64,000 bases of DNA from Eledone cirrhosa. Its lineage: Eukaryota. Below, piece by piece: positions 1-64,000 of this stretch. Below the pieces are notes generated by a model. It was given only the letters and a program-made list of their open reading frames with translations, did no database searches and was not told where the DNA came from. Each line of letters opens with the position of its first letter. Positions within the stretch are counted from its first letter, which is position 1. The position numbers and the translations under genes were made by a program. The DNA is taken from assembly GCA_964016885.1 (NCBI GenBank), contig OZ024740.1, positions 224,254,001 to 224,318,000 on the forward strand, read 5' to 3'.

Positions 1-7
1 ATATAGT

Positions 8-190
8 AATAATTGTTTCTACGTTTGGCACGAGGCCAGCAATCACCCAGTGCATTACTGGTACTTTATTTTATCTACCCCGTAAGGATGATAGGCACAG
101 TTAACCTTGGCGGGATTTGAACTCAGACCGTAAAGGGACGTAACTATGCTGGAAAGCATGGCGTCCGACGTTCTACTGATACTGCCAATC
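8..190 (-). mobile_element. tRNA-derived SINE, near full length
   Basis: Reverse complement matches the + copy at 22634-22832: A-box-like TGGCAGTATCAG, B-box-like GAGTTCAAATCC, core CATCCTTACGGGGTAGATAAAATAAAGTACCAG, tail GTAGAAACAATTATT. Confidence 0.85.
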
Positions 191-341
191 CAAATGTGAT
201 GACTAAAATCCAAAGAGGGCTTGATAAGGATAAATATATATCAACTATACATAAACCGTAGAGCAAATATTTATTAAAATAACAGATCCCGTTAAAGGTG
301 AAAGCAGCGATTCTTTGCTTAAACTTTAATCTGTTATTTTA

Positions 342-453
<112 letters not shown>

Positions 454-680
454 CCCTATATGCATTTTGTATGTAGGAAAACATACTTTATTATTATTAA
501 TCCCCCCTGGTCCAGATAACATTCTGGTTGTTTGAACTGCTGCTATTTCTAGTGCCAGTACATTGACCTTTCTGCCCTTGCCATCTTTACACATGGCACT
601 AGACAAAATTGTTTCTTCATCATACACTCATCCGGGAACAGATTCGAACTCGGGAATTTTATATTCTCCTAGTAAGAAGA

Positions 681-764
681 ACCCTCTGACGAAAGTCTTC
701 TTCTCAATGGTTTTCCGCATGGATTATCCATTTATTTTGAGACTTGAAACCGCGCGGTATGGGT
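681..764 (+). ncRNA. Type I hammerhead ribozyme motif with long stem II (Penelope pLTR-like)
   Basis: ACCCT-CTGACGA-AAGTC...GACTT-GAAAC-CGCGCG-GTA-TGGGT: both core boxes, stem II AAGTC/GACTT, palindromic loop III, GUA cleavage triplet, stem I ACCC/GGGT. Confidence 0.7.
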
Positions 765-1411
765 AATTATAGCAGGTGTAGTTAACCTTTTAAAATTTAT
801 TTTAAAACTTTTTCTCATTTACTAAACCTTGATTATATATATATATATAGGGACAATTAAATATCTCCCAAGGTAACTCTATCTCGTGTTATTATTTTTT
901 TATTTTTTACGCTCATTCCTACGTTCCTCTACACACTATACATCTCATATTACATTTCCTCTTACATCTCTCCGGATTCTGTTACCCGGAGATTTACCCA
1001 TCTGCATTGTTGAGGCTTCCAAAACTACCAAATATTTTATTATTCCACAATGCTTCAAGCAAACTTCAATACTCTCTTATATAGATACGTATTTTCCGAA
1101 GAGGTTGTTTTGGTAAAAACAGGAGCAAGCAAGAAAGAGCTCTCAACATTCGTAGTTTGTAGTTATTATGGAGATTCAGTATAATAATAATTAATAATAT
1201 TAATAAATAAAGATATGTCTGCTGGATGCAAGAGCAGACGGATGTGTGTCTTTTTTCCTGCCTGCAGTATATCACGGAATCGAATTTCATTTGAGGATAC
1301 CATTCTCATAACAACAACAAATGCATGAATTACATCTTGATTTCATAGGAGAACCTTTGAAATAATTATAAGGAATAAACGATTTTTGTAACATCAGCAC
1401 ATTTATTAATG

Positions 1412-1412
<1 letters not shown>

Positions 1413-1486
<74 letters not shown>
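1413..1486. repeat. (TA)n microsatellite
   Basis: Direct reading. Confidence 0.95.
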
Positions 1487-1495
<9 letters not shown>

Positions 1496-1496
1496 T

Positions 1497-1592
1497 GAGG
1501 CTAGCTTTGCCTTTCATCCTTATGGAGTAGATAAAATAAAGTACCTGTTATGCACTTGGGTAATTGCTGTCCTTATGCGAAAAGTAGAAACA
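1497..1592 (+). mobile_element. 5'-truncated SINE fragment (same family as 22634-22832)
   Basis: GCCTTTCATCCTTATGGAGTAGATAAAATAAAGTACC...GTAGAAACAA; runs directly into Tx1 ORF1 sequence. Confidence 0.75.
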
Positions 1593-4500
1593 AAAATAAC
1601 AGCGGTAAGGTCGAGAACGACAATAACAATGACAATAACAACAGCCACAACAACAATAATAGTAGGAACAGTATTAACAAAATTAACAAAAATAACAACA
1701 GCCACAATAACAGTAACAGCAGCAACAGTATCAACGAAAACAACAACAATGACAACAATAACAGCAACAACAGTACCAACGAAAACATCAACAACGACAA
1801 CAATACCAGTAACAGCGATCTCAGCAGCACCAGCAAGACGAGTAGCGGCAGCCATAGTGGTGCTGCTGAAAAAGGAGCCACTTCTTTTGCAGGTGTCCCC
1901 CGAAATATCAAAGCTGCTAGTCACAGAGGAGGAGATGGCAGTCGCAGGGGACATGGTGACAAGAAATGCCAATAGAGTTTCCCTGAAACCTCCACCCGAA
2001 TTTTTCAAGGACCAGCAGCTACGGACGGTGACCTACCGCACCGTAAGCAAAATGTCGCATCGGGTGGAGAAAGCCACGGAGGCTCAAATCCCAAAGGCCT
2101 TGTGGTGCGTCTGGGCGCGCAAAACCCACATCGCCTGAGGCAGAAAGTATGCCACAGTAGATTACTTTTCGCTACCCCCAAGAGGTGAAGTCTCACTCTT
2201 TGGAAACCCTAAAGAGTGAGGAGATAGTCTTGGTGCCCTCCTACTGCGGGCAGAAAATTGGGAGGGTCAAAGTGACACAGGTCCCACCCGACGTGCCCAT
2301 ACTTCGGCTGGCCGGTTTTGTCCTTGCTGGAATCGAGAACAGGACGACCATGCTGAAAGTAGAGAGAACTGGTCAGGTATAGGCATGCAAATGCTAATAC
2401 AAACTGACCAGGAGTGTATTGAGGCTATCCCCGAAATCATTGACATCGAGGAAGGACTGCAACTCCCTATAAGCGTCGACGGAAGACGCCCAAAATGTTA
2501 TCTCTGTGGGTCAAAGGGTCACCTTAGGGCCTTTTGTCCACAGAAGACAGCGAAGAAGAAGGCCGCCCCCTCCTTCCAATGCCTGGTCCGCTGCTACCAA
2601 GAGCAGGGCAGGCAACAAATGCAGAAGACCCTCCACGGTGAGTAGGAGCGCAACGACCATGGCACCCGTCCCAAGGCCACGGACAACTAAAACAGAAGCA
2701 GCAGTGGTGGGAACATCAGTAGCTACATTTACACCAGCAACAAAATCTCCAGAAAGGGCTCTACTGACACCCCCAATAGCCGTGGAGCACATACCCCTTC
2801 CAGACGCCACGAATCCGACATGGAGTCTGAGGCGGGAGTGAAGTGGCAAACGGTCTGCCACAAAAAAGAAAAAAAGAAAAAAACCTTTAACTTCCCCCTC
2901 CAAAGGCGAAGGCAAACAAAGAGGGGTAAAGGCTGCAAGGCGACTCGTAGCAATGCTCGAGGTGATCAGGGTAGGTGATCCTTTCTCATTTACTACATTC
3001 TTCACCCAACATGGCCTTACTTAGAATAGGCAGTATAAATGTACGTAGCCTGGGGTCATCTTAGAAGCAGGGCCACCTGCTTAACGATCTCAGGTCACTA
3101 AACATAGATGTGCAGGCCATCAGCGAGACCAGAATTTCCGAAGCACGAGACTTCGCACCGATCCTTGGTGGCTACGATGTATACGCATCTCCCTCCCGTC
3201 TGGGAGCGGGGGACGGAGTTGTTGTGCTTTTTCGGAGCGGCTTGGATCTCGCCATACGGGCCGTCTTCCTGGTCCCAGAAGGTAAGTCGGTGGTACTGGA
3301 CGTGACAGGCAGCGAAGGCAATGCTTCCAGGCTAATAGCCGTCTACGCCTCAACAGGGGCAGGACGGCCAGATTTCTTCAGACGTCTAGAGACCTTTCTT
3401 GGAACGTCCCGCTCTTTAGTGTTAGTGGTAACTCGAACGGTATCTTAGATGCACGCTGGGATTATGTGGGGCTAGTCAGTAAGGGAGAAGAATGTAAAAG
3501 CCTCACCAACCTGCTCAGACATTTTCAACTGTCTGACAGGTATCGACTGGATTATCCGAATGTGCCAATGTGGACATGGTGCAAACCGCAACGGGTCATC
3601 CAGATCGTATCTAGATAGTGTATTCTGTAGGGAAACAGATAAGGCTAGTGTAGGTTGTCCACAATTTAAAGTAGTCGACTACACGGACCACAAATGTGTG
3701 ATCTGTGTAGTCGACTTAGACCTCATAGGCAAGGACTCGGTTACTGGCAGCTGAACGCGTCTTTCCGGCGCGCAAAGCTTACAGAGACCGGATAAGCGAA
3801 TTAATTTATCGGGCGTTGACGGGTGCGATCGTCAACAACAGGTGGTGGTTTACACTGAAAAGGGCAATTAGAGTAGAATCAATAAGGTTTAGCAACGGAG
3901 TAAAGTTAGAGGAAAATAGAGAAGGAGAGCTAGTGAGAAAGCTAGAATAGGCGTTTAGGACAGGCATCGCAACCGACGTTCTTGCGGCAAGATTGGCACT
4001 TGACCAATTCTTCAATGCAAAGCACGAAGGCTGCGTTGTTAGTGCGAGAGCGAGTGCTCTGAGACAAGAGGGGACAAACGCTGTCCAATGGGCCATGGTG
4101 GTGGAGGCACGACGTGGCAACAAAGCCACAATTCAATCCTTGCCTGACCAAAACGGGCACATGTTACTCGAACCCGAGCAGATGTGTGACGTTTTTCAGC
4201 AGCACTTTGCTCAAATGTTTGGGAGCGGCGGCAGGCCATATCGGAGTATGAACTTAAGTGCATACCTCGAGGGACTGCCGCAGCTCTCGACAACCGCAGT
4301 GCAGTATTGCGAAAATCCGATAACAACAGGTGAAATACGGGAAGTGATGTCTGAGTGCCCGAGGGGTAAATCGCCAGGTTTGGATGGTCTGCCCTACGAG
4401 CTTTATGCTTACAGGCCAGACTTGTTCGGCGACCTCTTGGCAGACGTCTACTGCAATTGGCAGAAGAACGGGAGCATTCCCAGTTTTGTGAGCTGGGGAG

Positions 4501-6647
4501 CAGTGTCGCTGTTGCGAAAAGACCCGAACAAAGGGGACGTTATAGACAAATTCAGGCCCATAACCCTGTTAAACACAGATTTCATGATTTTGGCCAAGGT
4601 GTTAGCAACGAGATTGGCGCTTGTCATCGGGAATATGTTGGGAGATCCATCCACGACAACCTCCACCTCATGCGATATATCATAAAGAGGGTGGTTAAGG
4701 AACCTGGCACGGGTAGGCCCTGATCAACTTAGAATAATCTAAGGCATTTGATAGGGTCAACCATCGTTACCTGGCTGCGGTCCTCGATGAGCCGACTTTG
4801 GGCTAATTTTTAGGGGTTGGATCGCTGCGATGCACAGCGACATCTGCTCAGTTGTGAAGGTGAACGGTCATCTGTCACAGCCATTCAGCATCATGCGCTC
4901 GGTCCGTCAGGGTTGCCCCTCTCGTCACTCTTGTACGTATTGGCCCTAGAGTCGTTATTGCACAAATTGGAGGCGATGAAAGATGTCCCACGCGAACTGA
5001 TATGTGGGAGATCCGTATCGGCTTACGCTGACGACGTCACCATGGTGGTGTCAAACGCCGGACATGTCCAGATGCTCGGCACCGCTCTCAAAGAATATGA
5101 AGCAGTGACAGTAGCAAAGAAAAAATAGGAAAAGTCGGTGGGCTTGCAGCTCGGCACCTGAAGAGGCAAGTCCATGCCGCCCGACAGCGTTGTGGGACGC
5201 TGGATGGAAAGACCGGTTAAATTACTCGGTGTCTGGTTCGGTCCGGACCTCTAGATGGAGAAAAACTGGATGAGGTGACGAACAAGAAGGCCTCTCTCAC
5301 CCAGTAATGGGCAGAGAGGAAGCGGTCCTAAAAAGGTCGGGCAGAGGTGGCGAATTCGTTCATCGCATCCATAATCTGCTACCGCCTAACCGTTGTGCCT
5401 TGCCCCGGCCAAAATCTGACAAAAATGGAGCGCTTATTCTTCCGCTTTTTATGGAAGAGGTGTGCTGCCATGGTCAGACGATCCATCTGCTGTCAACACC
5501 CGTTGCGTGGAGGCTGGGCATGCCGTGGCTGATGATGAGCAAACACGCGCTGAGGCTGCGACATCTCTGCGATCTCTGCGACATCTCTGCTACTTCCTTG
5601 ACGGTGAACTGGTGTGGTCACCGTTTACAAGACGTGTTTTTCCCCAGCTCGTCTCCATGACGGAGCTGCAGTCCTGGAAAACACCGAGGGATAGCGCTTG
5701 GAAGCTGTAATGTCTCCAAGCGCTCACAGCCTTCTACCAGCTGGGCACTAGTATCGGTGAAACATCCACCTCGGCATTCAATAGAGGACTAGTGAAGGGG
5801 AAGAGTGACGACGTTCTCAGGGAGTCCCTGGGCGTCGAAAACGATCAGCTGTTCACTCTCTTCAAGATAACTTTCAGGTCGGGGCCTATGGACAACTTCC
5901 AGAAATCCCTGGCCTGGCAGTGCTACCGGGGAGCATTGCTGGTTCGAGATAAGCTCTACAGACACCGAAGTGCCGTCAGCTGGAACTGTCCAAGATGCGC
6001 ACAGAGCGACGAAACCATTGTGCACGCACTCGGTCAGTGTCCGAGCATTGATGACTTGTGGAGCTATGTCGAACATTTGCTGTCACGTGTAGGACGGATC
6101 CGGTTATCGACTGAGTCCATTGTGCAGATAGCCCCGCCGTCCTCCTTTAAGGAGGAGGCAGGGCAGGCAGTTTTCATCTGCCTGGTGGCCATGGCGAAAG
6201 AGATTGTGTGGTGGACAAGGTTGAAAGGATTGAAGACAGACACTTTCCTCTTCGGCGAATCCCGGATTAACTTTTTCAAATTTCACTTGAAGAGGAAAAT
6301 CAGGGTGGAGTGACAAGTGCTGTCTTCTAGTAAGTTTGTTGAAAGGTGGATGAAAGTGGCGAGTCTGTCCGAGTATGCGCCTGTATACTGAGGAGTGGAA
6401 AACTGAGAGAGGGCAATTGCGCTGGTGGCCATGATGGCCGTGGTCTTTTGTGTTGTTTTCGCCACGAGTGATCCTCGGAAGTTTCCCTCCTATTGGAGAA
6501 TTTTTGCTGTTTGAATTTTTTGGATAATTCTATCTTCTTTTTATAACCTTTTTTACACGGCCAAAACCCCCTTTGTATCGTCCTGTATCGTTCTGTGCCA
6601 TCTGTAATGTTTTACCTTCATGTTAGCCTTTGTGGCCAATAAATAAA
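1593..6647 (+). mobile_element. Tx1/L1-clade non-LTR retrotransposon, subfamily A copy 1 (decayed)
   Basis: ORF1 fragments with Thr-rich N-terminus and zinc knuckle CYLCGSKGHLRAFC; ORF2 from ATG 3011 with APE endonuclease, RT (KSPGLDGLPYE, FRPITLLNTD, SAYADD) and zf-RVT (CPRC...ETIVHALGQC); many stops and frameshifts; AATAAA at 6638. Confidence 0.92.
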
Positions 6648-8290
6648 CTGGAGACGTTGAGAGGAGGGGGGTGGGGGGTGTCCCGCGCAACCACATCGAG
6701 GCGATCGGCACTACACTAAGAGAATACGCAGCTGTGGTAGGAGCAATGATCAATCAGGAAAAGTCGGTGGGCCTGCAGCTCGGCACCTGGAGAGGCAGGT
6801 CCATGCCATCCAACAGCGTCGTCGGGTACTGGACGGACGGACCGGTTAAATTGCTAGTGATCTGGTTTGGTCCGGACCTCCAGGCGGACAAAAACTGGGA
6901 CCAGCTGACAAGCAGGGGGGCTTCTCTCACCCAGAAATGGGCCGAGAGGAAGCTATCCCTGATAGGTCGAGCGGAGGTGGCGAATGCGTACATCGCGTCC
7001 GCCATCTACTACCGCCTGACCGTCGTACATTGTCCTGAGCCTCTCCTGACTGCGCTGGAGCGTTTGCTCTTTGGCCTTTTGTGGAAGGGACGCGCTCCGA
7101 TGGTCAGGAGGTTCAAAACTGCTGTCAACACCCGCTACGTGGAGGGCTAGGCATGCCGTGGCTGATGATGTGCAGACACGCGCTCAGGCTACGACATCTC
7201 CACCTCTTCTTCGACGGTGATCAGGTGTGGTCGCCGTTTTCTAGACGCGTCTTTCCCCAGCTCGTCTCCTTGACGGAGCTGCAGTCCGGAGCTGCAGTCC
7301 GGAGCTGCAGTCCGGAGCTGCAGTCCGAAGACCGAGAGGGAGCGCTTGGAGACTGGAATGTCTTCCTGCGCTCACAGCCCTCTACCAATCGGGCAATGTG
7401 ATCGGTGGAAACTCCACCTTGGCGTTCTATTGAGGATTAGTGGAGGGGAAGAGCGACGACGTATTTGGGTTAACTCTAGGCGTCGACGAAAATCAACTAG
7501 CCAATCTCTTTGGAAGAACTTTCAGGCCGGGGCCTATGGACAACTTCCAGAAATCCCTGGCTTGGCAGTGCTACCGAGGAGCTTTGCCAGTTCGGGATAA
7601 ACTCTACAGGCAAGGAGGTTCCGTCAGCCGGGCATGTCCCAGATGCGCGCAGGGCGACGAAACCGTCCTGCATGCAATCGTCCAGTGTCCGAGTATTGCT
7701 GACTTGTGGGTTTATGTCGAACACCTGCTGTCGCGTGTAGAACGGATCCGACTATCAGCTGAGTCTATCGCGAGGATTTCCCCGCCCTCTTCCTTTAGCC
7801 GGGAAGGGCAGGCAGTTTTTATCTGTCTGGTGGCCATGGCGAAAGTGATAGTATGGTGGACGCGTCTGAAAGGGCTGAAGACGAGCACTTACCTCTTCGG
7901 TAATGCCCTGATTAACTTTTTCCAATTTCATTTGAAAAGGAAAATCAGGGTAGAGCGGGAGGTGCTCTCTTCCCAGCTTTATGTTGAAAGATGGGTGAGA
8001 GAAGCAAGAATGGACCTACTCTGAGTATATGCCTGTAAATTGAAGGTGGAAAACTGGGAGAGGACACTTACCCTGGTGGTCAGGGTCACGGTGACTTTTT
8101 TTAATGGCCTTTCTCCACGATGGCCCTCGGAAGTCTCCCCCCCTATTGGGGAATTTTTCATTGTTATTTTATTACATCCTCTGTTTTTTTTGTTTTTTAC
8201 ACGCAGATATGTCCATTTGTACCGTCCTGTATAGTCCTGTACTGTCCTTAATGTCTACTTTGTGTAAACCCTTGTGGTTAATAAAGAAAG

Positions 8291-8324
<34 letters not shown>
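6648..8324 (+). mobile_element. Tx1 subfamily B, 5'-truncated copy with (ATT)n tail
   Basis: Starts inside RT and matches ~12460-14137; zf-RVT ORF 7440-8024; 3' UTR ends AATAAAGAAAGC(ATT)11. Confidence 0.9.
7275..7326 (+). repeat. 13-bp unit GGAGCTGCAGTCC x4 inside Tx1 ORF2
   Basis: Four exact copies; single copy in sibling elements. Confidence 0.95.
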
Positions 8325-8514
8325 GGCGACCTACGTAGTAAAGTTTGTTATTTTCAGTTGTTTAAAATTGCCATTTATGGAAAATTGTTATTGTTAAATG
8401 TATATAAGTGCACATACATTGATTTCTGAAAAGGACACTCAAAAATGTTGGGGCATTGAGCCCAAAATTTAAACTTTTTATAATTATCAAAGAAACATTT
8501 TTCTTTGAAAAATC

Positions 8515-10430
8515 ATGGATGACTCAGAGTCACTCCTTCCTCACAATCTAACACCTCACACCGACACCACCATTGTAAATATAGCTACGTTTGCCAACAC
8601 TGGAAATGTAAGCAGTAGCAATATTTTAAATTTGTCTCAGGCAGACGTTCATTTCCCGCCATTACCAATGACTGCAGGTGTTAAAGCCGCCACCCCACCA
8701 CCACGACAGCGACAACAGAAACAAAAGAAAAAAATTAATTAACTCGTGATATCGAAATTAATTCAACCAAAATGAACTATTCCACACCGAACACCACTGA
8801 CACCACCACCACCACATCTGAACTAAAATTAACAATAGCAAAAATAACGATAACAACAACAGCAACAATGAAATTAAGAAAACTACCCTGAGTTTTGCAA
8901 AAACGTGCGAAGCGATCCAGGTAACTCAAGAGGAATTAGAAGCCAAAGGAATGGTAAAGAAAGATGGGTACAGGGTCAGCCCCCCCCCCCCCCCACACAC
9001 ACACACATATCTAATAAAATGGAGCAACCTCGCCTATGCAAGGTGTCTTATCGGACAATAAACATAAAATCGCGCCGAGTGGAACGGGCATCTGAGTCCC
9101 AAATCCAAAAAGCTTTGGGACATGTGTGGGCAAAAAAATCCTACATCAGGCGTGGGCAGAAGTATGGAACCGTGGACGTGTTCTTTGAAACACCACAGGA
9201 GGCCAGAGAACACTCCATGGCCCCATTAAGAAGTGACGACTTCCCACTCATCCCAAGTTATTGTGGCCAGATACTTGTGAAGATCAGGGTGACCCACGTT
9301 CCACCGGCCATCGAAATTACCTGGCTAATCGCTGCCGTCCTCGCCGGCATCGAGGCCAACACCAAAATAATAGAAATAGCAAAAGAAAAGCAGGAGAACT
9401 GGTCCGGATCTGGGATGGAGCTCCTGATCCAAGCGGACCATAAAAGCATTGAAGAGATGCCAGAGGTAATAGACCTCACTGACGGCAACCACCTCTCCGT
9501 AATCGTCGAGGGCAGAAGACCTAGGTGTGTCGTTTGTGGTGAAGGAACCCACCTAATGGCTTTCTGCCCTCAGGCTAAAAGGTTGAGGCCACCTCTCTTA
9601 CCCACCTCAGTGACTCAACCATCAACACCACCAGCAGCAGAAATAGCAACAACAACTGTAGCAGCAACAAAAGAAGCAACTGTAACAGCAACAACCCCAG
9701 CAACAGTAGCAAAACCAACACCACCACCACCCAACGCCCCAGAACTAGCACCAGCGCCTACACCATCCACCACGCCACAACCAAAACCAACGCCTGTGGA
9801 GGATTTTCCACTCCGCGGCCTATCGCAACTGGAGACAGATTGTGACGACGAGGAGTGGGAAACGGTATGAGGAAAAAAGAAAAAAAAAAGAAACCAAAAA
9901 AGAAAAAAATATTTTCCTTCCCCCTCAAAAACAAAATACAGAGGGAAACAAATAAATTATCGAACAAGAAAGTTAAGACAGATATGCCACCATCCACACC
10001 AGCATCACCAACCCCATCACCACAAACACCAACACCATCACCCTCATTAACCCCAACACCACCATCACCACAAAAGTCACCAAAAAGCGTAACAGAAACA
10101 AACCCACAACAAACGCAAACAAAACAAAACAACCAAAACGATACACACTACACAGCATTAAATTTGAACAACAACCAATTATTACATTACATGCAACACA
10201 ACACCAGCATCACAGAAAAAGACTACACAACAACCCAAAAGTTCAGACCACCTCCACACATACAAATCACTCGCATCACACAGAAAACGTACATGACACT
10301 AAAACAAAAATTTCCCAAAGACTTCCGACAAACACTCTCCAGGAGGACTTATAAGGACATCCTTCCGGAGGAGGCCACAAGCAGTGAAAAGGATGGACAA
10401 ACCATCCTTCCTCTACGAGAAGTAAGGTAA
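8515..10430 (+). pseudogene. Tx1 ORF1 (gag-like, CCHC zinc knuckle), frameshifted
   Basis: ORF pieces 8515-8742, 8905-9870 and 9855-10430; RRPRCVVCGEGTHLMAFC knuckle; Pro/Thr- and Lys-rich linkers; some breaks lie near homopolymers. Confidence 0.8.
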
Positions 10431-10464
10431 GTGGTCTTTCCCATCTTTTCCACTCCATTTCAAC

Positions 10465-13400
10465 ATGACCTCACTCAGAATAGGCAGCATAAATGCGCTT
10501 GGCTTGGGGTCGTCATGGAAGCAGGGCCCCCTGCTCAACGACCTCAGGTCACTAAACATAGATGTAGTGGCCATCAGCGAGACCAGAATCTCCGAAGCAC
10601 GTGCCTTCCCACCGATCTTCGGCGGCTACTATGTGTACGCATCTCCCAGCCGTCCGGGATCGGGAGGTGGAGTTGCTGTGCTTTTTCGGAGAGGTTTCGA
10701 TCTTGCCATACGGGCCATCTTCCTGGACCTAGAAGTAAGTTGGTGGTGCTGGACGTGACCAGCGGAGACGGGCAAGCTTTCAGGCTAGTGGCCGTCTATG
10801 CCCCGACAAGAGCAGGGCGGCCTGATTTCTTCCGGCGTCTGGAGACCTTTCTTGGAACGTCCCGCTCTTTAGTGTTAGTGGGCGACTGGAACGGGATCTT
10901 AGATCCACGCTGGGACTGTGTGGGATTAGCGGATAGGGGTGGAGGGTGCAAGAGCCTCACCAACCTGCTCAGGGGTTTTGAACTGTCTGACAGGTACCGA
11001 TTGGATTTCCCGAATGTGCCAATGTGGACTTGGACAAATCGCATAGGGTCATCCAGATCATATCTAGATAGAGTATTTTGTAGGGAAATATATAGGTCTA
11101 GCATAGGCTGTCCACAATTCAAGATAGTCAGCTACACGGACCACAAATTCGTGATCTGTGTGCTTGACTTAGATAGGCTTTATAGACGAGGACCCGGCTA
11201 CTGGAAGCTAAACGCGTCCTTACCAGCGCGCAAGGCCTACAGAGACCGGATTAGCGAACTAGTTAAGCGGGCGTTGATGGGGGCCATCGTCAACAACAAG
11301 TGGTGGTTTGCTCTGAAAATAGCGATTAGAATAGAATCGATTAGGTTTAGTAAGGCTTTAGCAAAAGAGAAAAATAGAGCAGAGGGAGAACTAGTTAGAA
11401 AATTAGACGAGGCGCTTAGCAAAGGCATTGCGACCGACATGCTCTCGGCGAAATTGGCCCTTGACCAATTCTTCAATGCAAAGCACGAAGGCTGCGTTGT
11501 CAGAGCTAGGGTGCGTGCTCTTAGACACGAGAGGACGAAAGCCATTCAATTGGCCCGAGTGGCGGAGGCGCGTCGTGGCAAGAAAGCCACGATCTGGTCT
11601 TTGGGGGACCACGACGGGCGTATGCTACTCTATCTCGGGCAAATGTGTGAAGCTTTTCAGCGACACTTCGCTCAGCTGTTCGGGGGCAGCGGTGGGCCGG
11701 GTCGAGGGATTGACTTTAGTGTCTACCTCGACGGACTGCCGCGGCGCTCGGCCACTGAGGTGGAGTGTTGCGAAAAGTCGATAACAGCCGCTGAAGTAAG
11801 GGAGGCAATGACTGGCTGCACAAGGGGTAAATCGCCTGGTTTGGATGGTCTGCCGTATGAACTTTACGTACAGATGCCAGACTTGTTCGGAGGCCTCTTG
11901 GCGGACGTCTACTGCAACTGGCAACAGAACGGGAGAATTCCCAGTTCTGTGAGCCGAGGAGCGGTGGCACTGCTGAGAAAGGATCCAAACAAGGGGATAA
12001 CATAGGTAATTTCCGGCCCATAACTCTGCTAAACACAGAGTTCAAGATTTTGGCCAAGGTGCTAGCAAAGAGGTTGGCGCTTGTCGTTGGTGGTCTGGTG
12101 GGAGAGGCGCAGACATGCGCCATTCCCAACAGATCCATCCACGACAACCTCCACCTCATGCGATACATCGTAGAGAGGGTAGCTAGGGAACCTGGCACGG
12201 GTGGGTCCTTGATCAATTTAGATCAGTCGAAAGCTTTCGATAGGGTCGACCATCGGTACCTAGTGACAGTCCTGAGGGCGGCTGGCTTTGGGCCCGTCTT
12301 CAGAGGCTGGATCGCTGCCATGCACAGCGACATCTCCTCTGTGGTGAGAGTGAACGGTCACCTGTCGGAACCGTTCAACATCATGCGCTCGGTCCGCCAA
12401 GGATGTCCCCTCTCGTCCCTTTTGTACGTATTGACTCTCGAGCCATTACTGCACAAAAAGGAGACGTTGAGGGGTGTCCCGCACGAACTAGGGTGCGGAA
12501 GATCCGTGTCAGCATATAAGGACGATGTCACCGTAGTGGTGTCGAACGCCAAACACATCGAGGCGATCGGCACTACACTAAGAGAATACAAAGCGGTGAC
12601 AGGAGCAATGATCAACCAGGAAAAGTCAGTGGGCCTGCAGCTCGGCACCTGGAGAGGCAGGTCCATGCCGTCGAACAGCGTCGTCGGACGCTGGACGGAC
12701 CGGTTAAATTGCTAGGGGTCTGGTTCGGTCCGGACCTCCAGACGGACAAAAGCTGGGACGAGGTGACGAGCAGGGTGGCTTCTCTCACCCAGAAATGGGC
12801 GCAGAGGATGCTATCCCTGAAAGGTCGAGTGGAGGTAGCTAACGCGTACATCGCGTCTGTCATCTGCTACCGCCTGACCGTCGTACCTTGTCCTAAGCCC
12901 CGCCTGACTGCGCTGGAGCGTTTGCTCTTTCGCTTTTTGTGGAAGGGACGCGCTCCGATGGTCAGGAGGTCCATCTGCTGTCAACACCCGCTACGTGGAG
13001 GGCTGGGAATACCGTGGCTGATGATACGCAGACACGCGCTCAGGCTACGACATCTCCACCTCTTCCTCTACGGTGATCAGTTATGGTCGCCGTTTGCTAG
13101 ACACGTATTTCCCCAGCTCGTTTCCTTGACGGAGATGCAGTCCTGGGTCAAGCGAAGACGGAGAGGGAGCGCCTGGAGACTGGAATGTCTTCAGGCGCTC
13201 ACAGCCCTCGACCAATCGGGCAATGTGATCGGTGGAAATTCCACCTCGGCGTTGTATAGAGGATTAGTGGAGGGGAAGAGCGATGACGTACTTGGAGAAA
13301 CTCTAGGCGTCGACGAAAATCAACTAGCCAATCTCTTCGGAAGAACTTTCAGGCCAGTGCCTATGGACAACTTCCAAAAATCTCTGTCCTGGCAGTGCTA

Positions 13401-13872
13401 CCGAGGAGCCTTGCCAGTTCGGGATAAACTCTATAGGCATGGCGGTGCCGTCAGTCGGGCATGTCCGAGATGCGCACAGGGCGACGAAACCGTCCTGCAC
13501 GCACTCGTCCAGTGTCCGAAAATTGCTGACTTGTGGGTTTATGTCGAACACCTGCTGTCGCGTGTAGGACGGATCCGGCTATCATCTGAGTCCATCGTGA
13601 GGATTGCCCCACCCTCCTCCTTTACCCGGGAAGGGCAGGCAGTTTTTATCTGTCTGGTGGCCATGGCGAAAGAGATAGTATGGTGGACACGTTTGAAAGG
13701 GCTGAAGACGAGCACTTACCTCTTCGGTGATGCTCTGATTAACTTTTTCAAATTTCATTTGAAAATCAGAGTAGAGAGGGAAGTGCTCTCTTCCCAGCAT
13801 TTTGTTGAAAGATGGGTGAGAGAAGCAAGAATGGCTCGAGTGAATGGGCCTACTCTTAGTATATATCTGTAA
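10465..13872 (+). pseudogene. Tx1 ORF2 (APE endonuclease, reverse transcriptase, zf-RVT), frameshifted
   Basis: SIN, ISET, VYAP, GDWN, SYLDR and TDH APE motifs; LDQSKAFDRVDH, SVRQGCPLS and YKDD (mutated YADD); C-terminal CPRC-ETVLHALVQC; frameshifts near 10740, 12000 and 12710. Confidence 0.92.
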
Positions 13873-14137
13873 ATTAAAGGTGGAAAACTGGGAGAGGGCA
13901 CTTGCCTTGGTGGTCAGGGTCACTGTGGCCTTTTACTGGGCTTTCTCCACAAATGTCCCTCCGAAGTCTCCCCCCTATTGGGGAATTTTTCATTGTTATT
14001 TTTTGTTACATCCTCTGTTTTTGTTTTTTATACGCAGAAATGTCCATTTGTACTGTCCTGTATTCTCCTGCACTGTCCTTAATGTCTACTTTATGTAAAC
14101 CCTTGTGGTTAATAAAGAAATCATTATTATTATTATT

Positions 14138-17100
14138 GTTCTTTGAGTCTCAGTCATTGATGTTATTTAACTGGAAAGTTTGTTGAAATGAATATCAAGC
14201 CTCTACCTGAAGCCTCATATATTCAGGATGTATCGGAGGATTCCAAAAAGCGGGCTGGACTAATCTTCTTTAACCATCCTTGGAAACTCTTTGAGATAGT
14301 ACCTAGTGCGCCTATGAAAATCGGGACGACCTTGATTTCATGACAGTTCCAAATCCTTTTTAACTCCGTCTTTAAATCCTGGTATCGGTTAATTTTCTCC
14401 CTCTTGCCCTCTCTCGTGTCAAATGGGCAGGCTACATCTATAATCAGGCACGATCTTTTTTCCTTGTCCAAAACCACCAGGTCAGGCCTATTGCATTCTA
14501 ATTTCTTGTCCGTCTGTATCCTAAAATCCCATAGCACCTTCACCTGATCGTTTTCCATCACCGACTCTGGCTTATGCTCATACCACTTCTCAGAATCTGG
14601 TAAATTGTTTACATTGCATAGATGTCAGTGGATCCATCATGTCTCCAGCCTTTATAGTGAGTCTGGACTAGGTGTTTACACTCGGATACAATGTGAGCCA
14701 CAGTCTCCTCCCTCTCTCCACAGATCCTACACAGTGAGCTAACCTCCTCCTTGTCAATATGGTGTTTCACCCAAATCGTTCAGAAGGCTTGCTCTTGTGG
14801 AGCCATTAGCATTCCCTCTGTAGCGTGTTTAAGGTCTCCTCTTTTTAACCAGTTCCATGTCTGTGGATCTCTAAATTCCGTTTTCTTAAAGAAGGTACTA
14901 TGAAGGGATTTTTCATGAAGGTTGCTCTTCCTCCTTGTCGTGATTTTCTCCTTGGACATCCCCTGGTCTATTGTCTTCTCCTTCTGTACAATTTTGAGTA
15001 TTGGCTCCCTACTGTCAGTCACGTATTTGTGTAGGTTGTTTTTCTCCATCTGAACACAGTCATCTATGCTGATAAGACCTCTTCCACCTTCAGATTTCTT
15101 TACGTAGAGTCTATCGACATCACTCATCTTGTGAAACATGTTGTAGATAGTCAATAGCTTCTTAGTCTTCCTATCCATTTTATTTTTTTCAGCAACATTC
15201 CATTTCAGAATTCCTGCACTGTACCTAATAATAGACACAGCTCAGGAATTTACTGCACTTATGACATTCCTATTATTTAGATGTGATTTTAATACGCTCC
15301 TTACTCTCATTATGTACTCAGATCTTATCAATTCCTTCATTTTTTTGTTCTTGATGTCATTTGCCTCCAGAACACCTAAATATTTTTATCCCTCTTCAGT
15401 GTCAATTTCCTTTATCATCTCACCTGTTGGTACCTGGATTCCGTTGGTTCTGCTCAATTTACCCCTCTACATCACTAGGACTCCTCACTTATTAATGTCA
15501 TTGCTGAAAATACGGACAGTGTCAACAAGTACATCCAACTGCTTCTCACTTTTCCCAAAGAGTGTAAGATCTTCCATGAAGAGGAGGTGGTTGATGGTAA
15601 GCTCTCCTTTTCCCAGCTTGTATCCAGCTCTCACTTTTCGCAATATAACGGCCAGGGGTATCAGGGCAAGGGCAAACAGCAGAGGGGACAAACTATATCC
15701 CTGAAAGATACTTCTCTTGATCTTCACGCCTCCCAAGTATTCTCCAGCTGATGTTAACTCTGTTTTCCAGGACTTCATCTTTTGCTCAACAACTGTCTGA
15801 TGTTATCTGCCACCTTGAAGATCTCTAGGCTTTTGGTGATCCAAGAATGAGGTACCATGTCGAATGCCTTTCTATAATCTATCCATCCCATGGCAAGATC
15901 AGTGTGCCTCCTCTTGCAATTCCTCATTACCATCTTATCAATAAGTAACTGGTCTTTTGTACCATGGGACTTCTTTCGGCATCCTTTCTGTTCGTTCGGT
16001 AACAAGTTGTTTATGTGGAGGTGATGGTAGATTTCCTCTGACATAATGCTTGTTAACAGTTTCCACATTACGGACATACATGTGATAGGCCTATTGTTGG
16101 TAACATCATTACCCTTGATTCGGTCTTTCATTACCAGAACTGTCGTACCTTTTGTCAACCACTCTGGTACCTCACCCGACATCAAGCAGTCATTGAACAT
16201 GGTTGCCAGTTTCGGGTGGAGGGATCTTAGATTTTTTAATCTAATACCCTTGCACAACATCTGGTCCTGGTGATTTCCAGTTGGTTAGTTTTTTGGCCTG
16301 CCCTTTAAGAGTTTCAACTGTGATACTCAAATCAGGCTGTTGGTGTGCTTGTTCACTAATCTCCTTTTGAACTGTCTCAATCCACACTACCTGACTATTA
16401 TATTCAACATCCTGCCCCCATATTCCTCTCCAGAATGTCTTAGGCTGTTCCACCTCAGGGATCACGTCATTGTCTCTTTCTTTCCCTTCACGCTGTCCAA
16501 ACAACATCTTCTGGTTGTTGTCAAACATGTAGTTCTCTCTATATTGACTGACTCTGTTCTCATACTGCCTAATCTTTGCCCTTTTTGCTACAATGCGTTG
16601 CTTCAGTTCCTCTATAATAATATTTAGCTTTTTCCCCCTAGTTTTGTATTTTATTTTCAATCTATCTTTAGTGTCTATGTTTTGTAATATCCCATTCAGT
16701 AAGGCCTCAAGCTTTCCAATGTCTTTTCTCATTTCCTTGATTTGACCATTCAGTCGTTTCTTCCACCAAGGTTCTGATCTTTCTTGTTTGTTGTTTCCTC
16801 TCGTTTTTATGCCAAGTAATTTCCTCACCACATTTGCGGTTGCTTTGAGGATATTGTTGCATTGGTGAAGGTTCCTTCCTCGCCTCAAGGTATGGGATGA
16901 CTTTGTTTACCTTAGCTGTTGTTTCTTTTAACTTTTTCCTGTCTACAAATTTTAGGTTCATAGGTTTTCCACTATCATTGTTCATTTCATCTACCACTAA
17001 GTTCAGGATACCAACCAAATCTTGCCCTAGCCCATCAGCATTCATTTCCTCAATGGCCGTATCTTTGTTCCAGGTGTTATTTATTTCAGCATTCAGATCA

Positions 17101-17220
17101 TTGTCTGCTTCGGATGCTTCCTCATTTCTCTCAACCTCCTCACCTTCATTTCCCATTGGACATACTCCACTCTCAATTTCCAATCTAATCTCTCGGCCAA
17201 TGTTTGTTCATCTAATTTAA
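14138..17220 (-). mobile_element. R4/Dong-like non-LTR retrotransposon (RT plus restriction-like endonuclease), 5'-truncated and decayed
   Basis: WKSPGPD, RPITC, WIDYRKAFDMVPHSW, FQGYSLSPLLF, HLLFMEDL; CCHC finger near 14680-14740; RLE motif NRPDLVVLD...IIDVACPFD; both ends abut (TAA)n/(ATT)n, the known Dong target. Confidence 0.88.
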
Positions 17221-17240
17221 ATTATTATTATTATTATTAT

Positions 17241-20200
17241 CGGTCTGTTCGGACGCTTTTTGCTCGCTCCCAGTAAGTCACTTTATTTGCCTATTAAAAT
17301 AATTTGTTGTTAAATATTTTTTGTTGTGTAAGGGATATAAGCCCATAGAGGGGAAAAAGTATAATATTTGGGCCTTTTGACCCAAATATTTGAACATTTT
17401 ACTTTTTAAAAAAAATTGTTTTAAGAAAAAAACAAAAAAAACATGGCTGAGCCACGCCCCACAACAATATGTCTGCTGTCGTCTGACAACGGCGTAAAAG
17501 TTGAGAGGCGGGTTACAACCATTGTTACAACAGACACAACCACAAACAACGTGAACAAAGACAACACTGAGTACATTAATTTTGAAAAGATTACCACACC
17601 AGCTACAACAATAACAGTGTCAACCAAAATAGAGACAACAGAAAAAAATGACAACAAATGCAACAACGATATTAACACCACTAACAAGAAAATAAACAAC
17701 GACAACACCAACAGCAACAATACAAATTGCACCGAAAACAACAACAACGGTGGCTCCAAAGACACAACCAACTACAACAGTGATAACAACAACAACACTA
17801 ACAACACCGTTTGTAGCAGTAGCAATAGCAATATCATCAACAATAAGACCAGTAGCTTCAGTAATAATGGTGCCGCTGAAAAAGGGGCCACTTCTTTCAC
17901 AGGTGTGGCCCGAAATATAGGAACAGTGGTAGTCACGGAGGAGGAAATGGCACTCGCAAGAGCCATGGTGTCGAGAAACGACATCCCAGACCTCGAAGAA
18001 GGGCTCCAACTCCCTATAAGCGTGGATGGAAGGCGCCCAAAGTGCTATCACTGTGGGCAGAAGGGTCACCACAAGGCCTTCTACCCGCAGAAGACAGCCA
18101 AGAAGAGGGCCCCCCCTCCTTCCGACACCTGATCCACTGATACACAGAGCAGGGCAGGCAACAGAGGAAGAAGACCCTTCCATGGTGAGTAGGAGGGCAA
18201 CGTTCGTGGCACCCATACCAAGGCCACGGACAACTAAAGCAGCGGCAGCAGTGGCGGCAACACCATCAGTCGCAGTAGCTACACCGGCGGCAAAATCGCC
18301 GGAGCGGGCTCCACTACCATAACCAACAGAAGTTGAGCTCATGCCCCTCATGGACGCCGCAGGGTCCGACATGGAGTGTGAGGCGGGAGCGAAGTGGAAA
18401 ACGATCTGCCACAAAAAAGAAAAAAGAAAAAAAAACCTTAGCTTCACCCCCCCCCAAAAGCGAAGGCAGACAAAGAGGGGGTAAAGGCTGCAAGGAGACT
18501 TGCAGCAACAACACCACCATCACAATCACCACCACAAGCATCACCACCAACAACAACCACACCACCACCAGCATCACCAAAAATACCAACATCCCAAACA
18601 CAACAAAACACACACACCCAACAGCAACAACAAGAAAACAGTAACAAAATCGCCCCTTCCCCCAAAAATTACACAGCCATAGACATGGCAAATAAAGAAC
18701 TCCTACAACATATAAAGCAGCACACAGACATCACAGAAGAAAGAAACTACTACACCCCACCAACACCAAGAACTCTCCCAACAAACATAAGCATCATTGA
18801 AGTCTCAATAGAACATTACAAACTTTTAAAGCAAAAATTCCCCAACGCAGTTGGAGACTTCGAAGCGTCGGTTACCAAGAGGATATACACCGACATCCTC
18901 TTGGAAACACCCATGACTATCCAAAGGGACGGTTCTACTGTCCCTTCATCACACGATCAAGGGAAATGATCCTTTCTCACTTACCCCGTTTCTCATCCAA
19001 CATGGCTGTACTTAGAATAGGCAGTATAAATGTACGTGGCCTGGGGTCATCTTGGAAGCAGGGTCACTTGCTCAACGACCTCAGGTCACTAAATATAGAT
19101 GTGGTAGCCATCAGCGAGAACAGAATCTCCGAAGCACGATCCTTTGCCCCGATCTTCGGCGGCTATGATGTATACGCATCTCCCAGCCGTCCAGAATCAA
19201 GGGGAGGGGTTGCTGTGCTTTTTCGGAGAGGCTTGGATCTCGCCATATGGGCCATCTTCCTGGACCCGGAAGGTAAGTCGTTGGTGCTGGATGTGAACGG
19301 CAGTGAAGCCAATGCTTTCAGGCTGGTAGCCATCTACGCCCCAATAGGGACAGGACGGCCAGATTTGTTCAGATGTCTAGAGACCTTTCTTGGAACGTCC
19401 CGCTCTTTAGTGTTAGTGAGCGACTGGAACGGTATCTTAGATGCACGCTGGGATTATGTGGGGCTAGTAGACAGGGCAGGAGGGTGTAAAAGCTTCAACA
19501 ACCGGCTCAGACGTTTTGAACTGTCTGACAGGTATAAACTGGATTATCCGAATATGCCAATGTGGACATGGGCAAACCGCATTGGGTCATCCAGATCGTA
19601 TTTAGATAGTGTATTCTGTAGGGAAACAGATAAGGCTAGTGTAGGTTGTCCACAATTTAAAGTAGTCGACTACACGGAACACAAATTTGTAATCTGTCAA
19701 GTTGACTTAGATAGTAAATAGACTCCATAGGCAAGGGCCCGGCTACTGGAAGCTGAACGCATCGTTCCCGGTGCGCAAAGCTTACAGAGACCGGATTAGC
19801 GAGTTAGTTAAGCGTGCGTTGACAGTTGCAATCGTCAACAACAGGTGGTGGTTTACCCTGAAAAGAGCTATTAGAATAGAATCGATAAAGTTTAGCAAAG
19901 GAGTAGTGATAGAGGAAAATAGAATAGAGGGAGAGTTAGTTAGAAAGCTAGAAGAGGCGTTTAGGACAGGCATCGCAACGTGCTTGCGGCGAGATTGCAC
20001 TCGACCAATTCTTCAACGCAAAGCATGAAGGCTGCGTTGTCAGAGCTAGACACGACAGGAGGAAAGCCGTTCAATGGGCCCGGGTGGTGGAGGCACGACG
20101 TGGCAACAAAGCCACAATTCGATCTTGGCCTGATCAAAACGGGCGCTTCTGCTCGAACCCAAGCAGATGTGTGCGGCTTTTCAACGGCACTTTGCTCAAT

Positions 20201-22631
20201 TGTTCGGGACCGGCGGCGAGCCGGATCGGAGTATGGACTTCGGTGCATACCTCAACGGACTGCCGCGGCTCTCGACGACCGCAGCACAGTGCTGTGAAAA
20301 GCCGATAACAGCAGGTTAAATATGAAGCGCGATGTCTGACTGCAATAGGGGTAAATCGCCAGGTTTGGATTGTCTGCCCTACTAGCTTTGTGCGTATATG
20401 CCAGCCTTGTTCGGCGACCTCTTGGTAGATGTCTACTGCAACTGGCAGCTGAACGGAAGCTTTCCCAGTTTTGTGAGCCTGGGAGCGGTGGCGCTGCTGA
20501 GAAATGACCCGAACATGGGGGACGTTATAGACAACTTCATGCCCATAACTTTGCTAAATGCAGAGTTTAAGATTTTGGCCAAGGTGTTAGCAAAGAAATT
20601 GGCGCTTGTCGTCGTTGATCTGATGGGAGAAGCGCAGATATGCGCCATTCCGGACAGATCCATCCACGGCAACCTCCATCTCATGTGATACATCATAGAG
20701 AGGGTGGTTAAGGAACCTGGCATGCGTGGGGCCCTGATCAACTTGGATCAATCTAAAGCATTTGATAGGGTCGACCATCGGTACCTGGCTGCGGTCCTCG
20801 ATGCGCCGACTTTGGGCCGATTTTTAGGGGCTGGAACGCTGCGATACACAGTGACATCTGCTTGATTGTGAGGGTGAATGGTCACCTGTCGCAGCCTTTT
20901 AGCATCATGCGCTCGGCCTGACAGGTTTGCCCCTTCTCGTCCCTCTTGTACGTACTAGCCCTCGAGCCGTTACTGCACAACTTGGAGATGATGAGGATGG
21001 TCACACGCGAACTGGGATGCGGGAGATCCGTGTCAGCTTACGCCGACGACGTCAACGTGGTGGTGTCGAGCAGCAAACACGTCCAGATAGTCGGCACCAT
21101 TCTCAAGGAATACAAAGCGGTGACAGGAGCAAAGATAAACCAGGAAAAGTCGGTGGGATTGCAGCTCGGCACCTGGAGAGGCAAGTTCATGCCGTCCGAC
21201 AGTGCCATGGGGCGCTGGACGCAAGGACTGGTTAAATTGACCGGCTCTGGTTCGGTACAGACCTCCAGCTTGAGAAAAACTGGAGCGAGGTGACGAGCAG
21301 GGTGGCCTCTCTCACCCAGAAATGGGCCGAGAGGAGGCTGTCTTTGAAAGGTCGGGCGGAGGTGGCGAATGTGTACATAGCGTCCGTCATCTGCTACTGC
21401 CTGACCGTTGTACCTTTCCACCGCCCAACTCTGACCAAAATGGAGCACCTCCTCTTCCACTTTTTGTGGAAGGGACGTGCTCCCATGGCCAGACGATCCA
21501 TTTGCTCTCAACACCCTTTGCATAGAGGACTAGGCATGCCGTGGCTGATGATTCTCAAACATGCACTGAGGCTGCGACATCTCTGCTGCTTCCTTGACGG
21601 TGAACAGGTGTGGTCGCCGTTTGCCAGACGTGCTTTTCCCCAGCTCGTCTCCTTGATGGAGCTGCAGTCCTGGATCAGGAAAACACCGAGGGATAGCGCT
21701 TGGATGCTGGTAAGTCTCCAACGCCCACCGCCCTCTACCGGCTGGGCACTAGTATCGGTGTAACTTCCATCTCGGCGTTTTATAGAGGGCTAGTGGAAGG
21801 AAAGGGCTACGACGTTCTTGGGATGACCCTAGCCGTCGAAGACGATCAAATGTTCGCTCTCTTTAATAGAACTTTCAGACCGGGTCCTATGGACAACTTC
21901 CAGAAATCCATGGCAGTGCTACCGGGGAGCGTTGCCAGTTTGGGATAAGCTCTACAGGCACAGAGGTACTGTCAATTGAGCCTGTCCGAGATGCGCGCTG
22001 GGTGACGAAACCATCCTGCACGCACTCGTTTAGTGGCCAAGGACTGCTGACTTGTGGAGCTATGTCGAACAGCTGCTGTCGCGTGTAGGACGGATCCGGC
22101 TATTGACTGAGTCCATTGTGCAGATAGCCCCTCCCTCTTCCTTTAAAGAGGGGGAAGGGCAGGCAGTTTTCATCTGCCTGGTGGCCATGGCAAAAGAGAT
22201 TGTGTTTTGGACAAGGTTGAAAGGTTTGAAGACAGACACTTTCCTCTCCGGCCAATCTCTTCAAATGAAGAGGAAAATCAGGGTGGAGAGGCAAGTAAGG
22301 TTTTCTAGTAAGTTTGTTGAAAGGTGGGTGAAAGTGTCTGAGTTTACGCCTGTAGACTGAGGAGTGGGAAAAGTGAGAGAGGGCGCTTGCCCCGGTGGTC
22401 AGGGTGGTTGTATGTCTTTTGTGTGGTTTTCACCACGAGTGACCCTCGGAGGTTTACCCCTTTTTGGGGAATTTTTGTTGTTTCAATTTTTTTGATTTCT
22501 ATCCTGATTTTTATCTTGTTATAACCTATTTACACGACCAAAACCCACTTTGTATCGTCCTGTACTGTTCTGTGCTGTCTCTAATGTTTTTCTTCGTGTC
22601 AACCCTTGTCGCCAATAAAGAAACCATTATT
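17241..22631 (+). mobile_element. Tx1 subfamily A copy 2, near full length, decayed
   Basis: Starts right after (ATT)n; ORF1 from 17443 with internal deletion; ORF2 ATG 19002 with APE, RT (SAYADD) and zf-RVT remnants; ends AATAAAGAAACCATTATT. Confidence 0.92.
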
Positions 22632-22633
22632 AA

Positions 22634-22832
22634 GGCGGTGAATTGGCAGTATCGGTAGGGGCTCGGACGCCATGCTCTGCAGCATAATTACGTCCCTTTA
22701 CGATCTGAGCTCAAATCCCGCCGAGGTTGACTTTGCCTCTCATCCTTACGAGGTCGATAAAATAAAGTACCAGTAATGCACTGGGTAATTGCTGGCCTTG
22801 TGCCTAAAGTAGAAACAATTATTATTATTATT
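22634..22832 (+). mobile_element. tRNA-derived SINE, full length, with (ATT)n tail
   Basis: GGCGGTGAATTGGCAGTATCGG (A box), GAGCTCAAATCC (B-box-like), central GCCTCTCATCCTTACGAGGTCGATAAAATAAAGTACCAG, tail (ATT)n. Confidence 0.88.
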
Positions 22833-23034
22833 TTTATTTACTTTCATTATTGTTTCTGAGATATATGCTGAGTTTCTTCCTGACACCTAGGGCAAATAAA
22901 TTCACAGTGTGCATTGGTAAGCCAGTCAATACAGCAAATTGATTATAATTTAAAAAAAAAAAAAAAAAATTATTATTATTATTAATATTATTATTATTAT
23001 TGATACTTTATTTTATCCATTTATTTTATTTTAT

Positions 23035-23142
23035 AATAATTGTTTCTACTTTAGGCACAAGGCCAGCAATTACCTAATGCATGTGTGGTACTTTATTTTT
23101 CGGGTAATTGCTGGCCTTGTGCCTAAAGTAGAAACAATTATT
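23035..23142. mobile_element. Two inverted SINE 3' ends (~40-bp inverted repeat)
   Basis: AATAATTGTTTCTACTTTAGGCACAAGGCCAGCAATTACC and its reverse complement at 23103-23142. Confidence 0.85.
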
Positions 23143-23159
23143 ATTATTATTATTATTAT

Positions 23160-23430
23160 TATATCTGTAAACTAAAGGTGGAAAACTGGGAGAGGGCACT
23201 TGCCTTGGTGGTCAGGGTCATTGTGGCTTTTTACTGGGCTTTCTCCACAAATGTCCCTCCGAAGTCTCCCCCCTATTGGGGAATTTTTCATTGTTATTTT
23301 CATTGTTATTTTTGTTACATCCTCTGTTTTTGTTTTTTTACACGCAGAAATGCCCATTTGTACCATCCTGCATTGTCCTGCACTGTCCTTAATGTCTACT
23401 TTATGTAAACCCTTGTGGTTAATAAAGAAA

Positions 23431-23476
<46 letters not shown>
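23160..23476 (+). mobile_element. Tx1 subfamily B 3' UTR-only insertion flanked by (ATT)n
   Basis: Near-identical to 13862-14137; (ATT)n on both sides. Confidence 0.9.
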
Positions 23477-25254
23477 CATCATCATTATCATTATTTGAAA
23501 CTTCCTTTGAATTCTGCTTTTTCATAAATCATGCTGAGTGTCAACCTAATACCTGAAGCAAAATTTGATAATATATACATTTTACAATTAATTGTCATAC
23601 AAATGATGCCACAACGGCACAAACAACAGTAAGTATCTTTGCAAAAATCACCATTTTTCCATACCCGTATCAGGGTGTTCTGTCATCTTCTATGTTTACA
23701 TTAGATATTTGCTGACAACATAGTTAATGGTTGCTGAGGTTTTATGAGATCTCAGTTGAATTCAAATAAACCTATCAAATGGTGGAAGAGCCTGACACAG
23801 GAAAGCCAATGACCAATCTGAACTTAAGAGTACACAATTACCCCAGTTTTTCAGCCTATTGAAAAACACCATGATGAAATTGAGACACTTAATTACCATT
23901 CCAAATCTGTTGGGGGATAAAAAAGATCATGCCCTCTACTGCATTTCTGGAGATAGAGAAATGGGAGAGTCATTCAAGTGTAAGACAAACTATCTTTCAA
24001 TATTTGTTTGGCTCTCTCGGTTCAAATCCTACCAAGGTCAATTTTGCCATTCATCCTTCTTTCTGAGGTTGATAAATAAAAAATACCAGTTCAACTCCCT
24101 AATGGGAGTGTTAAATCTTTGAACGAATTAGTTTGTTATATTTGTTTCCCCCTTATGCACTCTGAGTTCAAGTCATACTATGGATTTCTTAAATGATAGA
24201 CTTAATCTGTTATTTAGTTTAACACCACCTCCTGGACCTTAAGTGCTTTTAGCAGAGTCCACTGTCATCCAACCTATTGTGGCAGGTCTTGGATTTAGTG
24301 GTATCTTCCTCCCTTTTTTCCACTGATGTCAGTAGCCTTGAAAATGATCATGGGTACTGCTATTTCTTCCCTGATTAAACAGTAAAAAATATGTATGGCA
24401 TAAAACCAATCCAAACCACAAAATAATAATATGTAGAAATTCCTTTGTAGTTGGCACTATGAATGTACAAATTCCTATATAATCCTTTGTAGGAATATAC
24501 AAACGTTGTATCAATCTGGAAGAGAACACTAAATACATATGATGGGAAGATATTCTTGACTATTATAAGGTTTTCTGCATCAAGAAGGACAGCCTGTGAA
24601 GAATTTCTGACAGATAATGAGCATAAAATATTGTTTAGCTGGGAAGAAAGCAAACATGAAAATGGGGTAGGCTTCATTGTGCATAAAAATACCTTAAATT
24701 CCGTAATGTATTCACAACTGATTCTCAGCAGAATATATAGAATAAACCTGACAGCTAAGCCATGCAACTTCTTAATCATCAAAGTTTAGATTCCACCTAG
24801 CATTTACAATGAGAAAACAGTGAAAAAATTCCATCAAAATCTAGTAATAAAAAATATATAAAATGACATATGAGCAATACATAAAAGACATACTTATGAC
24901 AATTCAATGTCACTGAAATGCCACGATTTGATCATATGTTCATGATACTTGGGAAAGAACAGTTGGCTTAGAACTAACAGCCAGGGAGTAAGGTTATTAA
25001 AATTTGCAATATAACAAAATTAAAGAAAATATGATAAATTAGCATAACTCATGATAAACAATAATATGACATTCACCTGGAGGTTGTATAATAACCAGAT
25101 TGATTCTATTCTATTCTGCAAATATAGGAATTTAGTATAACTGGTCGCTTTTTTCAAGTGCAGATATAGGCAGTAATTACAAAATGTTATGAATTGCAAT
25201 AAAACTTTATATATTCAGTATAAATCAAGATTTTCTAAGTGCAGACATCACCAT

Positions 25255-25680
25255 TCTTCTTCTTCTTCTTCTTCTTCTTCTTCTTCTTCTTCTTCTTCTT
25301 CTTCTTCTCCTCCCACTTATTCCTTAGAGGGTCGTGAGGGCAGAGCCCTCAAACGCTCCTTCCACTGGGTCTTGTCAGAAACAACCATCTCCAACTAATT
25401 TGGTGAGATTAGCCAAGCTCATAGATTTTATTCAACCATCTTGCTTGTGGTCTACCCCTGGATCTCCTGTTGTTTAGTTTGGCCTGTAAAATCTGTTCAG
25501 GGATTCCTTCTTGAGACAATCTAATGACATGCCTGTAATGTTGAGGCTGTGATCTCTCAATTTGGAGAAGTAGCAGCTCTATATGGAGCAACTCACTGAT
25601 TTCTGAGCTACGTACCCTATCAACAATTTCACTCCAAAGACCCTTCGGAGGAACCCAATTTCAGTTGCTTGATTTCATGA
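25255..25680 (-). mobile_element. RTE-like LINE 3' end with (GAA)n tail
   Basis: ORF 25409-25591 IERSQ..HVIRL...RSRGRPQARW is typical of an RTE C-terminus; (CTT)n at 25255-25307 is the tail. Confidence 0.7.
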
Positions 25681-25755
25681 CATAAGCAGTGATTACAATA
25701 AGATTTAAACTCAAATCAATCAAGAGGAGTCAAAAATGTAAAGACTGAACATAAT

Positions 25756-25842
25756 TGTTTCTACTTTAGGCACAAGGCCAGCAATTACCCAGTGCATTAC
25801 TGGTACTTTATTTTATCGACCCCGTAAGGATGAAAGGCAAAG
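25756..25842 (-). mobile_element. 5'-truncated SINE with 18-bp target-site duplication
   Basis: TSD GTAAAGACTGAACATAAT at 25738-25755 and 25843-25860. Confidence 0.9.
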
Positions 25843-26246
25843 GTAAAGACTGAACATAATGAGAGAAGTTAAAGCACAGATAGGAGTAAAATGAAAATCT
25901 GTATCTTTTTAAAAATTAAATGCAAATAATGAAGAATTAACAGAAGCTTTTGAAGAAATTATAACAGCAGCTGATTCAATTCTTAGTAAAAAGAAGAATG
26001 TTCAAGAATTCTTAACCAAATAAGATGTTTTAATTAGTTATGATGAAATGGAATATAGATTGGTCGATAGGAAAGTAAAGCATAAAATTAAGGCAGCTAA
26101 AGACACAAAGATTAACAAATATTTGCCAGGGTAAAGAAAAATATCATAAAGAAAATAACTGAGGAAAAGTATGTCATTAAAAATATCAATTGTTGCAATG
26201 ACAAAAAGCACAAAGAACACCTTCTATTCTGCTCTGGTACTACAAC

Positions 26247-26590
26247 AAAAGCACTCAGTTCATCCTGTAAGGTGATAGTGATGGTTACATGAGAAAAATC
26301 ACCCAGTTCACACTGTAAGGTGGCCTTGCTGGTGACACAACAAAAGGGGGCCCAGTCCACTTTGTAAGGTGGTTGTGTTGGTGACACTACAAAAATGCCC
26401 ACTCTACACTGTAAAATGGTCATGTTGGTGATATGAGAAAAAGTGTCTAGTTCACCTTGTAAGGTGGTTGTATCTGTGTCACAACAAAAAGCACCTAGTT
26501 CACACTGCAAGGTGCCATGATAAAAAGCACCCAGTCTACACTAACGGAGTTAGTGCTATGAAGGGCATCCAGCGATAGAAACTCAGCCAA
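26247..26590 (+). repeat. Degenerate ~47-bp tandem repeat (6-7 units) of an RTE/SINE 3' region
   Basis: Units like AAAAGCACCCAGTYCACACTGTAAGGTGG..GTTGGTGACAC followed by GAAGGGCATCCAGC; same motif at 30630-30850 and 41255-41470. Confidence 0.75.
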
Positions 26591-28279
26591 AATACAGATC
26601 CCTATGAGTAGGATGTGTTCTCTGGCCCTAACTTGTCTCATAATGTTGCAAGCTGTGGTGCCCAGGTTTGTGACCAAAGCAACAAGGCTGGAGGCAGAGA
26701 ACGAGTGACATGTTGCATCCCAGGTTAAGGATTTACCTTCCTTGAATTGAAAGAGGGCTATTCTGTCAGGGTGCTTACTATCACCATGGTCAAGGCTAGC
26801 TGGCTCCAGTTGTGAAGGGAATTTGACTGTGACGTGTCTGCTCTTGATGATGATGTTTAGAATGGTGTGTCAGGAGAACCAGCCCATGTTAACTTGGTAT
26901 GATAGCGGGTGCAGTCCGAACTCCTCAATTACAGCTCCTGAACAGCATTTGTGTGGCTTGCACAGTTACTGTTTATCTCATTTTACTCACAAGGCCTGAG
27001 TTAACACAAGGTTGTGGTGAAGATATTTGCCCTAGATCAATAAATGTAATCAAACCCTGGACCTTGTGGTCATGAAACATATTTCTTAACCATTAAGCCA
27101 TGGCTGTATCTTATTATTAACACTACAACTGAGACACAACACGTTTGGTTGTCAAGATGATGATGTGGATATTTCCATCAAAAAGATGGTTCAAAGTTTC
27201 TTTTAATTTATCCACACAGTTGAAATCTACCAGTGAATTTGACTGACATTTCTTTAAAAGATTTGTTGAATAATATTTGTGCTATTAATAAAAAACACCA
27301 ATGGAAATGTTAAGTAAATAAAGTTGAGTTCATTGACACTTGCTCAAAGTATATATCAATGTAGACAGTAACTTTATTGATTAAACAATGTTTGATTCAC
27401 TAAAGTGATGAGAAATAGTCTATCTCTTGGTAAATCTGAAACACTAATGAAATGGATAGGTGTTGAATATATGTGGTTATTTGTAGTATAATAACTTTGT
27501 AGTATAATAACTTTGGCTCATTTGTTGTAGGCGTTCTAAAGAAGTACTGGTGAAGAGATAGGTCATGATGGAATTAAACAGATTATTTTCTCTTTGTATT
27601 TCATTAAAAATAATAGTAGTGTGAGTTTTTGGCTGTATTTAATAATTGCCTCCGAGAAGAGAAGAAGGAAGGTATTATCAAACTGAGTCCTTGCAACAGA
27701 GTGGGCTCTGCTAACGTCACTCAAGAACCAAGTAGTTAGTTATGTTAAACTGGGTGATAGATAGTTTATCACCTAAGTTAGCTCAGTCAGATTTGAGCAC
27801 GGAATACAAAGGGCCAAATCAAATATTACAAGGCATCTCATCTTTGCTCTTAAAATTCCAACAACCCACCACCTTTATTGATGTTGTATTTCACTGGATC
27901 TGAAAGCAAGAAAAGCAATGTTGAATTTGTATTTGTAGCCAGAGAGCAGAGGGCTAGAACACGTGCCACAATACATTTTAAGTGATGTTCTAATAACTTT
28001 AATTTGTCTCTATTGTTGTCAGGTTTGATGAATTGAACTGATTTTTTCTACAGATATGAACTGATTTTTTCTACAAATATTAAAGTTGATGTGTTAATTT
28101 AACAGATGGAAAGAATTAATATATGCATTAAACAAAAAAAAATGATTGAAATCAGTATGACCTGAATATGATCTGAATTGACAACACCCCAAACTTCATT
28201 CACTTACTGAGTAGAGTGAAACTCGTCAGATCTTACCAAGGAAACAATGTTCCCATTGGTCTTTCCAATTGCTAATAAT

Positions 28280-28398
28280 TGTTTCTACTTTTGGCACAAG
28301 GCCAGCAATTACCCCAGTGTATTACTGGTACTTTATTTTATCGATCCCGTAAGGATGAAAGGCAAAGTTAACCTCGGCGAGATTTGAACTCAGATCAT
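28280..28398 (-). mobile_element. 5'-truncated SINE with 12-bp target-site duplication
   Basis: TSD ATTGCTAATAAT at 28268-28279 and 28399-28410. Confidence 0.85.
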
Positions 28399-29589
28399 AT
28401 TGCTAATAATGTCTATCAATCACAATTCTTGGCAGAAGGAGCAGCATGAAATAAAGTGTCTTGCTCAAGAGCATAACATATCACCCAGCCCAGAATTAAA
28501 TTCACAACTGCATGATTGTGAGTCCAACTCTTTAACCACTATTAATTCTTATATCAATTTTGAACACCACAATTTAGGCAACACTAAATATCCTACACAA
28601 GTAAAGCCCTATAATATCTCAGACCAACATAACTCTATATGTGTTTTGTATCCTGTTGCTATTATTTTCTTTTAGACACAGGCATGACTGTAAAGTTCAG
28701 AAATTTGCTTTACAATCATCTGGTCTTAAGCTGTATTCCACTGCATGGTACTTTGGATAAATATCTTATATTATTGACTAGATTTGACAATTACTGTGTG
28801 AATTGTGTAGGTGGAAGCTGTAAGAAAGCCTGTTGTGCATATAAGCATGTGTGTATATTTACTTTTGTGTTTGACATCCGAAGTGGTGATGTATGTCTAC
28901 ATCCTGCATAAACAGATACTCCTCTGCTCAGTGGTTAGATATACAAAGATGTTTGTTTTTTAAATGCATGTGATATCTGGCACCAAGAAGAGCAACCAAA
29001 CATAAGGTTCCACCTCAAAAATATTTGTCGAACCCATGCCAATATGGAAAAATGCATGGAAAATTAAGGGTTTCGGATTTTGGCACAAGGACAACAATTT
29101 GATGAGGAAGGTCCATTAAAATGATCCCAGTTTGTTACTGATACTTTATTTTATCGACCCCCCCTTAAGGATGAAAGGCATGTAAAATTCATAACGATAC
29201 AAAATAGCCATCCATTATAAAAGTAAGGACTTTTGATTTTGATGTCTTGGAACTGAAGCTAGGAAGATCAAATTTATTGTCAATTACTATTAATCAAAAT
29301 TTAAAGAAACAAAATATTGGGTATTTTCTTTTTTTAAATTTGGTTTTTTGATTTTAGTTTTGATTCCAGCCCTCCTAAAACTATCTTTCTCTATGAAAAA
29401 ATTAACAATTCTAAAGAGTTCTTTTAATTAAAACATTCAAGAATAATTTATTATACAAAAAAGAACGTTTGTTAATTTACAAATACTATCTTAATTATGA
29501 AATAATGGATTTAGTAAATCCCTCCAAATTCCTAATTAATTAATATACTATGTATTTCATTAGAAATATATTAATGAAAGGTTTAAACA

Positions 29590-30975
29590 CATAACGGAAT
29601 CTATGGTGGATCTAGAGAAGAAATTCTAAAAATGGAAACAAGGACTAAAACAAAGGGTCTTAAAGTTAACCTGACAACGACTAAGGTCCTAGTAAGTAGA
29701 GGAGGAAACAGAACTCTGATCCTCTCAGAGAAATGGTTTTCCTCAGTATGTAGGAAAGGTAAAGATAGAAATTCCATCCTCTGTCCCAAATGCAAATTCT
29801 GGGTACAGAACAGATGTAGTGGGATCTCTGGAAATTTAGCTAAGAATGAAGACTTTACATGTAGCAGATACAATGGGACACTAAGCAGTAAACTACCACA
29901 GGAAACAGGCACTATCATATTCTTAGAAGGCTCAGTAGCATCAGTAGACATCTTTTGCTACCTGGGTGACCAACTTAGCAGTGGAGGTGGGTGTTCTGAA
30001 AGTACAGTAGCTAGAGTAAGAAAGGGAGGGAAGACATTCACTACTACTACTGCTAGTTGCATAAGGCGTTTCCCTCAAAATGAAAGGAAGACTGTATAAT
30101 GTTTTCATACGAACAGCAAAGTTGCATGGTAGTGAGACTTGGGCACTGTGTGCAGAGGACTTGCATGGATTGAAAAGAAATGAAGCTTGCTTTGCTATTC
30201 TTGCATTTTACTAGATACGTAATAGTAATATACAAGAACAGCAAAGCATAAATGAACTGAAAGAAAAACTAAGCATAAGAGGAATCAAATGGTGTGTGCA
30301 GGAGAGAAAACTGTGTTGGCATGGACAGGTGATGCGTATGAAGGATGAGAGTTGCATAAAATGGTGTAGGGCACTCAAAGCTGATCGAAACCTCCGAGTG
30401 GGGAGACACAGGAAGACTTGGGATGAGGTGATAAAAGCTGACCTTGCTCAGTTACACCTCTCAAAGCAATGGCACAGGACTGATATCTCTGATGTTATGC
30501 ACTAATACAGAAGACCCAACTTTCCATGGGCACAGGTTAAAACTAAAGCATATATACAGTATGCAACACCCCTCACATACATCTCCCATGCGAACAGGCC
30601 AAATTATAAATCCAGTGAAACCCGTATCCCACAGTGTAAAATGTTCATGGTGGTGCCATAGCAAAAAGTGCCCAGCCCACACTGCAAACGTGGTCATGTT
30701 GGTATCATGTCAAAAAGCACCCACTCCACACTGTAAAGTGGTCATGTACGGCAAAAGTGCCATGCCCGCACTGTAAAGTAGTCATGTTGGTAAAATGACA
30801 AAAAGCACCCAGTACTCACTGTAATGAAGGGCATCCAGCTGTAGAAACCAAGGCAAAATCAGTTCTATGTGTGCAAGACATTGTCACCTGACCTATCATT
30901 CCCCACAACAGGACAACATATCTAACCCATGCTAGCGTGGAAAAATGGATGTACAATGGTGATGATGACGATGGT
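29590..30975 (+). mobile_element. RTE-like LINE 3' part (late RT with Cys-rich PHD-like insert, C-terminus, 3' UTR, (GAT)n tail)
   Basis: GLKVNLTTTKVL, CRKG..NSILCPKCKFWVQNRCSGI, FCYLGDQL, LCWHGQVMRM, GRHRKTWDEVI; ends CCATGCTAGCGTGGAAAAATGGA...GATGATGAC. Confidence 0.8.
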
Positions 30976-32778
30976 ATTCCACGTAGTTTCTATTTAACGA
31001 AGGCATTTGTAAACCCAAGGCTATATTAGAAGACCCTTGACGAAGTGGGTTTGAACCCAAATCCATATATTTGTGGACCAAAATTCTTAACCACACAGCT
31101 GTGACATATAAACAAAAGATGAAATGGAATATAAGTATTTTTTTAAGATATAGTTATATAACAAAACATTTTCTTCCAAGCCATAATAGTCAGTTATGCA
31201 AAATACATTGTACTAAAATCATCCTTTTTATTTTCATATGTTAACATTTTGGTAAACATTGCGTCAAATATTTTTTCTTTGATTATCTAATGGAATGGGA
31301 AATGGTTGTTCATCTTCAGTTGTTTGTGTCTACAACTGTAACACAGAATTTTTTATATCAAGCAATATAGAGATATTGATATTAAATCCTTCTTCCAGTT
31401 CACATACCCTCAATATGTTGACTGCTATGCTTTAGATTTAATGTTTTCTGATTATCATAGGAGTTATTGCTTTGAAACATCTTATATCCAGACAGTTATT
31501 AGTTTAGTAGCCTAGTATGAAAACAGATATGGGTTACATTGTTTTATAAGAATGCTACTTAAAAACTTCATATATTTCTAGGATAAGCCCTTGCTATTGT
31601 TATCGGAACATTTTATCTTGGTGCTTTAATCAAATAAAACACTCATTAATTATAGAGTACGTCCTTTGATTCCAACAGTGAGTGTTTACAGTTATGTGGA
31701 CTGAAACTACAAGAGTTAAAAATATCCCAATTAGAAGACAGCACAACAACATTGATAGTGTGATGGAAATATATTGTTGATGTTTTAGCCAGTAGGTAAG
31801 CAGCAGCCTGCCAACCCAGCATGCCATCACTTTACAATTCTTGTTAAATATTTTATTATATCATATTGGCAATTAATTCTATATATTCAATGTTACAAAT
31901 TAAGAATTTCATATTACTTATTGACTAATTTACACTGATATAACGATATACACTTCTAACTTATAATTTCATATACTCTTCTAAGTTAGAATTACTAAGT
32001 TTTAAATCTATTTTGAAAAACTTGTCCCTCATCGATTGCCAAAAACAACTGAAATTTAGTCTGAACATTTTTCCAAGTCAATTGATTGATGGTTGTAAAG
32101 AAAATCTGATGAATAAAGGAATACAAGAAAGTTATAACACTTATTTAATACAAGACACAGGATGAGAATCAGTGCTTTGAGCATGAATTGGTAGAACCAC
32201 AACCACCATTACCAGCAGCAAGGCACCTATACATCCATTTTTCAAACTTAAATGTAATTTTAATGAGCCATAATCAGTACAATTATCTCTTTCATTATTT
32301 GTCTCTCTGTGTGAAGATCAGGATCCTGAGATTCTCTCTCACGTCCTCAGATCAATTCTTGCATATCTTACTTTGGCAACATCTTCCCTTCACTTGGAAA
32401 TGTGGGCCCTTCTTTACCCAACAGTCATCATTCATATACATTATGTGCAATCTTCTCTCTTACATACTACATCTGATTACATTTATGAACATAACATAAC
32501 ATGACATAAAATGTCATTTATAAAGTATATGAAGGTTTTACGTACGTATTTTTTATTAGTAAAGACAGTCTAGTATAGTGTAGTTGGTGTATTTTCATAA
32601 TAGTAATATCTGTGTCTTAGGGCTATCATATGAGATTAGGTTGAAATTTCACTATGTTGATGCCCCCCCCCCCCCCCATTGGTTTCAACATTCAGTATTT
32701 TTAACAGAGGTGCATCTTTCACATGAATAAATGAGGTTAACAGCTGAATATTCTACTGACAAATGTACTTTGAATGTG

Positions 32779-33096
32779 CCGTATTTGCTGCCCTATTGGA
32801 CCCCCCTTCGTGTAAGGACATTTTAAGAAAAAAAGAATTTTGATACACTTTTTCATAAATGTCCTAAAAATTGTTTTTTTCAGAAACTTGAATATAAGTT
32901 TGAAATCATTTTGCTTATATAAATTCTATTGTATTACTTATTAATACTAATAGTAATGCAAACTGAATTTTTTAACCATGATTGACCTCACTCTCCATTC
33001 AACCTCCCATTGTTGATATGGGCGTATTGGACATAGGAAAGACATTTCACATGATTTTGTTTTAAAAAATTGCATACAATAGGACAGCAAATATGG
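32779..33096. mobile_element. MITE with 20-bp terminal inverted repeats (pogo/Tigger-like CCGTATTT ends)
   Basis: CCGTATTTGCTGCCCTATTG ... CAATAGGACAGCAAATATGG (18/20 complementary); TA TSD not intact. Confidence 0.7.
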
Positions 33097-34593
33097 TCAT
33101 TCTCAGTCAGGATCTGATTAATACAATATGTGAGGAAATTTGACTGTTGATTTATAGGTAAAATCCATCTGTCAAGCTTTCACACAGTTTCATTCTACTG
33201 AATTTTTCTCTCAATGCTTGGATCGACCCAAGATGAAGACCTCTAATAACTAATAACTTGCCATTGAATCTGAGACTTTCTGATTGGGAAGTGAATCTAA
33301 TCAATTAGTTTTTTCCATCTCATTGAAAAGTTTTGTAGATATTTTTGAATAGTCTACATCACTACTCAATATATTATGGGCCATAACTCAATAGATTATA
33401 GCCCAACAAAAGCATATAATTGTTGGATTAATTTGGGACATCTTGTTTACTTACTGACAAAACATTTTAGAATTGCTCCCATCATTTTATAAGAAACCCA
33501 AATGAAGAGTCACTGAGCAGTTTCCCATTTCGAACATCATTAACTCTGGCTCTGTTTTAGTGTTTTATTACATTTATACTTTACAATACTACATCTATAT
33601 TTTATAATGACTACATTAATATCATCCCATTACTGCATCAATATTCCCATCTATCAACATTGATATTACTCTTTTATGTTATAACATCGGATTACAATAT
33701 TTTTGTAATATCCTACTCTGTTATTAATTTTCTCTCTCTTTCTCTTCTATACTTCATTATATGCCAATGCTGTTGCTATAAGCTAAGCATCCTCTGTACA
33801 TTGTACTAACCAATTATCCCATGCTCTGTCATTAGCTTTACAATATTTTCAAAGCTTCTTTTTGAAGAATTTACTGGAGATGATTGGAAAATTTTCCATA
33901 AATCTTATGCAAATGTTCTGTAAATGTATACATTTGAACAAAAGAACATCAAATTTTTTTGGAGCCCCATAAATGCCATGCTGATATTTGAAAAGTTATA
34001 AATCGATAGGAAAATATCAATATTATTAACATTGTTATTTTCATTATTATTTTTGTTATTTTTGCTGTAGTATTTGTAGTTGTAGTCATATTAATAAAAA
34101 ACAAACCAAAAAACTAAGGATTTTGACGAATATTTTAGTGAAACACATCCTATCAATGTATGCCAAAATTTATATTATCTTCAGTTTATGCAATGTTAAA
34201 CAACTTTTGATGATAATAATTAGATCTCAGATTAATATGTATCTCTATTAAGGAATTTCATCCATGCTATTTATCCCAAATAGCTTAGCAGTGTATGAAA
34301 ATAAGAAAGAATGGAAATCCTGTAAAATTATAGAGAAAATGCAAGGAAATTAAGAGCCAACAATTTATATTTTGTTTGATTTCATACTTTGTTATTTAGT
34401 TATTTATTTAAAGAAGCAACAATTTATCAACAAATTTCCTCACTGTTAATACTTACCTAAGAATATATTAAGGCTGAGAAGTAATTCAATGATGGAATGT
34501 GAGACTGAAAAAGATATGTTAGATAGTAACTAGCTACTTTTGTTAAGATTTCGAGATCCAATCCTATAGTATCATTTGCTCACTAATTTCTGT

Positions 34594-34625
34594 ACTACAA
34601 CTACTACTACTGTTGCTACTGCAGT

Positions 34626-34687
<62 letters not shown>

Positions 34688-34696
34688 GGTTGGCAC

Positions 34697-34738
<42 letters not shown>

Positions 34739-34747
34739 GGTTGGCAC

Positions 34748-34780
<33 letters not shown>

Positions 34781-34787
34781 GGTTGGC
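34594..34787. repeat. (TAC)n microsatellite with three TAGGTTGGC interruptions (higher-order repeat)
   Basis: Direct reading. Confidence 0.9.
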
Positions 34788-37700
34788 CTCTTGTCTAAAG
34801 ATGTCTTCTTTATTGCTCACGTATTCCTGAGAGGGCCATGAGTGTGCGTCCTCAGACATAATTTCCAAGAGTTTCTATCAGAAGCAAACGTTTCCAAATT
34901 ATTTAGTTAGATCCTCAAGTGAAACCAATGAGCTTATGGATTTTATCCAACCATCTCACTTTTGATCTACCTCTGGATCTCCTGCAGTTGGCTTTCCCTA
35001 AAACATATGCCCAGCAATTCTTTTTTTAGACATTCTAATCATATATCAGTAGACCTGGAGGTGTGATCTAAAAGATGACTGCTCAAAAATACCCTCTGCA
35101 TAATAAACAAGGACATTTTTTTAATGTTTAGTCAGGGCAGATATTATAATCCTTCTTAGGTCATCAAGACAGCTATGATGAAGCGAAGAAAGTAACCTAA
35201 AAATAGAAACCCAAATGCTTGGAGAAGAATGGACTCCACTAAAGTAGCAAAAGTGCTTTGAGGTGGTTTTAAACTGGGATTTCAATTAAGTTTAGAAGCC
35301 AAATAAACAGAAGTGAGCTTTGAACACATAGAACTGGAACAAATACCTCAAAGAATCTCAGCCAACTTTCTGAGAATTCCAACAATCCATTACCATGGAT
35401 TGATACTTTATTGAAATAATGAATAACCAATTTGAGCTCAGTGAAGAAATATAGAAACAATAGTGCAAAGTATTTGTCCCCTAGTATAATGACTGGTAAC
35501 TCACTGCTTTAATCATGTTAAGTTCATATTCTAGATTCTAGCTGTACAGTATGATTAGTCTTTAAGCTGATGTCATGGGAATAAGAAGTTATCTCTCACT
35601 ACTTATCAGAATCTGTCTAATCTTATTTTGATGGTAACGGCTATTTACATGAAGTGACAAATATCCATATAATTAACTCGATGATTTTAGCTCTTGTATA
35701 TAAGGAGTTGTTTGTTGTATGCAAAGCTCTTTAATGTGGAATAGGCACTCTGACACAGGAAATGATCTCAATGCTCTTAATCGTATTATATCTAATAATG
35801 AGATAGTTTATGTGTACGCACTTATGTGATCTTGAGTATGTGTATGTAAGGATTGATGAAGGAGGTAAATGCATTATAGGCCTATTACACAATCCTCAAA
35901 ACGATAGCTCAGTTAGATAAAAACAATTCATTATAACAAAAAAAAATTCTACAGAATTGCTTAAGTATTGTTGTTTCTTTAGATAGTTATCTGAATAATT
36001 ACAAGCAGGTTAGCTAGTTGTGTGACACCTTCCTGCATTAGAGACAGCCATTGTTGTTTAGCCTTATGTTAAGCTTGATTGAATAGAGACATGATCAAAG
36101 GCATTCCATCCATCAACATCCCATCTTTAGGTTTCTTGACATTGTGTAACTCTGACTACATTATCCAATGTGTCCATTTAAAAAAAAGATAGTAGGGTAT
36201 GGTTTTAGGGAAATTTAGAAGCAGTTTTTAACTTCTAAAGTAACATTGTTGGCTTGCCACTTAGAAGCTCATGTTGGATAGATAGGTGAGGGGAAGAGGC
36301 TGATGCAGTAGTTATCACTGATTGTTCATCATTTTATTGCTTTTGCCATCTTATCTGCAGCATTTAGCTGTGCTATGCTCTTCAATTGAAAGTGTGAATA
36401 TTTTTTCTCTGTTTCTTTCCCAATTCTTTCTTTGCTGTAGCTATTTGAAAAACTTAAAAGTTTGTATAACTTTAAAAAAGAAATTTAACTAATTATTGGA
36501 CTGACAAATACATGTTTACATTTAAATAAGGCATCTCTCTCCTTAATGGATCCTTTCATGGTAGAAGACAAAGAAGTATGAAATGTTGAAAAGCAACCAT
36601 TTAATTCATGCCAGTATGGTAAAGTAAAAATGGAAATACAGCAGATACATAAAGAACATATGAAAGAGTAGAAAATATGTATATTGGGTGTAACTGAATT
36701 CACAACTTCATACTGGTGTAATTACAACTACATATATTGATATAATTACCAGTAATCGTTTTGATATAATTATCACTAAATTATGTCTTCTTAATAAAAC
36801 CCACAAGCTAGCAAATGCACAGTTTATTGCATTCTCTTAGGAAGATCTTGAGTACATTTTGAGATGAATTCATTATTATTAGGGAAAAAATATGTCTAGT
36901 TGATTATCCTATAACAAATATATAACATTAAATAGTAGTACAAACATAAAATCAGTTAATTATTGCTTGGAACCTTATAAATATAATACACAAAAATATA
37001 TAAAGAAAACTATCAATTCAAACACCACAAGAGTCATAGGAAATTTCTGAGGCATATTATTATGTTGAGAGTGAATATATTTTTATAGTTATTTTTATAG
37101 TTATTAAATCCTACTTTTAAGGATAATTTCTTAGCTATGTGTTATAACAGTGTCCATATCCAATTAAATCTAAGATTGTCAGAAACCAATTACACAATAT
37201 ATTAATAGTTATTATTAATTGTAGATATATTGTTAAAAACTGTTAATTTGTTGATTGGTTGTTGCTTACAATTAAGACATGACAGGGGTAGAGGGAGAGT
37301 GCTTGTGTGAGAGAGAGTCAGAGAGAATAATAAGTAGCTTTTATTGGAAATGATAGAAAGGTTCATGATGATGTGAAAGGGAAGAGATTAAACAAACCAA
37401 CAAACATAATTGTTAGTGACAGATGTGATGACTTGCTAGATTATTTGGCTATTTGCATTTTAAATTCACTTTCAATGTTCCTGGGGTAATGAATGGTATA
37501 GAGGAGATTTGCATGCATGGATTCTTTTCCACAAAAACCTTGTATTGGCATTTATTTTGGAAGAAGAATTGTCTCTATGCAACTCTGTCATCTAATTAAA
37601 CATTTGGAAGTTTCAAATTGTCAGAAAGCAACAATTGTTTCTTTCTTATGTCATGTTATTTAGTCATGTCCAACAAGCAGCTTCATTTTTATCACATTTC

Positions 37701-40276
37701 TCTTTATGTCGTTGCTACTATTTCCCTTCATGTCTTTGCTAGATGCATATTTCTCAGCAATTATTTCAACACTCACTCATACTTGATTCCCATTATTACA
37801 TCCCTACATTTGTCCCTTCATACCTTGAATGATAGACATAATGGGCTGATTAGTTTGATACCACACCTTAGTTTGGGATGACCTTTTATCACTGTTTAGT
37901 CAGTCAAAGTATCTTAGATAAATGGGAGAAAGGGAGAAAAGTATGGACCAGGCTTGCAAAAGAATGAACACCTCCCTCCAAATGCATCCAAAAGTCAGAT
38001 TATGGTGTTAAATTGGTTAATAGTTTCATCCTACCACCCAACTAGGCTACAATGGGATTTGAACTAAAAAGATAAAGAGCCCAAACAAATACTACAAGGT
38101 ATCTACTTCAATGCACAAACAATTTCATCAATGTTCTGCTTTGGAAATGGTAGTTTTTTACTGACCCCAAAATGGTGAAAGGCATAGTTGACTCTGATGG
38201 TATTGAAACTCAGATCACTGAGAGCCAAAATAAATATTGCAAGGTGTTTTGGAACTGCCAGGTGACGTTCATGTTGTGTATTGTATAGTAGACATTCAGA
38301 CAAGGTCACTCATCTCAGATAACGTCCTCTGTCTTCCCAATTGTCTCTGTCTCCGAAGCCTTTAAAAGGGGTCATGGGCACTGATATTTTACCTATGATT
38401 AAACAATAAAACAAATACCATGTTAATTGTCACTCCTACATCTATATACCTTGCAGCCATACATTTCATGCAAACTAAATTTTCATATCCATTAAACCAT
38501 GTATAACTAATTTTGTCTCAGCTTGTACAGATCGTTCCCATTCAATATTATTGTCTCACTACTATACAATATCACACTCATGGCAAAGTAGAGAACAAAC
38601 AAAATAATACAATGTATTGCTAAATACACGACAAATTTCCATCAAATTTTTGGTTTCATCAGACCGGCTCCTTTTAAACTTGCATGTTATACATATATGC
38701 TCACAAAACAATCATTACTATAAATAAGCAAACTCAAATGGAATGTCATGCTTTACAAATATCAATGCATATGGAATCCAATTTAATATTTATAATGTTA
38801 TTAACCTTTCCTCAGGTAGAAGTGTAGTTGCTCCCCTGACTTGCATTTGTAGCTTTGGGCTACATGTGTGTCATACATTCACAAATATAGAACTGCAGAA
38901 TTTTGACTAAACAAATTTAAATAGAATGCCCTATAGTATGAATATGAAACATTTATGTTCATGATATCATATTAAATGTTTATAACATAAATATGTTTCA
39001 AACAAGACAGCAACTAAATTTTTGCCTAAGGACGAGCTCAATAAATGCAGAAAGCCATACAGACTAGTTCTCTTGATTTTCCAACAATTTGGGTTTGACT
39101 CCCCTGGCGAAATATGTTTAAAGTGTATTTGTATGGTATACACATTAGATAATATTTCACATATACAAATAATTGCTGCAACAGTCTTTCCCTATCGAGT
39201 ATTGATAAAATTAGATTAAACTGCAATAAAGCTAAATATACATGCATCATAATTTTTATGTCTGTTTTGCTATACTGTCATTGGTTAAATGAGTTTTCTC
39301 AAGAACACTCTCTCTGAACTTGTCTCTTTTGTTTGTCACTTTCTACATGCTTCATCACTGTGAGATCAAGTCTGACTGCTTCTGCCCAAGTCTTCCTCTG
39401 TATACTTCAGCACTATCCTATTTATCTTGTAACTTTGGCACTTCATCAACCTACAAAAATTACCCATGTGTTTCACATATACATATGAACAGAATTTTAT
39501 CTCTTGTAAATTACACTTTCAATTCATCTGGGCTTTGTCATTTATACACACTAACATGACACATACAATGGCGCATGTTCAACTCTCATCTTTTTAACCT
39601 TCTATATTTTCTCTATATAATTAATTAGCAAACTATCTCTGTAGTATTCTATATTATTTTTGTCATGCAATTATTGTCTAGCAATTAGTGTCAAGTTTAC
39701 ACCCTCGTATGGTTAATTCCAAGAATCTACAAAATAGCTGTAGAATATGATTAGAAATGATAGTTGTTTCTGTCTGCTTCAATGAGACTCAGTTATGTGG
39801 AAATCACAGGCATTTCCTTATCAGTCACACATATGGTCTCTGACAGTTGTAATCTCAAAATTATTTTACAGTAATCCAAATATATATTTTTATACTAGAT
39901 TAGTTAACTTCATGGTGTATTTTGCCACATATTAAGTTTTTGTGTGAGTGGGGGATAGTATTGGAAATATAAAATTGTGTTCACAGAAATGATCAGGGAA
40001 AATAAAAATTAGTCCTTCAAATCGATTTTGAAATTTATTTCACTACAAAATTGGATGGAAAAAATGTGAGCTTATAAATTATTGAGAGTATCATGTGTGA
40101 AGATAATGAAAATAACAATATTCATAGAAATAATTACAATGTGACAAAACTAATAATCTCCAGCTATAAACCACACTAATTTGTAATTCACATGAGTATT
40201 GGGGTAGTTCAGTGTACAGACCTGACTCATCATTCCTATTTTTGTTACCCTTTTCTTTCTTTCTCCTACTTCCAGT

Positions 40277-40281
<5 letters not shown>

Positions 40282-40351
<70 letters not shown>
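40282..40351. repeat. (CT)n microsatellite
   Basis: Direct reading. Confidence 0.95.
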
Positions 40352-40356
<5 letters not shown>

Positions 40357-41254
40357 TACTTTTCACTTTTACTATTCTCATTTCTCTCCTTTTCTAACCA
40401 TCTTATGCCATATCCTTTATATCTATATATGCATATTACCTCTTTTACAAGCATATATATACATATACATCTATCTATATATATATATATGTATTTCTAT
40501 CTATATATATATATATGTATTTCCATGCATTTATATATATATAGAGAGAGATATATATATAGAGAGATATATATAGATAGATATAGATATGCCTGTGTAA
40601 TAACACACAAGCATTATGACAAATCATCAATCACCACTGAAAAGCCTTGATTCGAACAGTTCGCCAAAGTTCAGCAGATTAATGTTTGACTTGTACTTTG
40701 ATGGCTGCCCCTTTGGGAAATCTCTCTAACTACTAATCAGATGCCATTGCAGCCAAACTCTTTTATCACCTCGGAATATTAGCTGTTGCTTTGTATGTTT
40801 GAGAAGGTGACTAACTGCGGAAGCTGTCCATAATATAGAGTTCAATAAAAGGTTCTCTAAGTAGCAAGAAGTGCACTGAAAGTTTCTATGTAAGAGCATA
40901 TGACAACAGATAGTTTCCAATCAACCAGACCAGAAAACGAAAAGTCAAAAAGAAAAAAATAAGTAAGAAAAATAAAACTAGAAAATACACAATTCTCTTG
41001 ATGTTTTTTATCAGTATAAAACTTATAAAGAGTTTTTGATAATGTTTTCTTGTCCTAAGCTCAGGCAAGTGAAATAATATCATGTACATTTGACAAGAGT
41101 TGAATTTCAACTTCCAAGTTATATAGATAATAGACTACCTACTTAATCATCTTGTTGATTCTCTTTTCTCCAAGGTAGTAAAATTAATATTTTTGCAATA
41201 AGAGTATTATATATATCTTTCCCAATATAATGAACAAGTATTTTTCGTGATGGC

Positions 41255-41552
41255 AACATGACAAAACATGCCCAGCTAACACTCTTGACTGGTCATAATG
41301 GTGACACGGCAAAAAGCACCCAGACAGCATTGTAATGTGGTTATGTAGGTGTCACAGCAAAAAGCACCCAGCCCACACTGTATAGTTTTTATGTACAAGT
41401 CATGGCAAAAAAGCACTAAGCATCCATTTTAAATATGGTTGATATTAAAAAGGGCATCCAACCATAGAAAACAAACCAGAAACCGTTCAAATAGGACAAC
41501 CCATCTAATCCATGCTAGCGTGGAAAAGTGGACATTAAACGATGATGATGAT
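41255..41552 (+). mobile_element. RTE-related 3' UTR/SINE fragment with ~47-bp repeats and (GAT)n tail
   Basis: AAAAGCACCCAG repeats, GGGCATCCA, CATGCTAGCGTGGAAAAGTGGACATTAAACGATGATGATG. Confidence 0.7.
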
Positions 41553-42050
41553 ATATATATATCACCAATATCACCAATGTCACCATATAATATATATATC
41601 CACACCACACAAAAAACACACATGCTCGTGCGTATCCTCACATACACATACTTGGCCTCCAGACTCTGCACGCCCCCTCTCCCCAAACCCTCTGGCCCAT
41701 CTCCACACACACGCACATCCCACCCCATGTACACACTGGTTGTGCTATTACCCGAACATGGAACCTTGTTCTTCCCCAAACTCTCACACTCACATCCACA
41801 CATACACACACACACACACAAACACACACACAACCTTCCGCCTTCCCCGCTTGGACCCCCTGTCTCCCTCTTCCCTCTTCCCCACCATCCACCACCCCCC
41901 TATGCCTCACACCCTTTCACCACTTGTTTCATTTAAATTTGTTTACCCTCTTTTAAATTTTTTTTTCTTCCCTTTAATTTTCCCCCATTTTAATGTCTTT
42001 CCACCACTCCCCTTCACACCCTTGGAACTTGTTTCCTTCCCACTTTTCTT

Positions 42051-42080
42051 CTGATGAAGGGCTTATGCCCGAAAATCGTC
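42051..42080 (+). ncRNA. Degenerate hammerhead core in a probable Penelope-related fragment (~41555-42165)
   Basis: CTGATGA-AGGGC-TTAT-GCCC-GAAA; stem II is clear but stems I and III are not supported. Confidence 0.4.
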
Positions 42081-42188
42081 CCCCACTCTCAAGCGTGAAC
42101 CTAATACTAACACTTTGTACTGCACTCTTCGTTATTTTTTTGTTTTCTGTTTTCTATTTTAACTTATATATATATATATATATATATA

Positions 42189-43060
42189 CAAGCAGTGGTA
42201 CCCGGCGTTGCACGGGATAAGGTATTTTGGAAGGCGGGTCGCCAAGAGACCTAATCTTGGAAGAACTGCATGCCTGGACAATATGTAAAGAAAATAAACC
42301 GAATACTCTGATGGCTGGATAATCTCTAATATTTTCCTCGATGAAGCAGGAAAGATGCAGGTTTTCACCTAATACGGGCCCTAGGGGATCAAGAAAATGA
42401 ATTTCTTTTATGCCTTGAAATTTCGGGAAAATCTACTAGACATAACGCTTCAAAAAAGCCCTAAAAAGCTTTAAAAATGAAGTTTTTCACCTAATGCGGG
42501 CCCTAAGCCATACAAAAGTTGGATGTTCTTTGATCACCGTATGAAGAAGAGACTGACTAATACGTAGAAACAATTTCAAGGAAATCGGTCTGACGTAACG
42601 CCTCAAAAAACCCCTAAAAAGCTTAAAAATTGTTTATGTGCACAACACTCCCTGAAACATACATAATACACATGTAAAGTTTGAAATAAATCGGTTGGGT
42701 ACTTCTCGAGTTTTAGGGATTCAAACTCACAGACACACACACAGAGACAGACATCCTCAGGGAAGTGACGTAATGCAGACAGTCAGAAATACAGACAGAT
42801 ATTATAAGGGCGCGACGTTTTATGTATGTATCTATCTAAAAAGAGAAAGACTAAGAATTCTCGAGAGGGATCGCTAAATCGCCTAATCTGGACCCTATGG
42901 CATTGAAAATTTGGAATTTACTTTACTCAGAACACTCCCTGAAACAGAAGTATTACATGTGTAAAGTTTGAAAACAGTCGGTTGGGTGGTTCTCGAGTTT
43001 TAGGGATTCAAACCCACACACACACACATACAGACATCCTCAGTTTTTTATATATATAGA
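42189..43060 (-). mobile_element. Non-autonomous Helitron-like element
   Basis: Minus strand starts TC(TATATA) and ends with hairpin CCCGTGCAACGCCGGG then CTTG (variant of CTRR); sits between A and T in a (TA)n tract; internal duplications ~42361/42485 and ~42644/42932. Confidence 0.7.
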
Positions 43061-43074
43061 TATATATATATAGT

Positions 43075-45050
43075 TATACATGGGGAGGGTTATATTGTAA
43101 TAATATTGCCAGAATTAATAACAGAACACACTCACTGTTTGGTTCGTTTTCGCTTCTGTATCTTTTATATCAGTTAATTCATTCGGTCTTCAATGTTTAC
43201 CATTGACTGACCAACGGTCAAAAATACAGATATAATATAGATATAAACCCATATATAGTCTAACAAAGTTCTTTCGTTGCACATCTGCAACATCGTCAGT
43301 GGTGCTATTATGTTCCTCCTGTTGTATTGTATATTTACGCCATCTTTATTTAATCTGTTTATTTATTTATTTATTTCTATTTCTCTTAAGTCAGTATTGT
43401 TTGTTTGGGTGTTGTTGTTATTCCATTCACTTTTTCTGTTTAGCTTTGGCCTTCTCAGTTCTATTTCACTTGCCTCTCTGATTTGCCTATTTGCTGGGTC
43501 ATTTCTATGTTTTGATATTATTTTTATTTCTATGATGTCTATGTTACCGTCAAGTTGTTATCTGGCGTGTTCGTATAGTACTGAACCGTTTTTTTTGTCC
43601 TTATAGTTCCCCCCGAGCTGTCTCGCCTATATATGTTGTTGTCATGTTTCTGCAAGTACCCTCTGTACATCGTATGCTATAGACTACGTTTCTAGTTTTA
43701 CAGTTTATCCGGGGGTTTACTTTACATATAATACATTTCCTATTAGTACAATAGGTTTTCTTAAAAGGGTATGTTTTGTTGATCAGGTATTTTATGATAG
43801 TTCTTGGCTTTTCTACCACTTTAATCTTTAAGTGGGTCTTTCTCAGGGCCTTTCTACACTGGTTAGCTAATTTCCCTCCAGGGGTAGCGTCCACGGACAT
43901 GTCACTCTGGTATCTCTGGTTGACGTACCATGAGGTGGCTTTTCATATCTTATGTTTAGTCCTATCTAAGCTATTCCATGATTTGTTACTGTATAATGGG
44001 CAAATTCCTTTCATGTTCAGTTCTATGAGGGTATTATACTTCTCCGTGGCTCCTTCCTATACTCTGATTCTGTCTCTTTTGTTGTAGCCAGAGAACTGCA
44101 TGCGGTTGATGAAGTGTTGGATGTGTCTTTCCATTTATGTTGAGTCACACATGCGGGATACGTTCTTCATCACTCGTACCAAGTCTGCGATCAGAATACT
44201 GGACATTGCTGAGTTTTTGAGTATCAGGTATTTAGAAGCCATGGGTTTAGCGTAGTGTGAGTGGAGAATTTGGGCCCTCTCGTCTATAGTGTTAATCCAG
44301 AGTTCCGTGTCTAATACAGGTAGTCTACTGTTAGGGTGTTTGGAAGGGTAATCGATAGTTACAGATATACTTTGGTGTATGGAATTAGCTATCTGCTGGA
44401 TGCTTTCCATTGTGCTACATTCTAAATCATACTTGTTAGTACTCTCTTGTGGGGATGTCCTTATTACTATATTAATGTCGTCTACGTAACAAGAGTACAT
44501 GATGAGGTCTATGGAGCTCTCATCAAGGAGATCTTTGAGTCTCATTTCCCACCATACCATAAAAAAGTTTGGCAACGTCACCAGCTATGCTGACGCCAAT
44601 GGCTGTCCCTCAGTTTGGGTGTAGATCTTCTCGTTGAATTTGAATACGTGGCCCTTTAGGGTAGTTTTAATACTAGCCCCTATTGCATGTGCGACCATTT
44701 TTCTTACCTGATCATTGTTTTTGCGGGTCTGTATGATTTGGTCGAACCAATCCACCTTCCTATGGGTGTCTCTTTTGCCATTGAGGTTATGGTGGGGGTC
44801 TACCTCTTATGGGTCTACTAGGGCAGAAATAGCTAAGGTCATGGCTGTCTAGGTAGTCGGTGTCATAGGTAAGTCTATGTAGGTGGCCCAGTTCATCTGT
44901 GTCGACGTCGCAGAACTCCCCCTCACTCTCACTGATCATCTCCACGTATTTTTCCACAGCGAAATCAATGTTAATGGATGGGTATAGTGATACTACGTCC
45001 ATACTGCCTATTATGCAGTTAGATAGGTTTTTGTTTTTTGTTGCATTCAT
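43075..45050 (-). mobile_element. Penelope-like element (RT plus GIY-YIG endonuclease), decayed, with 3' pLTR
   Basis: GSMDVVSLYPSI, YVDDI and LPVLDT RT motifs; CKTRNVVYSIRC...YIGETARG GIY-YIG with upstream Cys cluster; HHR in 3' region. Confidence 0.9.
43262..43303 (-). ncRNA. Hammerhead ribozyme motif of the Penelope pLTR
   Basis: Minus strand ACCA-CTGACGA-T-GTTGCA-GATG-TGCAAC-GAAAG-AA-CTT-TGTT; perfect 6-bp stem II, weak stem I. Confidence 0.7.
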
Positions 45051-45679
45051 TGATTCTGCTGAGAGTCCTTATAACTAATTATTTAATTGATTTTTTGTAA
45101 AGCAGGCTGAGAGCTTTTTGAGGCTGTGAAAAATCCTTTGTGCACACTTTGAATTTACATGCTAAAACTTTGGCCGATTAATCTTCCTCTTTTTGAGAAA
45201 GATCATGTGAACACTGCCAAATTTACTGCTACATTAGACTTGTACAGTGTCCTCTAGCAACCAAATGAGTCAGATACTCTGGAACAAAAAGCCTGCTGTC
45301 GAAGGGATATTCCTGTTCCATGAACAGGGTGCAACAATGAATTGCATATACAGTATGCAACTCCGGATGTATCTCCCCATGACCCAAGAAACCTATCGAA
45401 GGATTTCATCGATTTTTATTGATTCATGTCCTCTCGAAATGGTCAGGTTCAACCTGTTTGTATATATCGAAGTTGTTGTATTGTTGTGGTAACATGCTTT
45501 TAGTCGCCTTATTCTTTGTGCCATAGTTCTTTATTCTTTGTGTTTACTCTGGGTGAAAAATGTATTAATTTCTCACATCATTGAATGCTTTTGTGACTGC
45601 CTCTAACAATTCGATGAACATCTGCTATAATCCAGCTGCAACTTCAATTGTACCCATTATATATATATATATAAATATC

Positions 45680-46320
45680 ATCATTATCCTTTTACATATG
45701 GAGTGGACTGGCCCTTCTCAGCCCAGTTTTTTTCACATTCCTTTGTCACCTCTACCACTGCCTCTCTCAAATGGGATTACTTGGTACTTATTCACCAGCG
45801 ATCATCATTCATATGCATCACATGTCCATACCAACACACTCCCCTGCACCCTATCTGATTTCTCTTTGCATACTAGCATTGCTTATCCATCAAAGCATAC
45901 AGCATGACACTTTGCATACAGGCATCATACAACTAAACTTTCATTTGTAGGGAGAAAACCTTTGATGTTAGCAGAGGGAGCAAATCCCTAAATCTTTTCC
46001 ATTCTGTCTTTACTCTAGCTAATATGATATCCAAGCACCTTCCTCTGTTGCTAATCATATCACCTAGGTAGCAGAAACTATCAACCAATATTATGTATTC
46101 TTCCAGGGATTCGAAATGGCTTATATTATTTATCTTATTATTATTGGCACTCTCACCATCAATTGTCCCTGAATATCTAATACAAAGTCTTCCTTTCCTG
46201 TTAGCCCACTGCACCTCCTGTGTACCCAAGATTTGCATTGTGTACATCCTATAGAGTTTATAGTTATTCCCTTTCTATGCAAACAAGGCCACTTTCCTGA
46301 TAAGATTGGTGCCTTATCTT
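45680..46320 (-). mobile_element. RTE-like LINE fragment (same family as 29590-30975)
   Basis: VDSFCYLGDMIS..ARVKTEWKRFRDLLPLLT; boundaries approximate. Confidence 0.7.
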
Positions 46321-46379
46321 CTTTCTGACTGTTTCAGATGGGAGACAAGGCATCAATCAATACACACATACACACACAC

Positions 46380-46413
<34 letters not shown>

Positions 46414-46507
46414 CAAAGAATCACTGCTTTCACCTTTAACAGGATCTTCTGAAACTGTTAAGGGTGAAAGCAGCAATTATTTGCTTAAACTTTAATCTGT
46501 TATTTTA

Positions 46508-46551
<44 letters not shown>

Positions 46552-46556
<5 letters not shown>

Positions 46557-47252
46557 AGTATGTATACGTACATACATATATGTACACAGGCGTACAGTAG
46601 TATGTATATATATACATACAAGCACGCATATATATATATATATATACGTATGGGTTTACCGAGCATTTATTATAATATTCGGTTTGTTTGTAAACAAACA
46701 GCCCGAATTAAGCCGTACAGAGTTCGGCAACCATCGTCGCCCTTTTGTTCAACACTGACAAAGGAATGATGAACTAGTTTCAAGCTTATTAGCTATCGTC
46801 AGCATCGTATACCATCCTGTCATATGATTGAACGTTTGAAAGTATATACTTTCCTTATGCAGATTAACGGCTGAGCAGCCTAATTTGCATATCGAGTGAG
46901 TTAGTCGGCCGGGCGTACCGAAAACGATAAATGGAAAAGAATGAAATGAAATTTCATTTCTCCCTCTTAGTACGGCTGCTACTTAAATGTAAGTATGTAT
47001 ACGTACATAATATATGTATACAGACGTACAGTAGTATGTATATATATATACATACATATATACATTTCAATCTTTTCCATTTATCGTTTTCGGTACGCCT
47101 GGCCGACTAACTCACTCGATATGCAAATTAGACTGCTCAGCCGTTAATATGCATATGGAAAGTATATACTTTCAAACGTTCAATCATATGACAGGATGGT
47201 AAACGATGCTGACGATAGCTAATATACTTGAAACTAGTTCATCGTTCCTTTG
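46552..47252. mobile_element. Diverged ~435-bp retrozyme-like monomer (1.2 units) plus inverted 190-bp partial copy
   Basis: Direct repeat 46552/46987; inverted arms 46759-46948 and 47063-47252; HHR on - at 46766-46808 and on + at 47203-47245; octamer at 46883 and 47121; flanked by (TA)n. Confidence 0.8.
47203..47245 (+). ncRNA. Minimal type I hammerhead (inverted twin at 46766-46808)
   Basis: ACGATG-CTGACGA-T-stem II-GAAAC-TA-GTT-CATCGT; stem II AGCT/AGCT is intact in the left copy. Confidence 0.75.
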
Positions 47253-47353
47253 TATATATATATAGTATTAACAATTGTTTCATTGATCAGGTGAGTCTAA
47301 AGGCAGCTAATCACCTAAAGTTACATATGTATATGTATATATATACATACATA

Positions 47354-47436
<83 letters not shown>

Positions 47437-48350
47437 TGATATATATATACAAATATATATATATATATATTGATATATATATATATATATGTAATCACAT
47501 ATATATGTGTGTGTCTGTGTGTATATATACATGAAATACAGATGCACACACTTACTTCCCACCATTTATTACCCTTTACATTAGTTACCAACTCTTGTCT
47601 TGACTATCATAAGAAGCCTTGAGAATTATTGATTGACACATTACAACAATACAAAGTTGATTATTACCTTCTCTTACATACATTCCTCATATGCTATTTG
47701 GATCCTTAACTGCAGAATCTTCATGAACGTTCTCAGCATAAATTCCTCATTAAGAAACCCCATCATTATTCTGGAATCTTGAATGCATGTTTGCCTCTTG
47801 AATAATTGTCTTAACTATTCAGATAACTGCTATTCAAATTTACATTCATTGGCAGCATTTTCAGCATTTGCAAGTCTTTTACTGGAATCATTCTGATTTA
47901 TTCTCACATTGACTAGTCTACTTCTGTAATTATTATTGTTGCAGTAATTGGAGAAGGCAGCCATCATTTATTGCAGAGTATACTTCCCATAATTATCAGT
48001 AGACATTTTGCAAATTGCTGGACGTTTAAATTTTATTATTCAGCCTGACCTTAAAGATAATGAGTGAGTCAATTTGAACCATTATATACAATGACGACTG
48101 CAACGATTGTCCACCATCAATATAAGTGAGAAGAACACCCAGAGACAATAATCAAGTAAATTGATCCTTCAAATGGACTATTATTATTGATATTAACCCC
48201 TGTTGATCAATGTTCTCATTCCTTCTATTCTATTTCTACATAGATTTGGAATTATGAAAAATAATTGTCTATATTTACATATCGTACTGCAAATGTCTCC
48301 TTATCCACTATCTCTGACATTGTTTCCACTACGTTCTTGCTGCTTGTGTG

Positions 48351-48428
<78 letters not shown>

Positions 48429-48639
48429 GTGTATATGACATATATATATATATGTATATGTATACGTAGTGAAAGATTGAAGAATAACATGGTTGGCTGT
48501 ACAAAAAGGGTTTATTTCAAGTATTAACAATTGTTTCATTGATCAGGTGAGTCAATATGCCCAGACATGCAGATATATTTACCTTGGTATGACACTGTGG
48601 TTTTAGCTCAATGTAGGATAACAAGTATACTACATAGCC

Positions 48640-49559
48640 GGAATAAGCAAAGAGTACTTAGAAATACAATGTTTTATTAGTTAACAGTGTTTCATCCATA
48701 CACCATGGCAGGAATCATCAGAGCCTATATATCAGTAGTTGCATGCTCCATCGAGCTGCGTCACCAGAACAAGGTTAAAGGACTAGCAGGAGGGTCCCGG
48801 GGTCAGCACTATATGAAAAAAGGCAGAATACATGATGCACATAATGTCAGAAAATGTCTTAAAAATTTAAAAATTAAAAATTAAAAATTAAAAATTAAAA
48901 ATTACACCAAAACTGTATCACTTAGATGGTGCAATAGATAATAAAAAGAATGGGAGAGGGTAGCAAGGGAAGAGTGAGGGTATTACTCAGCATGATCAGA
49001 AACAATAAGAAAATAATAAAAAAATAATATTAAAAAGTGCAAAAATACAGGGATAATAAAAGAGATAAATATAAAGATACAAAACAATAACGGAAGAAAA
49101 TGCCCGGAGACCCCAAAGAAATATAAGACAAATCAACACATAGATGCATCAAAGCATCTTTTATTATCCCTGTATTTTTGCACTTTTTAATATTATTCTT
49201 TTATTATTTTATTATTGTTTCTGATCATGCTGAGTAATACCCTCACTCTTCCCTTGCTACCTTCTCCCAACCTCTTTATCATCTTTTGCACCATTTAAGT
49301 GATACATTTTTGGTATAATTTTTAATTTAAACATTTTTAAGACATTTTATGACATTACGTTCATCATGTATTCTGCTTTTTTCCATATAACGCTGGCCTC
49401 GGGATCCCCCTGCTGGTCCTTTAACCTTGTTCTGGTGACGCAGCTCGATGGAGCATGCAACTACTGATATATAGGCTCTGATGATTCCTGCCATGGTGTA
49501 TGGATGAAACACTATTAGCTAATAAAACAATGTATTTCTAAGTACTCTTTGGTTATTCC
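48640..49559. mobile_element. Inverted pair of Penelope-type pLTR fragments (~420 and ~400-bp arms)
   Basis: 48640-49063 is reverse-complementary to 49157-49559 with scattered differences; each arm has CTGATGA...GAAAC HHR core followed by AATAAA (49472-49526 on +, 48678-48727 on -). Confidence 0.8.
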
Positions 49560-49561
49560 TA

Positions 49562-49601
<40 letters not shown>

Positions 49602-50609
49602 TGAAAATAATAGGCTGCCCGTTGCAAATGGTGGGGCATGTGAAAAAGTAGGTCCTTCATCAGTGACCCTCCAACCGTCCCAGGCATTTCATCGCTTTAA
49701 GGGCCATATGCCTCAGGTTGGTGCGAACAACGGCTAAAAAAAGTCGTTGGGACACGTAAACAAAGGGGACGCCAGGGTAACAAACAAAAAAGTTTAAGCA
49801 ACGGAAAGTGAGAAGAAATAGACAAGTCTCAGATCTCTATGAATATAAACTCGGTGAAATCGTGAACAAGAGACAAAAGACCATCAAACCTGGTTGAAAT
49901 GTGAGCAAGGAAAGAATTTCGCCCAAGTTTGACGGGGGGGGGGGGAGAGAGAGAAAAGAGAGAAGAAGAAGAAGAAGAAGAAGAAGAAGAAGAAGAAGAA
50001 GATAAAGGGGTCTGGTCTACGAATTCGGTAAACGTAAATTTTGTGAAGTCGCAGACGAAAGAGAGAGAGAAAAAAATTTCCATACCAGCTTGGTCAAGAC
50101 CGCGCGAGAAAAGAATTACACACAGGTAAAACTTGAAGGAGGAGGAGGAAAGAGGAGGAGGAGAGGTAGTGACAGAGAATGAGTGAGTGAAAGTTGAGGA
50201 GGAGGCTAACAGAGAAAGAGACTGCTAGAAAGGGTAAAAACGAACAGACGAGTGGCAGCAGAATAAAAATTATGTGTAAATATGAAAATAATATATATAT
50301 ATATATATATATATAAAAAAACAAATAACGAAACGAAATTAAATTTCGTTTCGTTTGTAACTCACTTTTGTATGACTGACGCTTAAACAATTAAATTAAA
50401 AATGTACATCCACATATGTATACTGAAATACTAGTATGCATATGAATACACACACGTGTACATATGTAGATGTACCGAGTTTTTCACTGGACACTTTACT
50501 GTGAGTGTCCAGCTATTCTGTATGTAAACACACAGACAAACCGGTTTTTAGAGTCATACTGGTTTTCGAGGAAACACCTTTCCTCTATTCTCCAGAAAGC
50601 CAGACAAGG

Positions 50610-50654
50610 AATATTGGACTAGTTTCGATGTTGTTACATCTCATCAGCAATATT
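50610..50654 (-). ncRNA. Type I hammerhead ribozyme, unit 1 (repeats every 466 bp, 8 copies on -)
   Basis: Minus strand AATATTG-CTGATGA-GATGT-AACA-ACATC-GAAAC-TA-GTC-CAATATT. Confidence 0.92.
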
Positions 50655-50739
50655 TACCTATCTTCCGGCCTCTCTAGAGAATCGTAAAAGAACATATCGT
50701 TATATGCTTTTTCTATGAAAATTAGTAGTGGGCAGACTA

Positions 50740-50747
50740 ATTTGCAT
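50740..50747 (-). promoter_or_regulatory. Octamer ATGCAAAT upstream of the hammerhead in each complete monomer (candidate snRNA-type promoter element)
   Basis: Perfect octamer ~86 nt 5' of HHR stem I on the ribozyme strand; conserved in the diverged 46.5-47.2 kb relative; function inferred. Confidence 0.45.
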
Positions 50748-53700
50748 AGAGCGTGAGTACGTACCGGTTCAGCGGAGACGATAAAAACAAATAACGAAAC
50801 GAAATTAAATTTCGTTTCGTTTGTAACTCACTTTTGTATGACTGACGCTTAAACAATTAAATTAAAAATGTACATCCACATATGTATACTGAAATACTAG
50901 TATGCATATGAATACACACACGTGTACATATGTAGATGTACCGAGTTTTTCACTGGACACTTTACTGTGAGTGTCCAGCTATTCTGTATGTAAACACACA
51001 GACAAACCGGTTTTTAGAGTCATACTGGTTTTCGAGGAAACACCTTTCCTCTATTCTCCAGAAAGCCAGACAAGGAATATTGGACTAGTTTCGATGTTGT
51101 TACATCTCATCAGCAATATTTACCTATCTTCCGGCCTCTCTAGAGAATCGTAAAAGAACATATCGTTATATGCTTTTTCTATGAAAATTAGTAGTGGGCA
51201 GACTAATTTGCATAGAGCGTGAGTACGTACCGGTTCAGCGGAGACGATAAAAACAAATAACGAAACGAAATTAAATTTCGTTTCGTTTGTAACTCACTTT
51301 TGTATGACTGACGCTTAAACAATTAAATTAAAAATGTACATCCACATATGTATACTGAAATACTAGTATGCATATGAATACACACACGTGTACATATGTA
51401 GATGTACCGAGTTTTTCACTGGACACTTTACTGTGAGTGTCCAGCTATTCTGTATGTAAACACACAGACAAACCGGTTTTTAGAGTCATACTGGTTTTCG
51501 AGGAAACACCTTTCCTCTATTCTCCAGAAAGCCAGACAAGGAATATTGGACTAGTTTCGATGTTGTTACATCTCATCAGCAATATTTACCTATCTTCCGG
51601 CCTCTCTAGAGAATCGTAAAAGAACATATCGTTATATGCTTTTTCTATGAAAATTAGTAGTGGGCAGACTAATTTGCATAGAGCGTGAGTACGTACCGGT
51701 TCAGCGGAGACGATAAAAACAAATAACGAAACGAAATTAAATTTCGTTTCGTTTGTAACTCACTTTTGTATGACTGACGCTTAAACAATTAAATTAAAAA
51801 TGTACATCCACATATGTATACTGAAATACTAGTATGCATATGAATACACACACGTGTACATATGTAGATGTACCGAGTTTTTCACTGGACACTTTACTGT
51901 GAGTGTCCAGCTATTCTGTATGTAAACACACAGACAAACCGGTTTTTAGAGTCATACTGGTTTTCGAGGAAACACCTTTCCTCTATTCTCCAGAAAGCCA
52001 GACAAGGAATATTGGACTAGTTTCGATGTTGTTACATCTCATCAGCAATATTTACCTATCTTCCGGCCTCTCTAGAGAATCGTAAAAGAACATATCGTTA
52101 TATGCTTTTTCTATGAAAATTAGTAGTGGGCAGACTAATTTGCATAGAGCGTGAGTACGTACCGGTTCAGCGGAGACGATAAAAACAAATAACGAAACGA
52201 AATTAAATTTCGTTTCGTTTGTAACTCACTTTTGTATGACTGACGCTTAAGCAATTAAATTAAAAATGTACATCCACATATGTATACTGAAATACTAGTA
52301 TGCATATGAATACACACACGTGTACATATGTAGATGTACCGAGTTTTTCACTGGACACTTTACTGTGAGTGTCCAGCTATTCTGTATGTAAACACACAGA
52401 CAAACCGGTTTTTAGAGTCATACTGGTTTTCGAGGAAACACCTTTCCTCTATTCTCCAGAAAGCCAGACAAGGAATATTGGACTAGTTTCGATGTTGTTA
52501 CATCTCATCAGCAATATTTACCTATCTTCCGGCCTCTCTAGAGAATCGTAAAAGAACATATCGTTATATGCTTTTTCTATGAAAATTAGTAGTGGGCAGA
52601 CTAATTTGCATAGAGCGTGAGTACGTACCGGTTCAGCGGAGACGATAAAAACAAATAACGAAACGAAATTAAATTTCGTTTCGTTTGTAACTCACTTTTG
52701 TATGACTGACGCTTAAGCAATTAAATTAAAAATGTACATCCACATATGTATACTGAAATACTAGTATGCATATGAATACACACACGTGTACATATGTAGA
52801 TGTACCGAGTTTTTCACTGGACACTTTACTGTGAGTGTCCAGCTATTCTGTATGTAAACACACAGACAAACCGGTTTTTAGAGTCATACTGGTTTTCGAG
52901 GAAACACCTTTCCTCTATTCTCCAGAAAGCCAGACAAGGAATATTGGACTAGTTTCGATGTTGTTACATCTCATCAGCAATATTTACCTATCTTCCGGCC
53001 TCTCTAGAGAATCGTAAAAGAACATATCGTTATATGCTTTTTCTATGAAAATTAGTAGTGGGCAGACTAATTTGCATAGAGCGTGAGTACGTACCGGTTC
53101 AGCGGAGACGATAAAAACAAATAACGAAACGAAATTAAATTTCGTTTCGTTTGTAACTCACTTTTGTATGACTGACGCTTAAACAATTAAATTAAAAATG
53201 TACATCCACATATGTATACTGAAATACTAGTATGCATATGAATACACACACGTGTACATATGTAGATGTACCGAGTTTTTCACTGGACACTTTACTGTGA
53301 GTGTCCAGCTATTCTGTATGTAAACACACAGACAAACCGGTTTTTAGAGTCATACTGGTTTTCGAGGAAACACCTTTCCTCTATTCTCCAGAAAGCCAGA
53401 CAAGGAATATTGGACTAGTTTCGATGTTGTTACATCTCATCAGCAATATTTACCTATCTTCCGGCCTCTCTAGAGAATCGTAAAAGAACATATCGTTATA
53501 TGCTTTTTCTATGAAAATTAGTAGTGGGCAGACTAATTTGCATAGAGCGTGAGTACGTACCGGTTCAGCGGAGACGATAAAAACAAATAACGAAACGAAA
53601 TTAAATTTCGTTTCGTTTGTAACTCACTTTTGTATGACTGACGCTTAAACAATTAAATTAAAAATGTACATCCACATATGTATACTGAAATACTAGTATG

Positions 53701-54034
53701 CATATGAATACACACACGTGTACATATGTAGATGTACCGAGTTTTTCACTGGACACTTTACTGTGAGTGTCCAGCTATTCTGTATGTAAACACACAGACA
53801 AACCGGTTTTTAGAGTCATACTGGTTTTCGAGGAAACACCTTTCCTCTATTCTCCAGAAAGCCAGACAAGGAATATTGGACTAGTTTCGATGTTGTTACA
53901 TCTCATCAGCAATATTTACCTATCTTCCGGCCTCTCTAGAGAATCGTAAAAGAACATATCGTTATAATTTTCATAGAAAAAGCATATAACGATATGTTCT
54001 TTTACGATTCTCTAGAGAGGCCGGAAGATAGGTA

Positions 54035-54079
54035 AATATTGCTGATGAGATGTAACAACATCGAAACTAGTCCAATATT
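54035..54079 (+). ncRNA. Type I hammerhead ribozyme in inverted arm (also 54501-54545 and 54967-55011)
   Basis: 7-bp stem I, CUGAUGA, 5-bp stem II, GAAAC, GUC triplet; predicted cleavage after C54072. Confidence 0.92.
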
Positions 54080-55229
54080 CCTTGTCTGGCTTTCTGGAGA
54101 ATAGAGGAAAGGTGTTTCCTCGAAAACCAGTATGACTCTAAAAACCGGTTTGTCTGTGTGTTTACATACAGAATAGCTGGACACTCACAGTAAAGTGTCC
54201 AGTGAAAAACTCGGTACATCTACATATGTACACGTGTGTGTATTCATATGCATACTAGTATTTCAGTATACATATGTGGATGTACATTTTTAATTTAATT
54301 GTTTAAGCGTCAGTCATACAAAAGTGAGTTACAAACGAAACGAAATTTAATTTCGTTTCGTTATTTGTTTTTATCGTCTCCGCTGAACCGGTACGTACTC
54401 ACGCTCTATGCAAATTAGTCTGCCCACTACTAATTTTCATAGAAAAAGCATATAACGATATGTTCTTTTACGATTCTCTAGAGAGGCCGGAAGATAGGTA
54501 AATATTGCTGATGAGATGTAACAACATCGAAACTAGTCCAATATTCCTTGTCTGGCTTTCTGGAGAATAGAGGAAAGGTGTTTCCTCGAAAACCAGTATG
54601 ACTCTAAAAACCGGTTTGTCTGTGTGTTTACATACAGAATAGCTGGACACTCACAGTAAAGTGTCCAGTGAAAAACTCGGTACATCTACATATGTACACG
54701 TGTGTGTATTCATATGCATACTAGTATTTCAGTATACATATGTGGATGTACATTTTTAATTTAATTGTTTAAGCGTCAGTCATACAAAAGTGAGTTACAA
54801 ACGAAACGAAATTTAATTTCGTTTCGTTATTTGTTTTTATCGTCTCCGCTGAACCGGTACGTACTCACGCTCTATGCAAATTAGTCTGCCCACTACTAAT
54901 TTTCATAGAAAAAGCATATAACGATATGTTCTTTTACGATTCTCTAGAGAGGCCGGAAGATAGGTAAATATTGCTGATGAGATGTAACAACATCGAAACT
55001 AGTCCAATATTCCTTGTCTGGCTTTCTGGAGAATAGAGGAAAGGTGTTTCCTCGAAAACCAGTATGACTCTAAAAACCGGTTTGTCTGTGTGTTTACATA
55101 CAGAATAGCTGGACACTCACAGTAAAGTGTCCAGTGAAAAACTCGGTACATCTACATATGTACACGTGTGTGTATTCATATGCATACTAGTATTTCAGTA
55201 TACATATGTGGATGTACATTTTTAATTTA

Positions 55230-55317
<88 letters not shown>

Positions 55318-55396
55318 GAAGGAGTTGTGGTAAGGAAAGTGATGGACCATAACGCACCAGAGTACTCAATACTTAGGGTAGTAGAGTGGGTAATAA

Positions 55397-55501
55397 GAAA
55401 ATGTATGAACCCGACGGCAGAGCCAGGCCGTTTTGACGGAATTTAGTCCAGAAATATCCGTCGAAATGGCTTGAGCTCTGCCGTCGGGGTCATACATTTT
55501 C
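55397..55501. repeat. ~105-bp imperfect palindrome within a short insert between (TA)n tracts
   Basis: GAAAATGTATGAACCCGACGGCAGAGC...GACGGA pairs with TCCGTC...GCTCTGCCGTCGGGGTCATACATTTTC. Confidence 0.8.
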
Positions 55502-56039
55502 CTATATATATATATATATATATATATATGGAGAGAGGGTTGGGTGATTGTGTGCATGGTTGTGTGAAAGTATGCATATAGATAACATATAAGATTATAA
55601 GTCAGGCAGATAGTAGATGAAATGGATTTTGGATATAAGAATTTCATATAGGCATTTTATTGTCATCGTCATCATCGCCATTTTAGACATCAAAAACAAA
55701 TCCATGTGTTTTTTATGCTTCTTTTGCAATGCAGGCACAGAAGTTTCAATATTTCCTGCTCTTCACCTTGATAGGAGTTTTATGGTGACAGATTAAGCTT
55801 GGGTATCTATACACTGTCCAATGAAATATCTAGCAAAAGATGGAGAAAAATATGTTACTGGTGATTATTGAAATAAAACCAAGAAATAAATTTAAAATGA
55901 CATGGCATATTTCCATGTAACCCACTCACCCTATATATCATATATCTTTCCTTGTTGCAATTGTTTGTATATAATATTCACATACAAATTTCAATATGTA
56001 AAATCTACTTATGTTATAATGTGTTTATATTGATAAACA

Positions 56040-56121
<82 letters not shown>

Positions 56122-56174
56122 TTATATGTGTTTATATATATATATATATATATATGTGTTTATATTGATAAACA

Positions 56175-56243
<69 letters not shown>

Positions 56244-56865
56244 CACACATACACGCAATTGTATGTGTGTGTGTGTGTTTCTATAATGTTGACTTCCTCA
56301 CACTTGTTCATATATATGATGCTTATGAATGATTTTCACAGGAACTAGTCAGCCAATCACATCTATGCTTTACATTTTAATTTACAGATAAAATATTTTT
56401 GCTTCAATCATTTGATATGGTTTTTAATAATCGAACGTTGAAGACAATTTGAAAGATTATCTTTTCATGTTACTACTTAGTTTACATGTAAGAAAATGGA
56501 TCAATTTTAGTAATATCTATTGGAATATCCAATAAACAACCACACATTTTGAAAATTGCTTACTCTTCTTACATTATACAGGATGCTAGCTTTCCCTCAC
56601 TCACATTCTATGATCATCTCTTCTACGTTAATATATAATGTTTTACATCTATGATTATTCTAATGGTTTCTGACCATTTGAACTAAAGAGCTCTCTAGCT
56701 CCTCCATTCAAACCTTCTTGATTTTGACACCCTCTCTGTCTCATGTCATGCTTACTGTCTTTTCTACAAAACTCTATAGCAGACATTTTGCAAACCTTTT
56801 ACTCCCAGAACTATATCCATCCTTTAATCCTACCATACTATTTTTTACTCTATAGATATTAACCT

Positions 56866-57035
56866 TCAATAATCTAAGATAAACATTAATCGCATTTTAG
56901 GTGGTACACGTAATTTGTCACCCAGGTAAACATACTCAACTTGTCTTTTGTTGAGTCCACACTTATTTAAGTATTTGGGTTTGGTTTCTGGTTTGAAAAT
57001 AATCTCCACTAACCCTTCTACATGTCCCAGAGACC
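56866..57035 (-). other. Possible host exon or pseudo-exon
   Basis: Non-repetitive ORF SLGHVEGLVEIIFKP...VYLGDKLRVPPKMRLMFILD after a TTTTCAAG acceptor; faint likeness to dynein heavy chain LGDK..FRL; in-frame TGA precedes the nearest plausible donor. Confidence 0.25.
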
Positions 57036-59289
57036 TTGAAAATGTCATGGGTGTTATTAATATTGAATCAAAATATGAAATAGATATTCATTGATGCAAA
57101 TATTCAAATCCAATTTATGTATTGTTAAATATAAGCAACTTTGTCACCTGGATAGTGTGCTGGTCTGTTATAGATAATGATCACCTGTCAGATGAATACA
57201 CAAGGAGAAACAATTGTAAATGAAATATTTTCATACATGGTGTGCATAAAAAAAAAAGGCAACAGCATTAATATATGGAAGTTGTATATTTTGAACCTAT
57301 ACATATAAATAATATTTTTTCCAATAGAGAAAGAAGCCAATTTTCCAGTTTGAACCAAGAAAACTGTGTTTTCTTTTTAGCTTGCTTTCCATTGCTGATA
57401 TCATTCTGTTGCATCCCTTGGCTCCAGAAATTGAACTAGAAAGTATTTATCAATAGATAGAGCATAGTATTAAGACTTTATATTTAGAATCTGAATTTGT
57501 ATTTTTCTTAGTTTCAAAATATAATTTTGTTACATTGTACTATAGCACATTGTTTAGGAACCACACACAGTTCATTTTATCTTAATAAAAGCATGTTTTG
57601 GAGGTAATAGTGTCACATATATTTTTACACCATTACAGTAGAAAATGTTTAACTAAATATCTCTTACTTGAAACCTCTAGAATATTTACATAATGATTTA
57701 ACATAATGATTTAACTTCATGTGATTCACTCTCAATAACTAGAATATTTTCATAGCATTTTTTCAGCAGACTCTTTTATCCATTTAATAGTGCAATGTTC
57801 AGATTATAGGCTTTCAATTAGTTAGGTATCTGTTTGTATGTCTGTCATTAGTCTGCTCTTACTTGACTTCCTTAGACAGTTTTAGAGAGTGAATGACTCA
57901 ATGGTTGATCATTGCACTAAGTGGAAACTGGTTTGGGGGTTTGAAGTGCCAAATCTGAATACTTTCTCTCTCTCTTTATGTCAATAGATGCATGACCTAT
58001 GAATAACTTCAAGACTCAGCCAGCATCTCTCTGTCAGTTATTATTAATGACTGGCCCTTTTACTAGTGAACTAATTCTAAATATTTGGATGAAATTCCAG
58101 GATACTGATTGCTTATCCAACTTCCTCTCATGCTTACAAATAATCTTGACATTTTATCCTCAACTAGTTTAATTTTGGCAAGTTTACAAGTAAAGGATAA
58201 CAACAGCTATTTGTCTTTCCTTCTTTGAAAGTTGTCTCGCTTACTACTTGAATTAAAATATTACTTGTAATGACACTGAAGAAGTTTATATTTATCAGAT
58301 GAGCTGGTTGTTGAAAGTTTACTATGGACATGATATTGGGACTGATACTGACAAAAATATATTGACCAAAGATAATTATAGACTGATTAATCACTTTCTC
58401 AAGTAAAGAAGAGACAAATGCTTTCTGTGTTCTTTTTGTTTTTACTGTTGCATTTGATGAGCAAAACATTGCTCATTGGTCTTGTGGGGACAGTGGACAT
58501 CTTAGTCCATGATGAATGTCATAGAATTATGTTGAATTAAAGCAGTTAATACTGATCTTGAAGCAAAGAAGGTTACAGCATCGCTGGATTGAAGTTCCAA
58601 AAGGCTGTGAATAAATATATAAATAGGGTAAATAAACATTGTATTGAATTTATGAAAAGAAACAGTAAAAGTGACTTTGTGGGAAGAAACACAATAGGAA
58701 TAATGAGAAGCAAAGAGCTGGTGATTGTGAAGAGCAAATTTAAGTGTGAATAAGGTAGTAAATAAATGTAGAGAACATGATTTGAAGCACATCACTTGTT
58801 ATATTAGTTGTAATGAATAAGGGAGTTGAGACATTGGTTCTTCTGATGTTTAAGTTTCAGTTTAATAGTGCTGTTTTACAACTCTACATCTTTTAATGTA
58901 TCATGAGTTTGGATTATATTGGAAATTCAAATTTTCAGCTATTTTGTACTGTAGGATGTTTTCTCTAAAACCAATCTCCTAGTTATATTATAATTAGTTT
59001 TGGGTTTGGTTTGTGTGAAAAACAATGACAGCCTAAAAGATTAATTTAAATATTAATCAAGTTTTGAATGTATTATTTATTCTATTCTTTTTTTTTTAGA
59101 TTAAATTATATGAAATTATCTAAAACATTATGTGGGTGATGTGCAGGAAGAGCCAGTAGTCAGATTACCTGTAAAATAAAATATTTCCAATGTTTGGAAG
59201 ATTTCATAGAAATAGGAAATAATTGTTGCGACCCAGATAACCTAATTGGAAGCATAGTGCCTAGAATAAGAACAAGATAGACAAAGTTC

Positions 59290-59770
59290 AAGGATCTACT
59301 AACTCTGTTGACAATAATGGGATTCTGCCTCCAAGTAAAAAGTGCAATGCATAATACTTATGTAACAAGTGCAATGTTGCATAGGTGATGAATTCAGAGA
59401 ATGTGCAAAAGCTGTAAAGAAATGACGTGAGCCTTTTCCACTTATGTGTAACATAACACTGCATGGACACATGATTTAATAGAAAAACTGGATATAAGAG
59501 GATTCAGATGTAGCATGCAGGAGAGACATTTGTATTGGAATGGATATGCAATGTGTATGGATGCTGACAGTTGAGTAAAGAAGTGCTAGGTGTTCCAAGT
59601 GAAAGGAGCGCAAGGAACAGGAAGACCACATGGGCAAGAAGTGAAAGTTGATCTCATGGTGCTAAATTTAAAAAAAGAGGTGAAAAAATTGCAAATGGTG
59701 TGATGCTTTTTTTGGAGATGAGCTGACAAACTTATACAAGCATGGGAAACTAAATGTAATAATGATGAAA
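59290..59770 (+). mobile_element. RTE-like LINE 3' fragment
   Basis: Nucleotide similarity to 30040-30500 (GTTGCAT.GGT..TGA, AAGAAATGA, ATAAGAGGA.TCA, GCAGGAGAGA, GGAAGAC..CATGGG). Confidence 0.6.
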
Positions 59771-62700
59771 CTTTTATCCTCATTAATGTCTAAAAAAGGT
59801 GAGGGCAAATAGAATAACAGTATTTGTGGAATGATACAGCAGTACATGTAAATATAAACATATTAGGCTATGGACTGGTTATACCACATTGTTTGCAGCT
59901 TGCATTAATTACTGTACTGCAAGAATCCCTTAATGCTATCATTTATGCAACCATCACATTCTTCCTGCCCTCGATCAACACCATCATTATTTACATTACC
60001 TTCTTGTTTATTTGTGAAAAAATTCTATATAATTCAACATATATTTCCAGCTTTATTTATTCTACGTGTATTATAGATTTTGTTTTCAAAGTAGCTATAT
60101 AGTTTTGTTTTCACTTGCAGTTGTTTTATTATAATTTCAGTCACCAGAATTTCTCTTCATTCAAAGGGGAATACCTTCTAAAAACAGAGAGAAATATATT
60201 ACTTGGGCAATCCTGCTGGGAATAAGTAGTGAGGCTTCTGAATATTAGATGTTAATTTAAAAGCTCTCCAAATACATGTAATAGTAGTGAGCTAGGTGAG
60301 CCAACTAGTAAAGGCGATTAATTATTAATTGATAAAGATGCCACATAGAAGTTTACATTGGAAATATGCATGCTGTTGTGGGGATGGGTGGTGATTAACA
60401 TGAATATTTAATGAAAAATTTGGTTATATAATAAATTGTGATGTCGAGGAAACTTGTAGCATATATGGTGCAAAACAATTTTATTGATATGAGTGTGAAA
60501 TTATTGCTTTCAGCTTTGACTTTTTCTTTCAATATTTTATGTCCTCGAGTGGAACATATAAATATGAAATCACTTGTATAAAACGATGGCAGGTCAAAAT
60601 GACTCATGAAACTAAATTAAAAAGATCAGGAAATATTTCTTCACAAAAATTTTATTTCTTTTCTTTCAAAGAAATTTTATTGCCAAGAAAATGTTAATGT
60701 GTATAACTGTGGAATCAGTACATCCACATGGTTAATATGTTTGTTTCACAAATCATATAGCCATGGGTTTGATCTCACTGTGTGGCATCTTGGGAAAGGG
60801 TAGATGGAAACTGTGGATGGTCTATATCTAATTCAAAGGACTAGCCTTCTCATACACTGTTATACTGAAACTCCCAGTGGTATGCATGTCTGTGGAAAGC
60901 TCAGCCATTTACACATTAATTTCACAAGCAGGCTGTTCCATTGATAGAACAACAAGAACATTGATTGTACAAATCAACGGAAATTCATCCCATTTCCACT
61001 GTTCGTATGAATGCATTGAGCACTGAAATGGAATTTCAAAGTTCTCAATGAACGGAATCAAAAATCGCTTTCAATTCTTAATTAATTTTACTTACACTCT
61101 TAATCAGGCAGAGAAAAGCAGCACTTATGAATCTTTTCAGCATCTCAAGAACTGATGGAAACGAGGAAGGACACTATCCTTAAACCAGGGACCTGGCCAG
61201 ATTGCCTTAAGAGCGGCATGGAACAATTTGATCTCATTTCAGTTTATAAACTATTTGTTTTAAACTTAATTAAGAAAGTGATATAAATCAATATGATAAT
61301 TTATCTTATTTATAAAGTGTGTCGGTATTAAGTGAATATATATATATATTAGTTTGTTGTTCTTAGTATAAATTCACCCATCTGTAACGTAATACAGTGA
61401 TATAAATTTCTGCTCTTTTGAAGTCTAGTCAGGTTTGATTTCATTTGCATTATTGGTGAGGAAATAGTGAAAGGTTTTGTAAACTTGATCTACTTCTTTC
61501 AAAGAATGCTGAACAGAAATAAAACGTAGTTCAGCAAAGGAATGACTTGTTGATTAAGTTGGATAAAAACAGTATTGTGTAAACTAAAAGAAGCCATGAT
61601 AAATAGGAACAGGAATTAACATTTAATGAAAGAAGCAGAAAAAAGGGAAATTTTAAAGTAGAGGAAACCATGTAGAAAAGATGAAGTAGTAAATAAAGGC
61701 ACCTGAAATTACTGAATTGAAAAGATAAAAGTAAAAAGAGAATAAAGAAACAAGAAAAAAAATCAGGAAAATATTGATTGAGAAAAAAATAGGATTGCAT
61801 CAAATAGCCAAAGAGATTTAACATTGTACTTTGGAGAGAAAGTCTTAAGAATGGATAAGAATATTGGAAAGAAAGAGAAAAGCAAAATAGAATTGTGTGG
61901 TAAGTGTGGCAGTAGAATGGATTGTTGAGCTTAAATGCTAGAAGAAAGGAAAATCAAAATAGAAAGCAAGAAATGTGATTTCTCAAAGAAGAATAAGAAA
62001 TAAATGAGAAAACTGATAAAATTAAATGAAATGGAAATACATGGTTATATTAATAATGAACAGTTACATTTGTAAATAAGAATGTAGGATGATGATAAGA
62101 GTTTGACACTACTTATGAGTGGGCACTGAATTTAATAATGGGAAGATTACCATAGTTATGGCTATCTAAACATGAAGACACACCTCTTATGGATCAGCAT
62201 CAGCAGAAGCTGCATGTATTGAAAATATGGTCTTCTGGGAGAGAACTACATTGAGTAACAACTGAAATTTGAACATCATATTGTTAGTGATGATGAGGTT
62301 AGTGGTGTTGGTTATGAGTAATAATTGAAGAAAAATTGAAATAGCCACCAATGTGGAGAACTAAAATCACTTTGGCAAACATTAGTGCTGATTTTTGATC
62401 CAGCTGATTGCACAGCTCTGATTCTTTTAATATTCTGAATATGGCAGCCATCTTAATAAGCTACCTACAGGATTAATTTGATAGTAGGTTTCTCAGTTTA
62501 CATTCAAATTGTAATTAATCTGTAACAAATAGCTTTCAGTATTATCTCCCCACTTTCTCACTTTTTGTCTTCGTCTCTTTACTATTATAATCACTTTGAC
62601 ACACAGACACTCAGAAGACATCAACCACATATTTCTGTAATGTTTACTATCAAAGATGTTAGAGAAATCATACACAATTGTGAGTAAATATGATTATTTT

Positions 62701-64000
62701 AAATGAAAACAGAGAGCATATGAAGGTGTACTATGGGGATTTGATGAATTTTAATAGTTTGGATCTGAAATATGAGAATTCACCTTTACTCAGGAAGGAG
62801 TTGGGGGGGGGGGGGTGCATATGTTTATTTGATTTCAAATATTTTATCAACTAACGTTCGATGATGTAGAAGATCAATACACTGAATAAATTAGGTGTTT
62901 TCTTTGCTGAATATTGAAGTATATTTGTAGGGGGTGAATTAGCAGATTTATTTGAACATGACAAAATACTCTGTGGCATTTGATTTGGCTCTCTTCGCCC
63001 TGTTTTCAAATTCTACAGAGCTCAGCTTTGCCTTTCTTTCTTTTTAAGTTGGTAACATAAAGGCCATGGTAAATTGCATGGTAAATTACTTGCATTTTAG
63101 AACATTGGGTGAGATGCAATTGAGTATTTGTCTTGGCTCTTTGTATTCTGAGATCAAATCTTGTGGTTTAGTTGGGTGGTTGACTTAATTTGTTGCTTAC
63201 ATTAATACCACTACCTAGCAATTAGGTGCTTTTAACAAAGTCCATTCTGTTGAAAATCTTTTGACCAGGTCTATGGTTTGAAGGTAACTCTCTCCCTTCT
63301 TTCTATTATTCTCAGAAAAAGGGCCTTGGATGATGCTCTTCTCCCCATGATTAAGCAGTAAAAAGAGAAGTTGTCATCTATATGTATCAGCTATCATGAG
63401 TTTGAAAGCATAAGTTGAACATATTGACTACAGTACATATTTTAGTTTGGTATTTATTTTATTTGAACCATTAAGTTATTGCACATAAAAGGACATAACA
63501 TAAACAATATTTAGGCCAATGATGAAAGTCATGTTTTATTCCAATGGAATTTAATTTACAATAGTCAAACAACAACCTGCTTGGTTACAGTTAACACATC
63601 CAGTTCTATACTATCTCAATACTACTCCCCTATGTTAGTTTCATAACTTGCTCATTATACATAATTTAAAAAGCATCATTAATAAAATGTAGAATAAAAT
63701 CCATCTGCAATATTTCTCAAATAATACACCTCACTTCTCAATGTATAAAATAAAATGCAGTGCTACAGTTAAGATTAAATGTGAGATAACTATTACAATG
63801 TATTTCTGTATTGTAGGAATAATCACTAGAAATAAGGCACATAGGCACTTAGTAAAACAAGTACAAGTACCATAAATACTATGGTTAACGAGATAGTACA
63901 TTTAGAAAATCTAATGCAACCATTGTATATTCAAGGTATAGGTTACACACATAAATAATTTAAATTTAATAGTCATAAACCTCTCAATCAATTCAACTGA

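Follow-up and report, generated by a model that had tools for sequence, protein, structure and literature searches.

Positions 50317-55234 of the window, that is of the whole 64-kb stretch of DNA analysed here, correspond to a single, young insertion, flanked by (TA)n, of a retrozyme that is non-coding and has a 466-nt unit with a type I hammerhead. The insertion consists of two tandem arms in inverted orientation. It was found that the locus is a typical member of its family, the palindrome being the form in which this common non-coding retrozyme is ordinarily inserted, and that the two outer ends of such copies lie at two fixed sites, A and B, which pair with each other. The reverse transcriptase/endonuclease of a Penelope-like element (PLE) is the likely agent of the insertion, having primed cDNA from both DNA ends of a cut (TA)n tract.

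The left arm (50317..53966) spans 3650 nt, corresponding to 7.83 units of the 466-nt monomer, with the last unit covering monomer positions 1..388. Its RNA sense is the minus strand and its outer end is site A. The right, inverted arm (53965..55234) spans 1270 nt, or 2.73 units (monomer 408..71), has its RNA sense on the plus strand, ends at site B and displays zero mismatches to the monomer. An earlier note on this DNA had described a near-perfect palindrome with an 18-nt spacer of inverted monomer sequence and a TA microhomology, and these observations were reproduced. The right arm starts at 53965 and overlaps the left one by the 2-nt TA of the inversion junction (53965..53966); the spacer (53967..53984, plus strand) is right-arm sequence that is unpaired in the nearest register; and the innermost arms (52718-53966 and 53985-55233), with these 18 nt between them, measure 1249 nt each and are 100% complementary, far above chance. 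The left boundary that had been set at 52719 was shifted, as the left arm continues to 50317 and the match stops at 52718 solely through an A71G variant at 52717 (plus strand). A second copy of this variant is located at 52251. The object is an asymmetric insertion of 3650 + 1270 nt rather than a 2.5-kb palindrome with its own boundary. The array units are identical except for A71G in units 5 and 6 and, being common to adjacent units, the variant points to some duplication or conversion after insertion.

The outer ends fall at monomer positions 1 and 71 and the predicted cleavage site at 300/301, so that the two ends differ, neither coincides with the cleavage site and both abut (TA)n, as had been claimed. 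The left target tract (50291..50316) carries 2 extra A at the array junction, while the right one (55234..55315) is a (TA)41. In the whole 64-kb window the (TA)n content is 1.5%. The left and right flanks differ from each other, and the mirror symmetry stops before the flank. Both flanks are high-copy repeats, no empty (TA)n allele was identifiable, and the pure (TA)n of the window hides any target duplication. The segment from A to B, referred to as the tail (50317..50389, minus strand), bears a 13-bp hairpin immediately before A; it is present at the left terminus and missing from the right one.

Eleven hammerhead copies at 466-nt spacing were found in the array, eight reading leftward in the left arm and three rightward in the right arm, in line with the polarity first reported. 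The first left-arm copy (50610..50654, minus strand) has its predicted cut after 50617, followed by cuts every 466 nt to 53879. In the right arm, the motif at 54501..54545 (plus strand) is predicted to be cut after 54538, and the other two after 54072 and 55004. The motif, which we take to be a type I hammerhead from the usual motif rules, comprises stem I (AATATTG/CAATATT), the core CUGAUGA...GAAA, a 5-bp stem II (GAUGU/ACAUC) and, at the predicted cut, GUC. Structure prediction recovers stems I and II. Stem III consists of the palindromic ACUAGU and is predicted to pair between two copies, i.e. the ribozyme would fold as a dimer. A scan of the window against Rfam gave 0 matches at the gathering threshold, and the hammerhead call rests on the core sequence and the fold. 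The linear 466-nt monomer is strongly structured (z = -8.6) and has a GC content of 36%. No ORF of at least 120 aa was found in 50317-55234 and no ORF with reverse transcriptase (RT) plus GIY-YIG domains inside the array, which is not an autonomous PLE. No LTR form is present, the array ends abutting (TA)n. Judged by its sequence, the element displays the testable features of a metazoan non-LTR retrozyme as given in the available parts of PMC7229834, where the hammerhead of amphibian retrozymes is also described as acting as a dimer.

The 3.0-Gb assembly is rich in near-identical copies of the 466-nt array. Exact junctions between (TA)n and site A number at least 1,908 genome-wide, and one form of the B junction occurs 339 times. 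A set of loci picked by similarity and not by their ends was assembled from the window, 34 other loci and 4 distinct loci from 5 further stretches; the query started at monomer position 1. Among the first 35 loci, 26 were inverted copies with ends A and B, one was inverted with ends at position 405 and B (L033), one was cut by a contig end and seven were single-arm copies (three ending at A, three at B and one at neither). The 4 additional loci all had A+B. These loci are flanked mostly by (TA)n, and in all of the inverted copies (32/32) the RNA 3' ends point outward. The outer ends had been regarded as arbitrary, which was not borne out: they are family-wide fixed sites, A at monomer 464-5 and B at monomer 68-73, about 70 nt apart. 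The argument that arbitrary starts favour a circular template is accordingly not supported; the two fixed sites resemble the two initiation sites by which the Penelope tail is defined (PMC11167929). A sister retrozyme family, likewise of 466-nt period and with a hammerhead of its own, has its termini at the two homologous sites and a tail of about 55 nt. PLE-like coding matches in the fetched loci sit in the flanks, outside the arrays.

The pairing of the two ends was counted in three sets. In the set unselected for ends, A+B was observed in 30 of the 31 inverted copies with both ends visible, the remaining one being position 405+B. A second set was selected by site A and consisted of the first 61 of the 1,908 matches, all on one contig, which gave 60 distinct copies (L133 duplicates L132). 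Of these, 43 had B as their far end, 4 ended at another position (L121, L130, L142 and L146), 4 had a far end that was not reached, none ended at A, and 9 were single-arm; B was the far end in 43/47 copies in which it is visible, 9 of the 43 B arms being shorter than 30 nt and read by eye. Inversion was the majority outcome (51/60). With an independent 50:50 choice of ends, 43 B out of 43 would have a probability of about 1e-13. A third set was selected by site B and contained 20 of the 339 junctions, 4 of which were chosen for having no listed A match nearby. Here the far end was A in 13, the A-like end of the sister family in 2 and B in 0, with 5 single-arm copies. No A+A or B+B inverted copy was found in any of the three sets; an apparent A+A pair (L116) turned out to be two separate insertions. 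In the sister family, all 4 distinct inverted loci among 20 fetched stretches were A'+B'.

The inner ends behave differently from the outer ones. Sixty inversion joints were analysed, 13 others having been skipped by the refinement, and the registers were measured modulo the unit length. Their inner-end register was uniform (KS p = 0.51), and 6 of the 120 inner ends lay near the cleavage site, against 5.4 expected. The first set showed an apparent surplus of A-arm inner ends ahead of the cleavage site, which was attributed to query bias; the pooled inner ends do not pile up there. Among the 34 joints free of inserts, 41% had microhomology of 3 nt or more, whereas chance predicts 7%. At 18/60 joints an insert of at least 5 nt was detected, and many of the inserts are visibly copied from adjacent sequence; nearby variants may inflate a few of the insert lengths. 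The joints look like the product of end joining between two independent 3' ends, for which polymerase theta would be a candidate. In the tabulated copies, the inversion points are random over 60 junctions and the outer ends fixed at A and B. The joint had been placed at the 5' ends of the cDNAs; on the priming model, the joined strands are cDNA 3' ends, on the 5' side of the RNA.

Although the window's own tract is uninformative, target duplications were recognized elsewhere in the family. Clear cases are L046 (about 12 nt) and L144 (56 nt), both beyond the more than 4 bp described for retrozymes when a duplication is present. Interrupted direct duplications of 10 nt or more were found at 22/111 loci, against 5.2 in shuffled pairs, a count in which compound microsatellites can mimic duplications. 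Across about 115 other loci, the outward polarity, the random inversion register, the microhomology and the target duplications support what the earlier note had proposed, namely that the (TA)n target was cut and primed cDNA at both of its ends, and that the insertion is like the inverted ones of Penelope.

The spacing of cleavage sites was exact in at least 465/486 hammerhead cores, with no jump scars. As each arm runs scar-free through one cleavage site after another, the RNA that was copied was either circular or a multimer left uncleaved, and the fixed internal starts fit both equally well. The periodicity of per-unit variants, taken as a test between them, gave mixed lags. A C356 allele of the window, which would favour a monomer circle if private, was rejected as such, being present 3,393 times genome-wide.

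The assembly contains 10,597 GIY-YIG candidates. Long ORFs combining RT and GIY-YIG reach, from stop to stop, 938 aa (L085) and 1096 aa (L087). Two PLE copies (L087 and L092) are inverted, lie within (TA)n and are extended at just one of their ends. A comparison with 17 PLE 3' regions revealed no autonomous PLE with sequence in common with the retrozyme, a small part of the 10,597 candidates, so that the partner is deduced from the insertion signature. Apparent matches between the retrozyme and PLEs were rejected as microsatellite artefacts.

The following course of events is proposed. A PLE protein, probably a dimer, would bind the RNA at the tail hairpin and cut both strands of AT-rich DNA. 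Reverse transcription would begin at A from one target 3' end and at B from the other, in most cases with a single RNA, or RNAs of one lineage, as template. Each cDNA would extend over several units and hence beyond the ribozyme site, the RNA being circular or an uncleaved multimer, and the arrays would thus largely be made at insertion. Both cDNAs would stop at random and be joined by microhomology-mediated end joining followed by fill-in. Where one arm failed or was lost, a single-arm copy ending at A or B may result.

A more specific form of this proposal is that a PLE dimer clamps one circular RNA at the tail hairpin and carries out two simultaneous rolling-circle reverse transcriptions, starting at A and B from the two ends of a double-strand cut, such obligate two-site twin priming being the normal integration of PLEs. 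This is a possibility that we put forward only tentatively. If true, it would replace second-strand synthesis and explain the one-sided tail and the inverted pLTR of all such elements, and kilobase palindromic satellite arrays would be written in a single step. Against paired priming at A and B, also in its general form, stands the anole PLE, which in vitro displayed no start-site difference between strands (PMC11167929); this alone would not yield a strict A+B pairing.

A rival explanation is fold-back, in which the 3' end of one cDNA primes on itself and is copied back as DNA, the endonuclease then resolving the intermediate at B (or A). Self-priming has been proposed for the palindromes of rotifer Penelope (PMC3846280) and endonuclease resolution for the PLE tail (PMC8557442). 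The joint of the window resembles an 18-nt hairpin loop closed by TA, and subfamily indels and variants are nearly always common to the two arms of a locus, as expected of a DNA copy. In that 18-nt register, however, the template for the 3650-nt arm would have to be the 1270-nt one, which is impossible. Fold-back of the long arm in the three nearest usable registers predicts A71G in the right arm, where it is absent, unless the variant arose later. Loops of 30 nt or less were not enriched over the 60 joints (6 observed against 7.7 expected), although registers known modulo the unit only leave room for a long-loop version. Copies with B alone occur (5/20 in the B-selected set and 3/35 in the first set), and either arm can be the longer one (the A arm in 25/43). 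The strict A+B rule and the random joints favour a paired priming of the two target strands over self-priming, and fold-back is considered unlikely.

Dual priming, with a separate RNA for each DNA end and an asymmetry of the complex that forces A at one end and B at the other, has in our estimate an equally low probability. Two RNAs have been postulated for L1 (PMC2837659). The locus L169 is a two-family chimera, its B arm belonging to the window's family and its A-like arm to the sister family, and at two further loci (L167 and L164) the far ends are short and similar to other variants. L169 counts against a strict one-RNA model, and two RNAs can take part. Its joint also holds a 28-nt piece of the window's retrozyme family, i.e. 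of the family of the B arm, which fits a template switch, and several subfamilies coexist, yet the arms match in nearly all loci, down to variants found in just one of 85 loci (L051, L158, L173 and L175).

It is very improbable that the flip at the window locus is an assembly or library chimera. Among the reads listed, no record bridged the inversion joint or the left junction, the contigs being short and the repeat at the left junction having been skipped, so that this result weighs neither way. The flanks differ, with the mirror ending short of them, the right end lies on the family site B and the polarity is that of all 32 inverted copies of the set unselected for ends, which would not be expected of a chimera. 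Finally, inversion of a plain tandem satellite by DNA breakage and repair without reverse transcription is scarcely credible: junction microhomology and inserts are general signs of repair, but this origin predicts both polarities and random outer ends, while one polarity and two fixed ends were observed, at 1,908 or more dispersed sites.

Paired priming of a retrozyme by a PLE can be set beside what has been published for both classes. The accessible parts of two reports on metazoan retrozymes (PMC7229834; bioRxiv 10.64898/2026.07.22.740005) describe a similar element: non-coding tandem units with a type I hammerhead each, low GC and a dispersed distribution, proposed to be moved by PLEs. The 466-nt unit is slightly above the 150-450 bp range of Cervera (PMC7229834) and inside the 51-972 bp range of Li (bioRxiv 10.64898/2026.07.22.740005). 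Cervera and de la Pena (2020) proposed tandem cDNA from primed circular RNA (PMC7229834). Li, Clavereau and Pollet (2026) suggest local tandem growth after insertion, in contrast to the present locus, where both arms are multi-unit with primed ends. Inverted arrays, fixed termini and a tail are not described in those parts of either report, and in the wording of PMC7229834 "inverted" and "microsatellite" each occur 0 times. In the titles and abstract openings searched, a scope that mostly leaves aside subscription papers, no published description of A+B pairing or of inverted retrozyme arrays was found.

Endonuclease-bearing PLEs likewise show partial tandems, an inverted 5'-truncated copy, a tail that is often one-ended and (TA)n targets, which hide duplications (Craig et al. 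2021, PMC8557442; Arkhipova et al. 2013, PMC3846280). Non-autonomous tandem riders of PLEs are known in Chlamydomonas (MRC1) from the same sources. The retrozyme shares with PLEs the outward inverted copy, the two initiation sites, the tail at one end and an AT-rich or microsatellite target. It differs in having no ORF and a tail of about 70 nt, compared to 30-40 nt in PLEs (PMC8557442, PMC3846280). That the tail is one-sided has here been established by counting, and the self-priming put forward in 2013 (PMC3846280) is disfavoured by the junction data.

A close parallel is the anole Poseidon PLE studied in vitro (Frangieh et al. 2024, PMC11167929), in which two internal initiation sites bound the tail, near a stem-loop. 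This PLE, predicted to be a dimer, cuts and extends both target strands at AT-rich targets, and it uses uncleaved RNA, ribozyme cleavage being unnecessary. Its start sites lie in an AC-rich loop, whereas those of the retrozyme are U-rich. In the accessible parts of that report, the two sites are not tied to the two ends of an inverted insertion and no paired starts are reported.

In L1 twin or dual priming, too, both target strands prime cDNA and an inversion arises inside the target duplication (Meyer et al. 2010, PMC2837659). There, a poly(A) end is combined with a variable internal site and an internal deletion. The retrozyme, in contrast, has no poly(A), both of its sites are internal and fixed, and its arms overlap, covering the same sequence many times. 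It does not conform to L1-type twin priming.

The mechanism of tandem and inverted PLE insertions has been called undefined (PMC8557442) and the mobilisation of retrozymes unresolved (Li et al., bioRxiv 10.64898/2026.07.22.740005); the present family gives countable evidence on both. As the whole insertion signature of PLEs appears without any ORF, the 466-nt RNA holds the needed signals. The results imply that retrotransposition is the direct source of kilobase palindromes and small satellite arrays in their thousands, and the pairing rule is open to testing in the in vitro PLE assay that already exists. Retrozymes, the tail, the inverted arm, the two start sites and the extension of both strands are already in print, each separately. 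Compared with these systems, the element is real and belongs to a known class, of which it is an ordinary representative; its insertion follows the known Penelope pattern, and its value lies in the counted rule of one end at A, the other at B and a random joint.

A sister hammerhead retrozyme family with a period of 466 nt was found at L199-L218, stretches fetched from the same genome assembly, and the search returned 489 candidates for it. Its copies displayed the two-site ends of the main family, here spaced ~55 nt, and a tail hairpin resembling that of the main family. One locus, L169 (G000:C1:149586082-149593081), was a chimeric insertion, in which a B arm of the main family was followed by a 28-nt inverted piece and then by an A-like arm of the sister family. 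Inversion was also observed in the autonomous-type Penelope-like element (PLE) insertions L087, L090 and L092, each inverted in its own right. L090 and L092 formed palindromes of 3.3-3.6 kb with duplicated ORF ends, and an open frame of 1096 aa was present in L087.

Within the array of the window, the sole variant was an A-to-G change at monomer position 71, located at 52251 and 52717 in adjacent units and falling exactly inside site B (monomer 68-73). The change was absent from all other loci among the 85 compared. Its occurrence in two neighbouring units probably reflects a later mutation, spread via duplication or conversion. Approximately 145 of 486 hammerhead cores, family-wide, carried GUU in place of GUC at the cut site, and this subfamily may be cleaved more poorly.

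L090, L093, L097 and L098 also contained a hammerhead-like motif whose stem II is long and which is part of a different repeat. Two locus pairs, L097/L098 and L132/L133, were near-identical, probably representing a haplotig and a local duplication, and each pair was counted once.

Other repeats in the window included broken LINE-like ORFs at 10431-13872, matching Exo_endo_phos and zf-RVT, and a fold-back element at 48640-49559, with two inverted-arm pairs (244 and 181 nt, 92% complementary) around a 93-nt centre. A high-copy repeat at 55316-55502 (3,023 candidates) contained an internal inverted repeat and had a (TA)n tract on each side.

To the left of the retrozyme array, at 49597-50293, a ~697-nt unit with a 16-nt terminal repeat was flanked by (TA)n tracts. 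At other loci its sequence, differently permuted, formed head-to-tail tandems (L186, L189, L197 and L198) and LTR-like pairs flanking long ORFs (L195 and L196), which are putatively Ty3/gypsy-like on the basis of a protease motif. We interpret it as a permuted LTR unit, which may itself be mobilised in the manner of Penelope.
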